A stretch of DNA of 64,000 bases from a bacterium (GCA_032250835.1 JAVVEA010000007.1:64001-128000), one strand, 5' to 3'; positions 1 to 64,000 are shown, counted from the stretch's first letter. A program made the numbers and translations. Notes: generated by a model from the sequence alone, not told the origin.

Positions 1-556
1 AGGTGCCGTCTGCGTGGCGCGCGATCAAGCGGATTTTGTAGAGGCCGTCGCCCATCAGGGTGCCCCGGTCATTTTTTCCGTCCCAAACATAACGGTGCTT
101 ACCGGCACTCGAAAGACCTAAATCCTCTGAGTAGACGGGGCTGCCGTCTTTGGCTTCGATGCTCACCTTCAGGCCGGTCATCTCTTGGTCTAAGTTATAA
201 TAGACCGGTTGCCCGCTGCCTTGAGTCAAGGCGACTTCATTGGCGTCTAACATCACATCCCTACCGATGAAGCTGAGGGCTTGATGGTTGGCCATGCCGG
301 ACTGCGTCTTATTCAAGGCCTCCATGCCCTTGTTTAGTTTTTCGAGCTGCTCCATCGCGCCCAACTGGGCCAGCTGCGCGGTCATCCCGGCGCTGTCCAT
401 AGGGCTGGTGGGGTCTTGGTTGGACATCTGCGTCATGAACAGGTTCATGAAGTCGTCTTTGCCCAGCTCGCTGTTGCCTTTGCCCGATTTGATCGCTTCG
501 TCGCGAAGGACCGATTGGGCATTGGCTAGGGTAGATCTGGTGGCGTCTAGTGACAC
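1..556 (-). CDS. flgD: Flagellar hook assembly/capping protein FlgD (3' end runs off window)
   Basis: Not in ORF track. Manual translation from GTG at 556 (AGGAGA RBS) gives ...SELGKDDFMNLFMTQMSNQDPTSPMD, the FlgD N-terminal signature; follows fliK. Confidence 0.9.
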   Translation of the reverse strand, partial: MSLDATRSTLANAQSVLRDEAIKSGKGNSELGKDDFMNLFMTQMSNQDPTSPMDSAGMTAQLAQLGAMEQLEKLNKGMEALNKTQSGMANHQALSFIGRDVMLDANEVALTQGSGQPVYYNLDQEMTGLKVSIEAKDGSPVYSEDLGLSSAGKHRYVWDGKNDRGTLMGDGLYKIRLIARHADGT

Positions 557-576
557 GGGTCTCTCCTAAAGGGGGA

Positions 577-1929
577 TTAGGCGTAAATGCTTACGTCGGA
601 TTCACTGGCCCGCTTGGCCGGTCCCGGTTCGGGGCTCTCGACAGACATGCGGGGATCAAAACCACGGCGTTCTTCAAGTTTTAATGCATTTTGGGTGCCT
701 TGCTGTTCACCCTGTTGGTTGGGCTGCTGGCCGGAATTATCGGCAAAGCCCTGGGCCCCAGCTTGCTCGTCCCGCAAAGAGATGGTGAAACTTTCCACCT
801 TCACCCCTTGGGCTTCTAGGCTCTTGGTCAATTCAGGCAGGCTCCGTTCCAAGGCTTCCTTGGCCGCGGTGGACTCCACTTCCATCTTGCCTCGATAGAT
901 TTCCCCGTCTTTGGTCAGTTTGATCTGCACCCGGCCCAAATGCTCGGGGCGCAGCTGCATGGTCATCTCAGTGCGTTTGGCGTTGAGCGACATCTTGATC
1001 TGCTGGCCCATTTCTTTGGTTTCTAGCTTTTCGGTATAGCGGGGCTGGGTTGCTTGGGCTTGGGCCTTAGCATCAGCGCGCTGGGCGGAGGGCTCGCCTT
1101 TAAGGCCCGAAAGGTTTAAGCCCGGCAGATCGGCGGCGCTACTTTTTTGGGCGACCTTTCCGCTTAACATCTCGGCGCGGGCCGCAGCGGCCTTAGCGAA
1201 AGCCGACTGGGCTCCTTGGGCTTGGTTTAGTTTAGCGACTTGGGCCTTGTTGCCCTGGGCACCGGTATCTTGGCGGTTTTGGTCAAACTGCTGGTGCTGT
1301 CCGCCACGCCTTGCCATCGCTCCGGCTTCGCCGCGGCTTAGGTCGGTCATCTGCGGATTAAAGGCAGACTTAGCTCCCTCAGACTCCTTGGCCATAGCAG
1401 CGGCCGGGGCCGCCTCGGTAAATTGCTTCTGGGGCTGGGCAGTGCCCTTGTCGTCCTGTTGAGACTGGGCCAAGGCGGGGTTGAAGAGGTGTCCCTTCTT
1501 TTCCATGGTCTTTTGGTTCTGGATGTCGTCGACCACGCGGCCCTGCAACTCTTCAATGCCCTTGCGGAAGCGGTACTGGGCCTTTTCTTGCCCCATCTGA
1601 CGGCCTTGGTTCTGCTCCACGGCAGATTTTTCCGACCATTGGTTCTCGATCTTGGCCGACTGCTGCTGTCGCTGGGAGACCATGTCAAAGACGAAATCCT
1701 GCTGGACCCGCTCTTGCTCCAGCTCTTTCTTGCTTTTCTTGTCTACGAACAGTTCGGCCGCTTCACTGGCCGGGCTGGTCTTTAGGTCCGCATTGGAAAA
1801 CCAATCCAATTCGGTCTGGGCAGCGACCAACTGACCGGTAAATTGGTCCAAATCAGCGGGTGGTTGGTTTTTCCGGGTGTCCGTCTGGACCTGACCCTTA
1901 TAATTAAAATTGCCTTGCGTCACATTCAT
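577..1929 (-). CDS. fliK: Flagellar hook-length control protein FliK
   Basis: Low-complexity Q/A-rich N-terminus; C-terminal MQLRPEHLGRVQIKL...ALERSLPELTKSLEAQG motif; upstream of flgD. Confidence 0.88.
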   Translation of the reverse strand: MNVTQGNFNYKGQVQTDTRKNQPPADLDQFTGQLVAAQTELDWFSNADLKTSPASEAAELFVDKKSKKELEQERVQQDFVFDMVSQRQQQSAKIENQWSEKSAVEQNQGRQMGQEKAQYRFRKGIEELQGRVVDDIQNQKTMEKKGHLFNPALAQSQQDDKGTAQPQKQFTEAAPAAAMAKESEGAKSAFNPQMTDLSRGEAGAMARRGGQHQQFDQNRQDTGAQGNKAQVAKLNQAQGAQSAFAKAAAARAEMLSGKVAQKSSAADLPGLNLSGLKGEPSAQRADAKAQAQATQPRYTEKLETKEMGQQIKMSLNAKRTEMTMQLRPEHLGRVQIKLTKDGEIYRGKMEVESTAAKEALERSLPELTKSLEAQGVKVESFTISLRDEQAGAQGFADNSGQQPNQQGEQQGTQNALKLEERRGFDPRMSVESPEPGPAKRASESDVSIYA

Positions 1930-2026
1930 GGAATGCTCCCTACCTGGATGATTTAAATGTCCTCTTCCCTGAGAACCAATGGCAAAGGGGCGGTCTCCAG
2001 ACCACCCAAGGTGCGAAAGCGCCTGG

Positions 2027-2626
2027 CTAAGGCGTTTCGCCTTTTCGTCCCTGTTTGAACTTGGTGACCCGTTCGGTAATGTCCACGGCCACTTTGGGTT
2101 CTAACAGTTGCATAATCGCCGATGCCTTACGCGGGTTCATCCGCATCAAAAGGTGCATCGCCGTGACCCGGTCCATTTGGTTGATGAACTGGGCGGTATT
2201 TTCTGCCGTCATGGTCTCGTAATATTTAACCATCCGGCTGATATCTTTTTCGTCTACTTGCTTACGCTCTGCGCGCATCACCTCGATCTTCTGGGCTAGG
2301 CTACGCATCTGTTCTAATTTCTGCTCTACCTGCTGGCTCAAGAGTTTCAGCTCGCCGGTGCGCTTGCTGAATTCTTCTTCTCGGCGCTGCAACTCGGCCT
2401 CGCGGGCCTTTAATTGCGTCAAGACCTTCACTTCAGATTCGCTGTAGCTGACCTCTTGGGTCCCGGCTGCGTCGCTGCTGGCGTCTGCGCTGGTCGAGAA
2501 GGTACCGGGACGGATTTTGTTCATCCAGCCCTTCATGGTGTCCATACCATAGGCGGGCCCGGTGCCCAAAACCAAAAAGGCCAGGGTGAAGGTGCATGCG
2601 GATTTGGTCCAGTTGCCTAACTTCAT
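2027..2626 (-). CDS. MotE/YlxF-like flagellar protein (coiled coil plus MgtE-N-like domain)
   Basis: Signal peptide, coiled coil, MVKYYETM...MNPRKASAIMQLLEPKVA motif; between fliJ and fliK. Confidence 0.75.
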   Translation of the reverse strand: MKLGNWTKSACTFTLAFLVLGTGPAYGMDTMKGWMNKIRPGTFSTSADASSDAAGTQEVSYSESEVKVLTQLKAREAELQRREEEFSKRTGELKLLSQQVEQKLEQMRSLAQKIEVMRAERKQVDEKDISRMVKYYETMTAENTAQFINQMDRVTAMHLLMRMNPRKASAIMQLLEPKVAVDITERVTKFKQGRKGETP

Positions 2627-3069
2627 GATCGTTGCTGCATGGTGAACAAATTGGTGGCGGTCTCGTCTAAAAACTGACGCTCCAACCGGGCCAAGCGCTT
2701 TTCATAGCGGTCCTTTTCCCGGTCGCTTAAGATCTCTAAGGTCTTGCGCTTTTTAGCGGCTTCGACCAGGGCCAAACGGGCCTTTTCGGTGGCGGCGGCG
2801 GCCTCTTTGCGGCGGGCTTCAAGGCGGCCTAGTTCTTGGCGCTTCTTAAAGCGAAACTGATCTAAAAATTTAAAGTCCCCCAGGTTGATTTGCCCGGCCT
2901 GTTTGGCTTGTCCCAACTGGGACGCAGAGGCGTCCATCTGGTCTTGGATCGCCGTCATCTGGGCTTCTATGGCTTGCAACACCGCCAGGCGTTGGGCCAT
3001 CTCTTTCATCTGGATTTTTTCCTGCTTGCCGCGCACATCAAGTGCGGTTTGCATGGAGAATTTAAACAT
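2623..3069 (-). CDS. fliJ: Flagellar export protein FliJ
   Basis: 148 aa; MFKFSMQTALDVR start and KRKTLEIL...ERQFLDE end are typical of FliJ. Confidence 0.88.
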   Translation of the reverse strand: MFKFSMQTALDVRGKQEKIQMKEMAQRLAVLQAIEAQMTAIQDQMDASASQLGQAKQAGQINLGDFKFLDQFRFKKRQELGRLEARRKEAAAATEKARLALVEAAKKRKTLEILSDREKDRYEKRLARLERQFLDETATNLFTMQQRS

Positions 3070-3109
3070 CGGCCCGGGGTTCTATGGGTTAACTTTCTTC
3101 AAAAGAGCA

Positions 3110-3127
3110 ATTCAAGGAACATGCCCC
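3110..3127 (-). promoter_or_regulatory. Possible sigma54 (-24/-12) promoter of the fliJ operon
   Basis: Minus strand GGGGCATGTTCCTTGAAT = GG-N10-GA (GA instead of consensus GC), about 40 bp upstream of fliJ. Confidence 0.3.
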
Positions 3128-3254
3128 AGCCAGGAAGGGTTCACTTTTCTGCCCCCAAGGCCCCCGGCTTGGCAAAGCCCTGCAAAGGGAATAACTTGAA
3201 TCACAGAACCGGTGATGCAAGAACCACAACCAACCTATAAAAACCAACCGCGCT

Positions 3255-3716
3255 ATGAACTGGATTTTCCGATACTTTTACCAACTGACTCTGGCCCTCT
3301 GGGTTGGGGGGATGACCTGTTTTGCCTTTTTGGTGACCCCGCTGGTTTTTTCAAATCTAGGCCGTGATGAGGCGGCTAAGATCGTGGGTTTTCTCTTCCC
3401 GGTCTATTATCCGGTAATGGCCGGGGTGAGCTTGGCGGCCTTGATCTTCTACTTCTTGCACCAAAGAGCAGAAGGCTTTTTTTATAAACTCGGGATTTTG
3501 TTGTTAGTTACTGCCGTGCTCATCAACCTCTATCAATACATTATCTTGTTCCCCCAAGCGGCCCAGCTCCAGGCTCAGATCGGCTCCTTTGAGGCGATGG
3601 CGCGGGAAAACCCCCTGCGGCAGTCCTTTGCCAAACTACATATTCAGGCCAACCTTTTAGGGTTGCTGGTCTTGATCGAAGGCTATGTGTTGCTGTTTTT
3701 CGCTGGCCGCAAGTAG
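3255..3716 (+). CDS. DUF4149/TMEM205-like membrane protein
   Basis: Four TM segments; LWVGGM...FLVTPLVF and FAKLH motifs. Confidence 0.75.
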   Translation: MNWIFRYFYQLTLALWVGGMTCFAFLVTPLVFSNLGRDEAAKIVGFLFPVYYPVMAGVSLAALIFYFLHQRAEGFFYKLGILLLVTAVLINLYQYIILFPQAAQLQAQIGSFEAMARENPLRQSFAKLHIQANLLGLLVLIEGYVLLFFAGRK

Positions 3717-4844
3717 ATGCAGGTTTTTGAGGAAGTTTTAGAGGCTCAGTTTATCGAGCGCCCCAACCGCTTTGTGGTCAAGGCCCAATTAGGGGAGCAG
3801 GTGGTCGAGGCCTATCTGGCCAATCCGGGCCGTTTGAGCGAGTTGCTCTTTGCAGGGGTGACCTTGCTGATGGAGCGCAGCAAAGGCCAAGGAAAGATGG
3901 ACTACCGGGTGGTGGCCCTGGCCCTAGGAGACTCAACCATCAACCTGCACACCCATGAAAGCAATGCCATGGCTGCTTGGTTGATCAACCAAGGCCATAT
4001 CCCTAGCCTAGCCGGTTGGCGGGTCAAGAAGCGCGAACAAAAGGTCGGCCACAGCCGTTTTGATTTGCTGCTCGAAAAAGACGGCGTGGAACGCCTAGGA
4101 GAAGTCAAGAGCTGCACCCTGTTCACCGAATCTTTCGCCCTCTTCCCCGACGCGCCTAGCGAGCGGGCGACCAAGCACCTCAAGGAATTGGCTGAATTAG
4201 CCCCCCCATCGGGGCCCAAGCCTTTGGTGTTATTTCTGGTCCAGAAGCAAGGCCTGAAGGCCTTTTTACCGGACTGGCACACCGATTTAACCTTTGCCCA
4301 AACCTTATTGGAGGTCAAAGACCGGTTAGAAATTCTCCCCATAGCGGTTGAATTAAAGCCGGACCTGAGCTTATCCCCCCAAACCGAACTGCTGCCGATC
4401 CCTTGGGACCTTTTGGAACAGCAGGCCAAAGACGAGGGGGACTATCTATATATTATGCAGCTACCAGAGCGCCAAGAAATTTCGGTAGGTAGCCTGGGGC
4501 CTAAGGTCTTTGAGGCAGGTTTTTATGTCTATGTAGGCTCCGCCCGGAAGAACCTAAGCCAGCGGTTAGCCCGCCACCAGCGCCTAAAAAAGAAGGCCCA
4601 TTGGCATATAGACTACCTGCGCGCAGCTGCCACCCACCACATGGCCTTGCCGGTACGCAGCCAAGATGCTCAAGAATGTGACCTCGCCCAAGCCTTAAGC
4701 CAACGAGCGGACTGGGAGATGCCGGGCTTTGGCTGTTGTGACTGCCACTGTGCCAGCCACCTGTTTGGTTTTTCTGCGGACCCGACGGCCCACCGGGCCT
4801 TTTGGGACCTGCTTTTCCACTACCGGGTGGATCGTTTTTGGTGA
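3717..4844 (+). CDS. sfsA: SfsA nuclease-family protein fused to C-terminal DUF123/GIY-YIG domain
   Basis: [32 protein letters not shown] (SfsA); [27 protein letters not shown] (DUF123-like). Confidence 0.88.
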
Positions 4845-4924
4845 CAAAATCGACAAATTTCTTGACGAGGTCCCTTTGGCCCGGCTAAATAAACATAGTT
4901 TTTTAACACCTAACTAGAAAAAGC

Positions 4925-5152
4925 ATGGCCAGTCCTTCGGAAGTCAAAAGTAAGCTCGAATCCAACATCGACGGCGCAACCGCCGAGGTGGAAGACCTGA
5001 CGGGCCAAGAAAACCATTATTCGGTCCGCGTCACCTCTGCTGCCTTTTCAGGCAAGTCGATGATCGAACAACACCAAATGGTCTACGCCGCGCTGGGTGC
5101 GGAGATGAAAGAAGAGATCCATGCCCTGACCATCGCAACCGTAACCCCCTAA
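4925..5152 (+). CDS. bolA: BolA family protein
   Basis: HYSVRVTSAAFSGKSMIEQHQMVY...IHALTI; adjacent to grxD. Confidence 0.9.
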   Translation: MASPSEVKSKLESNIDGATAEVEDLTGQENHYSVRVTSAAFSGKSMIEQHQMVYAALGAEMKEEIHALTIATVTP

Positions 5153-5163
5153 AGGCTTCAAGA

Positions 5164-5514
5164 ATGCAGGCTCCTAACGAAATCAAATTGGAAAAACCGG
5201 CGACCCCCTTTTCTGCGAAATCCAACATTGAGCAGATGGTCAAGGACAACCCGGTGATGCTGTTCATGAAAGGCAACGCTATGCTGCCCCAGTGTGGTTT
5301 TTCGGCTCAGGTGGTAGAAATCCTCAAGCGCTTGGGCGTTGAGTTTAAAACCTTCGACATCTTGCAGGACGACATCATCCGCAACGAGATCAAAGAGTTT
5401 AGCAACTGGCCCACGCTACCCCAGCTTTACTTTAAAGGTAAGTTCTTAGGCGGTTGCGACATTGTGACCGAAATGTATCAGAACGGCGAGTTGGACAAAA
5501 CCCTCGCCTCCTAA
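5164..5514 (+). CDS. grxD: Monothiol glutaredoxin (Grx4)
   Basis: LFMKG...PQCGFS, WPTLPQLY, GGCD motifs. Confidence 0.95.
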   Translation: MQAPNEIKLEKPATPFSAKSNIEQMVKDNPVMLFMKGNAMLPQCGFSAQVVEILKRLGVEFKTFDILQDDIIRNEIKEFSNWPTLPQLYFKGKFLGGCDIVTEMYQNGELDKTLAS

Positions 5515-5528
5515 CCGGCCGCGTTCCT

Positions 5529-5568
5529 CCTGGTGTCCGTCGGGCTTAAACAACCGATGGGCACCGGG
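5529..5568 (+). other. Stem-loop downstream of grxD (possible terminator or stabiliser)
   Basis: CCTGGTGTCCGTCGG / CCGATGGGCACCGGG form a 15-bp stem with G-U pairs; no clear U-tract. Confidence 0.4.
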
Positions 5569-5638
5569 TTGGATTATGTCCCTGCCTTTTTTCCGCGTCC
5601 TGCGGCTCCTTTAGAGCAAATTTCTTCAAGCGCCTCAT

Positions 5639-6076
5639 TTACCACCACGCCAAAGGGTCCGGCCCATAAGCATTTTCTCCGTACATTCCGCGTGCGAAGA
5701 GCAGGTAGAGGTATACGAAGAAATTTATGACCGGCACCAGAATCAGCAAGGCCAACCAACCGCTGTTTCCTAAGTCATGGAATCGTTTGATCGCCATAAA
5801 GAAGGAGGCGATGTAGAAGACCGTGGTGACGAGACCCTGGATCAACTCACCAAACAACGGACCGCCCGATGAGAAGACCGCTACCAGAACCGCAGCGAAT
5901 GCAATGAAGTGGCCCTGAAAAAACCGCTTACGGTTCAAACGCCCCTCAGGAACAAAGGCCAGGTAAATTAAAAAATCCTTACCATACCAAGGCTGCGTAA
6001 AGGCAATAGCCATTCTTTGGCCAGCCGTTTTCTTCTTTGCGTGGTCCATTTCTTCTGTTGATCCAGTAGGTTCCAT
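5639..6076 (-). CDS. DUF805 membrane protein
   Basis: GRLNRKRF, IKRFHDLGNSGW and NAYGPDP motifs. Confidence 0.88.
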   Translation of the reverse strand: MEPTGSTEEMDHAKKKTAGQRMAIAFTQPWYGKDFLIYLAFVPEGRLNRKRFFQGHFIAFAAVLVAVFSSGGPLFGELIQGLVTTVFYIASFFMAIKRFHDLGNSGWLALLILVPVINFFVYLYLLFARGMYGENAYGPDPLAWW

Positions 6077-6209
6077 CAGGTCCTCATATATTAAAAAGGT
6101 ATCTCAACTAAACAAGTTTTTAATGCCCTCACCGCCCGTCCTTTCAAAGCGGCAACGCATGTTAAGTAAGGCGCCATAGAACTTTTTATATCCTACGATT
6201 TTTAATCCC

Positions 6210-6869
6210 TTATTTTATGTGACTAGGGCTCAGGGTCGGGCTTAAGCCCGCAGCGGTAAAGACCAGCAACCCGCTGGCCTGGGTTCCGTCGCGTAGCCAT
6301 TGCTGGCGCACCACCGAAGCCCCACGGGGCAGGCTGGCTAAAAGAGCCGGGGTGTGGGGTAATTCAGGCGAAAGTTTAAACAGCGCCTTTTGAGCTACCC
6401 AAATCCGCAAAAAGGCGGGGCTCCTTTCGTAGCTTTGCTGCAAAAAACGGCTCATTTGCAGGGTGACCTCTTCGGGGTCGCTGCGGTTGAGCTGCATTAA
6501 GTCTAATTCCTCGCCCCCTCCGCGGCCCACCCACAAAAGGCCGTAGTCCGCCAGTAAGGCGCGGTGGATAATTAAATCCTGCTTGTAGGCCAACTCTACC
6601 GACTGGTCCTGTACATACATCAAGACCACTTCGGTGATTTTCCCGGCTTTGGTCGAAAAGCTCAGGTCCATTTCCTGGCCCAACCAAAGCACCTTCTGGG
6701 CGGCGCAATAATGCCCTTGCGCAATGTGAGGGCACTCAAAAAGCGGAACCTTTTGGGCCGAAATTTCGGCCACCGCATCACCGAACTCAAAGTCACGAAA
6801 GAGGGGGACCCCCGCCAGCAGCGGGGCCGGAGCTAAGAAAGCCATGAATAAAAAGAGGAGGCGGGACAA
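6210..6869 (-). CDS. Hypothetical exported protein
   Basis: TTG start at 6869, just after the DGC stop, gives signal peptide (M)SRLLFLFMAFLAPAPLLA; no recognised domain. Confidence 0.6.
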   Translation of the reverse strand: MSRLLFLFMAFLAPAPLLAGVPLFRDFEFGDAVAEISAQKVPLFECPHIAQGHYCAAQKVLWLGQEMDLSFSTKAGKITEVVLMYVQDQSVELAYKQDLIIHRALLADYGLLWVGRGGGEELDLMQLNRSDPEEVTLQMSRFLQQSYERSPAFLRIWVAQKALFKLSPELPHTPALLASLPRGASVVRQQWLRDGTQASGLLVFTAAGLSPTLSPSHIK

Positions 6870-6873
6870 GGAA

Positions 6874-8649
6874 TTACTTGGTGCGTAGCGCTTTGGTGAC
6901 GCGGTTGCGCCCGTCAAGTTTTGACTGGTAGAGCGCTTCGTCGGCCAGCACAATCAACTTTTCGATCTCCATGTTCTCCCCGGCCGCCATGGTCGCCACC
7001 CCGATACTGATGGTCAGATAGGGGCCCACTTGGGAAAACTCATGGGGGATTTCGGCTTCTAAGATGCTCTTGCGGAGTTGTTCGGCCACCGTATAGGCCC
7101 CCTCCAGATTGGTCGAAGGCAGGATCACCGCAAATTCTTCACCGCCGTAGCGGGCCACCATGTCGATGGCACGCTTAACCACCGACCGGAAGACCTCGGC
7201 CACTTTACGCAAACATTCATCACCCTTAAGGTGCCCGTAGCCGTCGTTGTATTTCTTGAAGTAGTCGATATCCAAGATCACCAAGGAAAGTTCCCACTTC
7301 TCGCGGATCGCCCGGTTGCGCTCTTGGTTTAGGTATTCATCAAAGCTACGGCGGTTGGCCAAGCTGGTCAGTGCATCGGTCTTGCTGTATTCCATCAGCT
7401 TTTCGTTGAGCCGCTGCAACTCCGCTTCCCAAGCCTTACGTTCCGTCAGGTCCACCATCAAGCCAATAGACTGGCTGGCCTCGCCGGTTTCATGATCAAA
7501 AACCGTAGGGATTGCCTCTAGTAAGATAGGGACGTCATGGCCGTCTTTGTGGCGCATGGTGATCTCGTAGGAACCCCGCTCACCTAAGCGGCGCTTGACG
7601 ATGGCGTCCAAGAAGATGCGCGAGTTGTCGTCATCCACAAACATGGGATCTAAGATCGAGCGGCCCCGCATCTCTTCTTTGGAGTAGCCCAGCATATGGC
7701 AGAGCGCTAAGTTGGTGCGGCGGATGGCGATAGAAAAGCCCAACTCACGGTGCAAGAGGCTGCAAAACTGACTTTTGTCGGATTTTTCCAACTCCACTGG
7801 GTGGAAGTCAATGATCCAAGCACTTAAGGGCAAGCGCTCGATCAGGTTGTCTACATATTCTAGTTGATCTTGCAATTGCTCGTAGTAGCCGTCTTTTTCC
7901 TCTTCGATCAGCTGGCGCATGGTGACGTTGTGCACCGAAGCAATCTGGGCCATCTTGCCACCCAAGTGGATCTCGCCTAAGACCATATAGGCGTAGATCA
8001 CCAAGCCGTCTTTGTGCCGGATGCGGAATTCGTATTCGTTGGCCCCCAGACCTCCTGAATCAGCCTGGGCATAGGCGGCCAAAAAGGCATCCAAGTCGTC
8101 GGGGTGGATCAGGTCAAAGAAGCGGCGTCCGATCAGCTCCGCTTCTTCGAAGCCACAAAGTTCGCTGAAATAATGGTTGCTGTAGCGGATCTCATCGCCT
8201 TCAATGATCAGCACCCCCGACTGGATCGAGTTGAGCAGTTCGGTATGGGCCGCTTCGTCGAGGTGTAAAAAGCGGCCGCGCTCTTCCACTAATTTGTCGG
8301 CCCGGGCCATCACAAATTCGCGGTCTTGGTGTTTGAGGTGGGAAAAAGAGAAGGCTACCGCAAAGGACTCTGCTGTCGAGCGCTTGGGCTGGATTTCCAT
8401 CGACAAGGGCGAATGGTCCCCTCGCTGAACCAAGGCTAAGTGCTCGTCAAAGATCCGGCTGCCCAAAGGTTCGATCACCTGAGAGAAGCTCTGCCCCACT
8501 AGGTCTTCATGCCCATAACCGCAGAGGCGCGCAAAGGCGCGGTTGACCCACAATACCTCCAAAGAAGTGCCAAAGATCACGATAGGATCGATGATCGAGG
8601 CGACCAATTCAGCCAGCCCGGCAGGTAATTGTTTGGAGGCGTTGTTCAT
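6874..8649 (-). CDS. Multi-PAS diguanylate cyclase
   Basis: Three PAS-like repeats; DALTSLANRR, DIDYFKKYND, RxxD I-site (RAID) and GGEEF active site. Confidence 0.93.
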   Translation of the reverse strand: MNNASKQLPAGLAELVASIIDPIVIFGTSLEVLWVNRAFARLCGYGHEDLVGQSFSQVIEPLGSRIFDEHLALVQRGDHSPLSMEIQPKRSTAESFAVAFSFSHLKHQDREFVMARADKLVEERGRFLHLDEAAHTELLNSIQSGVLIIEGDEIRYSNHYFSELCGFEEAELIGRRFFDLIHPDDLDAFLAAYAQADSGGLGANEYEFRIRHKDGLVIYAYMVLGEIHLGGKMAQIASVHNVTMRQLIEEEKDGYYEQLQDQLEYVDNLIERLPLSAWIIDFHPVELEKSDKSQFCSLLHRELGFSIAIRRTNLALCHMLGYSKEEMRGRSILDPMFVDDDNSRIFLDAIVKRRLGERGSYEITMRHKDGHDVPILLEAIPTVFDHETGEASQSIGLMVDLTERKAWEAELQRLNEKLMEYSKTDALTSLANRRSFDEYLNQERNRAIREKWELSLVILDIDYFKKYNDGYGHLKGDECLRKVAEVFRSVVKRAIDMVARYGGEEFAVILPSTNLEGAYTVAEQLRKSILEAEIPHEFSQVGPYLTISIGVATMAAGENMEIEKLIVLADEALYQSKLDGRNRVTKALRTK

Positions 8650-8772
8650 AGCAGTTCCTGATAAGTTCGCGATTATAGCCCGGTATCCCTCCTTTGGCTA
8701 GTCCCGAGCAACACTTAGGGCAGCAGCCTTAGACAAAGCATCCTTGACACACCCCCACAGGAGCCCTAATGC

Positions 8773-9033
8773 ATGGGTATGAAACAAAAGCGGGACAAAA
8801 AAGGACCTGAAGGTTTTTTTAAAAGCCTCGAATATTCCGCCGTAGGGATCGAAGTAGGGTTGTCGGTCGCCGCCGGGGCTCTGATCGGCTATTGGTTCGA
8901 TCAATACTTCGGTACCGATCCTTATGGGTTGATGTTTTGGTTCCTCGCGGGCTGTGGTTCGGCTCTAAACGCCCTGATCCGCACGGTCAAAAACTTAAAA
9001 TCAGACAACGATGAATCCGGTACTCCAAAGTGA
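8773..9033 (+). CDS. AtpZ/ATPase gene-1 family protein
   Basis: GALIGYWFDQYFGTDPYG motif; first gene of F0 cluster; start may be 8779. Confidence 0.85.
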   Translation: MGMKQKRDKKGPEGFFKSLEYSAVGIEVGLSVAAGALIGYWFDQYFGTDPYGLMFWFLAGCGSALNALIRTVKNLKSDNDESGTPK

Positions 9034-9424
9034 CGGCGAACGCCGTCGATTAAAACGAACCAACTGGGGTTTGTTTGGCCTGATGATTTTGGTCGTCGGC
9101 GGTGGAGCGCTGGCCTTTGGGCTTGACTTCGGCAAGGGTGCGCTGGTAGGCTCCATCGTTGTGGCCATCAATTTTTATCTGTCCCAGATATTGTTGGCTC
9201 GGCTCTTTAAACCTGGGCAGGCTCGCTTTCCAGTCGCGGTCTTTTACATATTGAAACTAGGGCTTTCGATGGGCTTTTTGTTCATCGCCATGTCTCAGTT
9301 CAATATAGACCTCTGGGGCGTTATGGCCGGCCTTACGACTTTGCCTTTGATCAGTCTGTTGACCAGTTTCTTCGGAACCGCCCAGCCCGCCGAAGATTTG
9401 GCCAAAGACCAACCGGACCTATAG
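9011..9424 (+). CDS. atpI: ATP synthase protein I
   Basis: Four TM segments; directly upstream of atpB. Confidence 0.78.
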   Translation: MNPVLQSDGERRRLKRTNWGLFGLMILVVGGGALAFGLDFGKGALVGSIVVAINFYLSQILLARLFKPGQARFPVAVFYILKLGLSMGFLFIAMSQFNIDLWGVMAGLTTLPLISLLTSFFGTAQPAEDLAKDQPDL

Positions 9425-9427
9425 GAA

Positions 9428-10144
9428 ATGTCATCAGCAACCGCCTTTACCTGGGGCTCTATGGCCCAACCAGTCAACCATGCCTTAGAAGCCATGCACG
9501 TCGACGCCCACTTGGGTTTTGACATCCTGGTCACTTCGGCGGTGTTGATCACTCTGGCCGCCCTAGGCGGTGCTAAATTCCGCAAGACCTCTGTGGCCGA
9601 ACCCAGCGGAAAGCTGGATTTTTCCACCATGATCGAACTGATCGTCGGTGGGGTCTACGAATTCACCAAAGGCTCTTTGGGCCACAAAGCGCGCAGTCTA
9701 TTCTGGCTGACCGGCAGCTTGACCTTCTTTATCTTGTTCAACAACCTCTTGGGACTGGTCCCCGGCTTCAACCCGCCGACCGACCAGTTCAACACGACTA
9801 TCGTCTTGGGGCTGATCGTCTTTTTTATTACCCATGTCCTCGGATTCCAGACTCATGGGTTTGCCTACATTAAACATTTCATGGGGCCCGCCTGGTGGTT
9901 AGCTTGGCTCATGTTCCCCATTGAATTGATCAGCCACTTGGTAAGGCCCCTTTCACTGGCCTTACGTCTTTTCGGTAACGTCACCGGCGACCACATGGTC
10001 GGCGCGGTCTTCTTCGGTATCTTGCCGTTGCTCTTGCCGTTGCCTTTCTTGGGTCTTGGTTTGTTTGTTGCCTTTGTCCAGACCTTTGTCTTCTTACTCT
10101 TGACGCTGGTCTATTTCCAAATGGCGTTGTCACACGACCATTAA
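9428..10144 (+). CDS. atpB: F0 ATP synthase subunit a
   Basis: NNLLGLVPG, RPLSLALRLFGN, QTFVF motifs. Confidence 0.97.
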   Translation: MSSATAFTWGSMAQPVNHALEAMHVDAHLGFDILVTSAVLITLAALGGAKFRKTSVAEPSGKLDFSTMIELIVGGVYEFTKGSLGHKARSLFWLTGSLTFFILFNNLLGLVPGFNPPTDQFNTTIVLGLIVFFITHVLGFQTHGFAYIKHFMGPAWWLAWLMFPIELISHLVRPLSLALRLFGNVTGDHMVGAVFFGILPLLLPLPFLGLGLFVAFVQTFVFLLLTLVYFQMALSHDH

Positions 10145-10167
10145 TCCTATCGTTTTAGGGACTCTAC

Positions 10168-10482
10168 ATGAAAAAGTTCTTCTTTTTGATGATCGCTCTG
10201 GCCGCTCCTATGGCCGCTTTTGCTGCTGAAGGCTCTGCCGACGCTAGCTTCTTGAAAGAATTTGGTTTGGCTTTGGGCGCTGCCCTGGCTATCGGTTTCG
10301 CCGCCGCCGGGGGTGGTATCGGTCAAGGTAAAGTAGGTGCTGCTGCACTCGAAGGGATTGCTCGCAACCCCGGTTCTGCAGACAAGATCTTTACCCCGAT
10401 GATCATCGGCCTCGCGCTGATCGAATCATTGGTGATCTACGCTTTGTTGATCGCGTTCATGCTCTTGAACAAAATCGGCTAG
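10168..10482 (+). CDS. atpE: F0 ATP synthase subunit c with N-terminal extension
   Basis: GGGIGQG, IARNP, ALIESLVIY motifs. Confidence 0.97.
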   Translation: MKKFFFLMIALAAPMAAFAAEGSADASFLKEFGLALGAALAIGFAAAGGGIGQGKVGAAALEGIARNPGSADKIFTPMIIGLALIESLVIYALLIAFMLLNKIG

Positions 10483-10523
10483 GTTCTTGGGCCCGCTCCG
10501 GCGGGCCTTTGAGCTCCCTCCTG

Positions 10524-12347
10524 ATGGCCCGTTCGACGGTCCAAACCCTGTTTCTTTGCGGTCTTTTCCTGCTGCTGACCGCCTGTGCGCCGCGCCGCGC
10601 GCCCAAACCAACACCGCCACTACCGCCCAAAATTCCGGCCGCCCAGCAGACCTCTTTACAAGAGGCCTACCAGAAAGCCCTCCCCTTCCTGCGCGCCAGT
10701 CCTAAGGTTGACCCCAATCTAAATTTCGACCAGCTCCGCCGCCAACTCCGCCAAGCCGCTAAGGGCCTGAGCAAGGCGCAGATCGAAGACGGGCTTTATT
10801 GGATCAAGCTAGTAGAGACGCAGCCCGCACCCCTAGCGGCCCTGGCGGGTTTGAGCTTGAAGGCCAGCGAACCGGTGGAAAAGGCCCATTGGACTCAAAG
10901 CGCCTCGGGAGCCATACTCCCGCCGGATTCCGCTAGCCTTTGGCGGCACTGCCGTTTGGCCTTTACCATGCAAAAGGGGGGTCAAGTCCATTTAGCCGCA
11001 GGATGGCAAAGCCCCGCCGCCTTGACTTGGCAGATGGCCCAAGGCCCAGGCTCGTTGCGGGCTTCGCTACAACGCTGGGGGCTGCCTGGCTATTCCCCCT
11101 TCCACTCGGCCCAACCGCCCTTGGCCTACAAAATAGACTCCGGCAACGCCAACGACCTAATCCAACTCTGCCGCCCCTTAGGCCTAGAGGCCCAGGGCCC
11201 TTTTCTACGTTTCATAGGCTTAGAGGCACTCTACCAGCCGATCTTGACCAAGCTCCCGCCGGAGCTGGCTGAACCTTTGCGTACCGGGCTCGAGCGGGCC
11301 TCCTTCTACCCCTCACCCGAAGGGTTGCGGGTGATTCTTTCGATGGGTTTTAAGGAGTCAAGCCTACAATGGGACCCAGCCTTGACGTTGCCCAAAAAGC
11401 AGGAGATGCGCGACCAGTTTTTGGCGGTACTCTCGACCACCGAGAGCAGTTGGGGTGCAGCATTGACCCAGATGGTCCTTTCTAAACGGTTGCTCAACCA
11501 AAAGGAACAACTAGCCACCGAGCTACGCCAGATTCTGGAGCCCAAAAAACGCTCCACAGAGTATGATTTTTATCGGTGGACCCGCAAGGCGAACCGGTTC
11601 TTAAAGGAGTTGCTCAAAGAACATGGCCAATTAGCCAAGCTGGGCAGCAAGTTTTTGGATATTGAAAAGAAATTGGGCCGCTTAGAAAAGGAGCCCCAGA
11701 CCTTTGGGCTCTTTCAGTTGAACGTCAACCACCTAGCCGAAAAGCTCGCCCGCCAACCCCGATTGGCCCGTCGCTTCGTTCCCGTCATGCCCCGAGGCCA
11801 GCCTGACCGAGACGCGCTGGTACGGTCTTTAAGCGGCCTGCCCCATGCGCCCTTGAATCTAGCGCAGACCTTTGAGTTGATCTTCCGCGCCGAGTTGGCC
11901 CCCCGCTACCGTGACCACCTGCGCGGCGAGCCAGGTGACCTCTATTACTTCGCCGCCGAGAACCTGACTGGTCCGCTCTCTACCTACCGTACCGCCATAC
12001 AGGCCCGCCTTTCTGAAACCTTACGGCGGCCCTTGACGCTAGACGGAGACTTGGCCTTTTCCCTGCCCTACAGCCGCCGCCTCGACCCCAAACGGCGCAG
12101 CAATAGCCAAAAGGCGCTGCTCGCCTTTGCCAAAAGCCGCGCCAAGGAGTTAAAAAACCCCGATAAGGAAGTCTTAAAACTGCTTAAAACCACCCGTTAC
12201 GACCAGCTAGCCCAAACACCGCTCTACCAATTATTGATGAAAGACCATCTGGGCGAGCGCCAGTACCCACAAATCAGTAGCGAGTTGTACCACCAAACGC
12301 CCCGTTCCTACGCCTCCCGAGTCCTCAAAGAAGCCCGCCAGTTCTAG
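10524..12347 (+). CDS. Lipoprotein with C-terminal DUF1615/YaiW-like region
   Basis: Lipobox LTAC; TESS, FGLFQL and LTLDGDL segments resemble YaiW/DUF1615 (from recall). Confidence 0.55.
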   Translation: MARSTVQTLFLCGLFLLLTACAPRRAPKPTPPLPPKIPAAQQTSLQEAYQKALPFLRASPKVDPNLNFDQLRRQLRQAAKGLSKAQIEDGLYWIKLVETQPAPLAALAGLSLKASEPVEKAHWTQSASGAILPPDSASLWRHCRLAFTMQKGGQVHLAAGWQSPAALTWQMAQGPGSLRASLQRWGLPGYSPFHSAQPPLAYKIDSGNANDLIQLCRPLGLEAQGPFLRFIGLEALYQPILTKLPPELAEPLRTGLERASFYPSPEGLRVILSMGFKESSLQWDPALTLPKKQEMRDQFLAVLSTTESSWGAALTQMVLSKRLLNQKEQLATELRQILEPKKRSTEYDFYRWTRKANRFLKELLKEHGQLAKLGSKFLDIEKKLGRLEKEPQTFGLFQLNVNHLAEKLARQPRLARRFVPVMPRGQPDRDALVRSLSGLPHAPLNLAQTFELIFRAELAPRYRDHLRGEPGDLYYFAAENLTGPLSTYRTAIQARLSETLRRPLTLDGDLAFSLPYSRRLDPKRRSNSQKALLAFAKSRAKELKNPDKEVLKLLKTTRYDQLAQTPLYQLLMKDHLGERQYPQISSELYHQTPRSYASRVLKEARQF

Positions 12348-12372
12348 ACCTACCGATTTTTTATTTTTTTAT

Positions 12373-12400
12373 TAAAGTTCCTCTAGCGCTGAACCGTAAA
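12373..12400 (+). promoter_or_regulatory. Possible sigma28-type promoter
   Basis: TAAAGTTC-N12-ACCGTAAA; one base longer than consensus TAAAGTTT-N11-GCCGATAA. Confidence 0.4.
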
Positions 12401-12463
12401 GGAGGTAGGCAAAGAAAACTACCTGGAACCCGTTGGCTACGGGACTTGCACTGAGGAGCAAAG

Positions 12464-12766
12464 ATGGAACGCGATATCCAAAGAATCAGAGAAACACTAG
12501 GGCAGATGGTCCAGCTCTCGTTGATGACCGATCGAACCTACCGCATGGCGGTCCGGTCCTTAGGCTCTTTCCACCTCAATTGGACCCACTTAAAAGATCA
12601 AGGCGAAGCCGACGTGCTCTGGGAGTACGAAGATGGCCGCCCGGTCCGGGTCACCTTGGAAAACCAAGACGAACAAATTGATGAATACTTCCGCCGGATG
12701 GGGATCGAAGCCTTTTGGCCCGGCGAACCAGAACCCACAGCGGCCGCAATCCGCCGCCACGCATAA
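12464..12766 (+). CDS. Hypothetical protein
   Basis: GAGGAG RBS, 100 aa, co-oriented with the next small gene. Confidence 0.7.
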   Translation: MERDIQRIRETLGQMVQLSLMTDRTYRMAVRSLGSFHLNWTHLKDQGEADVLWEYEDGRPVRVTLENQDEQIDEYFRRMGIEAFWPGEPEPTAAAIRRHA

Positions 12767-12777
12767 AAGGAGGCTTA

Positions 12778-12942
12778 ATGAACCAACGCAAACCGATGAG
12801 TTTCAGCAAGAAGTCCACCCGCGAAGAACTAGAACAGGCCATGTCCGACTTCCGCCAACGCGGCGGCCGGGTCCTCCGGGTAGAACCCAAATATGTCGAG
12901 GAGCCCGCTAAGCCGGGCTACATTTCCCGCAAACACCACTAA
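12778..12942 (+). CDS. Small SutA-like (RNA polymerase-binding motif) protein, 54 aa
   Basis: AGGAGG RBS before ATG 12778; REELEQAMSDFRQRGGRVLRVEP motif; followed by terminator. Confidence 0.65.
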   Translation: MNQRKPMSFSKKSTREELEQAMSDFRQRGGRVLRVEPKYVEEPAKPGYISRKHH

Positions 12943-12944
12943 AC

Positions 12945-12985
12945 AAAAAAAGCCCGACTCTTCAACCTTGTCGGGCTTTTTTTTT
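12945..12985. terminator. Bidirectional intrinsic terminator
   Basis: A-tract, AGCCCGAC/GTCGGGCT stem, T-tract; between convergent genes. Confidence 0.85.
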
Positions 12986-13003
12986 GTCCAAAAATCTAGT
13001 TCC

Positions 13004-14716
13004 TCACTCTACCTTAAAACTGGAAACCTGATCGCGCAGTTCATCGGCCATGCGCGAGAGGTCTTCGGTAGTCGCATCCACCTCGCCGATGGTCTGGGAA
13101 AGTTCGTTCATGGCCACGGCATTTTCGCGGCTGTTTCCGCTCAATTCACTGGCGGTGCTGGCCAGTTGGCCGGTGTGGCGGGCCTGCTCGTCGATCCGTT
13201 CCGCAATGTGGTCGATATGCTCAGATATCTGGCCCACCTGGGCGATGATGCCCTGTAAGATGTCGCCGGTCTGGGCGATCACTTCGGTGCCTTCTCGTAC
13301 ATTCGTATAAGAAACCTCGATCAGTTCCTGAATCCGGGTGGTCGAAGAAGCACTCCGCTCCGAGAGGCTACGGACCTCGTCAGCGACGACCGCAAACCCC
13401 TTGCCCACTTCCCCGGCTTTGGCCGCCTCAATGGCCGCGTTTAGGCTCAGTAGATTGGTCTGGTTGCTGATCTCGTTGATCACGTCCATAATCCCCAAAA
13501 TTTGTTTGGAGGATTCCTCAATCTTGCCAATCGATTGATTGGACGCTTGGACCGAAGCCGTTCCCCGCTGGGCTGCTTCACTGGCTTGCGAGCCAATCTG
13601 TTGGACTTGCGCAACCATCTCCCTGATCGCTTCTACCGACTGGGACATCTCCTGAACATTAGCGCTGGTCTGAGCTAAGGCGGTACTGGAACTTTCAATG
13701 CTCCGGTTGACTTCGGCCGTGGTCTTTTCGATCTCTACGGAGGTGGCGTGAAGCTCCTCGGAACTTGCGGCTAAATTGTTGGCCGTGCCGTCTAGTTCTT
13801 TAATGACCCCTTGGATACTTTCGATGAAGTGGTTGAACAGGACGCCCAATTTGCCCACTTCGTCGGCTTGGGTCACGGTCACACGTTTGGTCAGGTCTCG
13901 TTCCCCTTCGGCGATGTCGCGGAAGCAATCTTCCATCTGCTTGAGGGGCGCAAAAATCATCCGGTTGAGCATCCACCACAATACCGCCAGGATCACCGCT
14001 ACCATCAAAGCCAGCACCACAATATCTTGGATCAAGTGGGACCGCGCCACCGCTAGGGTGTGTTCCATGTCAAAGGCCACCGAGACCACCGCCATCACCT
14101 TCATCGGGTCGATTTGCATGTCTACGATGTGGCAGGAGGCGCAGGCCCCGATAAACTCGATCTCCTTACCCCGGAGGTTCACGGGCTGTTTGTCCATAAT
14201 GGCGACGCCAAAGACACCTCGGAAGACTTGAGTCCCCTTGGGGAACATCTCCTCGCTACCGTCCCAGGACACCACGCCGTAAAACTCACCACCTTCGGCC
14301 AAAACCTTGCGGTCTAGGCTATCCATCGGTGGCTGGCGGTAGTCATAGTCCCCGCGCCGCTCGATGTAGTCAGAGATCTTAGGCCCCCAGGAATACCAGA
14401 TAATCGTGTCTTCTAAGGTTTGGTTGAGCATCTGCATGGTCACGTCGAGACTGTCCGCACCGACTAACATCACATTATCCTGCACCTCTTTTGGTAGGTT
14501 GTAAAAGTGCTCTCCTAGTTGGTCACGTACGGCGGCACGGCTCCACATAAAGGTTTGGTTGGTCGCCGTATTGATTTTGACCACATTTTCTATCTGTACT
14601 CTAATCCGCTTGGTCACCTCATCAATCTGCCGGTTGTAACCCACCACTTCCTTGACCACAAAGGGCAAGACCAGAATCAGAAACATGGAAATAAAGATTT
14701 TTACTTTAATGGACAT
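13004..14716 (-). CDS. Methyl-accepting chemotaxis protein with periplasmic CxxCH
   Basis: TM-periplasmic-TM-HAMP layout; QTNLLSLNAAIEAAKAGEVGKGFAVVADEVR signalling hairpin; CASCH before TM2. Confidence 0.93.
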   Translation of the reverse strand: MSIKVKIFISMFLILVLPFVVKEVVGYNRQIDEVTKRIRVQIENVVKINTATNQTFMWSRAAVRDQLGEHFYNLPKEVQDNVMLVGADSLDVTMQMLNQTLEDTIIWYSWGPKISDYIERRGDYDYRQPPMDSLDRKVLAEGGEFYGVVSWDGSEEMFPKGTQVFRGVFGVAIMDKQPVNLRGKEIEFIGACASCHIVDMQIDPMKVMAVVSVAFDMEHTLAVARSHLIQDIVVLALMVAVILAVLWWMLNRMIFAPLKQMEDCFRDIAEGERDLTKRVTVTQADEVGKLGVLFNHFIESIQGVIKELDGTANNLAASSEELHATSVEIEKTTAEVNRSIESSSTALAQTSANVQEMSQSVEAIREMVAQVQQIGSQASEAAQRGTASVQASNQSIGKIEESSKQILGIMDVINEISNQTNLLSLNAAIEAAKAGEVGKGFAVVADEVRSLSERSASSTTRIQELIEVSYTNVREGTEVIAQTGDILQGIIAQVGQISEHIDHIAERIDEQARHTGQLASTASELSGNSRENAVAMNELSQTIGEVDATTEDLSRMADELRDQVSSFKVE

Positions 14717-14842
14717 AATTGGGAGCGGGCAAGGGTTAGCGTTTGGTTGATCCAGGACTCGGGCAAAAGACCTAGAAACCAAATTGGGCTATAACATAAG
14801 GTCCTGCCTCTGACCAGAAAAAAGCCCTTAAAGGCTTTCCCA

Positions 14843-16375
14843 CTATTGGTTGGCTAAAAAATCAGGCCTCGGCGGGGAATCGGTTAGCCGCAAGTTTAGG
14901 GGGGCCATAGCTTCCCATTTGAGCTGTAATTGTTGCCCCTTTCGGCCCTCAACCTCAAGCTCTAGAAGCACCTCACCTACTTGGCGCAGCTTCACCTTCA
15001 TGCTTTTGGGAGCCACAAAAGACAACCGAGTGGAGCCCGACCAGTCTTCGGGCATCAGGAACCAGAAGCGCCCTTTGGTGGGGACTTCTGTTTGGTCCTT
15101 TAAATAATACCCATGGTACCCCTGTAAAGCAGGCGGCACACAAAGCGGGGCTTGGTTGGTGATCGGTCCTTCGGGCCCCGGAGGCATCACCACCACCTGA
15201 AACCTGCGCCCCCCAGAAAGCTTAAAGTGCAGGCGCCCACAAAGGTCCCCCGCTGGAGTCAAGGCCAGAGTGTTTTTATCTTCCCAGTCCAATTCGGCGC
15301 GGACTCCTTCACGAGCGGACCAGTCAAGGTTTCCAAAGGTCGGGTGGGCCGTACTAGGAGGCAAAAACAAGCTCACCGATTGCCCCGGAGTGACCGCTAC
15401 CCATTCACCCTGCCCCTTAATGTTTAAGCGGTCGAAGCGAGTGGCTTTCACCTGAAACCCCCAGCGCCGTTCGACCAGCAAACCATCGGCCCGGTATCGC
15501 ACTTGTACCTGATAAGACCCGCCCCATTTCAGTCGGTCTTGGGGGAAGAGGGCGTGCTGGTGTTGGTTCAACTTTTGGTTGGGGTCGGTGGAGGCGTTCA
15601 GGACCGGCAAACAGTCGACCTCCTGTCCCTGGGCATCAAACAGTTTCCAAAACTCGATCTTCGGTGGCGTCTTGAAGCGGGCGGGGTTGAAGGCGATGGT
15701 CACCGGGTAACCGGAGTAATAACGGTCCGGAAGGGGGTCCGGCGTCTCTTCAAAAAAGGCCGGAGGCACCAGCGCCCCTTCGGCTGGCCAAATCACCATG
15801 CGCGGGGCCTTCGCTAAAGAACTATCTAAAGCCTCCTGCCAAAGGCTCAAGGACACCCAGGCACTACCCCCGCAAACTCCCCGGTTGCCGGTTTTGGTTA
15901 ACTGGGTGTTTTGGCACAATGACTCGGTCAGTGCACTCCCCATCAGGTACACAAAACTCCCGCTTGGACCGCTGCCCGAACGGGCCAACCCTATTTTATC
16001 CATGCCGGGGTCCAAGAAGGCGAAGCGGTGGTAGATCGCCGCCATCAAGCCCTCTAAGGATTCCGGCCAATTAGACTGGCCCCGCGAAAAGTTTTCCCGC
16101 ACCGCGCGGGCCGGCCAAGCCCTGACCAAGGCCCGCTGCCCCGGCGTTTCGCCAGTAAAGCCCGGATCGCCAGGGTCCTGAAGGTGATCCAAACGTTGGC
16201 CTAGCGTGAGGTAGTGGGCTTGGTCCGCGGCGGCGCGGCTGAGGGGTTCGGCCAGTTCAAAGGGGGGTAAACCCGCCAAGCGGCGCATCTCGTTGAGTTG
16301 CTCCAAGGCTTCGGGCTCGGCCCGCAACAGACCGGGAACCAGCAACAATAAACAGAGTCCAGCCCACCGATTCAT
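14843..16375 (-). CDS. CAP (SCP-like) domain exported protein
   Basis: Signal peptide; LNEMRRLAGL...AIYHRFAFLDP CAP-like motifs. Confidence 0.75.
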   Translation of the reverse strand: MNRWAGLCLLLLVPGLLRAEPEALEQLNEMRRLAGLPPFELAEPLSRAAADQAHYLTLGQRLDHLQDPGDPGFTGETPGQRALVRAWPARAVRENFSRGQSNWPESLEGLMAAIYHRFAFLDPGMDKIGLARSGSGPSGSFVYLMGSALTESLCQNTQLTKTGNRGVCGGSAWVSLSLWQEALDSSLAKAPRMVIWPAEGALVPPAFFEETPDPLPDRYYSGYPVTIAFNPARFKTPPKIEFWKLFDAQGQEVDCLPVLNASTDPNQKLNQHQHALFPQDRLKWGGSYQVQVRYRADGLLVERRWGFQVKATRFDRLNIKGQGEWVAVTPGQSVSLFLPPSTAHPTFGNLDWSAREGVRAELDWEDKNTLALTPAGDLCGRLHFKLSGGRRFQVVVMPPGPEGPITNQAPLCVPPALQGYHGYYLKDQTEVPTKGRFWFLMPEDWSGSTRLSFVAPKSMKVKLRQVGEVLLELEVEGRKGQQLQLKWEAMAPLNLRLTDSPPRPDFLANQ

Positions 16376-17790
16376 CGCGCCCTAGCCAAAAATTGCTCTA
16401 CCGTGCGGCCCGAGGGTTTGTCATGGTCATAGAGCCCCGCAAAACGCAAAAACTCGGGCCAAAGCTCCTGAGTACGTTCCCCCAAGCCATACCGCCCGGC
16501 CAGAAAATCGAAGAGTCCGCGCAGTTCCTCGAAGACCGGCCGATCGAAGTGCAGCTTCAACCCAAAGCGGTCGCCCAAGGCGCGGACCTCATCTTCTAGC
16601 TGGCGCTGCTCGGGTAGTTGGTGGTCCAACTGGCCCGCCTGGACCAAGTCCTTTTTGTTGGACGTCGCCAAGAGCCAAAGGTTCTCGGGGAGTTGCTGCA
16701 ACGAGCCCTCAAAGGCGCTCTTGAGTGCTTTAAATTCCGGGTTGTGGGGCTCAAAACCAAAATCATCTAAAAAGACCACGAACCGTTCCGGTGCACCTTG
16801 TATCCTCGAAAAAAGATGTGGCAAGGCGGCTACGTCCTTCTGGGCTACTTCAATCAGCCGCAGGCCCCGTTCAGCATACTCGGCCAACAGCGCCAAGGCA
16901 CAGCTGGATTTACCCATGCCCCTTGCGCCCCAAAGCAAAACATGGGCACAGGGCGCTCCGGCCAAAAAACGCTCCGCCTCCTGACGCAGCCGTTCGGCGG
17001 CGCGGTCGATGCCAAAGAGGGCGGCAAAGTCGATCTTCTTTTTCGGTGCCTCTCCTTGCAATGCCCAGCGGCCTTTAGTATCTTGGCGGTAGAGAAAGGC
17101 GCGGTGGCGGCTGAAGGGCCCTCCCGAATGGTTTTGCCAGAAAGCCTCAAGCCGCAAGCCCAACTGCTGGGCATCGGTAGATTCTAAAAGACCGTCCAGG
17201 GCTTTTAAAGCTAAGGCGTCCCCAGCCGCTACCGCTCGCTTCAGGCCCGCAGGTTCGGGCCTAGGGCCCAAGCCTTGTTGGTTGAGCGCCAACTCACACA
17301 AATTGAGTAGCCCTAAAAAAAGGTCCTTCGGGTGCCGCTGGGCGGCACACCAGATCAGTTCATAGACCGGGAGCCGCTCAGAGCCGCTCAGGTTTAATTG
17401 GGCATAAAACCGCTGGTCCGCCGCCCGGTCGGTCAAAAAATCTGGCCAAGCGTCACCGGTCAGGGGGGGAGCGGCATTCAGGATCTGGCCCCGTAGCCGG
17501 GCCCACTGGGCAAAGAGCCCCCTAGGTTGGCGCAGTTGATCAGAAAGGAAGGCAGACTGGCGCAGCAAAAGAGCATCCATCCCCTGACGGGTTTTGGTTT
17601 TCCATTGGAGCAATAGTTCTTCTTCTAAGGCCTGGGCAAAGTCGAGGAACAACAGCAGCGGGTCGCCGGGCTCTAAACAAGCCGGTAGCCCCAAGACTCC
17701 GGCCCGGTCCAGCAGTTGGCCCAGATAATCGAGCAATCCTTCAAAGGCCTGATCGATGCTGGCTTGGTCCCAAGATTGATTTACATTCAC
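16372..17790 (-). CDS. DUF815 family AAA+ ATPase
   Basis: HVLLWGARGMGKSS Walker A, VVFLDD Walker B, ATSN, DRFGL and SGR motifs. Confidence 0.85.
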   Translation of the reverse strand: MNVNQSWDQASIDQAFEGLLDYLGQLLDRAGVLGLPACLEPGDPLLLFLDFAQALEEELLLQWKTKTRQGMDALLLRQSAFLSDQLRQPRGLFAQWARLRGQILNAAPPLTGDAWPDFLTDRAADQRFYAQLNLSGSERLPVYELIWCAAQRHPKDLFLGLLNLCELALNQQGLGPRPEPAGLKRAVAAGDALALKALDGLLESTDAQQLGLRLEAFWQNHSGGPFSRHRAFLYRQDTKGRWALQGEAPKKKIDFAALFGIDRAAERLRQEAERFLAGAPCAHVLLWGARGMGKSSCALALLAEYAERGLRLIEVAQKDVAALPHLFSRIQGAPERFVVFLDDFGFEPHNPEFKALKSAFEGSLQQLPENLWLLATSNKKDLVQAGQLDHQLPEQRQLEDEVRALGDRFGLKLHFDRPVFEELRGLFDFLAGRYGLGERTQELWPEFLRFAGLYDHDKPSGRTVEQFLARAR

Positions 17791-17817
17791 CCTTAACCTC
17801 GTTTATGGAACGCGCCC

Positions 17818-19266
17818 ATGAATATCCGCTTTAAGCCCCTCAAACCCACCAAGAATCTGGTCGTTTTTTTTGACGCGAAAAAACACCTCTTGCTGCCCGA
17901 GGACTGGCCCAAAGAATGGACCCAGGCTTGGAAAAACTACCTCAAGCTGCCGGAGATCAAAGGAGAATCATCGGGGGTACACCGGCTTTTTGGGGAATTG
18001 TCCGAACGGGTCTATTTAGTGGGTCTGGGCAAAGCTCCGGTGATGCGCGAGCTAGGTGCCCAACTAGGCAAGCAACTGCAACAAACCGAATTTTCAGACC
18101 TCGCCTTAGCCCTGCCAAGTGACCGGAAACACCCTATTTCTAACGGCTTTGAGGCGTTTCTGGAAGGCTTTTTCTTAGCCCGCTACCGCTACCAGGAATA
18201 CAAAACCAAAGACCAGCCGAAAGACCAACTCAAAACCTTGACCCTCTTAGCGCCTAAGTCCAAAGAGCTGGAATCAGCAGGCCAAAAGGCTTGGATCTTG
18301 GCCGAAGCAACCAACGAGGCTCGGGACCTTTGCAACCGGCCGGGTAATTTAATGACCCCAACGCACCTCAAAGCTGCCTGCCAAGCGATGGCCAAGTCGG
18401 TCGGGCTCAGCTTCAGCGCCTTAACCGAAACCCAAATGGCCAAAGAAGGGATGGGGTGTCTCTTAGGGGTCTCCAAGGGATCCGAGGAGCCTGCCTTCCT
18501 CAACATCCTGCAATACAAAGGCGGCGGGGCCAAAGCGCCGACCTTGATGTTAGTCGGCAAGGGCCTGACCTTTGATGCGGGCGGCATCTCGCTGAAGCCC
18601 GCCGCCAACATGCACGAGATGAAATTTGACATGTGCGGCGGCGCGGCGGTTTATGGGGCCATGAAGATCATCGCCCAATTGGGGCCTAAGGTGAACGTAG
18701 TGGCCTTAATCCCTTCGAGCGAAAACCTACCTAGTGGGAGCGCCACCAAGCCCGGCGACATCTTGACTGCTTGCAACGGGACTACCGTAGAGGTGCAAAA
18801 CACCGATGCCGAAGGCCGTCTAATCTTGGCCGATGCCTTGGCTTATGGCCTCAAGCGGTTTAAGCCCGACGCGGTGGTGGACATTGCCACCCTGACCGGG
18901 GCCTGCGTGGTGGCTTTGGGGCATTACCACAGCGGCTTACAATCAAGCAGCGAATCGCTGGCCAAACAGATCGAAAAAGCCAGCCAGCAAACCGGTGACC
19001 CCGTCTGGCGCATGCCCCATGCCGATATTTATGACAAAGACTTGGACGGTACGGTCAGTGATCTGAAGAATATTGGCAGCAAAGGGGCGGGGATGATCAC
19101 CGCCGGGCTTTTTCTCAAGCGCTTTGTGGGCAAAACGCCCTGGGCCCATATCGATATCGCCGGGACCGCCTGGGGCGGCGACCGCATCCCCTTTTATCCC
19201 GCCCAAGGAGCCAGCGGCACCGCCGTGCGCCTCTTGGCCGAATTGGCGGTCCATTTTAAGCGGTAA
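17818..19266 (+). CDS. pepA: Leucyl aminopeptidase (M17)
   Basis: GKGLTFDAGGISLK, MKFDMCG and NTDAEGRL motifs. Confidence 0.95.
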   Translation: MNIRFKPLKPTKNLVVFFDAKKHLLLPEDWPKEWTQAWKNYLKLPEIKGESSGVHRLFGELSERVYLVGLGKAPVMRELGAQLGKQLQQTEFSDLALALPSDRKHPISNGFEAFLEGFFLARYRYQEYKTKDQPKDQLKTLTLLAPKSKELESAGQKAWILAEATNEARDLCNRPGNLMTPTHLKAACQAMAKSVGLSFSALTETQMAKEGMGCLLGVSKGSEEPAFLNILQYKGGGAKAPTLMLVGKGLTFDAGGISLKPAANMHEMKFDMCGGAAVYGAMKIIAQLGPKVNVVALIPSSENLPSGSATKPGDILTACNGTTVEVQNTDAEGRLILADALAYGLKRFKPDAVVDIATLTGACVVALGHYHSGLQSSSESLAKQIEKASQQTGDPVWRMPHADIYDKDLDGTVSDLKNIGSKGAGMITAGLFLKRFVGKTPWAHIDIAGTAWGGDRIPFYPAQGASGTAVRLLAELAVHFKR

Positions 19267-19268
19267 CG

Positions 19269-19562
19269 ATGCCTCAAATCACCACGCCCGCAGCGCAGGG
19301 CGGCGATAAATGTTATCTCTGTGGGCGCGAATTTTCCTCCGAAGAGCCGGGTGTTTTGCGCCCGGTCTTGATCGCCCAAGGCGATGCCCAGGGTATCCGA
19401 GAAAGTGGGCACCAACAAACCACTATCATCACCCTGCGCTCCGAGCGCCGCATTTGCAAAGACTGCGACCGCCCTCGCCAAGGCCCCCGTTGGTGGGCTT
19501 TGGCGGGGTTGCTGTTGGGGTTATCCCTGGCACTGGGCCTATTTTTGTATTGGCGTCAGTAG
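19269..19562 (+). CDS. Small membrane-anchored protein with two CxxC pairs
   Basis: CYLC...CKDC plus C-terminal TM; starts 2 bp after pepA stop. Confidence 0.55.
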   Translation: MPQITTPAAQGGDKCYLCGREFSSEEPGVLRPVLIAQGDAQGIRESGHQQTTIITLRSERRICKDCDRPRQGPRWWALAGLLLGLSLALGLFLYWRQ

Positions 19563-20182
19563 GTCCGAAACACCGCCTTGACGATGCCTTGGATGCTCAC
19601 TTCGTTAGCGTCTACATAGATGGGCTTCATATTTTGGTTGGCCGGTTGCAGGCGGATTTGGCGGCCTTCGCGGTAGAAACGTTTGACTGTGGCTTCCTTA
19701 AAATGCAGCATGGCGATCACCAGATCCCCGTTGTCCGCCACTTCGCGCTTTTCGACGACCACATAATCACCGTCCAAAATTGCTTCGTCGATCATCGAAT
19801 CTCCCCGCACCCGCAGCAAATAACTACGGTCTGGCCGCTGCACCATCGATTCAGGCAGGGTCATGAACTCGTTTTCCGTAAAGTGCTCAATCGGCAGGCC
19901 CGCCGCCACACTACCCAAGAGCGGCAATTCCACCACCGCAGGTTGCGTCAGCGGAGCCACCGGGGTTGGTTCGCCCTTAAGTACGCGGATCGAGCGGGAG
20001 ACATTGGGGTCTAAAGAGATGTACTCTTTCTCGACCAAGTTCTTCAGGTGTTTGTGCACCCCGCCAGCGCTGGCCAGATCAAAATGGGCGGCAATATCGC
20101 GCACCGAAGGGGGGTAGTGGTGGTCTTCGATATATTCACGGATATAATCGAAGATGGCCTCTTGTTTACGGGTCAACGACAT
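19556..20182 (-). CDS. lexA: SOS repressor LexA
   Basis: LTRKQ...PPSVRDIA HTH; VAAG cleavage site; GDSM catalytic Ser; TVKR catalytic Lys. Confidence 0.97.
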   Translation of the reverse strand: MSLTRKQEAIFDYIREYIEDHHYPPSVRDIAAHFDLASAGGVHKHLKNLVEKEYISLDPNVSRSIRVLKGEPTPVAPLTQPAVVELPLLGSVAAGLPIEHFTENEFMTLPESMVQRPDRSYLLRVRGDSMIDEAILDGDYVVVEKREVADNGDLVIAMLHFKEATVKRFYREGRQIRLQPANQNMKPIYVDANEVSIQGIVKAVFRTY

Positions 20183-20194
20183 AGGGGCTCCTAG

Positions 20195-20230
20195 GGTGAT
20201 GTTTTGTTCACCTTAGAACATATGTCCACC
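20195..20230. promoter_or_regulatory. Tandem candidate LexA operators upstream of lexA
   Basis: Two abutting 18-mers (minus strand GGTGGACATATGTTCTAA and GGTGAACAAAACATCACC) approximating GGTGAACAnnTGTTCACC; TTGACG at 20234-20239 just upstream. Confidence 0.6.
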
Positions 20231-20244
20231 TAGCGTCAAGTACC

Positions 20245-20607
20245 TCACTTTTTTATCGGCTCCATCATCCCGAAGATCAAGCCATCGGGCCCGGCAGCAT
20301 AACAATGCCGCCCTACACCGGGGATTTCCAACGGGTCGGTAACCAACTGCCCCCCAAGGGACAGAACCCGGTCGCGCTTAAAGTCCAAGTCCTCGACTTC
20401 GATGGTGTTGATCACCCCTTGTCGGCCCCAGGCACGACCAATGGCCCCGTTGATGCCCGGTTGGTCCTCTTCTTTGGTTTGGGTCAGATAATAGGGACGC
20501 GGAGCCCCTTCAAAGGCCTGGGGTTGCCAATCAAAGAGCCGTTGAAAAAACTGGGCCCCTGCTTGGGGGTCTTCGAGCCAAAACTCAAAATATACTAATG
20601 GGTCCAT
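20245..20607 (-). CDS. VOC/glyoxalase family protein
   Basis: YFEF...FFQRLFDW, GINGAI, EIPGVG, DGLIFGMME motifs. Confidence 0.88.
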   Translation of the reverse strand: MDPLVYFEFWLEDPQAGAQFFQRLFDWQPQAFEGAPRPYYLTQTKEEDQPGINGAIGRAWGRQGVINTIEVEDLDFKRDRVLSLGGQLVTDPLEIPGVGRHCYAAGPDGLIFGMMEPIKK

Positions 20608-20661
20608 TTCACCTCCTGATCGATTCCTACTCCCCCTTTGGATTATACCAAGCCAAAGGCC

Positions 20662-20698
20662 AAAAAAAAAGGGCTCCTGCCTTGGCGGCAGGAGCCCT
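20662..20698 (-). terminator. Intrinsic terminator
   Basis: GGGCTCCTGCC/GGCAGGAGCCC 11-bp stem with a 9-nt U-tract on the minus strand. Confidence 0.85.
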
Positions 20699-20733
20699 CA
20701 GTTTTCAGACCGAAACTTACCGTAAATTCAGGA

Positions 20734-21531
20734 CTAAGGTCCGTAGAACTCGAAGATATGGTCGCGTAGCTTTTTCCAAATTTCGTAAATCGGCTCGCGC
20801 GGCATTTCTTCCCATTCCATCAACTGCAAGATGTAGCGCTTGATCTTGCCTCGGGTCATGGTCCGGTCTTCCCAGACCGCGTAGATATCTTCTTCTTCTT
20901 GGGTCAACTGCTTTCCGTCCAACTTACGGCGGTAAAGGAACTTCAAGGCCGAGTCGGGATATTTGTGGACAAAGTCGATCAGTGCCCCGGCGGTGATTTC
21001 GCCGGAACCATAGACCACATCGTCTTCGCCTTCGGTGATCTCTAGGCCCGAGTCGAAGTCCACGTCCTCTAAGTCCAGTTCGTCGATCGCCTCGACCTGC
21101 GGCTCTTTGACCGTTCGAGGCGGTGGCGGGGAAATATGCTCTGAGCCGACCTCTTCGACGCTGGCCACGGGGCTGGAAATACTAGACTCCGGCGGATGGG
21201 CTGCGGCATCGCGGGGCGCTTCGCGCACCGGAGCTTCTTCGCGGGGTACCGCGGCGGCGAGCCGTCTCGGAGTCCGCTCCTCATTGGGCAACAAGACCAT
21301 CACCAGGAAACTGGTCGAACTGATCAAAAAGGCGACTGAAAAGATCAGCCCCTTTTTGTTGCGGTCATATTTGTAGCTGTTCAATATCTGGGTACGCGGT
21401 TCATAGCCGTTGGCCACCAAGATATACTTGCTGTTCATCTCACTGAAAAAGTGCATCGTCGCCAATAATGCCAGCGCGATCACCCCCACCAAAGTGAGTA
21501 AAAAGATGGATGAATCTCTTGATTTTCTCAT
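20734..21531 (-). CDS. Hypothetical 2-TM membrane protein with acidic linker and globular C-terminal domain
   Basis: GAGGGA RBS before ATG 21531; own promoter and terminator. Confidence 0.75.
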   Translation of the reverse strand: MRKSRDSSIFLLTLVGVIALALLATMHFFSEMNSKYILVANGYEPRTQILNSYKYDRNKKGLIFSVAFLISSTSFLVMVLLPNEERTPRRLAAAVPREEAPVREAPRDAAAHPPESSISSPVASVEEVGSEHISPPPPRTVKEPQVEAIDELDLEDVDFDSGLEITEGEDDVVYGSGEITAGALIDFVHKYPDSALKFLYRRKLDGKQLTQEEEDIYAVWEDRTMTRGKIKRYILQLMEWEEMPREPIYEIWKKLRDHIFEFYGP

Positions 21532-21565
21532 GGTTAGTCCCTCATTGGGTTTCGGTTCTACCTTC

Positions 21566-21592
21566 TTATCGGCAGCAATGCGCAGAACTTTA
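21566..21592 (-). promoter_or_regulatory. sigma28 (FliA) promoter
   Basis: Minus strand TAAA-GTTCTGCGCATTGCT-GCCGATAA is an exact TAAA-N15-GCCGATAA match. Confidence 0.85.
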
Positions 21593-21707
21593 GGCCTTTG
21601 GCTGTTTAATCTGAGGCCGCTATCTTTTCCAAACTCACGGTGGCACAAGCTTGCTGTTTTAGTTGCAAAGCGGTATAGATAGCGAAAAATTTTCTGAAGT
21701 TGGCTAC

Positions 21708-22535
21708 ATGGTAGACAAAAAGTTCCCCAAAAAAAGTACCGGCGTGCTGCAAGCGCCGCCCGCGAAAAAGAGCAAGGGCAAGAAGGGCTGCCTCTTTTGG
21801 TTAGTTCTCTTGGTCTTGATCGCCGGGGGCCTGTTTGCCTTCCAAAAGGAGCGCCTTAAAACTTGGGCACCGGCTTTAGTTCCGAGCATCGAGCGCATGG
21901 ACGCCCTCTTAAAAAGCTTTGATCCGACCTTTGGCCTCTTCAAATCCGAACCGCCTCCGGTGATTGAAGCCCTGCCCATGATCGAGATTGAGTTGCCGCC
22001 AGCACCGGAGCCCAAACCGACACCCAAGCCGAAGCTTTTGCCCATAGTTGGTGAAAAACTCAACTATATCCGCGTGGGCGGGTGCATGGATAAAGAATGT
22101 AGGGTGCAGTTGCTGCGCGAGATCGAATCGCTCAACTTACCGACTCTGGTCAAGCGCTACCGCCGCCAGACGTTATATTGGGAGTTGGTCTCTAAAACCG
22201 CCATGAACCGCTCAAATGCCGAGAACCGCTTGGTGGAAATTGAGCGCCATGCGCTGAGCGCACCGCCACCGACCTTGACCAAACACCGTGGGGAATACCG
22301 CATCAGCCTGGGTGAATATCCCGACAAGACTTCGGCAGTCCAGATGCGGAGCTATCTGGCTCAGTTATATCCCGATGTGGATTTGCCCTTTGACTTGGTG
22401 CCGCGCCAACGGCATTTTGATATGGTCTATATCTATGCTGGACCGTTCACTTCGCGTTTTAACGCAGAGAGCGTAGCCGAGTTGATCCGGGACAAGCGGT
22501 TTGTGCAGGAAACCTTTGTGACCGCCGATCCTTAA
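21708..22535 (+). CDS. Membrane-anchored SPOR-domain-like protein
   Basis: Basic N-terminus, TM, Pro-rich linker; YRISLGEYPDKTSA and YAGPFTSRFNAE SPOR-like segments. Confidence 0.65.
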   Translation: MVDKKFPKKSTGVLQAPPAKKSKGKKGCLFWLVLLVLIAGGLFAFQKERLKTWAPALVPSIERMDALLKSFDPTFGLFKSEPPPVIEALPMIEIELPPAPEPKPTPKPKLLPIVGEKLNYIRVGGCMDKECRVQLLREIESLNLPTLVKRYRRQTLYWELVSKTAMNRSNAENRLVEIERHALSAPPPTLTKHRGEYRISLGEYPDKTSAVQMRSYLAQLYPDVDLPFDLVPRQRHFDMVYIYAGPFTSRFNAESVAELIRDKRFVQETFVTADP

Positions 22536-22855
22536 CGGACCTCGATGGTCAACTGCATCTGGGGGTGGATGGCGCAGTTCACCTGAACCTCGCCTTTGCG
22601 GTCAAAGGTGACCGACTTGCCGGGGCCCTTGCCGTAGCTGCCTAGGTCAAAGGTCTTGGCTTCGGAAAGGGAGTAGACGTTATGGTAGACGTCATCTTGG
22701 TTGGGGAATTCAACCCTATCACCTTGCTGGATCACCAAGTGTTTAACCGAGAAAGCCTTGTTCTTTTGGACTACCTTGAAAACCTCTTCGGCCTTCACCA
22801 GTCCAACAAGGCCCAAGACGCAGGCCGACAGAATTAACAGTTTCGGTGCTTTCAT
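22532..22855 (-). CDS. Cupredoxin/plastocyanin-like exported protein
   Basis: Signal peptide; HNVYS and CAIHPQM type-1 copper ligands. Confidence 0.85.
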   Translation of the reverse strand: MKAPKLLILSACVLGLVGLVKAEEVFKVVQKNKAFSVKHLVIQQGDRVEFPNQDDVYHNVYSLSEAKTFDLGSYGKGPGKSVTFDRKGEVQVNCAIHPQMQLTIEVR

Positions 22856-22981
22856 GTTTTTTTTGGGATTGTGCGCTACTGAATATAGCAGCCGGTCAAC
22901 CACTTGTCCAACCATTTCCCGCCAGAACCGCAAGGGCCCTTTTGTGAGCCCAAACCAACAACCCCTATTTCGACGATTTTC

Positions 22982-24484
22982 ATGAGCCAAGACCAAGGGA
23001 AACCACAAGTTTGGGGCGGCCGACTGGCCGAGTCCCCCGCGCAAGCCAACGTTCGTTTTTGCGCCGGCCGCGACGTGAGCGCGTTGCCCATGGCGGACCA
23101 AGATTTGGTCTTTTGGGACATCTGGACCAACCTAGCCCATGCCAAGATGCTCAGCGAAGTCGGGGTTTTAAATAACGAAGAGTACCGCCAAATCTACAAC
23201 GCCCTCAAAAGCCTAGACCCCGACCAATTTGTTTTAGACCCCGGCAAAGAAGATGTACACATCAACCTAGAGCACTACCTAACCTACCAATGCGGGATCG
23301 AGGCAGGCAAAAAAATCCACTCCGGGCGCAGCCGCAACGACCAAGTGGCCACCGACATGCGCCTCTACCTTCGTGACCGGCTGCTGCATTTTACGGGGCA
23401 CTTAAGCGAGCTGGCCCTAGCGGTAATCGAGCGCGCCGAAGGGCTCAAAGAAGCGGTCATGCCGGGCTTCACCCATTACCAACCCGGCATGCCCACCACC
23501 GCGGCCCATTGGCTGACCGCCTGGAGCCAAGCCTTGCTGCGCGATTTAAACGCGCTGATGGACAATTTTAAAGGGATGAACCGCTGCCCCTTGGGCTCTG
23601 CGGCGAGCTTCGGGACCAGTTGGCCCATCGACCGGGAGCGGACCGCCGAATTATTGGCCTTCGACGGCGTCGAGGAAAACAGCCTAGACGCCATCAGCAG
23701 CCGTGGGGAACAAGAAGCCCGAGTGGCCGCCAGCATCGCCGTGGCCATGAACCATCTAAGCCAAATCAGCCAAGACCTGATCCTCTGGTCTACGCCTTTT
23801 TACGGGTTCGCTAAGGTCGCCGACCGGTTCGTTACCGGCAGCAGCATCATGCCCCAAAAGCGCAACCCCGACTTTGCCGAGATCATCCGCGCCAAAGCGG
23901 CCCAGACTACAGGCAGTCTGACCTCGTTGCTGGGCATCGCCAAGGGGGCCATGTCGGGCTACAACCGCGACAGCCAACAGACCAAATACTTGATCATGGA
24001 CCTCTTCCGCGAAGTAATGGACGCACCGTTGATCTTAGCGGGGGTGGTCGAAAGCTTGACCTTTGACGAAGCAGCCATGCGCGCCGCCTGCAATAAAGAC
24101 TTCCTCAACGCCGCAGACGTCGCCGACTTCTTGGCCCAGCGTTTTTCCTTAAGCTTCCGCGACTGTTACGAGGTGTTGTCCCTGGCGGTGAAGTATTCTT
24201 CTGAAGAATCGGGCCAACTGACGCTGGGCGGCTTGCAGCGAGCGGTAACCGAGCGAGGCTTGGCGGACCAAGTGGTCCTCGACGCGAGCGAAGTAGCGCG
24301 GCTCAATGATGCGGTCCAGCTGCTCAAGGAAAAAACCCACACCGGGGCCCCTTCGCCCGAAGCGGTCGCCCAGCTGATCCAGCGCCAGCGCGAACAATTG
24401 GGCCAACTGCAAGAGCAACTGGGCCAATTAAAGATGAAGTTGGCGGTGCGCGAGGTAGAAGCGCTGGTGGCGCTGAGGCCTTAA
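22982..24484 (+). CDS. argH: Argininosuccinate lyase
   Basis: WGGR, HSGRSRNDQVATD, PGFTHYQ and GSSIMPQKRNPD motifs. Confidence 0.96.
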   Translation: MSQDQGKPQVWGGRLAESPAQANVRFCAGRDVSALPMADQDLVFWDIWTNLAHAKMLSEVGVLNNEEYRQIYNALKSLDPDQFVLDPGKEDVHINLEHYLTYQCGIEAGKKIHSGRSRNDQVATDMRLYLRDRLLHFTGHLSELALAVIERAEGLKEAVMPGFTHYQPGMPTTAAHWLTAWSQALLRDLNALMDNFKGMNRCPLGSAASFGTSWPIDRERTAELLAFDGVEENSLDAISSRGEQEARVAASIAVAMNHLSQISQDLILWSTPFYGFAKVADRFVTGSSIMPQKRNPDFAEIIRAKAAQTTGSLTSLLGIAKGAMSGYNRDSQQTKYLIMDLFREVMDAPLILAGVVESLTFDEAAMRAACNKDFLNAADVADFLAQRFSLSFRDCYEVLSLAVKYSSEESGQLTLGGLQRAVTERGLADQVVLDASEVARLNDAVQLLKEKTHTGAPSPEAVAQLIQRQREQLGQLQEQLGQLKMKLAVREVEALVALRP

Positions 24485-26763
24485 GAAGCCGTTGCCCGTT
24501 GGTGGGCCAAGTCGCTGATCAGCTTTTGTAGCTGGGTCACATTGATCCGGCTCGCCGGATCGGGCACCTTTTCTCGTCCTTTGATCCGCAAATCGTTAGT
24601 GGGCACCGGATTGACCACCGAGTTCAAGGCTAACAGGGCCTTGGCCAAGGGCGGCTGGAGCGGGACCGACTTGGGGTTGAGCGGCGAAGTCACCTTAAGT
24701 TGCAGGAGATGGAACAGCGTTGCGTTGGTCAAGGAAAGCTCAAAGAGGTCGCTCACCGGAATCAAGTGCTGCAACACCACCAACTTGGAGGTGAAAAGAT
24801 CGGGCTTTAGCTGGGCCAATTTTGCCTTGAGCCGCTCGATCATCATCTTGTTTTCCTCCAACTCCTCTTGACTCAACTCCAGTTTAACGCCGTCTTCAGG
24901 GGAAGATTTTTTTAGCGACTGGATCAGCTTCGTCTTGTCTTGGATGCTCGGGTGCAGGACCTCAAAGAGGGCGGCATAGAGCGGTTCCAGATCTTTGAGA
25001 TAGTCTTTTTCTAATTCGTCGACCACAAAGGCGGTAAACTCGGCCAAGAAGACTTCTTCGGAGTCCAGCTGGTTAGCCAGCTGGGTGATCAACCCGGCAG
25101 AAACGCCCTTTTTGCGGGCCTGCTCGCGGGCCACTTCTTCGAACAATGCCTTCAAGCGCCGTTTTTGGGTCGCGAGGTCGGCCATGGCATCGGCCAGGAT
25201 CGACTTACCCCGTTCTTCCACCTGGGTCTTAAATTTCTCGATGTCCGCTTCAAAGACTTGGGCGCTATCTTCTTGCTTCATGCGGCGCAATTTTTTGACC
25301 TTACGGTCCATTTCCCGCAATTTCTTTTCCGCCTGTTTTTTCAGTTCCACCACCCGGTTCTGGGCCAGGGCCTTGTCCCCTAAAACCCGCTCTTTAAAGC
25401 GCTCCAGCAGCAATTTGCGGGAGTGGCGCTGGGCGTCGGAACAGAGCATCATCTGGTTGAGCAGGAACATCATGCCGTAATAACGGAAGGATTTGTCCAC
25501 ATGGGGGCGCTCCCATTCAGGTTCGCCTTCTTCGGCCGGAGCCGGAGCCGGTTCGGGGGCTTCTGCGGCCTCAGTAGCGCCTTCTTCTCCTGTTTCATTA
25601 GGCACCGGGACAGCTGCCGGCGGTAGTGGGCGGATGTCGAATAGATAAAGCTTGAGGAACTCGCCCCACTCGCTATTTAATTCCGGTACGCGGTCGATGC
25701 GAAAGGTGAGGGCATGGCGCTGGATCATCGCCAAATTATAACTCCAAGATTCATAGATCGCTTTCGCACCGTCTATACGGATCTTCGGCGGGTCGGCGTC
25801 ACGCTTTTTTACATATTCCTGGTAGGGAGCCCCGAAGGCTTTTTTGGTACGGTCCGTCTCAAAACTGCCCAGGAAGATATTTTTGTTTTCAATCGCCTTG
25901 GCGATGGCCGGACGGAAGATGTCGCTTAAGTAGCGGATGGCTCGCTTGTTGGGCGTCGAAAAGACCAAAAGGGCGAAGTATTTAAAGAGGAACTGCTCGG
26001 TCGCTTCGTAGATCAGGTGATAAAGGTAGAGGGTCTTGACCTGATCATCAAAGGACTCCGCCCCAAAGGCGTCATCGAAGGTGTCTTGTTCTTGGGTGGC
26101 GTCTTTGCTGAGCGAGGCTTTACCGAACTTGAAGGGAACAAAGTTTTCGACAAACTTATTTAGGTCGTTTTTCAGGGGCTCTAAAGCGGCAGCCACTTCC
26201 TGATACTCCGAGTTTTCTTCGATTTTGCGTAGGTAAAAACAAAGCTTGTTGGCGTCCCAGTTGGTCGGGTCAGCGTAGAAACAGACCACTTTGAACATCA
26301 ACTTGGCCACGAGACCCTCAGAGTGTCGCGGTGTGGCGACCCCTTTTTCGCGGATCATTTTGGCGTTGAGCAAGAACTTGATCGGTGTCCACTGGATGAT
26401 GAAAGCGTCAAGATTGGGCGGCAGACTGACCACCTCTCCTTCGCCGGCTGTCTCGGGTAGGTCGGGGATGCCGGTTTTAACGCCGCCTTTACTTTTGACG
26501 TCTGCTGCAGAAGCCTTAAAAGTAGACCAAAAAGCCTTGCGTGCTGTTTTTGAGGTGAATCTCAAGGCCGACTGGGTGGCCTTCATCTGCTCAGCCAAGC
26601 TGGCTTCGCCGAGTAGGTGGAAACTCTTTTCTGTGCTTTTGATCTTCTTGAAATAGATCCACTTCGCGCCCAGCATTCGTTCTGCGCTGAGCTTCAAGAG
26701 GGACATCCGGTCTGCCGGACTCTGCCTTGAAAGGGGCTTCTTTTTCTTGAGGAAGTCGATCAT
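24481..26763 (-). CDS. Large hypothetical coiled-coil protein, 760 aa
   Basis: Long ORF with host-like codon use; K/E-rich coiled coil; no recognised domain. Confidence 0.8.
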   Translation of the reverse strand: MIDFLKKKKPLSRQSPADRMSLLKLSAERMLGAKWIYFKKIKSTEKSFHLLGEASLAEQMKATQSALRFTSKTARKAFWSTFKASAADVKSKGGVKTGIPDLPETAGEGEVVSLPPNLDAFIIQWTPIKFLLNAKMIREKGVATPRHSEGLVAKLMFKVVCFYADPTNWDANKLCFYLRKIEENSEYQEVAAALEPLKNDLNKFVENFVPFKFGKASLSKDATQEQDTFDDAFGAESFDDQVKTLYLYHLIYEATEQFLFKYFALLVFSTPNKRAIRYLSDIFRPAIAKAIENKNIFLGSFETDRTKKAFGAPYQEYVKKRDADPPKIRIDGAKAIYESWSYNLAMIQRHALTFRIDRVPELNSEWGEFLKLYLFDIRPLPPAAVPVPNETGEEGATEAAEAPEPAPAPAEEGEPEWERPHVDKSFRYYGMMFLLNQMMLCSDAQRHSRKLLLERFKERVLGDKALAQNRVVELKKQAEKKLREMDRKVKKLRRMKQEDSAQVFEADIEKFKTQVEERGKSILADAMADLATQKRRLKALFEEVAREQARKKGVSAGLITQLANQLDSEEVFLAEFTAFVVDELEKDYLKDLEPLYAALFEVLHPSIQDKTKLIQSLKKSSPEDGVKLELSQEELEENKMMIERLKAKLAQLKPDLFTSKLVVLQHLIPVSDLFELSLTNATLFHLLQLKVTSPLNPKSVPLQPPLAKALLALNSVVNPVPTNDLRIKGREKVPDPASRINVTQLQKLISDLAHQRATAS

Positions 26764-26823
26764 ACCAACCTAGCGGTTTGGGTTCGGAGGTCCCCCTCGA
26801 GTAGGGGATCGTCCTGCGGGCCG

Positions 26824-26841
26824 ATGCAGAGATCATGCCTA
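26824..26841 (-). promoter_or_regulatory. Possible sigma54 promoter
   Basis: Minus strand TAGGCATGATCTCTGCAT = GG-N10-GC, 60 bp upstream of the 760-aa gene. Confidence 0.45.
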
Positions 26842-26957
26842 GTAGTTAAGCCTGCCAGCGCCCCCGCCTAGCGGAGGCTTCCCTAAAAGTCCAAAAAAAC
26901 TGGCCAAATTCCTGCGAGCCCGCTAATATTGCCCCTAATCCCCCAAGTGATGGAACG

Positions 26958-27827
26958 ATGCAACCACAACGCAATCTGGAACTGGAAAAAGGCCGACTCG
27001 CGGCGATACGTGCCTGCAAAGAGGACATTGAAGAAATCCTCTCATTAGGTCGCGAGTTGATGACCTCCTTGTTCCCAGAAGCCAAAATCACCCCCGGCGA
27101 AGGTAAAAGCTTCGACGCCCACAAGGTGGTTGACTACAAACTCAATAAAATCCGCGCCTGGGTCACCCAAGTGTTAAACGACGGCTTGACGCTTGCCGCC
27201 GCTACCGAGCCGATAGAGATCTTCCCAGAGACCATTCGCCTGCCCCACGCGGTAGCTGAAGAGGTGTTAGAAACCCTGGTGGTGATCTTCACCCATGGGC
27301 GGGACTTGGCTGACAACGACTATTATTACATAAGTGACCTTGCCAACGCCATAGGTTTGGAAGTTCCCGCCGTTTCCAAAGTAATTGAACAAACCCAATA
27401 CGAAATCCGCAAGGCCTTTTTTTCCGGACTACTGGCCGAGTTGGATGACCAGCAGTGCTTTAACTGCGCGGTTTTGTTGATGAAGGCGATCCAAGCCGAC
27501 GAGGAACTGCACCCCGCCGAGTTCAAATATGTCGAAAACATCGCCCAGCTGTTAGAGAACGATCAATCGCGCATTGAAGAGGTGGAACGCTTCTGTAGCG
27601 AGCGCGACGAACTCCCTCGGGTTTTCTTGCCCGAAGACATTGCCGCCTATATGTATAAATATCTAGCGGAAATCGTGATGTGCGGCGGGGACTATGACTC
27701 CCGTGAAACGGCCTTTATTAAGGAAGTGGGTGAGGCCTTCGGTTTCGACCACCACCGCCAAGACGAGATCATCCAGCCGGTGGCCGCCGCCCTGATGACC
27801 AAGGCAGCGCTGTTCCCCAAAAATTAA
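26958..27827 (+). CDS. TerB-like repeat protein
   Basis: AIQADEELHPAE and DYDSRETAFIKEVGEAFG TerB-like segments. Confidence 0.65.
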   Translation: MQPQRNLELEKGRLAAIRACKEDIEEILSLGRELMTSLFPEAKITPGEGKSFDAHKVVDYKLNKIRAWVTQVLNDGLTLAAATEPIEIFPETIRLPHAVAEEVLETLVVIFTHGRDLADNDYYYISDLANAIGLEVPAVSKVIEQTQYEIRKAFFSGLLAELDDQQCFNCAVLLMKAIQADEELHPAEFKYVENIAQLLENDQSRIEEVERFCSERDELPRVFLPEDIAAYMYKYLAEIVMCGGDYDSRETAFIKEVGEAFGFDHHRQDEIIQPVAAALMTKAALFPKN

Positions 27828-28207
27828 GGAACCTTCGGCAGCCCTCCAGACGCACCCCGGTAGAGGTGATAAATCTTCTTAAAACCCAACTGGTTTAACA
27901 GCCGCATAGCATCCGAAGAACGGCCACCGGTCTGGCAATAGACCAGATAGGCAAGGTTGCGGTCCAGTTGCTCTAGCTGACCTTGGAAGCTTTTGTCATA
28001 GTAGTTAAAATTCAACGCCCCGTTGATATGGCCCGAGTTGAACTCACCGGGCGTGCGCAGATCAAGCGCCTGAACGGGCTGGGCACTAAGCAACTGCGCG
28101 GCTTGATCCCTGTTGACGTCGATTACGTTTTCATAAACCGGTGCCTGATCACAAGCAGCCAAACCCAACGCCACCAGCAGCAATAAACTGGTCAACCAAC
28201 CTTTCAT
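27824..28207 (-). CDS. Rhodanese-like lipoprotein
   Basis: Lipobox LAAC; LDLRTPGEF-GHINGA and YCQTGGRS active-site loop. Confidence 0.9.
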   Translation of the reverse strand: MKGWLTSLLLLVALGLAACDQAPVYENVIDVNRDQAAQLLSAQPVQALDLRTPGEFNSGHINGALNFNYYDKSFQGQLEQLDRNLAYLVYCQTGGRSSDAMRLLNQLGFKKIYHLYRGASGGLPKVP

Positions 28208-28229
28208 AAGCTTCCTATTTTTAGCGAAC

Positions 28230-29087
28230 ATGAACCAAACCACCCTTAAGGACAGTCTGATGATTACCGGCGGCGTTGGCCTGCATTCAGGCCGCCCGAC
28301 GCGACTGGTCTTTTATCCTGGCCAAGCGGATCAGGGGATCGTCTTCCACCGGCTGGATAAGGATGTCAAAATCCCGGCAACCTATCAATACGCAAAGACC
28401 AGCCCCCTGTGCACCACCTTACAACACCAAGGCGTTGAGTTGCAGACCGTGGAACATTTGCTGTCCGTTTGCAACGGCATGGGCATCGACAACCTGGAGG
28501 TGGAACTCGAAAGCGAAGAGGTGCCCATCTTTGACGGCTCTGGCTTTGAGTTCTTCCAACGCTTCAGCGAAGTGGGCCTTCAACAGTTAGACCAACCCCG
28601 CAAAGCCATCAAACTAACCAAGCCGGTCCGTTACGCCCAAGGGGAAATCGAAATCCTGGCCACCCCGGCCGACTCGCCGAGTTTCACCTTCTCCATCGAT
28701 TTCGACCACGCGCAGGTAGGGGCCCAGGAGTTCCAATTCAGTTTCACCGAAGCGAACTATAAAGACCAAATCGTCCAGGCCAAAACCTTCTGCTTAGAGC
28801 GAGACGTTGAGGCGGCCCGCGCCGCCGGATTGATCAAGGGCGGCAGCGAAGAAAACGCCATCGTCTTAGGCCGCGATGGGCAGTTTAAAAACATGGAAGT
28901 GATGACTTGGCTCAACGAGCCGAACCTGCACAAAATCTTAGATCAAATCGGTGACTTCTTCTTAGCCGACAACCGCCGCCTGATCGCCGCCGTCTTCAGC
29001 CACAAGTCCGGCCACGCCGCCAACCTCCAATTTATCCGCCACCTAATGTTAGAGCGCCAAGACGCCTGGGAGTTGGTGGAGCTTTAA
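28230..29087 (+). CDS. lpxC: UDP-3-O-acyl-GlcNAc deacetylase
   Basis: GVGLHSG, TVEHLLS, PIFDGS, HKILDQIGD and SGH motifs. Confidence 0.96.
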   Translation: MNQTTLKDSLMITGGVGLHSGRPTRLVFYPGQADQGIVFHRLDKDVKIPATYQYAKTSPLCTTLQHQGVELQTVEHLLSVCNGMGIDNLEVELESEEVPIFDGSGFEFFQRFSEVGLQQLDQPRKAIKLTKPVRYAQGEIEILATPADSPSFTFSIDFDHAQVGAQEFQFSFTEANYKDQIVQAKTFCLERDVEAARAAGLIKGGSEENAIVLGRDGQFKNMEVMTWLNEPNLHKILDQIGDFFLADNRRLIAAVFSHKSGHAANLQFIRHLMLERQDAWELVEL

Positions 29088-29762
29088 TCAATAGGAAAAG
29101 CCTAATAAAAGGGCACCCGGCCAATGTTTACCGCTCCAACCCAAGCCTTGCTGGCCTGACTCGTCAAGCCGCAAATAGGGAGAGGCAAAAGCAAAATTCG
29201 CTACCTGCCTTTGTTCTTCTATGAATAGGTCGAAATATCGTCCAACTTCCGTTTCTGCAACGTTTTGTTGAAACTTAGGAACAACCAAAACCAGCACTAG
29301 CCGATGGTCAAATCCCTCTCCTGCAGTGAGTTCCAATACTTGGTTTTTGGCTTCGTTAATTTTCGCAGTTATCGCTGCGGAATGTGCGTCAACCTTATTG
29401 GCACCGAGGGGAATGTCCAACTGAATTTTTTTTGCTTCCGCTACGTAGCGTTTTCCCGACAATTCAAACCAAAGGTCAGGTTTGCGATATTCCGCTGAAT
29501 TTTCATTTTCAACCTTTCGTTTTTTGATTGCACCGGGTTTTACGTTGTAGGTAATATAGTCTTGGACCGCTAGCCCGCCGACTTGCCATACGGCAGCAGA
29601 CAAGGTGCCCACCACCGCTGTTTCATTGTACGCGAAGAGAGCATCATCTGTTTCAAAATACCGGTCAAAGTTAGCTAAATTAGTCCGCCACTGATACAAG
29701 AAACGATCAAAAGCGTAACCGGCTACTTCTTCCCAATCTGGCGAATAAATATTGGTTTTCAT
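29088..29762 (-). CDS. Hypothetical protein with PD-(D/E)xK nuclease-like motif
   Basis: KPDLWF...YVAEAKK; visibly more AT-rich than neighbours. Confidence 0.55.
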   Translation of the reverse strand: MKTNIYSPDWEEVAGYAFDRFLYQWRTNLANFDRYFETDDALFAYNETAVVGTLSAAVWQVGGLAVQDYITYNVKPGAIKKRKVENENSAEYRKPDLWFELSGKRYVAEAKKIQLDIPLGANKVDAHSAAITAKINEAKNQVLELTAGEGFDHRLVLVLVVPKFQQNVAETEVGRYFDLFIEEQRQVANFAFASPYLRLDESGQQGLGWSGKHWPGALLLGFSY

Positions 29763-29791
29763 TTCTCCCTCTAAACTTGTTTTTCCTTTTT

Positions 29792-31078
29792 TCAGAGAAT
29801 CTGATCCAAGGATTTTTTAAAGGCCTTGGCGGTCGCTTCTAGGTCTGCTTCGCTGTGGGCGGCGGACATGAAGGCGGCTTCGAAGGCCGAAGGGGCCATG
29901 TAGACGCCATGGGTCAGCATGGCGCGGAAGTATTTGCCGTAGCGTTCGGTGTGGTTGCCCAGGGCGTCTTCGTAGTTGTGGATCGGTTTTTCGGTGAAGT
30001 AAAAGCCGAACATGGTGCCCACCGCTTCAATCTGGTGCGGTACGCCGCGCTTGGTGAGGGCGTCGGCCATTTCGTTTTTCAGCCAGGTGGTCTTCTGACC
30101 CAAGTCTTCGTAAAAGCCCGGTTTGTCCAATTCGCGCAGCGTCACCAATCCGGCGGCCATGGCCATGGGGTTGCCGCTGAGCGTACCGGCTTGGTAGATG
30201 TCCCCGGCCGGAGAGATGCGCGACATCACGTCGGCGCGGCCCCCATAGGCCCCCACCGGCATCCCGCCGCCGATCACCTTGCCTAGCGTGGTCAAGTCCG
30301 GAGTGATGTGGAACAGCTCTTGAGCACCGCCCTTAGAGGCCCTAAAGCCGCTCATCACCTCATCAAAAATCAACAGAATCCCTTCGCGGTCACAAAGCTC
30401 GCGTAGGCCCTGCAAAAAGCCGGGCACCGGGGGCACCACGCCCATATTGCCGGCCACCGGCTCTAAGATAATGGCCGCCACTTCGCCGGAGTTGTGTTCG
30501 ATCAACTCTTCAACGGAGCCCAAGTTGTTGTATTGGGCCAGCAGGGTCAGTGCCGCAAAGTCGGCGGGAACGCCGGGGCTATCGGGAGCGCCCAAAGTGG
30601 TCGCCCCAGAACCGGCCTTGACCAACAAATAGTCCGCATGTCCGTGGTAACAGCCGCTGAACTTGATGATCTTGTCGCGGCCCGTGTAGCCCCTAGCCAA
30701 GCGCAGAGCGCTCATGGTGGCTTCGGTGCCGCTGTTGACCATCCGCACCATCTCCATCGAGGGCACCAGCTTGTTGATCAACTGGGCCAGCTCAATTTCG
30801 CTAGCCGTAGGGGCCCCAAAGCTGAGCCCGTCTTTCATAGTTTTTTCCAGCTGGTCTAAGACCACCTGGGGCGCATGGCCCAAGATCAGCGGGCCCCAGC
30901 TGCCTACGTAGTCGATGAAGCGGTTGCCGTCTACGTCGATGATGTGGCTGCCCTCGCCTTTGGCAATAAACAGCGGGTCTCCGCCGACGCCTTTAAAGGC
31001 GCGCACCGGCGAGTTGACGCCACCGGGGATCAGTTTTTGGGCTTGGGTGAAGAGTTCTCTAGACTTGCTGACCAACAT
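29792..31078 (-). CDS. hemL: Glutamate-1-semialdehyde 2,1-aminomutase
   Basis: PGGVNSPVRAF, SGTEATM, FDEVMSGFR and LGKVIGGG motifs. Confidence 0.97.
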   Translation of the reverse strand: MLVSKSRELFTQAQKLIPGGVNSPVRAFKGVGGDPLFIAKGEGSHIIDVDGNRFIDYVGSWGPLILGHAPQVVLDQLEKTMKDGLSFGAPTASEIELAQLINKLVPSMEMVRMVNSGTEATMSALRLARGYTGRDKIIKFSGCYHGHADYLLVKAGSGATTLGAPDSPGVPADFAALTLLAQYNNLGSVEELIEHNSGEVAAIILEPVAGNMGVVPPVPGFLQGLRELCDREGILLIFDEVMSGFRASKGGAQELFHITPDLTTLGKVIGGGMPVGAYGGRADVMSRISPAGDIYQAGTLSGNPMAMAAGLVTLRELDKPGFYEDLGQKTTWLKNEMADALTKRGVPHQIEAVGTMFGFYFTEKPIHNYEDALGNHTERYGKYFRAMLTHGVYMAPSAFEAAFMSAAHSEADLEATAKAFKKSLDQIL

Positions 31079-31091
31079 GGGACCTCGGGGA

Positions 31092-32582
31092 TTAAAAATG
31101 ATAGCGGAGTTGTGCGCCGTACAGCGAAAACCGGCTGGTTCTCTCGCTGGACGGTGCTAGGTTGTCATTGGCGCTATAGGCCTCTTCGGGGACAAAATAA
31201 CCCCAGGCCAAATTAGCGGTCAGGTTTTTATCCATCTCCACCTGATACTCGACGTTAAACTCTTGCCCAATCTTCATCACCCGCTCACCGGTATCGTTGA
31301 TCACCGTTTTATTGTGGGCATATTGGTAGAATCGAATATCCACGCCCCACTGGTTTTCGGGGTTGCGGTAGTTAAAGAAAAGGCTTTGGTAGTTTAGGTT
31401 CGAGACCGAGTGTCCGTCGCCGGAGCCATGTAGGCCGTTAAAGTAAATCAAGGCGTCGCCGTAGAAGCCCTTTTGGACCTCCAAGTAGTCGGTGCGGTCA
31501 CGGTCCCAATAGTTTTCGCTTTGGGTTAATTGCTCCCCACCCCGCCCGCTTAGGTAGGTGAGGCGGGTTTGCCAGTTTTCACCCAGCATATAGCGCTGCT
31601 CCAAACGCCAAACGCCGCCCGCTAAGTGGCGGTGGGCCAAAAAGTCGCGTTCGCTGTCGCCCTGATTCCCTTCCCAATAAAACCGGTCTCCGGCCATACC
31701 GGCATAATTGACTAACAGTTGGTAGTCATAGTAATTCCAGGTTCCGTTGACGCCAAAGTATTCCATCTTCTTGTTTTCAAAGTAGACGGGCTTACCGTTA
31801 GAAGTCGCTTGGTAGCTAGTGCCATTGCCGGTTCTGCCGCCATATAAGGCCAGAGGGATTTCACTACCCCGATAAAAGTGGCGGAAGATTTCGATATATA
31901 AGGCGCTGCGCTGGCGCTCTTTGCTCTCGAAGCTATCAAAGAAGACCTGCCCTTGTTCATAGACCGGGTAGGTTAATTGGGCATAGAGCAGGTTATCGCC
32001 CACGCCCCGGCCAAAGCGAACAGCCCCGATCATATAACACCAAGTCCCGACGCGGCAAGTCTGGCTGAAGCCCTGGGAAATGCCGCGGTAAGTCAGGCCG
32101 AGCTTGTCGCCTAAATCAAATTCCTGTTGCCCCAGACGCAACACCGCAGCAGGGTTGTGTTCGTATTGCAGGTAGGCTTCTTTAAAGAAGACGTTCATGG
32201 CGGTGTCGGTGCTCGAGTCGCCCTGCTCGACGAGTTGGTCCGACTGGTATCCTTCGGCCTGCTCGCTCAAATAGCTGGAGTAGTTGGCCAGCGTCGCTTT
32301 GAGGTGGATATGGTCGTGTAGATTGGAAGTAAAGCTGAGTTCAAAGTCTTGCCGGCTATCGTTGCTTTGGGGCTTGCCGGACAACTGCAAGCGACGGTCC
32401 ACCATGCTGGCTTCATAGTTGCCGCTGATGATGGCGTCCTCGATATTCGGACGGGGCGCTTGGCGGGTTTCGTACTCACCCTCTTTAAGGCTTACGTAGT
32501 TTTGCTGTGCCCAAGCGATTTGCCCAAAAAAGAAGACAAAAAGTACGTAAAAAGCGTAGAGTGAAAGCCGTAAATTTTTCAT
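31092..32582 (-). CDS. Putative outer-membrane beta-barrel protein
   Basis: Signal peptide, aromatic-rich amphipathic strands, C-terminal LRYHF. Confidence 0.7.
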   Translation of the reverse strand: MKNLRLSLYAFYVLFVFFFGQIAWAQQNYVSLKEGEYETRQAPRPNIEDAIISGNYEASMVDRRLQLSGKPQSNDSRQDFELSFTSNLHDHIHLKATLANYSSYLSEQAEGYQSDQLVEQGDSSTDTAMNVFFKEAYLQYEHNPAAVLRLGQQEFDLGDKLGLTYRGISQGFSQTCRVGTWCYMIGAVRFGRGVGDNLLYAQLTYPVYEQGQVFFDSFESKERQRSALYIEIFRHFYRGSEIPLALYGGRTGNGTSYQATSNGKPVYFENKKMEYFGVNGTWNYYDYQLLVNYAGMAGDRFYWEGNQGDSERDFLAHRHLAGGVWRLEQRYMLGENWQTRLTYLSGRGGEQLTQSENYWDRDRTDYLEVQKGFYGDALIYFNGLHGSGDGHSVSNLNYQSLFFNYRNPENQWGVDIRFYQYAHNKTVINDTGERVMKIGQEFNVEYQVEMDKNLTANLAWGYFVPEEAYSANDNLAPSSERTSRFSLYGAQLRYHF

Positions 32583-32769
32583 AGATGATTCGGACCTTAG
32601 GTGCTTCGTTAAGCTTCGATTCTTAACGGAATTTTGCGGCTAAGGCAAACCGAAACCCACCTGTAGCGCCTCTGGGGGCGGGGCGTTATAGCGGAGCAAC
32701 CCAGGTTCTGGTATGTTCCTTGCTTATAAGCCTTCCCATAAAACGATATTCAAGGCCTTAGGGAGCAGC

Positions 32770-34215
32770 ATGAACGGACTCTTTCCGGTGATTACCGAAT
32801 ACCGCATGATGCCGGGTTCGGTACTTTATAGCACCAGCCTCGGTGGCTTGCTGGTGGGTTGTCCACCAGAGGTTTTAAAGACCCTCTTGGCGGGGCATTT
32901 ACCGATGCCCAACACGGTCGTACTACCGGGGACATTAACCCGTGGGGCCTCTTCGCAGGCCTGTTTGGAGTTCCCCTTTTATCACTTCCTTTTTATCCAA
33001 CAAGGCCTTGCCCAGGGCAAAAAGTTCCGGGTCTTAGGGAGCGCTTCGGTATTAGAGAAGCTCAAGCCCATGCTCCGGGTTACCCTCACGGGGCCGAACC
33101 TAGAAGAGGTCTTGTCCTGTGAGCAGCGTCTGGGGCTGCGGTCGCGCTTGAGTGAAGCGAAGGTCTCAGCTTGGATGAAAGAAGCCGAGTTCATGGCCCT
33201 TAAAGGCGCCGGCGGCAAGAAGTTAGAAATTGAAGACCTGGTGGAGTTTGTACCCTTTGAAATCGGCCAGACTCAGGTGGTCTACCCTCAACTAGACGCG
33301 CAACCGGAAGTGACCATTGAGCGGACCGGCAACAACCAATATGTCTGCCAAACCCAGGGGCAGCGCTTTGAATGTGACCTGGAACAGGACCCCAAGCCCC
33401 AAGAGCCTAGTTATCCAATCAAAGCTGTCCCCACCAGCCCCCAAGAGAAAAGCAGCAAAAAAGCCTTTAATGTCCGCATCCTGGGCAACAGCGAAGGCTT
33501 TGATCCCATCCGCCCGGCCAACGGGCTTTTGCTTAGATTGGGCGGTAAATGGCTGATGTGGGATTGCCCGGCCTATTTGCGCAACCACCTTGCCGCCGTG
33601 GGGTTGGAATTCAACGATTTGGAAGGTCTGTTCATTAGCCATGTGCACGAAGACCACTTAGAAGTGGGCCAGAGCCTAGAACCGGGCAAACGGGTAAAGA
33701 TCTTTAGCAGCCCCGAGATTTTTGACAGCATGCTCTATAAGGTGATGGCCAATTTAGACTGCGACTACGAGACCGCCAGGGGGCATTATGAATTCCATCC
33801 AGTCTATGCCGACGAGCCCTTCCAGCTTTTAGGTGCAGAATTTGAGGTCTTTTATTCAGTCCATGCCATCCCCGCTTTGGGCCTCAAGCTGACGCTGCCG
33901 CAATCTAAGGGAGCGCCTAAGCGGCTGTTTATTTCTGGTGACCACCAATCTCGGGCCAACATCCGTAAGATGGTAGACGCCGGGGTGGTCTCCAAAGAAC
34001 GGGAGCTCCGCTGCCGCGAACAACTAGAAAAAGCCGGCCCCTACGATGCGGTTCTGGTGGACGTCGGGGCGGGCTTGATCCACGGTGCGCCCGAAGACTA
34101 CCTTTCATGCGAAGACCCCGTCTATTACATGCACACAGGTAAAGCGCTTAAAGACCTACCCAAAGGCCATCACGCCACCGAGGCGGGGATGCGGGTCCTG
34201 CTGGTACCCGAGTGA
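32770..34215 (+). CDS. Metallo-beta-lactamase-fold hydrolase
   Basis: SHVHEDH (HxHxDH), HAIP and SGD motifs; N-terminal GCPPE domain. Confidence 0.8.
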   Translation: MNGLFPVITEYRMMPGSVLYSTSLGGLLVGCPPEVLKTLLAGHLPMPNTVVLPGTLTRGASSQACLEFPFYHFLFIQQGLAQGKKFRVLGSASVLEKLKPMLRVTLTGPNLEEVLSCEQRLGLRSRLSEAKVSAWMKEAEFMALKGAGGKKLEIEDLVEFVPFEIGQTQVVYPQLDAQPEVTIERTGNNQYVCQTQGQRFECDLEQDPKPQEPSYPIKAVPTSPQEKSSKKAFNVRILGNSEGFDPIRPANGLLLRLGGKWLMWDCPAYLRNHLAAVGLEFNDLEGLFISHVHEDHLEVGQSLEPGKRVKIFSSPEIFDSMLYKVMANLDCDYETARGHYEFHPVYADEPFQLLGAEFEVFYSVHAIPALGLKLTLPQSKGAPKRLFISGDHQSRANIRKMVDAGVVSKERELRCREQLEKAGPYDAVLVDVGAGLIHGAPEDYLSCEDPVYYMHTGKALKDLPKGHHATEAGMRVLLVPE

Positions 34216-34700
34216 TGTTACGTCTGGCGCTGGCCTTCTGTGCCCTGGTCTGGGCCTTTTCGCTTTTCGCTGAAGAGGGCCGCCAACATACGCCCTTAGG
34301 GCCCTTCCCGCTCGAAGGAAAGATATATAACGGACAAGGCCAACTAGTCGCCAGCGCCAAAGTATACCCCCGATATGTCGAGATATTTGAAGAAGGCCAA
34401 CTGTTAGGTAAGGTCGGGATTATGGTGGATAAGGGCTGGGCCCATATCCACCTGATCAACCAAGACGACAGCCTAGCCATGGTCGGCTACGCCCACAAAG
34501 GCCGCATCTTCAACAGCAAAGACCAACCTTTAGGCACCTATTTCTGGACGCCAACCTATTCTTACGTATATGATCTAGATGGCAAAAGGGTGGGACACAC
34601 CAAGTGCATCGCTTGGCCTAGGGTCTGTTCGGTCGCCGTGGCCGGATACCTGCTCAAGCTGATTCAAGGTCCACCTCCCGAGGCAATCCAAACTCCCTAA
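34212..34700 (+). CDS. Hypothetical exported protein
   Basis: Signal peptide; repeated IY/F-x-x-x-G-x-x-V-G beta hairpins; start overlaps upstream stop. Confidence 0.65.
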   Translation: MMLRLALAFCALVWAFSLFAEEGRQHTPLGPFPLEGKIYNGQGQLVASAKVYPRYVEIFEEGQLLGKVGIMVDKGWAHIHLINQDDSLAMVGYAHKGRIFNSKDQPLGTYFWTPTYSYVYDLDGKRVGHTKCIAWPRVCSVAVAGYLLKLIQGPPPEAIQTP

Positions 34701-34707
34701 GAGCCCC

Positions 34708-35517
34708 ATGAAACCGGTCCGCCCGCCTGCGGTGGCAGGCAGTTTCTACCCCGCTGATCAACAAGAACTGGCCCAGCAGGTCCAGCACTTCTTAGGCGCG
34801 CGCCGGGCCCAATCGACCCGGCGACCCAGGTTTTTGCTGGTGCCCCATGCGGGCTATCTCTACTCGGGCCAGGTGGCCGCTTCGGCCTTCAAGGAAGTAT
34901 CGGGCACCTCTTTTGAGCGGGTTTTACTGCTAGGGCCTAGCCACCGGTACTATTTCGAAGGGGCAGCCGCCACCTTAGACCGGGTTTGGGAAACGCCGCT
35001 GGGCCAGGTGTCGATCAGCCGCCCCGGATACTGGGCGCTGAGCGAATCAAAATACCACGCCGCCGAGCACAGCCTAGAAGTGCAACTACCCTTTATCCAG
35101 ACAGTTTTACCCGATGCCCGGCTGATGCCCTTTTTGCTTTCTGGCCCCACCGAATTAGCCCCCCAACTAGCTGAAGCCCTGTTGCCGCTGATGGACGAGC
35201 GTACCTTGGTGGTGGTCAGTTCGGACTTCAATCATGTGGGGCCCAGCTTTAAGTTTTACGCTCACGAACAGGGCTTTGGGTCTGCCGAAGAAATGGACCG
35301 GGCCGCTATCGAAACCCTTAGCGCTGGCGACCGAGCCGGATTCACCGGCTATCTCAAACGCACCGAAGCCACCATCTGCGGTGCCCTACCCATTTTGACG
35401 GCTATGTGCCTGATGGAATCTTTGGGGCTGGGCCCTTGGACCTTTAAGGAATATGCCAACTCAGCCCAGGTTACTGCGGGCCCTAACCAGGTGGGTTACG
35501 CCGCCTTTTATGCCTAA
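34708..35517 (+). CDS. amrB: AmmeMemoRadiSam system protein B (Memo-like)
   Basis: RPPAVAGSFYP, PHAGYLYSG, EHSLEVQLPF, SSDFNH and TICG motifs. Confidence 0.93.
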   Translation: MKPVRPPAVAGSFYPADQQELAQQVQHFLGARRAQSTRRPRFLLVPHAGYLYSGQVAASAFKEVSGTSFERVLLLGPSHRYYFEGAAATLDRVWETPLGQVSISRPGYWALSESKYHAAEHSLEVQLPFIQTVLPDARLMPFLLSGPTELAPQLAEALLPLMDERTLVVVSSDFNHVGPSFKFYAHEQGFGSAEEMDRAAIETLSAGDRAGFTGYLKRTEATICGALPILTAMCLMESLGLGPWTFKEYANSAQVTAGPNQVGYAAFYA

Positions 35518-35523
35518 AGAAAT

Positions 35524-36027
35524 ATGGAAGATACTGTCGATCTCGAACGCCTTAAGGGCTTTTCGCTCTTCGCCGACCTCGCTGAACAGCCCGAACGGTT
35601 GGCCGTGGTGTCCCAATACTTAGCACCCCGCCGCTTTTTGGCCGGAGAATACATATTCCACGAAGGGGATATGGGCGATGAGTTGTTTTTATTGGTCCAA
35701 GGCGCGGTGCGGGTCCTTAAGCTGACCAAACAAAAAGAAGAATACACCATCGTTGACCTACAGGCGAGTTATCAGGTTTTTTTTGGCGAGATCGCCCTGA
35801 TGGACTCGGACAAGCGTTCGGCCAGTATTCAGGTCCTAGAAGACTGTCTGACTTATGTAATCAACCGAGATGCTTTTGTGGAACTGGGCAACAAACACCC
35901 GGAGATCGCCCTGCCGATCACCCGCGTGATCGCAGGCATCCTCTGTGGCCGTTTGCGCAACGTCAATAATGACGTGATCATGCTCTTTGATGCGTTGGTC
36001 AACGAGATTGAAACAACTCAGCTTTAA
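35524..36027 (+). CDS. Cyclic nucleotide-binding domain protein
   Basis: IFHEGDMGDELF...FFGEIALMDSDKRSAS; no HTH. Confidence 0.9.
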   Translation: MEDTVDLERLKGFSLFADLAEQPERLAVVSQYLAPRRFLAGEYIFHEGDMGDELFLLVQGAVRVLKLTKQKEEYTIVDLQASYQVFFGEIALMDSDKRSASIQVLEDCLTYVINRDAFVELGNKHPEIALPITRVIAGILCGRLRNVNNDVIMLFDALVNEIETTQL

Positions 36028-36122
36028 AAAGCTGCCGGCTGGCAATTGTCGGACATCCTTCGGACCTGTATCCTCCTAGGAATCCCCTCAAAACCAACCT
36101 AGGTATTTGGAGAAAAGCTAAC

Positions 36123-36602
36123 ATGCTCAAGAAACTAATCATTGCTGTGGCCGCAGCCATCCTTGCAAGTTACGGCTTGGCCTATCTCATCTTACCGGAG
36201 CGCAACCCGACCGCCCGATACGAAGGTGTGATCCTTTCGGAATCTGCCGATAAAATCCTCAAACACGCCTGTTTTGATTGCCACAGCAACGAAACCCAGT
36301 GGCCCTGGTACACCCAGATTCCGCCGGTAAACATCTTATTGGCCTACAACGTTTCTCATGGCCGTGAGGAGTTAAACTTCTCGAACTGGGACCAAATGGA
36401 GCAAAAGAAGCGCGCCAGGAAGATGGAAGAGGCCATCGAAGAGGCCGAAGAGGCTGAAATGCCCCCGCTGCCGTACACCTGGATGCATGAAGGGGTTGTC
36501 TTAACCCACGACCAAATCGAAGAACTTGAAGCCGCCGAAAAGGTCCTCTTTGGAGTGCGCGAAGAGCACGAAGGGGACGAACACGACCATGCCGACAAAT
36601 AG
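36123..36602 (+). CDS. Haem-binding (CxxCH) domain protein
   Basis: ACFDCHSNETQWPWY, LNFSNW and MPP motifs. Confidence 0.88.
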   Translation: MLKKLIIAVAAAILASYGLAYLILPERNPTARYEGVILSESADKILKHACFDCHSNETQWPWYTQIPPVNILLAYNVSHGREELNFSNWDQMEQKKRARKMEEAIEEAEEAEMPPLPYTWMHEGVVLTHDQIEELEAAEKVLFGVREEHEGDEHDHADK

Positions 36603-36624
36603 CCGCTCCCTCGGCTTTGCCCTT

Positions 36625-37677
36625 CTAGCCGTTCCTTGCGGCTAGGAGCGGCCTGACCGCTGCTAATACTTGCTCCACTGAAATCCCTTTTAAACAGGCC
36701 AACTGTTCCTTATTGATGCAGCGCCCTTTACCGTTGCGACTACAGGGACGGCAAGAGAGCTCCCGCTCCATCACGCGGCTTTGGGGCAAAAAGGGCGCAA
36801 AGCCGAACTCAGTCGCCGTTGGGCCGAAGATTGCCACCACCGGGGTGCCCATGGCCTCGGCAAAATGCACCACCGTCGAATCATTACTCACCGCCAGCCG
36901 GGCCCACCGTAAAAGTTCAGCGGAACCTAAAAAACTCAGCCTACCGGCCAAGTCAACCAGCCTTCCACCGCTCTGCTCGCTGATCCATCGCGGTTCTTGG
37001 TCCGCTGCCCCACCGAGCAAAACCACCTGAACCCCCATTTGGTCCAAGGCCAAACCAAGGGCCAAAAAGGATTCCTTGGGCCAGCATTTAAGCGCAAAGC
37101 TCGCCGAAGGCCCCAGGGCAACCAAGGGCTTGCCTTCGGCCTTCAGTTCCGCCAGGATGGTCTCGACCTCAGCACGTTCTTGGGGGCCTGGAAAAAGGGC
37201 CGTAGCGCCGTTTAAAGGACGCCCGCCCGCATATCGGGCCAAGAGCTTGAGGTATTCTAGCCGCTGGGGGGATGCTTCTTTAAATAAGTTGATCTTCAAC
37301 GGCGAAAGCAGCAGGTTGCGCTTGAAACTGCGTTTATCCACGTGGTGGACCTTGACGCCCGATTTGCCGAGCCCTTTGCGTAGCAATAACCGGCTACGTA
37401 GGCTACGGTGTAAATCAAAGGCTAGGTCGTAACCTTCGGCTTCGATGGCGGCGGCTTGAGCGTCTAATTCGGCGCTTCCGGCTTTGCGGTCAAAAGGAAT
37501 CAGCCGGTCGATATGGGGGTTACCGGCGAAGATAGCAGCAAATTCACGCGAGGTGATCAAATGCAGTTCCGCATCCGGGAACAGTGCCTTGACCTCACGA
37601 TAAAAAGGCGTGGTCAAGACCAAATCGCCGATTGAAGAGAAGCGGACAGCCAAGATTTTTTTTATCCCCAAAGGCAT
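36625..37677 (-). CDS. Glycosyltransferase family 9 (LPS heptosyltransferase-like)
   Basis: RFSSIGDLVL, SNDSTVVHFAEA, IFGPT and CRPC motifs. Confidence 0.9.
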   Translation of the reverse strand: MPLGIKKILAVRFSSIGDLVLTTPFYREVKALFPDAELHLITSREFAAIFAGNPHIDRLIPFDRKAGSAELDAQAAAIEAEGYDLAFDLHRSLRSRLLLRKGLGKSGVKVHHVDKRSFKRNLLLSPLKINLFKEASPQRLEYLKLLARYAGGRPLNGATALFPGPQERAEVETILAELKAEGKPLVALGPSASFALKCWPKESFLALGLALDQMGVQVVLLGGAADQEPRWISEQSGGRLVDLAGRLSFLGSAELLRWARLAVSNDSTVVHFAEAMGTPVVAIFGPTATEFGFAPFLPQSRVMERELSCRPCSRNGKGRCINKEQLACLKGISVEQVLAAVRPLLAARNG

Positions 37678-38758
37678 GGAATCTACTCTCTTTTTAAGAA
37701 GGATAACTAAGTCGCCCAAGAAGGTGCTGGTCCTGCGTACGGACCGGATCGGCGATTTCGTGTTGAGCTTGCCGGTTTTTGAAGTCTTAAGCAACCGCCT
37801 GGGCATGACCGTTGACGTACTCTGCCGCCCGGCGGTCCTCCCCCTTTTGGACCACAACCCCCACGTCCGGCTGGCCCATAGCTACAACCAAGAGATCGAA
37901 AAGCACCTCTTGGAAAAGCTCAACCACGACTCTTTCGACGCCCTTTTGGTCTTAGTGAACGATGAGGTTGCCAGGCGCGCCATACCTCAACTAAGCCAGA
38001 TCCCGATCCGCATCGGGCCCCTTTCAAAGCCCGGCATGTTGCGCTACTATACCCACCCGGCGATACAAAAGCGCAGCCGTTCGGTCCAAAGTGAAGCGTT
38101 GTACAATCTGGACCTAACCCGGGCTTTTGGCTGGGATGGCCAGTTACCGCCTAAGCCGCAGCTTTACTTCAACCCCGCCGAAGTGAGCGATTTTGCCGCT
38201 TTACTAACCCAAAAGCTACCGACCCTAGACCTCACCTCGGGTTATATCGTGGTGCACCCCGGCATGGCGGGTTCGGCGCTGAATTGGCCTTTGTCCCACT
38301 ACGGCGAATTGTTGGCCCACTTAGCGGCCAAGCAGCAAGTGGTTTTGACCGGTGCCAGTTTGGCCGAAAGCGAAACCAACCAGCAGTTGATCGAGGCCTT
38401 ACCTAGCGACCTAAAGAAAGGGGTCTTTAATGGCGCTCAAAAATTCAGTCTGCGCGAACTTGCCCTACTCTGCCGAGCGGCCCAGTGTTTTGTGGGACCC
38501 TCCACCGGCCCGACCCACTTGGCTGCCGCGGCGGGTGCTCCGGTGGTCAGTTTTTACCCGCCCATTCGGGTCCAGTCAAAAACCCGCTGGGCCCCCTTTA
38601 TGGCCGAAGGCACCATCTTCGACCCCCAAGTTCTGTGCGGTGAAAAGTACCAATGCCGGGGCGTTGAATGTGAGCATTTCGACTGTATGTCCCTGATCAC
38701 AGCAGAACAGGTCTATACGGCAGTATTGGCCAACCAGCGTTGGGAGGCAAAGCCTTGA
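37676..38758 (+). CDS. Glycosyltransferase family 9
   Basis: RTDRIGDFVL, HPGMAGS and STGPTHLAAA motifs; start uncertain. Confidence 0.88.
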   Translation: MESTLFLRRITKSPKKVLVLRTDRIGDFVLSLPVFEVLSNRLGMTVDVLCRPAVLPLLDHNPHVRLAHSYNQEIEKHLLEKLNHDSFDALLVLVNDEVARRAIPQLSQIPIRIGPLSKPGMLRYYTHPAIQKRSRSVQSEALYNLDLTRAFGWDGQLPPKPQLYFNPAEVSDFAALLTQKLPTLDLTSGYIVVHPGMAGSALNWPLSHYGELLAHLAAKQQVVLTGASLAESETNQQLIEALPSDLKKGVFNGAQKFSLRELALLCRAAQCFVGPSTGPTHLAAAAGAPVVSFYPPIRVQSKTRWAPFMAEGTIFDPQVLCGEKYQCRGVECEHFDCMSLITAEQVYTAVLANQRWEAKP

Positions 38759-39807
38759 GCCGACTTTTCCTCTACAACTATGACTTCGAATTTGAATTAG
38801 CCGGGCTGCCGCATGAGCCGGTCCAAGGCCGTAAGCCTTGGTACTTTTTAAACCGCCAAGCCCTGCTACTCTGGCCCTTGTTATCTGAAGGCGATGCCCT
38901 AGCGGTTTATCAGATCCCACCAGATGAAGTGACTGGCCCTTTGAAAGAGCGCCTGGGCTTTTTGCCTCAATGGGTCTTGGTGCAAGGCAAAGAAACCAAC
39001 CGGATCGGCCTGGACCTCTTGGGCCAACAGGCGCAATTGGCCGAATTTGAGTTGATCCCCTGGGGTTGGAGCCCTAGCTTAGAGCAACTAGCCGGTGCCC
39101 CGCCCAGCTTAATGGCGGCGCGCGGCAACAGCAAATTATTCGGCCACCAGCTCCGCCCGCCCGAATTTGCCCCCCAGGCGGCGATCATCGACGAGGTGGA
39201 CCTGCTAGAAGACATGCTCAACCAAGCCCGTGCCGACTGGGGCCCCCTGCTGGTCAAGCATCCCTGGGGCAGCAGTGGACGCCTGAGCGAACGCCTCGAA
39301 GGCCCTGCTAGTGCCAAGCAGTTGGAGCGATGGGCGCTGTGGATCAACGAATGCGGCGGCTTGCTGGTGGAAAAGCGGATGGAGCTGAGCGCCGAATGGA
39401 GCCTGCAATATGACTTGGCCCCAACCGGCCCCCGGTTGATCGGCGTTACCCGGCTCTATACGGACAGTAACGGGGCCCACCGGGCCAACGCCTTGGGCCA
39501 ACAGCCCAGTGAAGCCATCAAGCCGATGTTGAGCGGGGCCGAAGCGATGGTGCGGATCTTCTGGTCTGAGGGTTTTAGGGGACCCTTGGGGCTTGATGTA
39601 TTGGAATCGGCGGGGCGCTTTTTTCTAGGCGAAGTCAACCTGCGCCTAACCATGGGCCGGTTGGCTTTAGAATGGGGCCGGGCGCTAGGTATTGCGGGTC
39701 GATTGGAAGTGGGCAGTCAAGAAGGAAGCTCTGGAGCGCAGTTGATCAATCGGGTATCCACCCCAGATGGGTCGAAGATTTGGTGGACCTATTTTTACCC
39801 CAATTAA
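38755..39807 (+). CDS. ATP-grasp-like hypothetical protein
   Basis: TTG start overlapping GT9 stop; PWGWS, VKHPWGSSGR, GPLGLD and EVNLRLTMG motifs. Confidence 0.65.
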   Translation: MSRLFLYNYDFEFELAGLPHEPVQGRKPWYFLNRQALLLWPLLSEGDALAVYQIPPDEVTGPLKERLGFLPQWVLVQGKETNRIGLDLLGQQAQLAEFELIPWGWSPSLEQLAGAPPSLMAARGNSKLFGHQLRPPEFAPQAAIIDEVDLLEDMLNQARADWGPLLVKHPWGSSGRLSERLEGPASAKQLERWALWINECGGLLVEKRMELSAEWSLQYDLAPTGPRLIGVTRLYTDSNGAHRANALGQQPSEAIKPMLSGAEAMVRIFWSEGFRGPLGLDVLESAGRFFLGEVNLRLTMGRLALEWGRALGIAGRLEVGSQEGSSGAQLINRVSTPDGSKIWWTYFYPN

Positions 39808-40077
39808 GCGGCCTATCCGCCGTGGTATGGGGTTCAGAGGGACGCCCTTGACACTTAGCGGCATCTAGCTGTTTTCTTACTCTTTTCCCATCAAACGAGA
39901 GGCCATGGGGGGAGAGAAAGTAATGCCATTTTTGACCGAAAAAAATCTGTACGAACCGACTAAGGTGATCCATAATCCTAGTCCACCCACCGCCCTTGGG
40001 TGTGCCAAGTCCTTGATTTGAATAGGATTTTTGGAATGAAAACAGTCTTCTAAAACTTAAAGGCCTGAAACCACAAG

Positions 40078-42960
40078 ATGAACCAGCAGCACAAAGACCA
40101 AGACCTCAAAAGCCTCCGTTTCGAGCCCCACTTCTTCAAAGCCAGCGAAGAGATCAAAAACGTCTGGGCTACGGTAGAATGGGAAAAGCGCGAATCGCGT
40201 ATCACTAGCGCTAAAGGCGGGACCATCTTTGAGATGCTCGACGTCGAAATCCCCAAGTCTTGGAGTCAGCTGGCCACCGACATCGTCTGTAGTAAATACT
40301 TCCGCAAAGCCGGAGTCCCCAATGACCGGGGCCACGAATACAGCGTAACCCAGCTAATCCACCGGGTGGCGCACACCATCGTCGACCGTGGTCGCCAAGA
40401 AGGCTATTTCGCCTCCGATGCCGACGCCGAGGCCTTTGAGAACGACCTCAAGTGGTTGCTGTTGCACCAGTATGGGGCCTTCAACAGCCCCGTTTGGTTC
40501 AACGTGGGTCTGTTCCATGAATACAAAATCAAGGGCAACGGCGAAAACTACGCCAGCGTGGGTGAAGGGCACTACCACAAGATCGACAACCAGTATGAGC
40601 GCCCCCAGGGCAGCGCCTGCTTCATCCAGAGCGTCGAAGACGACCTAGCCTCGATCTTCGAACTAGCCAGCAACGAAGCCCGCCTCTTTAAATACGGCAG
40701 CGGCACCGGTAGCAACATGAGCCGTCTGCGCGGCTGCAACGAAAAGCTTTCGGGCGGTGGGCAGTCTTCGGGCCTCTTAAGCTTTCTTAAGGTCTTAGAC
40801 AGTGCCGCGGGCGCCATCAAGTCCGGCGGCACCACCCGCCGAGCGGCGGTGATGCGCTGCTTGGACGTAGACCACCCCGAGGTCTTGAACTTCATCGACT
40901 GGAAGGTCAAAGAAGAGCAAAAGGCTCAGGTCTTGATCAACGCAGGTTATGAGTCAGACTTCAACGGCGAGGCCTACGGCACCGTTGCCGGTCAAAACAG
41001 CAACAACTCGATCCGCCTCAGCGATGAGTTCATGAGAGCCGTCGAGACCGACGCCGAGTGGAAGCTGATCAACCGCACCGACGGCAGTGTTTACGAGACC
41101 CACAAAGCCCGCTACGTCTTCCAGAAAATCTGCGAAGCCGCTTGGCGCTGCGCCGATCCGGGCTTGCAGTACGACACCACCGTAAACCACTGGCACACCT
41201 GCCCCAATACGGCTCCGATCCGCGCATCGAACCCCTGTAGCGAGTTCATGTTCATCGACGATTCGGCCTGTAACCTCTCGAGCTTAAACCTCGTTAAATT
41301 CTACCAAGACGGTGATTTTGACGTAGAAGGCTACGTTAAGGCCTGCCGTATCTTCTTGGTGGCCCAAGAGATCTTGGTGGACCTCTCTAGCTACCCGACC
41401 AAACGGATCGCCAAGAACAGCCACGATTTTCGCCCCTTAGGCCTCGGTTACGCCAACTTAGGCACCCTGTTGATGATGGCGGGTTGCCCCTATGACTCCG
41501 ACGAGGGCCGCGCTATGGCCGGGTTGATCACCTCGATCATGACCGGAGCGGCCTACGAGATGAGCGCTGAAATGGCCAGTTCCATTGGCCCCTTCAATGG
41601 CTTTGCCGAGAACCGCGACCCTATGTTAAACGTGATGCGCCAGCACCGCGAGGCGGTGGACCACGACCAGTACGTCGTCGAAAACCATCAGCTAATGATC
41701 AAACTCCACCAAGCCGCCGTGGGCGTTTGGGATCAAGTCATCACCAAAGGCCAGGAATTTGGCTTCCGCAACTCTCAGGTTAGTGTTTTGGCCCCTACGG
41801 GCACCATCGGCCTCTTGATGGATTGCGCCACCACGGGCGTAGAGCCCGCCTATAGTCTGGTGATGTGGAAAAAGCTAGCTGGCGGCGGGGTGATCCCCAT
41901 GGTCAACCAGAGTGTCCCTAGCGTCTTAGGTCGGATGGGCTATAGTGACGAACAGATTGCCGAGATCAAAGAATATGTAGAGAAGAACAGCAGCATTGAG
42001 GGCGCTCCGCACCTCAAGACCGAGCACCTGCCCATCTTCGATTGCGCCGTTTCCAGCGGTAAAGGCAAACGCACCATCTCGGCCTATGGCCACGTCAAAA
42101 TGATGGCGGCGGTCCAGCCCTTCTTGTCTGGTGCTATCAGCAAAACCATCAACATGCCCAACTCGGCTACGGTGGACCAGATCAAAGATGTCTACCTAGA
42201 GTCCTGGAAACTGGGCTTAAAGGCCGTGGCGATCTACCGCGACGGCTCTAAAGGCAGCCAACCGCTCAACACCAGCCCCGACAAAGAAGACCAGCAGAGC
42301 CAAGAGACCATCGACTACCTCAAGAAGGAGCTAAAATCCCTTGAGTCGCGGCTCGAAGAGAAGCGCGCCGTCAAAACCCTCGACTGGGGCAACAGCCGCA
42401 AGCTGCCCGATTACCGCACGGGCCGCACCTGGGAATTCAAAGTGGCGGGAACCAAAATCTTCCTGCGCAGCGGCGAAAACGCCGATGGCAGCCTAGGCGA
42501 AATCTTCGTCGATTTGGGTTATAAAGAAGGCAGCACCGTTCGTTCCTTGATGAACCAGTTTGCTATCAGTATTTCCTTTAGCTTGCAGCACGGCGTCCCC
42601 TTAGAAAAGCTGGTGGACCGCTTTGCCTTCACCAAGTTTGAGCCCCATGGCCGGGTTGAAGGGCACCCTTACTTAAAAAACGCCACCAGCTTGATCGACG
42701 CTATCTTTAGGGTCTTAGGCTATCAGTACTTGGGCCGCACCGACTTCTTACAAATCAAGCCGGGCGAAAACCTAGAAGAAAGCCAAAACTTGGTGGTTTC
42801 TAGCCAGCCCGTCAAAGTGAAGGCGCAGATTCAAGAAGAGAAAGCCGAGCGCACCCAGGACCACTTGATGCCCTGCTCAGAATGCGGCGGCATCGACTTC
42901 CTACGTACCGGCACCTGTTACGTCTGCATTACCTGCGGTTCTTCTCAGGGCTGTAGTTAA
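40078..42960 (+). CDS. nrdJ: Vitamin B12-dependent (class II) ribonucleotide reductase
   Basis: NSPVWFN, SACFI, SNPCSE, APTGTI motifs; TSCPD-like domain and terminal CxxC...CITCGSSQGCS. Confidence 0.95.
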   Translation: MNQQHKDQDLKSLRFEPHFFKASEEIKNVWATVEWEKRESRITSAKGGTIFEMLDVEIPKSWSQLATDIVCSKYFRKAGVPNDRGHEYSVTQLIHRVAHTIVDRGRQEGYFASDADAEAFENDLKWLLLHQYGAFNSPVWFNVGLFHEYKIKGNGENYASVGEGHYHKIDNQYERPQGSACFIQSVEDDLASIFELASNEARLFKYGSGTGSNMSRLRGCNEKLSGGGQSSGLLSFLKVLDSAAGAIKSGGTTRRAAVMRCLDVDHPEVLNFIDWKVKEEQKAQVLINAGYESDFNGEAYGTVAGQNSNNSIRLSDEFMRAVETDAEWKLINRTDGSVYETHKARYVFQKICEAAWRCADPGLQYDTTVNHWHTCPNTAPIRASNPCSEFMFIDDSACNLSSLNLVKFYQDGDFDVEGYVKACRIFLVAQEILVDLSSYPTKRIAKNSHDFRPLGLGYANLGTLLMMAGCPYDSDEGRAMAGLITSIMTGAAYEMSAEMASSIGPFNGFAENRDPMLNVMRQHREAVDHDQYVVENHQLMIKLHQAAVGVWDQVITKGQEFGFRNSQVSVLAPTGTIGLLMDCATTGVEPAYSLVMWKKLAGGGVIPMVNQSVPSVLGRMGYSDEQIAEIKEYVEKNSSIEGAPHLKTEHLPIFDCAVSSGKGKRTISAYGHVKMMAAVQPFLSGAISKTINMPNSATVDQIKDVYLESWKLGLKAVAIYRDGSKGSQPLNTSPDKEDQQSQETIDYLKKELKSLESRLEEKRAVKTLDWGNSRKLPDYRTGRTWEFKVAGTKIFLRSGENADGSLGEIFVDLGYKEGSTVRSLMNQFAISISFSLQHGVPLEKLVDRFAFTKFEPHGRVEGHPYLKNATSLIDAIFRVLGYQYLGRTDFLQIKPGENLEESQNLVVSSQPVKVKAQIQEEKAERTQDHLMPCSECGGIDFLRTGTCYVCITCGSSQGCS

Positions 42961-42979
42961 TCGCGGAACCTTTCTCACC

Positions 42980-43009
42980 AAAAAAGGCGGGCTTCGGTCC
43001 GCCTTTTTT
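42980..43009 (+). terminator. Intrinsic terminator after nrdJ
   Basis: GGCGGGC-TTCG-GTCCGCC followed by T6. Confidence 0.9.
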
Positions 43010-43033
43010 GTTTCTACCTTTGGAGATTAGACC

Positions 43034-43444
43034 ATGGAAACAAGCGCCTCCTTTCAGTTAGCTAGTTGGAACGAGCTGGCCTACCTCGAAGGCTTAGAAC
43101 CCCAAATGACCCAGGCCGATGTGGGTTTTGTCTTTGACGGCGGCTTTAAAGGCGTGGGCCAAATCCGCTATTTGATGTGTTACCAGCACTTTGACGGGCA
43201 AAACCCCATCAACAGTGAAGCCCGCTATTCCGGTTTGGTCCGCTTCGAGGGGGAATTAGATGGCCAGCAGGGGAGCTTTGTGGCCGAAGACCGGGGCGTC
43301 TTTGGGGCGGGAACTGCCCGCTCAACCTTGACCATCATGCCCCAATCAGGGCGCGGCGAGTTGGCGGGAATCTCAGGCAGCGGCAGCTATGAAGCGGGCC
43401 ACGGCGGTGGCCAGCTCCAGCTTTCTTACCAAATATCGGACTAA
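43034..43444 (+). CDS. DUF3224 family protein
   Basis: ASWNE, RFEGELDGQQGSFV and SGRGELAGISG motifs. Confidence 0.85.
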   Translation: METSASFQLASWNELAYLEGLEPQMTQADVGFVFDGGFKGVGQIRYLMCYQHFDGQNPINSEARYSGLVRFEGELDGQQGSFVAEDRGVFGAGTARSTLTIMPQSGRGELAGISGSGSYEAGHGGGQLQLSYQISD

Positions 43445-44355
43445 AACAAGTACCAGCCGACCACCAGAACGGCGAAGCTGGCCAGTTTGATCCGGTCAAC
43501 GCGGCGCATGCGGCGCAGATGCCAAGACAAAATGGCTAGGCCCATCATCAAAGAATCCGAAAAGGCCAAGCCCAAGGCGAGCATCAAGAAAAACCCAGCG
43601 TCCCAAAGGGCCCGTTGGTACCAGCGGGGGTTTAATTCTAACTGATGGGCCCAACGGCTCCAGGTTAGTTGAATGGTAGGTGCCAACGCCGCCACCTCTT
43701 CGGCACTCAGGGCCCTTTGCCAGAGCCTGGGCGCTCCGATCAAGCCTTCAAAGGCCGTTTCCGGCTGGAATCCCCGGCCCAAAATGAGCCGCTCGGCGGC
43801 CGGTGCTGCTTTAGTCCGCGTACCATCCGGCAAGACTTCCTCCAAATCCAGATAAACCCGAAAGCCCTCACCCTGACGGATCAACACCACCCAAACAGGC
43901 CGCCCCAAGCGGTGGTAGCCCGGCGGACGCCAAAAAACCTCACGATAACTGGAAAAATGCAGCCTGCCGGTGGCGCTATCGAGCCAAAGAGACACTAAAG
44001 TTTCTCCCTCCGCTTGGCCCATCCAAAATAGGTTGATCAAGTCATGGTTCGCCGGGCGTTCCAAGCTGGTCGGTGCGTACCAAAAGCTCAAGGTAAAGTC
44101 TCCGGCCGGTGCCGGTAACTCCAACCCGCCGTCTAGTTGGCCCGATAGGGCCCAAGCTTGGTCCAGATTTTTTGCGGGCTCCGCTGGGCTCTGCACCAAG
44201 ACTTCCCCGCCTGCTTGAGGCAGCGGTGTCCGCTGGGCTGCGGCCTCGCCTAGCTTTTGTCCCGCCAGATACCGCCCGCCCCATTCAGGCCCCCAGAGGG
44301 CGACGGCCAAAGCCAACAGCGCCAAGACCCCAAAAATCGCCGCAGGGGCTTTCAT
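43441..44355 (-). CDS. Membrane protein with LamG/concanavalin A-like domain
   Basis: DFTLSFW...FEGLIGAPRLWQRALSAEEV; terminal TM segments. Confidence 0.7.
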   Translation of the reverse strand: MKAPAAIFGVLALLALAVALWGPEWGGRYLAGQKLGEAAAQRTPLPQAGGEVLVQSPAEPAKNLDQAWALSGQLDGGLELPAPAGDFTLSFWYAPTSLERPANHDLINLFWMGQAEGETLVSLWLDSATGRLHFSSYREVFWRPPGYHRLGRPVWVVLIRQGEGFRVYLDLEEVLPDGTRTKAAPAAERLILGRGFQPETAFEGLIGAPRLWQRALSAEEVAALAPTIQLTWSRWAHQLELNPRWYQRALWDAGFFLMLALGLAFSDSLMMGLAILSWHLRRMRRVDRIKLASFAVLVVGWYLF

Positions 44356-46505
44356 GCCCGCCTCTTTGCCCAAGCCAACCATCCCAGCCCCAAGAACGAG
44401 CCCAGTAAGCCCAACCGCCGCAACCAAACGCCCCAGAGGTGTGTTGCGGGTTCAAAGGCAAAGCGTATTTGGTGGTGGCCGGACTCGAGAGCCAGCCCCT
44501 TAAAGGCGAAGTCAGCGCGCAAAATCTCTTGGCGCTGCCCGTTGACCCAGGCCTTCCAGCCAGGATGCCAGCTATCGACCCAAACCAACCAATTGCGGCA
44601 GTTCGGCGGCACCTCGGCATTTAGCGACAGGCCATTGGGGTCAAAGTGGTTGACCTCTAACTGGCCCACCAGGGCACAGCCCTCCGTAGCGCCGCCTTCA
44701 AGCCAAACCTGTTGGTGCAAATCGCTCCGCGCCATCTCTTGGAGTTGGGCCAAGGGGACGGCGTCCGATCCTCCAAGCGGTAAATTTTGCGCTTGGGCGA
44801 CCAAGAAAACCGGCGCTCCGTTCGCTAAATCCACCAGCGCCGGTTCGTCTTGATTTTGGGGGTGGATAAATTCGCTCAGGAAGCGGTTTTCAGGCTTACC
44901 GGCCCAGATGGTCTGCGAATGGCTCCAGAGCAAAAAACGCTCGGTGCGGGCCATCGCCGGGGTTACATAGCCCCGCACCACCGCTCGGTTGTGTAGATTG
45001 TGCTGCACGCCACTGACCGCTCGGGGCGTCTGGAAGTAGCGGTCCTTCCGGTCGGCCTCTTGGGCCCAAATCTGGGCGGCACCCCGCTGGTAATCTTCAT
45101 AATGGGCCAAAGGGGCGGCGGTCTGGTGGTTCATCAGCCTAAAGACAAAAGCCAACTCTAACACCGTAATCACCACCACCCAGGGCCGCAAGCGAGACAG
45201 ACGGCCTTCGAGCCACATCCAGCAGGCCACCGAAAGAATCAAAACCACAAAATAACCGTGCAGTTCCGGGCGCTTGATCAACTCGGGCTTGGTCATCATC
45301 GCTAAGGCAGTGGCCAGCGCCAAAAATCCAAAGAGTACCTTAAAAAGGTGGCGGTCCTTTTCCTCATCTGGGCGCTTCGACAAGAAGTCTAGCCCTTTGG
45401 CTGCAAAAAGCGCCAAGGGTAACCCCAGATAGAGCGCTGTGCGGTGGTGCCAATGCTGGCCCGCATAGCCGGGCAACAGGAGGTAAAAAAGATCGGCAAA
45501 GAGAAAGTAAGAACCGGACCCAAAAAGGATTAAACCACCCAAAAACAGCACCCAACGCCCAGCCTTTTCGGGCCGCGCCGCCGGGAAGAAGATCGGCACC
45601 AGCACCATCAAGTAAAGACCAAAACCAAACCAAGCGGACTGGAAGATTTGATAATCCATGGGGCTAAAAAACCGATCGACTACCGTCGAGCGGTTCAGCC
45701 CGCTCATAGCGTAGGCATAAATCTTTTTGACCCGCTCCGAATAGAGCAACACATGCTGCAATAGCGGCAACAACGCCGGAGCGGCCAAGAGCACCGCTAA
45801 GGCCTGAGCCCCGACGAAGTCCCCCCAAAAGCGCAGGTCCAAGCAACGCGGCCATTGGTAAATCAGCGCCAGCCCAACCAACAGGACCGAAACATAATAA
45901 CAAACCGGCAGGAAGTTGGTGCTGTATAAGACCCCCAAAACCAACCCCAGGTAAAATGCAGCGCGGCGTTGCCCTTTCAGCATCCGCAACAAAAACAGCA
46001 CCGCCAGCGGGAACCAAGCGAGCCCGTAAAGCCACTCAAAGCCATCGGTGGCATTCTGGGCGGCGCTCGAAAGGGCCCAGCCCATAGCCCCAAAGAAGCT
46101 GGCTAACGGGCTTAAGCGCTGGTCGCTTAAAAACAAGTAGGCGCTGCCCGCCCCGAGGCTAAAATGCAGCACCACATAGAAGCTAAAAAGCCGCAGGAAG
46201 GCGACGGGGTCTAGGTCGAAAAACCAGCTTAAGATCCAGGCAGGCGGGTAATAGGCTGTGTTACTAATCTGCGCCACCGCCGGGTAGCCCAAACTGACGT
46301 AGGGGTTCCAAAGCGGCTCGATGCCGATGGATAGGTATTTATTGAAGTAGTAGGCCCACCAGTAAGAATAAGAAAGGGTGTCATTGCGGAAGAGCCAAAG
46401 CTCTTCTTTGGGCCCAAAGAAAAAGGGCCAATGGAAGGCCAAGGGGGTCAAGCAAGCAAGCCCCAAAAGCGCAAACCACAAGCCTTTTGATGGAGTGGGG
46501 ATCAT
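44352..46505 (-). CDS. YfhO-family (GT-C-like) membrane protein
   Basis: PLWNPYVSLGYP near N-terminus, many TMs, C-terminal WHPGWKAWVNG...GHHQIRF. Confidence 0.85.
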   Translation of the reverse strand: MIPTPSKGLWFALLGLACLTPLAFHWPFFFGPKEELWLFRNDTLSYSYWWAYYFNKYLSIGIEPLWNPYVSLGYPAVAQISNTAYYPPAWILSWFFDLDPVAFLRLFSFYVVLHFSLGAGSAYLFLSDQRLSPLASFFGAMGWALSSAAQNATDGFEWLYGLAWFPLAVLFLLRMLKGQRRAAFYLGLVLGVLYSTNFLPVCYYVSVLLVGLALIYQWPRCLDLRFWGDFVGAQALAVLLAAPALLPLLQHVLLYSERVKKIYAYAMSGLNRSTVVDRFFSPMDYQIFQSAWFGFGLYLMVLVPIFFPAARPEKAGRWVLFLGGLILFGSGSYFLFADLFYLLLPGYAGQHWHHRTALYLGLPLALFAAKGLDFLSKRPDEEKDRHLFKVLFGFLALATALAMMTKPELIKRPELHGYFVVLILSVACWMWLEGRLSRLRPWVVVITVLELAFVFRLMNHQTAAPLAHYEDYQRGAAQIWAQEADRKDRYFQTPRAVSGVQHNLHNRAVVRGYVTPAMARTERFLLWSHSQTIWAGKPENRFLSEFIHPQNQDEPALVDLANGAPVFLVAQAQNLPLGGSDAVPLAQLQEMARSDLHQQVWLEGGATEGCALVGQLEVNHFDPNGLSLNAEVPPNCRNWLVWVDSWHPGWKAWVNGQRQEILRADFAFKGLALESGHHQIRFAFEPATHLWGVWLRRLGLLGSFLGLGWLAWAKRRA

Positions 46506-46710
46506 AAGTAGCGTCGCGTAACAGGCCGGTTGGCTTGGGTTTCCCTTAAAGTCTTTAGAGGCTTAGTTCAATCACTAACATGCTTCCTGATGCCGTAGGA
46601 CTCCGTCAAGAAAGAGCGCCCTAAGGCGGTGTTCCTTAACCACTTTACGCTTACCGTTTACTTCGGTAAGCTCACCAGACTGCGACCCGCTGTTCACACT
46701 AAGGAGGCTC

Positions 46711-47559
46711 ATGTCCTGGTTCAAACGAATCGCGCCCAAACTACTGCCGACCGACAACAAAAAGAATATCCCCGCCGGGGTTTGGATCAAGTGTCCCGAA
46801 TGCGGCGAGACCCTATACTCCAAAGAGTTGGAGAAAAACGACAAGGTCTGCCTCAACTGCGAATACCACTTCCGCCTCACTGCCGAAGAACGCATTAGCT
46901 TGATGTTAGACGAGGGGAGCTTTGAAGAACTCTTTATGGGCATCCTGCCCAAAGACCCCTTAAAGTTCTCGGACAGCAAAAAATATAAAGACCGGATCAA
47001 GGCGGCCAACAGCAAGACCAAGCTCGAAGAAGCGGTTACCTGTGGTCAGGGCCGGATGGAAGGCCAACCGGTGATGCTGGGCGTCTTTAACTTCCGCTAT
47101 ATGGGCGGGTCCATGGGTTCTGTGGTGGGCGAGAAGCTGACCCGGTTGATTGAAGAGGGGCTCAAACGCCGCACCCCAGTGATCATCATTTCCGCTTCCG
47201 GCGGTGCGCGGATGCAGGAAGGCGCCCTGTCGCTGATGCAGATGGGCAAGACCTCGGCGGCGCTGATGAAGCTACAAAAAGCGGGCGTCCCCTACATCTC
47301 TGTGATGACCGACCCCACCACCGGCGGCGTCTCGGCTAGTTTCGCCATGTTAGGCGACGTGAACATCGCCGAGAAAGGTGCCTTGATTGGCTTTGCCGGT
47401 CCCAGGGTAATCCAACAAACCATGGGAAAGCCCCTGCCCCAAGGGTTCCAACGGGCCGAGTTTTTGTTGGAGCACGGCGCGGTGGACATGGTCTTGGACC
47501 GACGCGAAATGAAAACCCGCATTGCCGGGTTGCTTTCGATCCTTTTGCCTCAAAATTAA
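46711..47559 (+). CDS. accD: Acetyl-CoA carboxylase carboxyltransferase beta subunit
   Basis: WIKCPEC zinc finger, [25 protein letters not shown]. Confidence 0.97.
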
Positions 47560-47602
47560 ATCCTGGGGGCGACGGCCCCTATTTTCCTCTGGGTTGTCGA
47601 AC

Positions 47603-48691
47603 ATGTCTAAAGTCGCGCTGATCACCGGGGTCACCGGTCAGGACGGGGCCTATTTGGCCGAATTGTTGCTAGAAAAGGGCTATGAGGTCCACGGCCTCAA
47701 GCGCCGCGCCTCCTCCTTCAACACCGACCGGATCGACCATCTCTACCAGGACCCCCACGCCAACCAGCGCAAGTTCATCTTACATTACGGCGACCTAACC
47801 GACTCGACCAACCTGATCCGCTTGGTCCAAGAAATCCAGCCGGACGAGATTTACAACTTAGCCGCCCAGAGCCACGTGGCGGTCTCCTTTGAGACGCCCG
47901 AATACACCGCCAACGCCGATGCCATCGGCACCTTGCGCTTGTTAGAGGCGATCCGGGTTTTAGGCTTAGAGAAAAAGACCCGCTTTTATCAGGCCAGCAC
48001 CTCGGAGCTTTACGGCGAAGTGGCCGAAACGCCGCAGCGCGAAACCACGCCCTTCCACCCCCGTTCTCCTTATGGCGTAGCCAAGCTCTATGGTTACTGG
48101 ATCACCGTCAACTACCGCGAAGCCTACGGCCTGTTCGCCTGCAACGGGATTTTGTTTAACCATGAATCCCCCCGGCGCGGTGAAACCTTTGTGACCCGCA
48201 AGATCACCCGCGCTTTGGCGCGCATCCACTTAGGGCTAGAAGACTGCCTCTATCTGGGCAACATGGACGCCAAGCGCGACTGGGGCCATGCTAAGGACTA
48301 CGTAGAGGCCATGTGGCGGATGTTGCAACAAGACCAACCCGACGACTTTGTGGTCGCCACGGGGGTGCAGTATTCGGTGCGGCAGTTTGTTGAAGCCGCC
48401 GCCAAGAAGTTGGGTTGGGTGATCCGCTGGGAAGGGAGCGGTGAACAGGAACGGGCGATCCGCCAAGAAAATGACCAAGTGGTGGTCCAAGTAGACCCCC
48501 GCTATTACCGCCCCGCCGAGGTGGAAACCCTTTTGGGCGATCCGGCCAAAGCCAAGGCCATATTGGGCTGGGAGCCGAAGATCGGCTTTGACCAATTGGT
48601 CACCGAGATGGTGACCGAGGATTTGAGGATTGCCCAAAAAGAGCAGCACATCACCCAAGGCGGCTTCGACGCTTACAGCCCGCACGAATAG
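47603..48691 (+). CDS. gmd: GDP-mannose 4,6-dehydratase
   Basis: [28 protein letters not shown] and FNHESPRRG motifs. Confidence 0.97.
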
Positions 48692-48897
48692 GGGCGGGTT
48701 CGCCTTCGCGGAGACAACAGCCCCTCTTTCCAGGCTCAATGGAAGCCCAGAGTTATTGGAAGAATTGAAAAGAAGGGACTTCTTTCTTTGGCTCGCAAAG
48801 AAACGAGCCCTCGCCTTCGCGCCTAAGACCGCCAACGCCTCACTCGCAAGAGTGAACCCAAAAGCCCTACACCGCAAGCGTCGGGTTTCCGCTGCAC

Positions 48898-48989
48898 AAT
48901 AGGTATACTGTCCCCTGATTCCATAAAAATAGGTATACTGTCCCCTGATCCCCCGATTCTGATTCTTCTGATTTTGTCCTCTGAATTTT
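48898..48989. repeat. Left array of REP-like palindromes
   Basis: AATAGGTATACTGTCCCCTGAT at 48898-48919 and 48928-48949, then partial copies ending CTGATTTTGTCCTCTGA. Confidence 0.8.
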
Positions 48990-49110
48990 TAATCGCCTCC
49001 AAGGCCACTTTGGCCTTGAATTCTTTGCTGAAATTCTGCCGTTTCATGACACTCCGTTTTTTGGTTCGGCTCTATCTTAACAAGTTGTCCAGTTTCTGGG
49101 GTCCACTATA
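48988..49110 (-). mobile_element. IS3-family remnant: terminal IR plus first 20 codons of OrfA
   Basis: Minus strand TATAGTGGACCCCAGAAACTGGACA (49110-49086) followed by MKRQNFSKEFKAKVALEAIK. Confidence 0.8.
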
Positions 49111-49120
49111 GTCCACTATA

Positions 49121-51664
49121 TTATTTCTTGCGTAAATTACTAAGTTCATAGTTGTGTGACCAAATTCTCCAGCCAGAAATTCCTACAACCTTCAAAAAGG
49201 CGAGTTCAACCTTAATTGGCTTACCTTTCGTTGATTCGTCTATTTCCTTGTCATCAAATTGAAAAAGGTGGGCACTTGTCTCCGAGTTTATCCGATACAC
49301 GACAAATATTTCTTCATTCCTATTTTTTACTATGCTTCCTATCTGGATGTTTTGCTTTTTAGATATTTTTTCAAAAGGCAGCAGAGTGCAAAATTCAATA
49401 CTCCACTGCTTGATTTTTTCTAACCAAGGACCAAATTCTTCAGATTCATAGTTTCCTTTCACTGAATCCAGGTATTCTTCAATTCGTGGGTGACAATTCA
49501 ACCATGGAACAAGCGATAGCAGAACAGCGTGATCAAACAACTCTGCTTCTTCAATTTCCTCCGTGTCCCACCCAGAGTACTCCCGATTTTTGACATCGAC
49601 TTCCCAAGCTAAACAGAGCAATGCTGGGACTAGAAAATACAATTCATCTGGCAAACTATCGTTACCGTCCACGATTTTTTTGAAACGCCAGTTACCTGAC
49701 CTCGAGAACAAGTATTGTATGGCTACACTCAGCAACTCCTTCTGCTGCTCAAAAATATCAAGTTTTGGGTCATCTATAAAGCTTCGTTGCAGCGTAGCGC
49801 GTGAAAGCAGGTGAGCTGCACAGGCCAATATTCCTGCATACCTCTCAACAGTAACGATGTCTTGGTCAGGGTTTTTAAATAAGTTAGTTTTCAAGCTCCG
49901 TACGATATAAGTCGCTTTGTTTGATAGTTGCTCCCGTAGTTGCGTATCGACGGGCTCTAAATCGATTTCATCTGAATCCTCATGTTTCGTTAAAGCGAGT
50001 AATTCCTCCTCATCTACCTCTTGGATTTTAGGTTCAATCTTTCGGTCAGTTAAAAACAGACGAGGTAACATTTCCAAGAGACTTCCTAAATCACCATGAC
50101 GAAGATGATTGATGTGGTTGTGACTATCTGGACTTATCTCGTCTTGATAGAAAATTTCCATCGAAGCGGTTTGAACGGGATTTTGCTTCGGACTTTGACT
50201 TGAGGCAGAGTTAGCTTGAGGGCCGCTTTTTATTAGTTTTTGAAACAGATCAAACAAAGGTTGGGGGCTATCTTCACCTAGAAAAATTCCTTTGAGTAAA
50301 CTTTGAATTTTTTTCTCTTGATCTGACATACTTAGGTTTTGTATGTGCCTTACCTCGATCAAAAGCAGTTGCAGGCTTTCTGACTCAGCGTTGCTGAGTC
50401 TAGCGCGTTTCCAGGAAGAGTACGGGATGCCTTCCACACGAAAATGTAGCCTGTCATCCACCAACTCAGATTCAGAAATGAGGAAAAGTTGATTATCCCA
50501 TTCGTCCAGCAACTCCAACTTAGAGCCATTTTGCCAAGACTTAGGCACGTTCAGCACACGCAGTTCACCGCCCTCCCTTTGCGCCCATAAAAGGCCTCCT
50601 GTTGAGCCACTGTCGGCTGTGGGGTTATTCTTCCTCACTTGCGCTCTTTGTGTCGCTGAAAGCTCTGGGCAATCAAATAAATCGTTTAGCTTCAATTTGT
50701 CAGCGAGTTGCTTAGCTAATTCACCCTCATGGACAACGACCGCTTCAGCGTTTCTACCGCCCGTATTAGCTAGCCACGCTGCCGCGCTTGCATTTGCACT
50801 ACCGCTAATCAGGAGGTCTTCGTCGTGAGTTGATTGAAAATAAAAAAACTTTGCGTGTTTGAAACAGTTTATTGCCGTATCCCGTAAATCCACATTATTG
50901 GCATCGACAAACATCACCCCATCAGCATCGATTTCATCTACGTCCACTTCACAGACCTCTGGGTCAATCGCCACCGTAAGAGGGCATTTGAATTTTTCTC
51001 GCAATTGTTTGAGGAATTCTAGATTGCGGTCAAAATATGGGCTAAACACCAAAATCCGGCTGCATTGGAGATTTCTATCCGCCAAAACCTGATTCCAAAG
51101 GCTAGGGCCATCTGGAGTCGAGTAATAAAAAGGGGGAGATTGATCGGAAAGCAAGTTGGACGCTTGCGGCATTTGCCCCCAAAACTCGGTCAAAGCGTTT
51201 TGTATTGGCAGGGGAATATCGGATTGTAACATCCAAGATTCAGCTAGATTTTGAACATGACCAATGAGTTGTTGGGCAATCGGTTGATCGGAAAGTTCAG
51301 TGAAAGAGCTTGAAACTTCCAAGTTATGCCCGTATCCCGAAAAGGTTAGGTTATGGCTACCCACATGCAATCGAGTTTGTTTTTTCCCAAAAAGAAATAG
51401 GAGCTTTGGGTGGAAGCTTTGAGCGCAATCGACCGGAATCAATAAATACTCTTTTCCTGCAAGGGTAGGTGCCTGATCTGGATCGGCTAAAGCCTTAACC
51501 AGCTGCCGCCGGTCCATCAGCAATACATTAAACAAGCACCCGCGTCGCTGCAAGCGCTTCAAAATAAAGCGTTCGTAAAAAGGGAAATATACGTTGAAGC
51601 TAGTTATTAAAGACGATTGGAACGCATGTTCTTCTAGTGATTTAATCAAGGATAGTTCATTCAT
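49121..51664 (-). CDS. Phospholipase D-superfamily protein with two HxK motifs, putative nuclease/defence effector
   Basis: FHPKLL...GSHNLT and KHAKFF...GSANAS; SPYFD; long uncharacterised C-terminal half; AT-rich. Confidence 0.8.
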   Translation of the reverse strand: MNELSLIKSLEEHAFQSSLITSFNVYFPFYERFILKRLQRRGCLFNVLLMDRRQLVKALADPDQAPTLAGKEYLLIPVDCAQSFHPKLLFLFGKKQTRLHVGSHNLTFSGYGHNLEVSSSFTELSDQPIAQQLIGHVQNLAESWMLQSDIPLPIQNALTEFWGQMPQASNLLSDQSPPFYYSTPDGPSLWNQVLADRNLQCSRILVFSPYFDRNLEFLKQLREKFKCPLTVAIDPEVCEVDVDEIDADGVMFVDANNVDLRDTAINCFKHAKFFYFQSTHDEDLLISGSANASAAAWLANTGGRNAEAVVVHEGELAKQLADKLKLNDLFDCPELSATQRAQVRKNNPTADSGSTGGLLWAQREGGELRVLNVPKSWQNGSKLELLDEWDNQLFLISESELVDDRLHFRVEGIPYSSWKRARLSNAESESLQLLLIEVRHIQNLSMSDQEKKIQSLLKGIFLGEDSPQPLFDLFQKLIKSGPQANSASSQSPKQNPVQTASMEIFYQDEISPDSHNHINHLRHGDLGSLLEMLPRLFLTDRKIEPKIQEVDEEELLALTKHEDSDEIDLEPVDTQLREQLSNKATYIVRSLKTNLFKNPDQDIVTVERYAGILACAAHLLSRATLQRSFIDDPKLDIFEQQKELLSVAIQYLFSRSGNWRFKKIVDGNDSLPDELYFLVPALLCLAWEVDVKNREYSGWDTEEIEEAELFDHAVLLSLVPWLNCHPRIEEYLDSVKGNYESEEFGPWLEKIKQWSIEFCTLLPFEKISKKQNIQIGSIVKNRNEEIFVVYRINSETSAHLFQFDDKEIDESTKGKPIKVELAFLKVVGISGWRIWSHNYELSNLRKK

Positions 51665-53312
51665 TTCGCCATTTTGATAGAATTTGCTCCGCAGCTAGGG
51701 AGATACCAATCATTTGATCACTATTCGTCTCAATCAAACCTAAATCCACTAAAAATTGGCGGGATGGCTCAAAGCGAGGATTGGTAAAGACCGGGGTAGG
51801 TATGCGATCAACGTCAACCAGCAGCCCGAATTCCGTAGGCTTTAAACGGAAGGTATCTTGTCCGTATTGGGCCATTTTGATTAAAGCTACTTGAAGATGG
51901 CAATCTAAGGTCCACCTCGTCAGCAATTCTTTTACCACTTGTTGAAATGTCATTGCAGCCCAATCAACAAATACCAATTTAAGAAAATTTCCTAAACTTA
52001 AGCTGTATGACCTCCGGTCTTCTAAGCTAAATTGGCTGTCTGCAGGAAGGTTTGTGCTGTTATTCTGCTTTGCCCTGATAGCAATAGCTAACAACAAATC
52101 CAAAGCGGTCTCTAATAGTTGTTCTAACTCCAGATTGCTAGTTAACTCTATCGCCAATTGACACTCATGATTTTTAGCTTGCCATTCCAGAAGGCCTGGA
52201 AGGGTCGGTTCCTCTTCCTCCAAGATCAATGAGAAGGATTTCTGGTCAATATCCTCATACAGTTCTTGCCAGATTTCCTGAGTAAACAGCCACTCTGCAA
52301 ACTGACCGCTATTGCTAAATCGAACGCCTTCGCTTGAGACTGAATCTATGGCGCTTAAAGCAAACTGAAATAGCCCCTGCATTGCCATTGCCAGAAGCTC
52401 TGACTGCTCGTATAGCGCCCAACCTTCTCGAATTCGTTCCAACGACGATGGAAGATTCCAAGGCTGTTGATCCTGTGTCGCATTGGCATAACATTGAGCA
52501 CGAAATGCAAGGGAGGCTAAATTTGGATTTTCGACTTTCGTAGCGCCATCGATCCAGTGGAGGATCAAGCTGAGAGAGGCAGGTCGGTAGCCCGCGAATG
52601 ACTTCGCTGAGCTGGCAGTGGTAGCAAAGAGAAGATTAGTTAGCTGCTTTTGCTCAGATGCGCTTTGACGCAGTTGGCAGAAACAGAAGCTAGCAAGCTG
52701 ATCTAACCGGTTCAGGTCAAATTCGTCTTTATTAAGTGTCTGGAAAAATAATTCCGAACTTTCATCCGAAGCAAAGCTTTTTGCTAACGGGGAAATATTG
52801 GAAACAACGCACTTTAGCTTTTTCAGGTCCCCTTCAAAAAAGCCATAGGAAGCAAGTGTAGAAAAGTAATACTGCCCCAACCCGCCTTTGAGATTCTGAA
52901 AATAAGACTTTTCTGCTTTCGGGTCAGCAAAGTGACTCAAGCGCAATGTGTGGTCGCTATCTAACGCATTCAGAGCTGGCCCTAAGGTATTACTCCCAAC
53001 CATCGCTTTGATATGCTGCGAAGGAGCAGGTCCGTTACCTGTATGATTATGCCTGTGCGCGATCAGTGTTAAAAGGCATTCAGCACGCCGGAGGAAGGTG
53101 ATCACCTGCGTGTCATCAAGTGCAAACCTTTCGCATGTATGAAATGTATGAAAAAACCAGGGATAAAAAGAGTAATAGCGTAACCGTTCAGTTACGTTTG
53201 TTATGCCAGGGAGGAGTTCGGCATACAAAGCTTTATTGGGAGCTTGCACGCCCAAGTGGTCCAGCCCACCCTTTTCGTACATTGGTTTTGTCCAGAAAGT
53301 ATCTTGGTTCAT
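51657..53312 (-). CDS. Uncharacterised protein, partner of the PLD protein (DUF6361-like N-terminal motif)
   Basis: GLDHLG...LLPGITNVTERLRYYSFYPW; stop overlaps the PLD gene start by 8 bp. Confidence 0.7.
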   Translation of the reverse strand: MNQDTFWTKPMYEKGGLDHLGVQAPNKALYAELLPGITNVTERLRYYSFYPWFFHTFHTCERFALDDTQVITFLRRAECLLTLIAHRHNHTGNGPAPSQHIKAMVGSNTLGPALNALDSDHTLRLSHFADPKAEKSYFQNLKGGLGQYYFSTLASYGFFEGDLKKLKCVVSNISPLAKSFASDESSELFFQTLNKDEFDLNRLDQLASFCFCQLRQSASEQKQLTNLLFATTASSAKSFAGYRPASLSLILHWIDGATKVENPNLASLAFRAQCYANATQDQQPWNLPSSLERIREGWALYEQSELLAMAMQGLFQFALSAIDSVSSEGVRFSNSGQFAEWLFTQEIWQELYEDIDQKSFSLILEEEEPTLPGLLEWQAKNHECQLAIELTSNLELEQLLETALDLLLAIAIRAKQNNSTNLPADSQFSLEDRRSYSLSLGNFLKLVFVDWAAMTFQQVVKELLTRWTLDCHLQVALIKMAQYGQDTFRLKPTEFGLLVDVDRIPTPVFTNPRFEPSRQFLVDLGLIETNSDQMIGISLAAEQILSKWRNE

Positions 53313-53404
53313 TTTTTCAGACCATATTAATTATTCAATGTTCCACCACGTACTTAGCAGTTTACCTGGAAATTTTCAATTTTAACCGCAAATATACGAT
53401 ATAT

Positions 53405-53415
53405 TATAGTGGACC
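53405..53415 (+). mobile_element. Outer tip of an IS3-type inverted repeat
   Basis: TATAGTGGACC is the exact reverse complement of GGTCCACTATA at 49100-49110. Confidence 0.55.
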
Positions 53416-53498
53416 AACCTTTTAAGAACGTTCCCTAGGCGCTCCCTTGTCTGAAGGCAAACACCCATCTCACTCTGCGGCCCAATGCCCCTCGTTCG

Positions 53499-53595
53499 AA
53501 AATCAGGGGACAAAATCAGGTGGCAGTATACCGATTTTTGCTCAAATCCAGCGAATTGCGCTGTCATTGAAATCAGGGATTCTGTCATCTGATTT
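53499..53595. repeat. Right array of REP-like palindromes, inverted relative to the left array
   Basis: AAAATCAGGGGACAAAATCAGGTGGCAGTATACCGATTTTT, plus inverted copy AAATCAGGGATTCTGTCATCTGATTT at 53570-53595. Confidence 0.75.
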
Positions 53596-53683
53596 ATTTA
53601 ATCTTTATCGACCTAATTAGGTTCGCCCCAACAAGCGGATGCAGCAGTGCTTGGGGGTGTAAAAAAGACAACCTAAGAACCCC

Positions 53684-54604
53684 CTACCGCTCCGTCAGCT
53701 TCAGCGGCAAGTCTTCGTGCACGCCGCGGTTGGCGTAGCCTTTCCAGGCGGCGACGTCCAGCTTCTGGCCTTGATTCCAGTAGGCTAGCATCTTCTCGGG
53801 GTCTAAGGCTCCGGCCTTATTGGCGAACTCCTGCTGCACCTTGTTGTAAGGCACGTTGACCTGTCGGGAGGTGGCGTAGGCGACGCCCGCGCGGTCGGCG
53901 AAGAGGGGCCAGAAGATTTGTAGGCCGTGTTCTAGGCTGTTGGGGGCCTTGAAGGGGATCATCCGGCATTGGGCCAAAAACTCACGGGTATCAAAAATAT
54001 GGCCGTCTACCGAAAGGGGGTAACCCCAGTCATATTCCCCTTGCCGCCAACGCCAGCGGATAAAGCCACCCTCTTCTTGCAAGGGGGGCCGCTGCATGGG
54101 CAAACCCAACATATAATGGAAGTCCAACTGGGCCCCATGGCGCAGGCTGAAGACGGCCTCCTTGGGGTCCTGCTTCAGGGCCTCGGTGAAGTCGAATTCT
54201 TGGGTGAAGAGGATGTCATCGACCAAAAAGAAGACCCGCGTTGCCTCAAGGGCCGCCAAGAGGTCCAAAAGATCGCTACGGAAGGCGTATTCCTCCACAA
54301 AGGTCACCGGCCAATCCTTACAAAGCCGCCTAACCTCGGCGTAGGCTCCTTGGTGGGCTTTGCTAGAGGCGCGGAAAAGGACGCTCAAGGGGGCGGGGTC
54401 TTGGGCCTGCAAAAAATAAGACTCTAAAAGCGCGAAGAGCTGCAAGGCGCGGTCAAAACTAAAAACCACCCCGGCCAGCGCGTTGGGGCGCGGGGCCGAG
54501 TCGCGCGCCAATTGGACCTGGACCATCTGTTTCAGCTGGGAAGTCCGCCAAGGCAGGTTCAACTGCCCGGCCAAGCGCAGGTGACGCAACCAACGCCGGA
54601 TCAT
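53684..54604 (-). CDS. Putative GT-A-like glycosyltransferase
   Basis: FSFDRALQL, FFLVDDILF and YPLSVDGHIF motifs; glycan-locus context. Confidence 0.6.
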   Translation of the reverse strand: MIRRWLRHLRLAGQLNLPWRTSQLKQMVQVQLARDSAPRPNALAGVVFSFDRALQLFALLESYFLQAQDPAPLSVLFRASSKAHQGAYAEVRRLCKDWPVTFVEEYAFRSDLLDLLAALEATRVFFLVDDILFTQEFDFTEALKQDPKEAVFSLRHGAQLDFHYMLGLPMQRPPLQEEGGFIRWRWRQGEYDWGYPLSVDGHIFDTREFLAQCRMIPFKAPNSLEHGLQIFWPLFADRAGVAYATSRQVNVPYNKVQQEFANKAGALDPEKMLAYWNQGQKLDVAAWKGYANRGVHEDLPLKLTER

Positions 54605-55353
54605 GACTTAACCCACCAGAAACAACCGCAGCCATATTCTTGTTGGTCGCATAACTCCGCACTAGCGCCGACCAGCAAATCCCCGGCGGCGGGATCGTCA
54701 GGGATCAGGGCGAATTGGCGCAGTTCAAAGCCCTCAAAGTAGCCTAAAATCTGTTGGTAGCCGTAAATCCGGTGGGCGTTGTATTGGACCTGCGGTTTGC
54801 CAATAGGCACCACAAACAAGAGGCTGCCGCCGGGTGCAACCACCCGCTTGAGTTGCTCGATGGCCTTTAAGTCGCCCATGGGGTCGATGGCGTCACCGTA
54901 ACGCCCGAGCCCCACATGCTCGACTACATGCATGCAAGAAAGGCTTTCGAGGCTGTTGTCTTCAAAGGGCAAGGCATTGAGGTCTGCGGCGTTACATTCT
55001 AAGTTATCCAAGCCCATCGGGGCGGGGCGGTAATCGTAAAAGGAGACGGGGATAAAGGCCGAAAGCAGGGCCGAAAAGTCCACCTTACTGCCCACATCCA
55101 CATGCCGCTTCGGGGCGATCTCGCGCACCGCACGGGCCGCCCAGGCGGGGTGGAAGACATAATGCCGGTCGAAACCGGTCTGGGCGGTTTTCTCACCCAA
55201 GATCGGGAACTTCGGCCCCATGGGCAGGTCTTCGCGGGTTCCGGCGGCACGGAATCGGGCCCAGTCGCGCAAGTAGTCGAGGAAAAAAAGACTATTGCGC
55301 AGTTGCCGCGCACCGGCAAAAAGAAGAAATTGTTTCAGCAGGCTAGGTCGCAT
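54601..55353 (-). CDS. SAM-dependent methyltransferase-like protein (DUF268-type)
   Basis: HVDVGS, SCMHVVEHVGLGRYGD and NAHRIY motifs. Confidence 0.8.
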   Translation of the reverse strand: MRPSLLKQFLLFAGARQLRNSLFFLDYLRDWARFRAAGTREDLPMGPKFPILGEKTAQTGFDRHYVFHPAWAARAVREIAPKRHVDVGSKVDFSALLSAFIPVSFYDYRPAPMGLDNLECNAADLNALPFEDNSLESLSCMHVVEHVGLGRYGDAIDPMGDLKAIEQLKRVVAPGGSLLFVVPIGKPQVQYNAHRIYGYQQILGYFEGFELRQFALIPDDPAAGDLLVGASAELCDQQEYGCGCFWWVKS

Positions 55354-55486
55354 AGGTAAAGGCTCCAAAGATGGGGCTCATTCTGCCCGATAGGACCCAT
55401 TAAGACAAGCAGCACCCCGCCCTGAGGCTTGTGGTCTGCTTGATTATCTGCCATCTTCGGGTGGAAAACCCCTTACCTTGCCCTTT

Positions 55487-56992
55487 ATGGCCAGCAAAAA
55501 GCTCTCCTTCTTTCTGGGTGCCGCCGTCGACTTGATGGGTATTCCAGTGACCATGTTCTTGAGCTTTGTGATGGTGCCCCTTTATCTGCGCCACATCGAA
55601 GCCGCCGAGTTCGGCTATTGGTCGGCCACTTTAGAGGCCACCCAATTTGCCAGCCTGCTTTGGATCAGCTTCGATTACTTCTTGATCCAGTCCGTCTCGG
55701 GCAAGATCGACCAGCCCGAGGAGTTGAGCCAGGACTTAAGTGAGTCGGTGGTGGTGGTCTTGATTTGGGCTAGCCTATCGGTGCTTTTGGTGGCTCTGGT
55801 GGTTTGGGTGCATCCTCAACTATTAGAGCAAATCGGCTTCCAGGCATTCAGCGGGTTGATTTCCTTGATGGCCCTTTGGGCGGTGTTGCGCTCCTTGCGC
55901 CATCTACTGACCAGCTGCCTGATCGGCCAGAACCGCATGCCTTTAGTCAACGGCATCGGCCTGTTGGGTACTGCGCTGTTCCAGGTCCTGCCCTATGTTT
56001 ACCTACAATTTGGTTGGGGCTTGTTGTCCTTTGGGCTAGGCTACCTGAGCGCCTTTGTGTTGCTCTTGAGTCTAGAGGCCTCCCAGGTAGGGGGCTTCTT
56101 TTTGGCGCACTTTAAGCCCCAATTGGTGCGGCTCAGTGGCGTCAAAAGTCTACTAGGCTTTTCCTTCCAGACCTTCACCAGCAAGTTCAGCCAACACGCC
56201 TACACCTACATCAACATCTTTGTAATCGCCCAGTTGCTGGGTGCCGCAGCCATTGCGGTCTATGTGCTTAGCCTCAAACTGACCAATTTTTCTAAGTTCA
56301 TTGTCCCGCGCATCTCCGCCATTGGCTTCCCCTCTTATGCCCGGCTGCTGGCCGAAGGTAACTTAGAACGCATGGGGGAGGTGTTACTGAAGCTTTACCG
56401 GTTTAGTCTGCGTTTCGGGTTGCTCTTGAGCGGTAGCATCTTCTTCCTCAACGGCGTTTTTGTGGCCCATTGGGTCGGGGCTGAGCAATATGCCGGATTT
56501 ACCTTCACGCTGCTGGCGGCGGCCTTTTGTTTTAAGGAGTCGCTGGTCGCTATCTTTTACCAGACCGTTTTCGCCACCCGAGAGATCACCTGGGCCAACC
56601 GGGTGATTGTTTTTGAGGCGCTCTTAAACTTGGGCCTCGCCTATGTTATGGGGCAGTACTGGGGCGTGACCGGGGTATTAGCGGCGACCTTAATCTCCAC
56701 CGGACTGGCCTCGACTAGCTATCTTGTTTTTAAAAGCCTGCAATTGGCCGGGTTGCGGCTAAGTGACTTGATCACCACCTCCCCGGCGGTTTTGCTTAAA
56801 AGCTTGCCTAGCCTAGCGGCCCTTTATGGCGGGGCTTGGTTGCTAGAGCTGCAGTTTGACTGGTGGCTGCTCATAGCGACGGTGGCCTTGGCCGGGCTGT
56901 TGAACCTGCTCTTTTTTGAGGCTCGCTTGGCCTTTGAGCTGCGGCACTTGGGCCCCAAGGAGATCTTAAAGGAGATGATCGAGCGGTCTTAA
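55487..56992 (+). CDS. Polysaccharide flippase (Wzx/MATE-like)
   Basis: About 12-14 TMs; VPLYLRHIEAAEFGYW N-terminal motif. Confidence 0.8.
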   Translation: MASKKLSFFLGAAVDLMGIPVTMFLSFVMVPLYLRHIEAAEFGYWSATLEATQFASLLWISFDYFLIQSVSGKIDQPEELSQDLSESVVVVLIWASLSVLLVALVVWVHPQLLEQIGFQAFSGLISLMALWAVLRSLRHLLTSCLIGQNRMPLVNGIGLLGTALFQVLPYVYLQFGWGLLSFGLGYLSAFVLLLSLEASQVGGFFLAHFKPQLVRLSGVKSLLGFSFQTFTSKFSQHAYTYINIFVIAQLLGAAAIAVYVLSLKLTNFSKFIVPRISAIGFPSYARLLAEGNLERMGEVLLKLYRFSLRFGLLLSGSIFFLNGVFVAHWVGAEQYAGFTFTLLAAAFCFKESLVAIFYQTVFATREITWANRVIVFEALLNLGLAYVMGQYWGVTGVLAATLISTGLASTSYLVFKSLQLAGLRLSDLITTSPAVLLKSLPSLAALYGGAWLLELQFDWWLLIATVALAGLLNLLFFEARLAFELRHLGPKEILKEMIERS

Positions 56993-57016
56993 GCCTATGG
57001 ACGGCTTAGGCCTCTG

Positions 57017-58033
57017 GTGTTAGAAAAGAAGTCAACGCCAACTTCTTTACTCAGGCCCCCATTGCTTGTTAAACTCACCGGCTTTTCTGATTATCCGATC
57101 CTGCGCCAGACCCGGCGGCAACTGGGCCTTTGGGGTGGGTTTCAGTTTTTTAACGATGAAGAGGAAGACCGCCCCTATGACTTCTGGGTGGTTTACGGAA
57201 ATATCAACCGGCCCCTTCAGGCCCTCTGCCCGCCCGAGCGGTTGGTTTTGGTTACCGGCGAGCCGCCCTCGGTGGACTATTACCCCCCCGGTTTCACCAA
57301 ACAATTTTGCCGGGTGATCACCAGCCACCGCCGGATCAAACACCCCGACCGACACCTGGAGCAACAAGGCCTTCCCTGGCACGTAGGCCGGCGGCAGGAA
57401 AACCACCAAAGCCTTAGCTACAGCAAAGACTACGACGAACTTTGCGCGATAGAAGAGCTGCCTAAGTCCAAATTGATTTCGGTGATCAGCAGCAACAAGA
57501 GGCTGTCTAAGGGCCACCGAGCCCGGCTCGACTTTGTGATGAAGCTCAAAGACCACTTTGGTGACCAGATCGACCTCTTTGGCCGGGGGCTCGCCGAGAT
57601 TGCCGACAAGTGGGACGCACTGGCCCCCTACCGCTACCATGTTTGCATCGAAAACAGCGCGGCGGACGACTATTGGACCGAAAAGCTTTCGGACAGTTAT
57701 CTCGCCTTAAGCTACCCGCTCTATTATGGCTGCCCCAACCTGACCCACTACTTTGAGGCCGATTCCTTCCGGGCCATCGACATCCACCGGCCCGATCAGG
57801 CGATTCAGACCATCCAAGCAGCTCTAGACCAAGACCTATATGGCCAATCTCTGGGCGCGTTGCAAGAAGCCAAGACCTTGGTCTTAAAGGAATATAACCT
57901 CTTTGCGTTGTTGGCACGGCACCTGGGCGAGCTGGCCGAGCGCCCGGCGGGACCGCCGCAGCCGGTCTGGATCAAACCCTATTTGTGGCAACAGAAAGTG
58001 GGGCGGCAGTTGATCAAGCGCCTGGGATTATAA
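57017..58033 (+). CDS. Glycosyltransferase family 10 (fucosyltransferase-like)
   Basis: TGEPP and YRYHVCIENSAADDYWTEKLSD...PLYYG GT10 motif. Confidence 0.82.
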   Translation: MLEKKSTPTSLLRPPLLVKLTGFSDYPILRQTRRQLGLWGGFQFFNDEEEDRPYDFWVVYGNINRPLQALCPPERLVLVTGEPPSVDYYPPGFTKQFCRVITSHRRIKHPDRHLEQQGLPWHVGRRQENHQSLSYSKDYDELCAIEELPKSKLISVISSNKRLSKGHRARLDFVMKLKDHFGDQIDLFGRGLAEIADKWDALAPYRYHVCIENSAADDYWTEKLSDSYLALSYPLYYGCPNLTHYFEADSFRAIDIHRPDQAIQTIQAALDQDLYGQSLGALQEAKTLVLKEYNLFALLARHLGELAERPAGPPQPVWIKPYLWQQKVGRQLIKRLGL

Positions 58034-58098
58034 CTCCCCGGCCTTGATCTCAACCAAGAGGCCGCGTTAGCCTTAAGGACAACTTTTTATTAAAAGGC

Positions 58099-59094
58099 GT
58101 GATGTACGGACAGATCAAGGAATTAGAAGTCAAAATCTTAGAGAAGGCCGAGCGCTTGAGCGAGCTGCGCCGGGAACTTTCCCAGCAGGTGGTGGGCCAG
58201 CAGGCGATGATTGAAGGCCTCTTGGTGGGTCTCTTGACGGGCGGGCATATCTTGCTCGAAGGCCTTCCCGGCTTGGCCAAGACCTTAACGGTCAAGGCGC
58301 TGGCCCAGGCGGTAGACGCCGACTTTTCGCGCATCCAATTCACGCCGGACATGCTGCCCGCCGACCTGATCGGCACCCAGGTATTTAACCCCAAAGACGG
58401 CAGTTTTTCGGCCAAAAAGGGACCGGTCTTTAGCAACTTGGTCTTAGCCGACGAGATCAACCGCGCTCCCGCCAAGGTCCAATCCGCGCTCTTAGAGGTG
58501 ATGCAAGAAAAGCAGGTCACCTTAGGCGCGCTCAGCTACAAACTAGAAGCCCCCTTCTTGGTGCTGGCGACCCAAAACCCCATTGAGCAAGAAGGGACCT
58601 ACCCGCTGCCCGAAGCGCAGGTGGACCGTTTCATGATGAAGCTAAAGATCGGCTACCCGTCCAAGACCGAGGAATTAGAAATCCTCAACCGGGTCACCAA
58701 CTTCGCCGAGTTGCCGCCCCTAAAGCCGATCATCAATAAGTCAGAGATCTTGCAGATCCGTGACCTGATGGAGCAGGTCTATTTAGACGACAAGATCAAA
58801 GAATACATCGTCGATTTGGTCCACGCCACCCGCGACCCGGCGGCGGCGGGCTTGCCCAGCCTTAAGCCCTTGATCGAGATGGGAGCTAGCCCCCGGGCCA
58901 GCATCACCCTGGCCATTGCCGCCAGGGCCTATGCCTTTATGGAAGGCAAGGGCTTTGTGACGCCGCGCGAAGTCAAGCTGGCCGCGCCCGAGGTGCTGCG
59001 CCACCGCATCCTGCCCAGCTATGAAGCCGAGGCCGAGGAAATGGACAGCGACCAGATGATCGCCCAATTACTTGCCCACTTGCCGGTTCCCTAA
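58099..59094 (+). CDS. moxR: MoxR family AAA+ ATPase
   Basis: [22 protein letters not shown] and [18 protein letters not shown] motifs. Confidence 0.95.
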
Positions 59095-59975
59095 TGCGCA
59101 CCAAGGCCTACAAACCCCATAAGGAACGGCCCGAAGCGGAACTCTTTAAGAAAGTCCGCGCCGTCCAACTGGCCAGCCGCAAACGGGTGGACGACCACCT
59201 AGCGGGCGAGTACCAGAGCGCCTTTCGGGGCCGGGGGATGGAGTTCGACCAAGTCCGCGAATATGACTCCACCGACGACCCCAGGCACATTGACTGGATG
59301 GTCACCGCCCGCACCGGCCATCCCTTTGTGAAGACCTTTGTGGAAGAACGGGAGCTTTCGGTGGTCTTTCTGATCGACGGTTCGGGCAGTTCGGACTTCG
59401 GCCAAGGGGCGCAAAGCCGCTTTGAGCTAGCGGTAGAAATATTGGCGACCTTGGGCTTAAGCGGGGTGCGCAAAAACGATTCCTTGGGCCTGTTGGTTTT
59501 TACCAGCGAGGTGGAGTTGTTCATCCCCCCGCGCAAGGGGCGCAAGCACTTCCTGCGGCTGGTGCGCGAATTACTGGCCTTTGTCCCCCAACACCGGGGG
59601 ACCGACCTAGCCCAGGCGCTGGAATTTTGCAACCAAGCACTCAAGCGGCGCGGGATCAGCTTTTTGATCAGCGACTTCTTAGACCCCAAAGACTTTTCCA
59701 AACCTCTGCGGCACCTAGCCAAGCGCCAAGACCTGGTCTGTATCGAGACCGGAACGCCCCCGGAGGCGTCCTTAAGCGGATTGGGCCTATTGGAGGTGAC
59801 GGACTTAGAGGCGGGGCGTCAAGTGACGATAGACACGGGCCGCTTGGCAAACAGCGGGCGTGACCTAAGCACCTATCTACGGGCCCAGGGGGCGGACTAC
59901 CTACAGGTTGCCGAGGCCGAAGAACTATCGAGCCAGCTAGAAGCCTTCTTCCGGCAGAGGAGACACCGCCGATGA
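59094..59975 (+). CDS. DUF58 family protein
   Basis: GRGMEFDQVREY...IDWMVTAR...EEREL; follows MoxR. Confidence 0.92.
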   Translation: MRTKAYKPHKERPEAELFKKVRAVQLASRKRVDDHLAGEYQSAFRGRGMEFDQVREYDSTDDPRHIDWMVTARTGHPFVKTFVEERELSVVFLIDGSGSSDFGQGAQSRFELAVEILATLGLSGVRKNDSLGLLVFTSEVELFIPPRKGRKHFLRLVRELLAFVPQHRGTDLAQALEFCNQALKRRGISFLISDFLDPKDFSKPLRHLAKRQDLVCIETGTPPEASLSGLGLLEVTDLEAGRQVTIDTGRLANSGRDLSTYLRAQGADYLQVAEAEELSSQLEAFFRQRRHRR

Positions 59976-60823
59976 AGTCCGGTTTATTAACCTTCCTGGC
60001 CCTCTGCTGGGCTCCAACCCTCTGGGCCTTGACCCTCACCGCCCAGATCGACTCGCCCTCTCTGACGCTGGGTCAGTGGCAGGTTTGGGGCCTCACCGCC
60101 CAATATGGAAAAGAGGCCCAGGACCTACAAATCACCGGCCCCCAAGTGCCCGAGGCGTTCTTGAAGGGTCCGCAAGTAGAGACCCACTTTAAAGACGGTC
60201 AATGGAGCCGCCAATGGATTTGGGAGGTGATGGCCCTAAAGCCCGGTGAGGTTTCTTTGCCTCCGGTGGCCCTTAAATACCGCCAAGCTGGCCAAGAACA
60301 AACCGCACTCAGCGAGGCCTTGAGTTTTCAGGTCCAACCGGCGGCCGAGAATTCCTTGGCCCCCTCAATGGGCCCCTTCCAGCCCTCCTTTGACCCGAAG
60401 TTTTTATTGATCGGGTTATTGGGCTTTTGCTGTTTGGTTATGCCCTTAGCCCTTTGGGTTTACCGCCGTCCCCAAGCCGCCGCCCCACCGATAAGTGCCG
60501 CCCAAAAGGCGCTGGCCCGCTTAGAAGCCTTAGCGCCGCTGGTGGAGTCTGGTGAGTTTAAGCAGCTTCATGTCTCGCTTAGCGAATGCCTCAAAGACTA
60601 CCTTTCGGCCCAGTTGGGCCTACCCGCCAAGGGGCAGACCACCGAGGAATTTCTAGCCGCCCCCAGTACCCGGCGGGCCTTAAACCCCGCCGAGCGCGAA
60701 GCGCTGGACCGCTACTTCCATCTAGCCGATCAGGTCAAGTTCGCCGCCTATGACCCCGGCCAAGGTTTGAGCCGAGCGGCCCTCGAAAATGCGGCGCAAC
60801 TGATCACCAGCCGGGGGGCCTGA
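59972..60823 (+). CDS. Bat-operon membrane protein (BatD-like/DUF4381-like)
   Basis: Signal peptide, TM, QTTEEF and DQVKFA motifs. Confidence 0.7.
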   Translation: MKSGLLTFLALCWAPTLWALTLTAQIDSPSLTLGQWQVWGLTAQYGKEAQDLQITGPQVPEAFLKGPQVETHFKDGQWSRQWIWEVMALKPGEVSLPPVALKYRQAGQEQTALSEALSFQVQPAAENSLAPSMGPFQPSFDPKFLLIGLLGFCCLVMPLALWVYRRPQAAAPPISAAQKALARLEALAPLVESGEFKQLHVSLSECLKDYLSAQLGLPAKGQTTEEFLAAPSTRRALNPAEREALDRYFHLADQVKFAAYDPGQGLSRAALENAAQLITSRGA

Positions 60824-61863
60824 TGGAGTTCCCCCACTGGCCGAGCGCCTTGGTCTTTTTTTTGGTCTACTTGGTCTTTTTCCTTTGGCACTTTAAGCAT
60901 AAAGGCGGGGCGGCGCTGTTGGTGCCCGACCTGGGTGGATTGGTCAAGGGATCGGTGAGCCCCCGCGTTATGGCGGCCAACCTGTTGCCCTGGTTGCGCT
61001 TGGTCTGTGTGGCCCTTATCGCGGTGGCGCTGAGCCAGCCCCGGGTTGGTGAGACGGCGGTGACCACCGAGCAAGAAGGGGTGGCGATCTTGATGATAAT
61101 GGACCGCAGCAGCAGCATGTTAGACCCGATGGTCTTTCGCGGCCAAGAAACCGAGCGGCTAGAGGTGGTCAAAAAGGTCTTTGAAGAATTTGTCTTAGGT
61201 GATGGCAGCCAACTGAAAGGGCGGCCCGGCGACCGGATTGGCCTGATCACCTTTGCGGGCTTCGCCGAAGAGATTTCACCTTTGACCTTAGACCACCAGA
61301 GCCTAGTCCACTTTGCCCGGACGGTCCAGGTGGCCCAACGTTTTGAAGACGGCACCATGATCGGTGACGCCTTGGAACAAGCCACCCTGCGGATGATCGC
61401 CTACCAGGGATTACTCAAGCGCCAAGGGCACGACCAGCTGGACCTACGCTCGAAGGTGATGATCCTCCTGACCGATGGCCAACAGTCCCAAGGCGGCGTG
61501 GACCCCCTAGAGGCGGCCCAGATGGCCAAACAAAACGGAATCCGGCTATATAGCATCGCCATTGTAGGCAACCAGCGTTCGGCCTTCGGCGGGCTGGGTA
61601 GCTTCTTTCGGCTGAACAATCCTTTCTTGGACACCAGCTTGATCGAAGAGGCGGCGCGTATGACCGGCGGCGGTTTCTTTAAAGCCGACACCGGTGAATC
61701 ACTGGTACAGGTCTACCAAAAGATCGACGAACTAGAAAAAACCAAGTTTGAAGAGAAACGGGTGGTCTATAAAGAGCGCTTCGCCAGTTTCTTGGTACCC
61801 GCTTTGGTTTTATTGCTTTTAGAACTGGCCCTTAGCTGGGGCCCCTTGCGCAAACTCCCTTAA
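60823..61863 (+). CDS. batA: VWA domain protein (BatA-like)
   Basis: DRSSSM MIDAS, DRIGLITFAG, LLTDG and IDELEK motifs. Confidence 0.85.
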   Translation: MEFPHWPSALVFFLVYLVFFLWHFKHKGGAALLVPDLGGLVKGSVSPRVMAANLLPWLRLVCVALIAVALSQPRVGETAVTTEQEGVAILMIMDRSSSMLDPMVFRGQETERLEVVKKVFEEFVLGDGSQLKGRPGDRIGLITFAGFAEEISPLTLDHQSLVHFARTVQVAQRFEDGTMIGDALEQATLRMIAYQGLLKRQGHDQLDLRSKVMILLTDGQQSQGGVDPLEAAQMAKQNGIRLYSIAIVGNQRSAFGGLGSFFRLNNPFLDTSLIEEAARMTGGGFFKADTGESLVQVYQKIDELEKTKFEEKRVVYKERFASFLVPALVLLLLELALSWGPLRKLP

Positions 61864-61873
61864 TAGAAAGGCC

Positions 61874-62254
61874 ATGGTTCAGGTGATCGCTATCGGGATA
61901 GGCGGGATGATCGGCACAATCTGCCGGTTTTACCTGCAAAACTGGGCGCACAGCTTCGCCAGCAATGGCTTGGTGGCATACGGCACTCTGGCGGTGAACT
62001 TGACTGGCTGCTTGTTGATTGGGCTAGTGGCGGCGGTGATGCAGGGTAAAGGCATGGCCGGTTCGGCTCTTTGGATGTTCCTGGTCACTGGCTTGATGGG
62101 CGGTTTGACTACTTTTAGCACCTTTGGGCTAGAAAGCTTTATGTTCTTTAAGACCGGCATGACCCTCAATGGCTTGGCCAACATCGCCGCCCAGGTGTTG
62201 GGCGGTTTGGGTATGGTTTGGTTGGGCAACAAATTGGCGGAGTTCTGGCTGTGA
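61874..62254 (+). CDS. crcB: Fluoride efflux channel Fluc/CrcB
   Basis: GGMIGTICR, GTLAVN and GGLTTFSTF motifs. Confidence 0.93.
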   Translation: MVQVIAIGIGGMIGTICRFYLQNWAHSFASNGLVAYGTLAVNLTGCLLIGLVAAVMQGKGMAGSALWMFLVTGLMGGLTTFSTFGLESFMFFKTGMTLNGLANIAAQVLGGLGMVWLGNKLAEFWL

Positions 62255-63267
62255 ATCCTTTTTGGCGTTTTTTCGAACCCCAAATAGCCCTTTGGTTGTT
62301 GCTGTTGCCACTGCTGTTAGCCTTTGGCCTCTGGCGTTATAAAGAAGGACACAAGGCCTTAGCCCAGCGCTTCAAGCCCGAGTTGTTGGCCCGGCTCTTT
62401 GTGGGGCGGCCTTCACCCTGGCGGCGTTTTGGCTTGCCGCTGCTGGCGGCGGCGTTGCTCCTCTTGGCGCTGATGCGGCCCCAGGGCGACCCCGAACGGG
62501 TGATGGCTCACAAAAAGGGGCGGGACCTAGTGATTCTCTTAGACCTGTCTAAATCTATGTACGCCGAGGATCTACGCCCGAACCGCTTAGAGCGCGCCAA
62601 GGGCATGATCCGTGACCTAGTCGCCGCCCTAGAGGGCGAGCGGATTGCGTTGATCGGCTTTGCTGGGAACGCCAAGTTGCTCTCGCCGTTGACGCTAGAC
62701 TACAACTATTTCGAAAATATTTTAGAGCAAGCCAACCCCGAATCGATCAACCGAGGCGGCACGGCGATTGGCGAAGCCCTACGGCAGGCCCTACAACTGC
62801 TTTTTTACCAAGAAGGCCAACAGGCCCGTGAAATCCTGCTGATCACCGACGGCGAAGACCAAGAGACCGATCCCTTGGGCGCGGCCCAGGCGGCCCAAGC
62901 CAAAGGCGTGGTGGTCCACACGCTGGGCTTAGGTGACCCAGCGGGGGCCCAAATCCCCACGCTCCAAGGCCCGTTGACCTATCAGGGGCAAATTGTTCTG
63001 ACCAAACTAGACCAAGAAACCCTCAAAGCCATCGCCCAAAAAACCGGCGGCGTATACATTCCCGCCGAGACCAAACGGGTTGATCTACCGGACATCTACC
63101 AGCGCTACTTAAACCAAGCGGGCAGTGAGCTCAAAGAAGAACGGGAGGCTTGGGTATGGCAAGAATATTTCCGCTGGGCCCTCTGGCCCGCCGCCCTCTG
63201 TTTACTCTGGGCGCTCCTGGCTGAAACGAAATGGACTTTACATCGCCCCCTAAAGCGCCCAAAGTGA
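62251..63267 (+). CDS. batB: VWA domain protein (BatB-like)
   Basis: GTG start overlapping crcB stop; DLSKSM, PNRLERAK, PLTLDY and ITDGED motifs. Confidence 0.85.
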   Translation: MNPFWRFFEPQIALWLLLLPLLLAFGLWRYKEGHKALAQRFKPELLARLFVGRPSPWRRFGLPLLAAALLLLALMRPQGDPERVMAHKKGRDLVILLDLSKSMYAEDLRPNRLERAKGMIRDLVAALEGERIALIGFAGNAKLLSPLTLDYNYFENILEQANPESINRGGTAIGEALRQALQLLFYQEGQQAREILLITDGEDQETDPLGAAQAAQAKGVVVHTLGLGDPAGAQIPTLQGPLTYQGQIVLTKLDQETLKAIAQKTGGVYIPAETKRVDLPDIYQRYLNQAGSELKEEREAWVWQEYFRWALWPAALCLLWALLAETKWTLHRPLKRPK

Positions 63268-63308
63268 CGGCTAGGTAATTTTTCACCCAAACTTTGAAGG
63301 ATTTAACG

Positions 63309-63992
63309 ATGACGCGATTTTTTATTAGCCTTTCTTTGATGGCCCTGCTGGCCTTCCCCGCGCTAGCTAAAACTCCACTAAAGACCGAGGAAGCCAAGGT
63401 AGGCTACCTGCTGGGTCTGCAATTTGGTTCGACCATGAAGGCCCAGGGCCTTGAAGTAGACATGGAAGCCTTAAAAATGGGTCTTGAGGACGGTCACCAA
63501 GGGAGTAAGCCCCAAATCGACCAAGAGGAAGCCAAAGCGGTGATGGACCGTTTCCGCAAAGACATGATGGGTAAGATGCAAGCAATGCAACAAAAAATGG
63601 CTGCTGAGAACATCGCCACAGGTGAAAAGTTCTTAAAAGAAAACAAAAGCAAGCCCGGCGTAAAGGTGACCAAGTCGGGGTTGCAGTACAAGGTACTCAC
63701 GTCCGGCAAAGGGGCCAAGCCTTCAGCCGACTCGAAGGTTAAGGTCCACTACGAAGGGCGTTTGATCAACGGTCAGGTCTTTGATTCAAGCTACAAGCGC
63801 GGCGAGCCCGCCAGTTTCCCCTTAAACGGAGTGATCGCCGGTTGGACCGAGGCCTTGACCTTGATGACCCCGGGTTCCAAGTGGCAACTCTACATCCCCG
63901 CCAAGTTGGCCTACGGCGAGCGCGGCATGGGCCAGACCATCCCGCCCAATTCGGTGTTGGTCTTCGACGTGGAATTGCTCGAAGTGCTTTAA
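63309..63992 (+). CDS. FKBP-type peptidyl-prolyl isomerase (Mip/FkpA-like)
   Basis: Signal peptide; SGLQYKV, VHYEGRL, FDSS, VIAGW and IPPNSVLVFDVEL motifs. Confidence 0.95.
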   Translation: MTRFFISLSLMALLAFPALAKTPLKTEEAKVGYLLGLQFGSTMKAQGLEVDMEALKMGLEDGHQGSKPQIDQEEAKAVMDRFRKDMMGKMQAMQQKMAAENIATGEKFLKENKSKPGVKVTKSGLQYKVLTSGKGAKPSADSKVKVHYEGRLINGQVFDSSYKRGEPASFPLNGVIAGWTEALTLMTPGSKWQLYIPAKLAYGERGMGQTIPPNSVLVFDVELLEVL

Positions 63993-64000
63993 GATGATCG

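Follow-up and report, generated by a model that had tools for sequence, protein, structure and literature searches.

A conserved gene pair encoding a double-PLD protein, probably an NTPase-free defence module related to Azaca

According to the Azaca preprint, ZacABC degrades T4 DNA and protects against T4, and cleavage in vitro requires all three proteins, the active helicase included (10.1101/2025.07.10.664194). Another system with an SF2 helicase as its third gene is PDC-M27, a PADLOC candidate on which we found no literature. In addition, the PLD proteins Nuc and BfiI have nuclease chemistry, and the HKN motifs of Tdp1 lack the canonical Asp.

Here we describe two genes, gene 1 and gene 2, in a 64-kb stretch of bacterial DNA (the window). 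The pair is probably a self-contained, NTPase-free PLD nuclease defence module and an unnamed relative of Azaca. No published name for it was found in the literature within reach of the search, and searches for Azaca-like, type II Azaca and ZacAB gave nothing beyond the Azaca preprint itself. Furthermore, literature on Tdp1, anti-phage activity and PLD, judged from titles and abstracts, included nothing about the pair, and the accessible part of the guilt-by-embedding preprint does not describe it (10.1101/2024.01.29.577857).

The insert and its two genes

The features of the locus are as follows.

47522-48691, plus strand: gmd, polysaccharide cluster, left of the insert
48700-53650: low-GC insert, ~41-46% GC, between gmd and the 306-aa ORF
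48823-49047, minus strand: 74-aa ORF, no Pfam match
48898-48952, plus strand: two tandem copies of a dispersed ~25-nt repeat, left insert boundary
49111-49127: inner inverted repeat (GTCCACTATA...), left arm, just past the gene 2 stop
49121-51664, minus strand: gene 2 (P0002), 847 aa, ATG start, intact; PLD superfamily, C-terminal half family-specific
51657-51664, minus strand: 8-bp stop/start overlap of gene 1 and gene 2 (ATGAATGA)
51657-53312, minus strand: gene 1 (P0001), 551 aa, ATG start, intact
53398-53414: inner inverted repeat, right arm, upstream of gene 1
53499-53539, minus strand: inverted copy of the ~25-nt dispersed repeat, right insert boundary
53684-54604, minus strand: 306-aa ORF, polysaccharide cluster, right of the insert
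54601-55368, minus strand: DUF268/Methyltransf_11 ORF, just outside the insert, in the polysaccharide cluster

An earlier reading, made from the sequence alone, had noticed two large intact genes with an 8-bp overlap, a lower GC content, mobile-element scars at the flanks and no helicase or methyltransferase in the island. The two genes are as it described: the junction reads ...AAATGAATGAAC..., an 8-bp stop/start overlap, and both ORFs are full length, judged against relatives at 33-37% identity. The lower GC was also found, with 0.409-0.464 in 1-kb windows from 48500 to 53499 and 0.53-0.61 in the flanking windows; the surrounding polysaccharide cluster has ~55-60%. The absence of helicase and methyltransferase genes holds for the low-GC insert, with the DUF268/Methyltransf_11 ORF lying just beyond it. 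The scars are borne out in part: boundary repeats and a further inverted pair are present, but no transposase or integrase. In the whole window the 18-nt word GGTATACTGTCCCCTGAT has three copies, two at 48902-48949 and an inverted one at 53515-53532; it is confined to the two insert ends, in inverted orientation between them, and three or more matches arose in 0 of 100 shuffles. The 74-aa ORF begins with residues suggestive of the N-terminus of IS3 OrfA. Since Pfam gave nothing at E ≤ 0.01, this ORF was dropped as a transposase remnant and no IS3 OrfA-like claim is made for it.

No tRNA genes lie close to the insert. The neighbours in the window are polysaccharide genes (GDP-mannose dehydratase, YfhO-like, flippase-like and glycosyltransferases), with no defence genes among them. 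The pair was not found in any of the 40 relatives searched. Meanwhile, 12 plasmid records had matches to the pair, two of them full-length; 24 pattern matches in viral contigs gave no confirmed case, and tblastn against phage records gave no match. The low GC, the absence from the 40 relatives and the plasmid copies indicate that the insert is most likely foreign and that the pair was acquired horizontally.

The Walker A pattern is absent from both proteins; among their relatives, it was found in one of the 26 for gene 1 and in none of the 30 for gene 2. In addition, neither protein has membrane-like segments. Promoter and terminator scans gave counts not above those in shuffles, and no sequencing runs or RNA data containing the stretch were listed.

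The two proteins and their predicted complex

On the evidence of its sequence and model, gene 2 encodes a member of the PLD superfamily with two HxK...G[ST]xN half-sites per chain and a bilobed fold. It can be divided as follows.

50630-51664, minus strand: double PLD domain in a single chain, aa 1-345, with H85/K87/N105/E116 and H270/K272/N291/E307
50354-50596, minus strand: beta domain, aa 357-437, confidently modelled, without a named family
49946-50233, minus strand: linker, aa 478-573, low model confidence, rich in acidic residues and serine
49205-49948, minus strand: helical domain, aa 573-761, and small beta domain, aa 778-820, family-conserved, without a named-family match

The translation reads FHPK...VGSHN in half-site 1 (H85, K87, G102-S103-H104-N105) and KHAK...SGSAN in half-site 2 (H270, K272, G288-S289-A290-N291), and neither has an Asp four residues past the Lys. 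These two Asp-less sites had been pointed out before, and in an alignment of 30 gene-2 sequences H85, K87, N105, H270, K272 and N291 show little or no variation. Pfam PLDc_2 matched gene 2 over two stretches (34.3 bits, cut-off 27). The closest solved fold to aa 1-351 was Tdp1 (Z 22.8, rmsd 3.8 Å, 315 residues aligned), which was also the top Foldseek match of the PLD domain (E 1.8e-8); other PLD enzymes reached Z 17.6-20.6, so that the margin of Tdp1 is ~2 Z units. At the sequence level, the gene-2 profile found nothing below E 0.04 among PDB sequences, and ESM Atlas gave no named family for the C-terminal half.

For gene 1, the motif D.LG...LLPGIT.VT.R.RYY.F.PW noted earlier is present in the translation (LDHLGVQAP...LLPGITNVTERLRYYSFYPW), and its residues are invariant or nearly invariant in the alignment of 26 relatives. 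It lies in aa 17-64, which correspond to the N-terminal motif that gene 1 has in common with ZacA/DUF6361. No Pfam or NCBIfam family was found for the protein, and ESM Atlas gave DUF6361 as a lead at 0.81. The remainder is chiefly helical, and weak matches suggest a winged-helix-like C-terminus at ~aa 490-550. A wide fold search with VIA-align returned winged-helix regulators and type IIS recognition domains at Z 5-7 and TM <0.3, below the level that the tool treats as meaningful, and the best Foldseek match of the gene 1 model in the PDB had E 0.3. No fused longer forms of gene 1 were found, a negative to which the tool assigns little weight. A profile of gene 1 hit 2154 clusters at 50% identity.

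The sequence-only reading had proposed modelling both proteins together, and the result favours binding. With gene 2 residues 1-440, the predicted complex had a median score of 0.81, and the best of three controls had 0.00; 116 of 157 solved complexes attain this mark, as do 2 of 215 mismatched pairs. At least 84% of contacts agreed between runs, and the pLDDT of the partner was at least 83. The predicted interface joins gene-1 residues 1-13 with gene-2 residues 104-123 and 260-271 (including N105, E116 and H270), and in this model the N-terminal tail of gene 1 lies next to the catalytic residues of the PLD domain.

Distribution, neighbours and profile comparisons

We scanned 185,579 species genomes for gene 1 relatives, confirmed 139 and kept 80 loci. 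A gene-2 homologue of ~850 aa lies directly downstream on the same strand in 75 of the 80, from many phyla. The other five are three loci at contig ends (L007, L019, L070) and two with a truncated gene 1 (L057, L065). Of the 75 paired loci, 68 have a start codon that would give a short overlap, of 8 bp in 47 cases, 11 bp in 17 and 4 bp in 4. There is no third conserved gene, and no other family occurs in more than 10 of the 80 loci. By these comparisons, the pair is a conserved two-gene module.

To describe the neighbourhood, PADLOC models were applied at E ≤ 1e-10 to neighbour proteins of at least 150 aa, which covered 76 of the 150 nearest neighbours. Models matched 32 of the 76, in 23 of 40 loci. 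The matches included type I RM, DISARM DrmA/DrmMI, CBASS cyclase and effector, ThsB, AbiEi, Dsr1, type IV REase, BrxH, PDC-S11/S14/S19/S31/S48 and HEC-03B. As a control, 2 of 88 proteins matched in six arbitrary 20-kb regions from four carrier genomes. Thus, the expected defence-island enrichment of homologous pairs was found per protein (Fisher p = 7.8e-11), the proteins not being independent because several loci are near-copies of one another; per locus, the difference (23 of 40 versus 2 of 6) does not reach significance (p 0.39). Furthermore, the Pfam domains among 75 upstream neighbours included HsdR, HsdS, YgjP, PIN7, Mrr_cat, NERD, HNH, UvrD and CD-NTase.

The earlier suggestion of a self-contained module without helicase, either new or divergent, agrees with these results, since the two genes occur on their own in 75 of 80 loci, have defence neighbours and are not accompanied by ZacC. 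No ZacC ORF is present in the insert, and the 80 loci share no conserved helicase family. In its own genome, the ZacC search gave weak generic helicase matches alone, on another contig (33.5 bits); in five other carrier genomes the scores were at most 34.5 bits, with no match at all in two. The ZacA family was found in 0 of 88 genomes of the host phylum.

The suggested link to helicase-bearing Azaca-type pairs proved real but remote. The PADLOC ZacA model gave gene 1 18.2 bits over aa 13-78 alone, versus 446 bits for true ZacA, and matched 22 of 26 gene-1 relatives. Pfam DUF6361 (PF19888) had no gene 1 match at E ≤ 1, and true ZacA has 223 bits. BLASTP between gene 1 and ZacA gave E 2e-6 and hhalign a probability of 79% over 48 columns, the likeness being limited to ~50-65 residues. 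For gene 2, the ZacB model gave 55 bits (E 1.3e-15) versus 590 bits for true ZacB, and hhalign aligned the PLD domain with ZacB at 96.1% over 300 columns, leaving the C-terminal halves unaligned. The closest profile match to gene 2 was PDC-M27B (hhalign 97.7%, 290 columns), whose model gave a domain-level match of 53 bits, versus 767 bits for a true member. The ZacB and PDC-M27B models each matched all 30 gene-2 relatives. Meanwhile, PDC-M27A had no model match to gene 1 (hhalign probability 0.1%), and PDC-M27C is absent from the insert. Weak PLD model matches in gene-2 relatives included DrmC (19 of 30), PbeA (17 of 30) and DpdK (11 of 30). On gene 2 itself, DrmC gave E 0.018-0.05 and NCBIfam DrmC_I 14 bits (cut-off 133), and the insert contains no Drm gene. 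Aditi (DitA/DitB), which had been named as worth comparing, turned out not to match: no Aditi model in PADLOC-DB v2 hit either protein at E ≤ 1.

Alternative explanations and relation to known systems

We hold it reasonably likely that the pair is an acquired two-gene module against phages or mobile DNA, with gene 2 as effector and gene 1 as sensor or regulator. The surrounding polysaccharide genes (GDP-mannose dehydratase, YfhO-like, flippase-like, glycosyltransferases) could instead make gene 2 a lipid or glycan PLD enzyme of that cluster. This is extremely improbable, as the change in GC and the repeats show the pair to be inserted, membrane-like segments are lacking, the neighbours elsewhere are defence rather than glycan genes, and in sequence gene 2 is closest to the nuclease-type PLDs of defence systems. 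Another reading is DNA repair or end processing of the Tdp1 kind, for example adduct removal with gene 1 as a targeting subunit, in housekeeping or mobile-element maintenance. Both the best structural match (Z 22.8, Foldseek E 1.8e-8) and the two motifs without Asp, as in Tdp1, would fit it, but the margin over other PLD folds is small (~2 Z units), the spread is patchy and horizontal-looking (0 of 40 relatives, low GC, plasmids), defence genes are the neighbours and defence-system components the nearest sequence relatives. We regard this reading as improbable.

Azaca needs its helicase in vitro, and therefore the helicase-less pair might be inactive alone or need a host factor. The pair could also be a decayed, non-functional remnant of a three-gene Azaca or PDC-M27 that lost its SF2 helicase; ZacC is required in vitro according to the preprint (10.1101/2025.07.10.664194), repeats bound the insert, and small ORF debris is present. 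However, a remnant is very improbable: both ORFs are intact and full length, 75 of the 80 loci, spread over many phyla, show the same two-gene arrangement, the protein lengths (~550 and ~850 aa) are particular to the family, its scores lie far under those of true ZacA and ZacB, and the gene-1 profile has matches in 2154 clusters at 50% identity. An abortive infection or toxin-antitoxin-like arrangement deserves some weight as a minority option: gene 2 would be a DNA-degrading toxin held by gene 1 until a phage cue releases it, and own and phage DNA would both be destroyed. The predicted interface on the catalytic face (residues 104-123 and 260-271), the tight coupling of genes that always occur together and the lack of a modification gene in the insert to shield self DNA are consistent with this, whereas gene 1 (551 aa) is far above the usual antitoxin size and the interface was predicted on a truncated gene 2 chain. 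Moreover, it is a sub-case of the acquired defence module and not an exclusive rival.

Under the preferred reading, a defence module of gene 1 and gene 2, the horizontally acquired pair would be self-contained against phage or mobile DNA. The two genes would be translationally coupled and their products would form a complex. Gene 2, a single-chain double-PLD phosphodiesterase of the HxK...GSxN, Tdp1-like type, would be the effector; it would cleave DNA by way of a phospho-histidine intermediate and need neither metal nor ATP. The sensor or regulator would be gene 1, a new, helical protein containing winged-helix-like parts; its N-terminal tail may dock as a strand by the PLD catalytic residues, and it would either hand foreign DNA to the active site or shut the site until foreign DNA is met. 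The module may share ancestry with the A and B components of Azaca and with PDC-M27, its SF2 helicase having been lost or never present, and its PLD protein has a ~500-aa extension instead.

More speculatively, the pair could represent a widespread, unnamed and NTPase-free branch (~2,000 clusters at 50% identity) of a defence superfamily of the 'A + PLD' type, alongside Azaca and PDC-M27. The N-terminal tail of a new sensor with winged-helix-like modules would then gate the active site of a Tdp1-like PLD, and the ~500-aa extension would replace the Azaca helicase in its role. Since Tdp1 has the nearest catalytic fold, the target may even be modified or protein-capped ends of invader DNA (terminal proteins, relaxase-DNA adducts), not plain duplex. 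If the pair protects alone, an Azaca-type PLD nuclease core could be controlled without helicase or ATP, and sensing would be separated from the motor step of Azaca-type systems. In that case, a large 'hypothetical protein' family without a Pfam or NCBIfam model would also gain a function, and a compact two-gene system would join the cargo of type I RM and DISARM loci.

Compared with known systems, DISARM DrmC, Dpd DpdK, PbeA and Nuc/BfiI share the PLD superfamily with gene 2; however, DrmC, DpdK and PbeA match far more weakly and come from larger systems, whose helicases and methylases are absent from the insert. Tdp1 is likewise a single chain with two PLD halves and is the best solved-structure match, but it has 12-15% identity to gene 2 and is a eukaryotic repair enzyme without a partner subunit or a 500-aa extension. 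PDC-M27 has the same layout of A then PLD-B and a homologous PLD domain, whereas its A protein has no detectable relation to gene 1 and its third gene encodes a 1231-aa SF2 helicase. Azaca differs in the ZacC SF2 helicase, which was not found with the gene pair, in ZacA (417 aa versus 551 aa for gene 1, unrelated outside ~65 residues) and in ZacB (~610-649 aa versus 847 aa for gene 2, with different C-terminal halves). Nevertheless, Azaca and the gene pair have the same order of A then PLD-B, a common N-terminal A motif (D.LG...PGI[ST]....RA.Y..F.PW), homologous double PLD domains of the Asp-less HxK...GSxN...N.E type in their B proteins, and defence contexts.

A low-GC insert in a polysaccharide gene cluster

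The ORF list of the window contains two long frames on the minus strand, which we call gene 1 (51657-53312, 551 aa) and gene 2 (49121-51664, 847 aa). At their junction, AAATGAATGAAC, the two frames overlap by 8 bp, the end of gene 1 running into the beginning of gene 2, and the overlap described in the sequence-only reading is thus confirmed. The lower GC noted for the pair was also recovered, with 0.41-0.46 across 48.5-53.5 kb versus 0.53-0.61 on both sides in 1-kb windows. In addition, the motifs which that reading had picked out are present in both translations, and they fall on invariant or nearly invariant columns in the alignments of 26 gene-1 and 30 gene-2 relatives. The surroundings of the insert are as follows.

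43441-48691 and 53684-58033, glycan cluster interrupted by the insert; a Laminin_G_3 protein is among its members
46711-47559, accD-like ORF (Carboxyl_trans and Zn_ribbon_ACC)
47522-48691, GDP-mannose 4,6-dehydratase, flanking gene of the polysaccharide cluster
53684-54604, minus strand, 306-aa ORF adjoining the insert, of normal GC and without a Pfam family at E ≤ 0.01
Other flanking genes of the polysaccharide cluster: YfhO-like membrane protein, DUF268/Methyltransf_11 methyltransferase, flippase-like protein, GT10 (fucosyltransferase-like) glycosyltransferase

The gene content of this cluster suggests a fucose-type surface polysaccharide. Because the GC drops at the pair and the flanking genes form a polysaccharide cluster, the pair is a foreign insert in this cluster.

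An 18-nt word brackets the insert, occurring twice at 48.90-48.95 kb and once, inverted, at 53.52 kb. The window contains no further copy, and three matches were reached in none of 100 shuffles. Furthermore, a second inverted repeat pair closely flanks the gene 1-gene 2 operon, and short copies of the outer repeat were found on three further contigs of the host genome. The copies of this dispersed repeat, with core GGTATACTGTCCCCTGAT, are located as follows.

48898-48952 and 53499-53539, window
about 151390, host contig C38
888-928 and 1645-1671, host contig C43
about 40456, host contig C5

The dispersed repeat may be a small non-autonomous mobile element. On contig C43, the two copies are inverted and about 750 bp apart. 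An open-ended ORF near them (2372-3025 of L086, a stretch of this contig) looks like a putative IS200/REP-associated tyrosine transposase. No transposase, integrase or tRNA gene was found around the insert; thus, the "mobile-element scars" proposed from the sequence are a fair description of the repeats and of nothing beyond them.

Distribution and defence context of the pair

Gene 1 and gene 2 are a conserved module. The word-indexed search returned 514 relatives of gene 1 at E ≤ 0.001, nearly all of about 550 aa and with 32-37% identity, and 102 relatives of gene 2, nearly all of about 850 aa. The named ones are called only "hypothetical protein" or "phospholipase D family protein". Meanwhile, a gene-1 profile matched 2154 clusters at 50% identity; 546 of these matches had E ≤ 1e-30. 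With one genome taken per species, 139 gene-1 relatives could be confirmed, and 80 loci were retained for comparison. By record titles, these belong to Alpha-, Beta- and Gammaproteobacteria, Myxococcota, Desulfobacterota, Acidobacteriota, Gemmatimonadota, Planctomycetota, Spirochaetota, Fibrobacterota and others. Gene 1 is immediately followed by a gene-2 homologue of the same orientation in 75 of these 80 loci; of the remaining five, three run into a contig end and two carry a truncated gene 1. Among the 75, an available start codon for gene 2 would give an overlap of 8 bp in 47 loci, of 11 bp in another 17 and of 4 bp in four. When all ORFs of the loci were clustered, no third gene family occurred in more than 10 of the 80 loci, and the remaining large clusters consisted of shadow frames of gene 1 and gene 2. 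No fused long form was found, which is weak evidence. The pair is present on plasmids, for instance one from Undibacterium, whose annotation calls both genes hypothetical. Searches of 40 relatives of the host, of viral contigs and of phage records did not find the pair.

The neighbours of the pair were compared with Pfam and PADLOC models. After two of 77 were dropped as duplicates, 75 upstream neighbours were scanned against Pfam, and 35 of them carried a family, about 29 being of restriction or defence type by our own reading. These families include HsdR, HsdS, YgjP, PIN7, DUF4268, WYL, CD-NTase with AGS_C, NERD, Mrr_cat, HNH_2, UvrD, AAA_15 and DEAD with MZB, among others. In the first 40 loci, 150 nearest neighbours measure 150 aa or more, and PADLOC was applied to 76 of them; defence models were matched at E ≤ 1e-10 by 32 of the 76, in 23 of the 40 loci. 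As a control, four carrier genomes supplied 88 proteins from six arbitrarily chosen 20-kb regions, and only two had a PADLOC match, both to the generic ATPase model mad3. The contrast per protein is strong, with an odds ratio of 31 (p = 7.8e-11), although the proteins are not independent, and the contrast per locus is not significant with only six control regions (p = 0.39).

For example, the pair lies within a type I RM operon in four loci (L004, L006, L013 and L037), between PDC-S11/PDC-S14/PIN7 cargo and hsdR. PDC-S11, PIN7 or PDC-S14 stands just upstream there, and hsdR starts a few bases past the stop of gene 2. In a Polyangiaceae MAG (L023, 2284-12884), the pair is cargo embedded in another defence system, DISARM, where it lies on the opposite strand between DrmA (870 bits) and DrmMI (897 bits).

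Domains, predicted complex and proposed mechanism

Gene 1 has no Pfam or NCBIfam family. Its sole model match is PADLOC's ZacA, over residues 13-78; the ZacA model is likewise matched by 22 of 26 relatives. The predicted structure is confident (pLDDT 83.7, pTM 0.85), mostly helical with a winged-helix-like end, and had no Foldseek match. A wide structure search reached only Z 5-7, the matches being PadR/MarR winged helices and the recognition domains of N.BspD6I and BpuJI, and the Atlas structure rows named BpuJI_N and FokI/AlwI-type clusters with TM below 0.3. The winged-helix and recognition-domain matches are leads, not findings, towards a possible DNA-binding role of gene 1.

Gene 2 matches PLDc_2 in Pfam. 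In PADLOC, it matches ZacB (1.3e-15) and PDC-M27B (4.7e-15), then PbeA and DrmC weakly, and the ZacB/PDC-M27B pattern recurs in all 30 gene-2 relatives. Its predicted model has a mean pLDDT of 71 and the following parts.

aa 1-345, bilobed PLD domain, confident
aa 357-437, beta domain, confident
aa 478-573, acidic linker, disordered
aa 573-761, helical domain
aa 778-820, small beta domain

The PLD part is nearest to Tdp1 (Foldseek E 1.8e-8; VIA-align Z 22.8, rmsd 3.8 Å, 315 residues aligned). However, the lead of Tdp1 is only about 2 Z units, because PLD3/4, vaccinia F13, phosphatidylserine synthase and bacterial PLDs come next at Z 17.6-20.6 by VIA-align. No PDB chain was matched by the sequence of gene 2, and no named relative of its C-terminal half was found in the ESM Atlas. 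Neither protein contains a Walker A pattern, and neither has any membrane-like segment.

A complex of whole gene 1 with gene-2 residues 1-440 was predicted, each with its own alignment. The median score was 0.81 (runs of 0.75, 0.81 and 0.85), versus 0.00 for the best of three controls. In the calibration of the tool, 116 of 157 solved complexes attain its score mark, as do 2 of 215 mismatched pairs; these counts are only rough for this pair because our own alignments were used. Contacts agree at 84% or more between runs, with a partner pLDDT of at least 83. In the best run, gene-1 residues 1-13, which are disordered in the monomer model and include the invariant W7, pair with gene-2 residues 115-120 and also touch 3-7 and 320-324. 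Meanwhile, gene-1 residues 326-334 and 466-500 lie against gene-2 residues 104-123 and 260-271. Since these stretches cover N105, E116 and H270 of gene 2, the predicted interface includes them; the ZacA-like motif of gene 1 (17-64) is outside the interface residues listed. As a prediction, the model supports binding of gene 1 to gene 2.

We infer that the pair is most likely a heteromeric, ATP-independent PLD nuclease. Gene 2 would supply covalent phospho-histidine chemistry, which is common to PLD nucleases and described in detail for Nuc, BfiI and Tdp1. Gene 1 would sit at the mouth of the active site, where it could either present foreign DNA or keep the site closed until it receives a cue. 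There is no methylase in the insert, and therefore self and non-self would have to be told apart by phage DNA modification, which is the suggestion made for Azaca and T4, by DNA ends or structures, or through an abortive outcome.

Relation to Azaca and PDC-M27

In a genuine Azaca locus (L102), ZacA (417 aa, 446 bits; Pfam DUF6361, 223 bits), ZacB (590 bits) and ZacC (1077 aa, 1189 bits) are consecutive. The PLD domain of gene 2 aligns with this ZacB over 300 columns at 96.1% probability. Of gene 1, only residues 18-81 align with its ZacA (31% identity, E 2e-6), and hhalign gave 48 columns at 79% probability. Small stand-alone proteins may carry the ZacA-type N-terminal motif as well; a 158-aa ORF in another genome (G196 contig C28; L103, 7161-7637, minus strand) matches DUF6361 at positions 4-62 only, with 59 bits. 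According to the Azaca preprint, the system gives strong protection against T4, its complex has a preference for T4 DNA, in vitro cleavage requires all three proteins and the Walker A motif of ZacC, and mutation of conserved ZacA residues had no effect (10.1101/2025.07.10.664194).

A genuine locus of PDC-M27, a PADLOC candidate system (L115), encodes A (458 aa), the PLD protein B (640 aa) and the SF2 helicase C (1231 aa). Gene 2 aligns with B at 97.7% probability over 290 columns, and gene 1 has no alignment with A (probability 0.1%). The PDC-M27 operon of L115 (5546-12529) and L116 has the order A, PLD, SF2 helicase, a layout like that of Azaca; its helicase scores 92 bits against the ZacC model, and the PLD domains of PDC-M27 and ZacB are homologous. 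From these alignments, Azaca, PDC-M27 and the pair represent three related layouts of A and PLD-B with or without helicase C, the pair being the one without C. For ZacC, only generic helicase-motif matches (33.5 bits, on another contig) were found in the host genome, and at most 34.5 bits in five other carriers, with none in two; the ZacC model also matches in 6 of 14 control genomes.

PADLOC-DB v2, NCBIfam (June 2026) and Pfam contain no models calling the pair. No paper that we found names it, although a recent name may exist. The sequence-only reading had proposed a helicase-less two-gene PLD defence module, either new or divergent. The pair is best classed as a putative PLD-nuclease defence system with Azaca among its relatives, being neither a member of Azaca nor categorically new.
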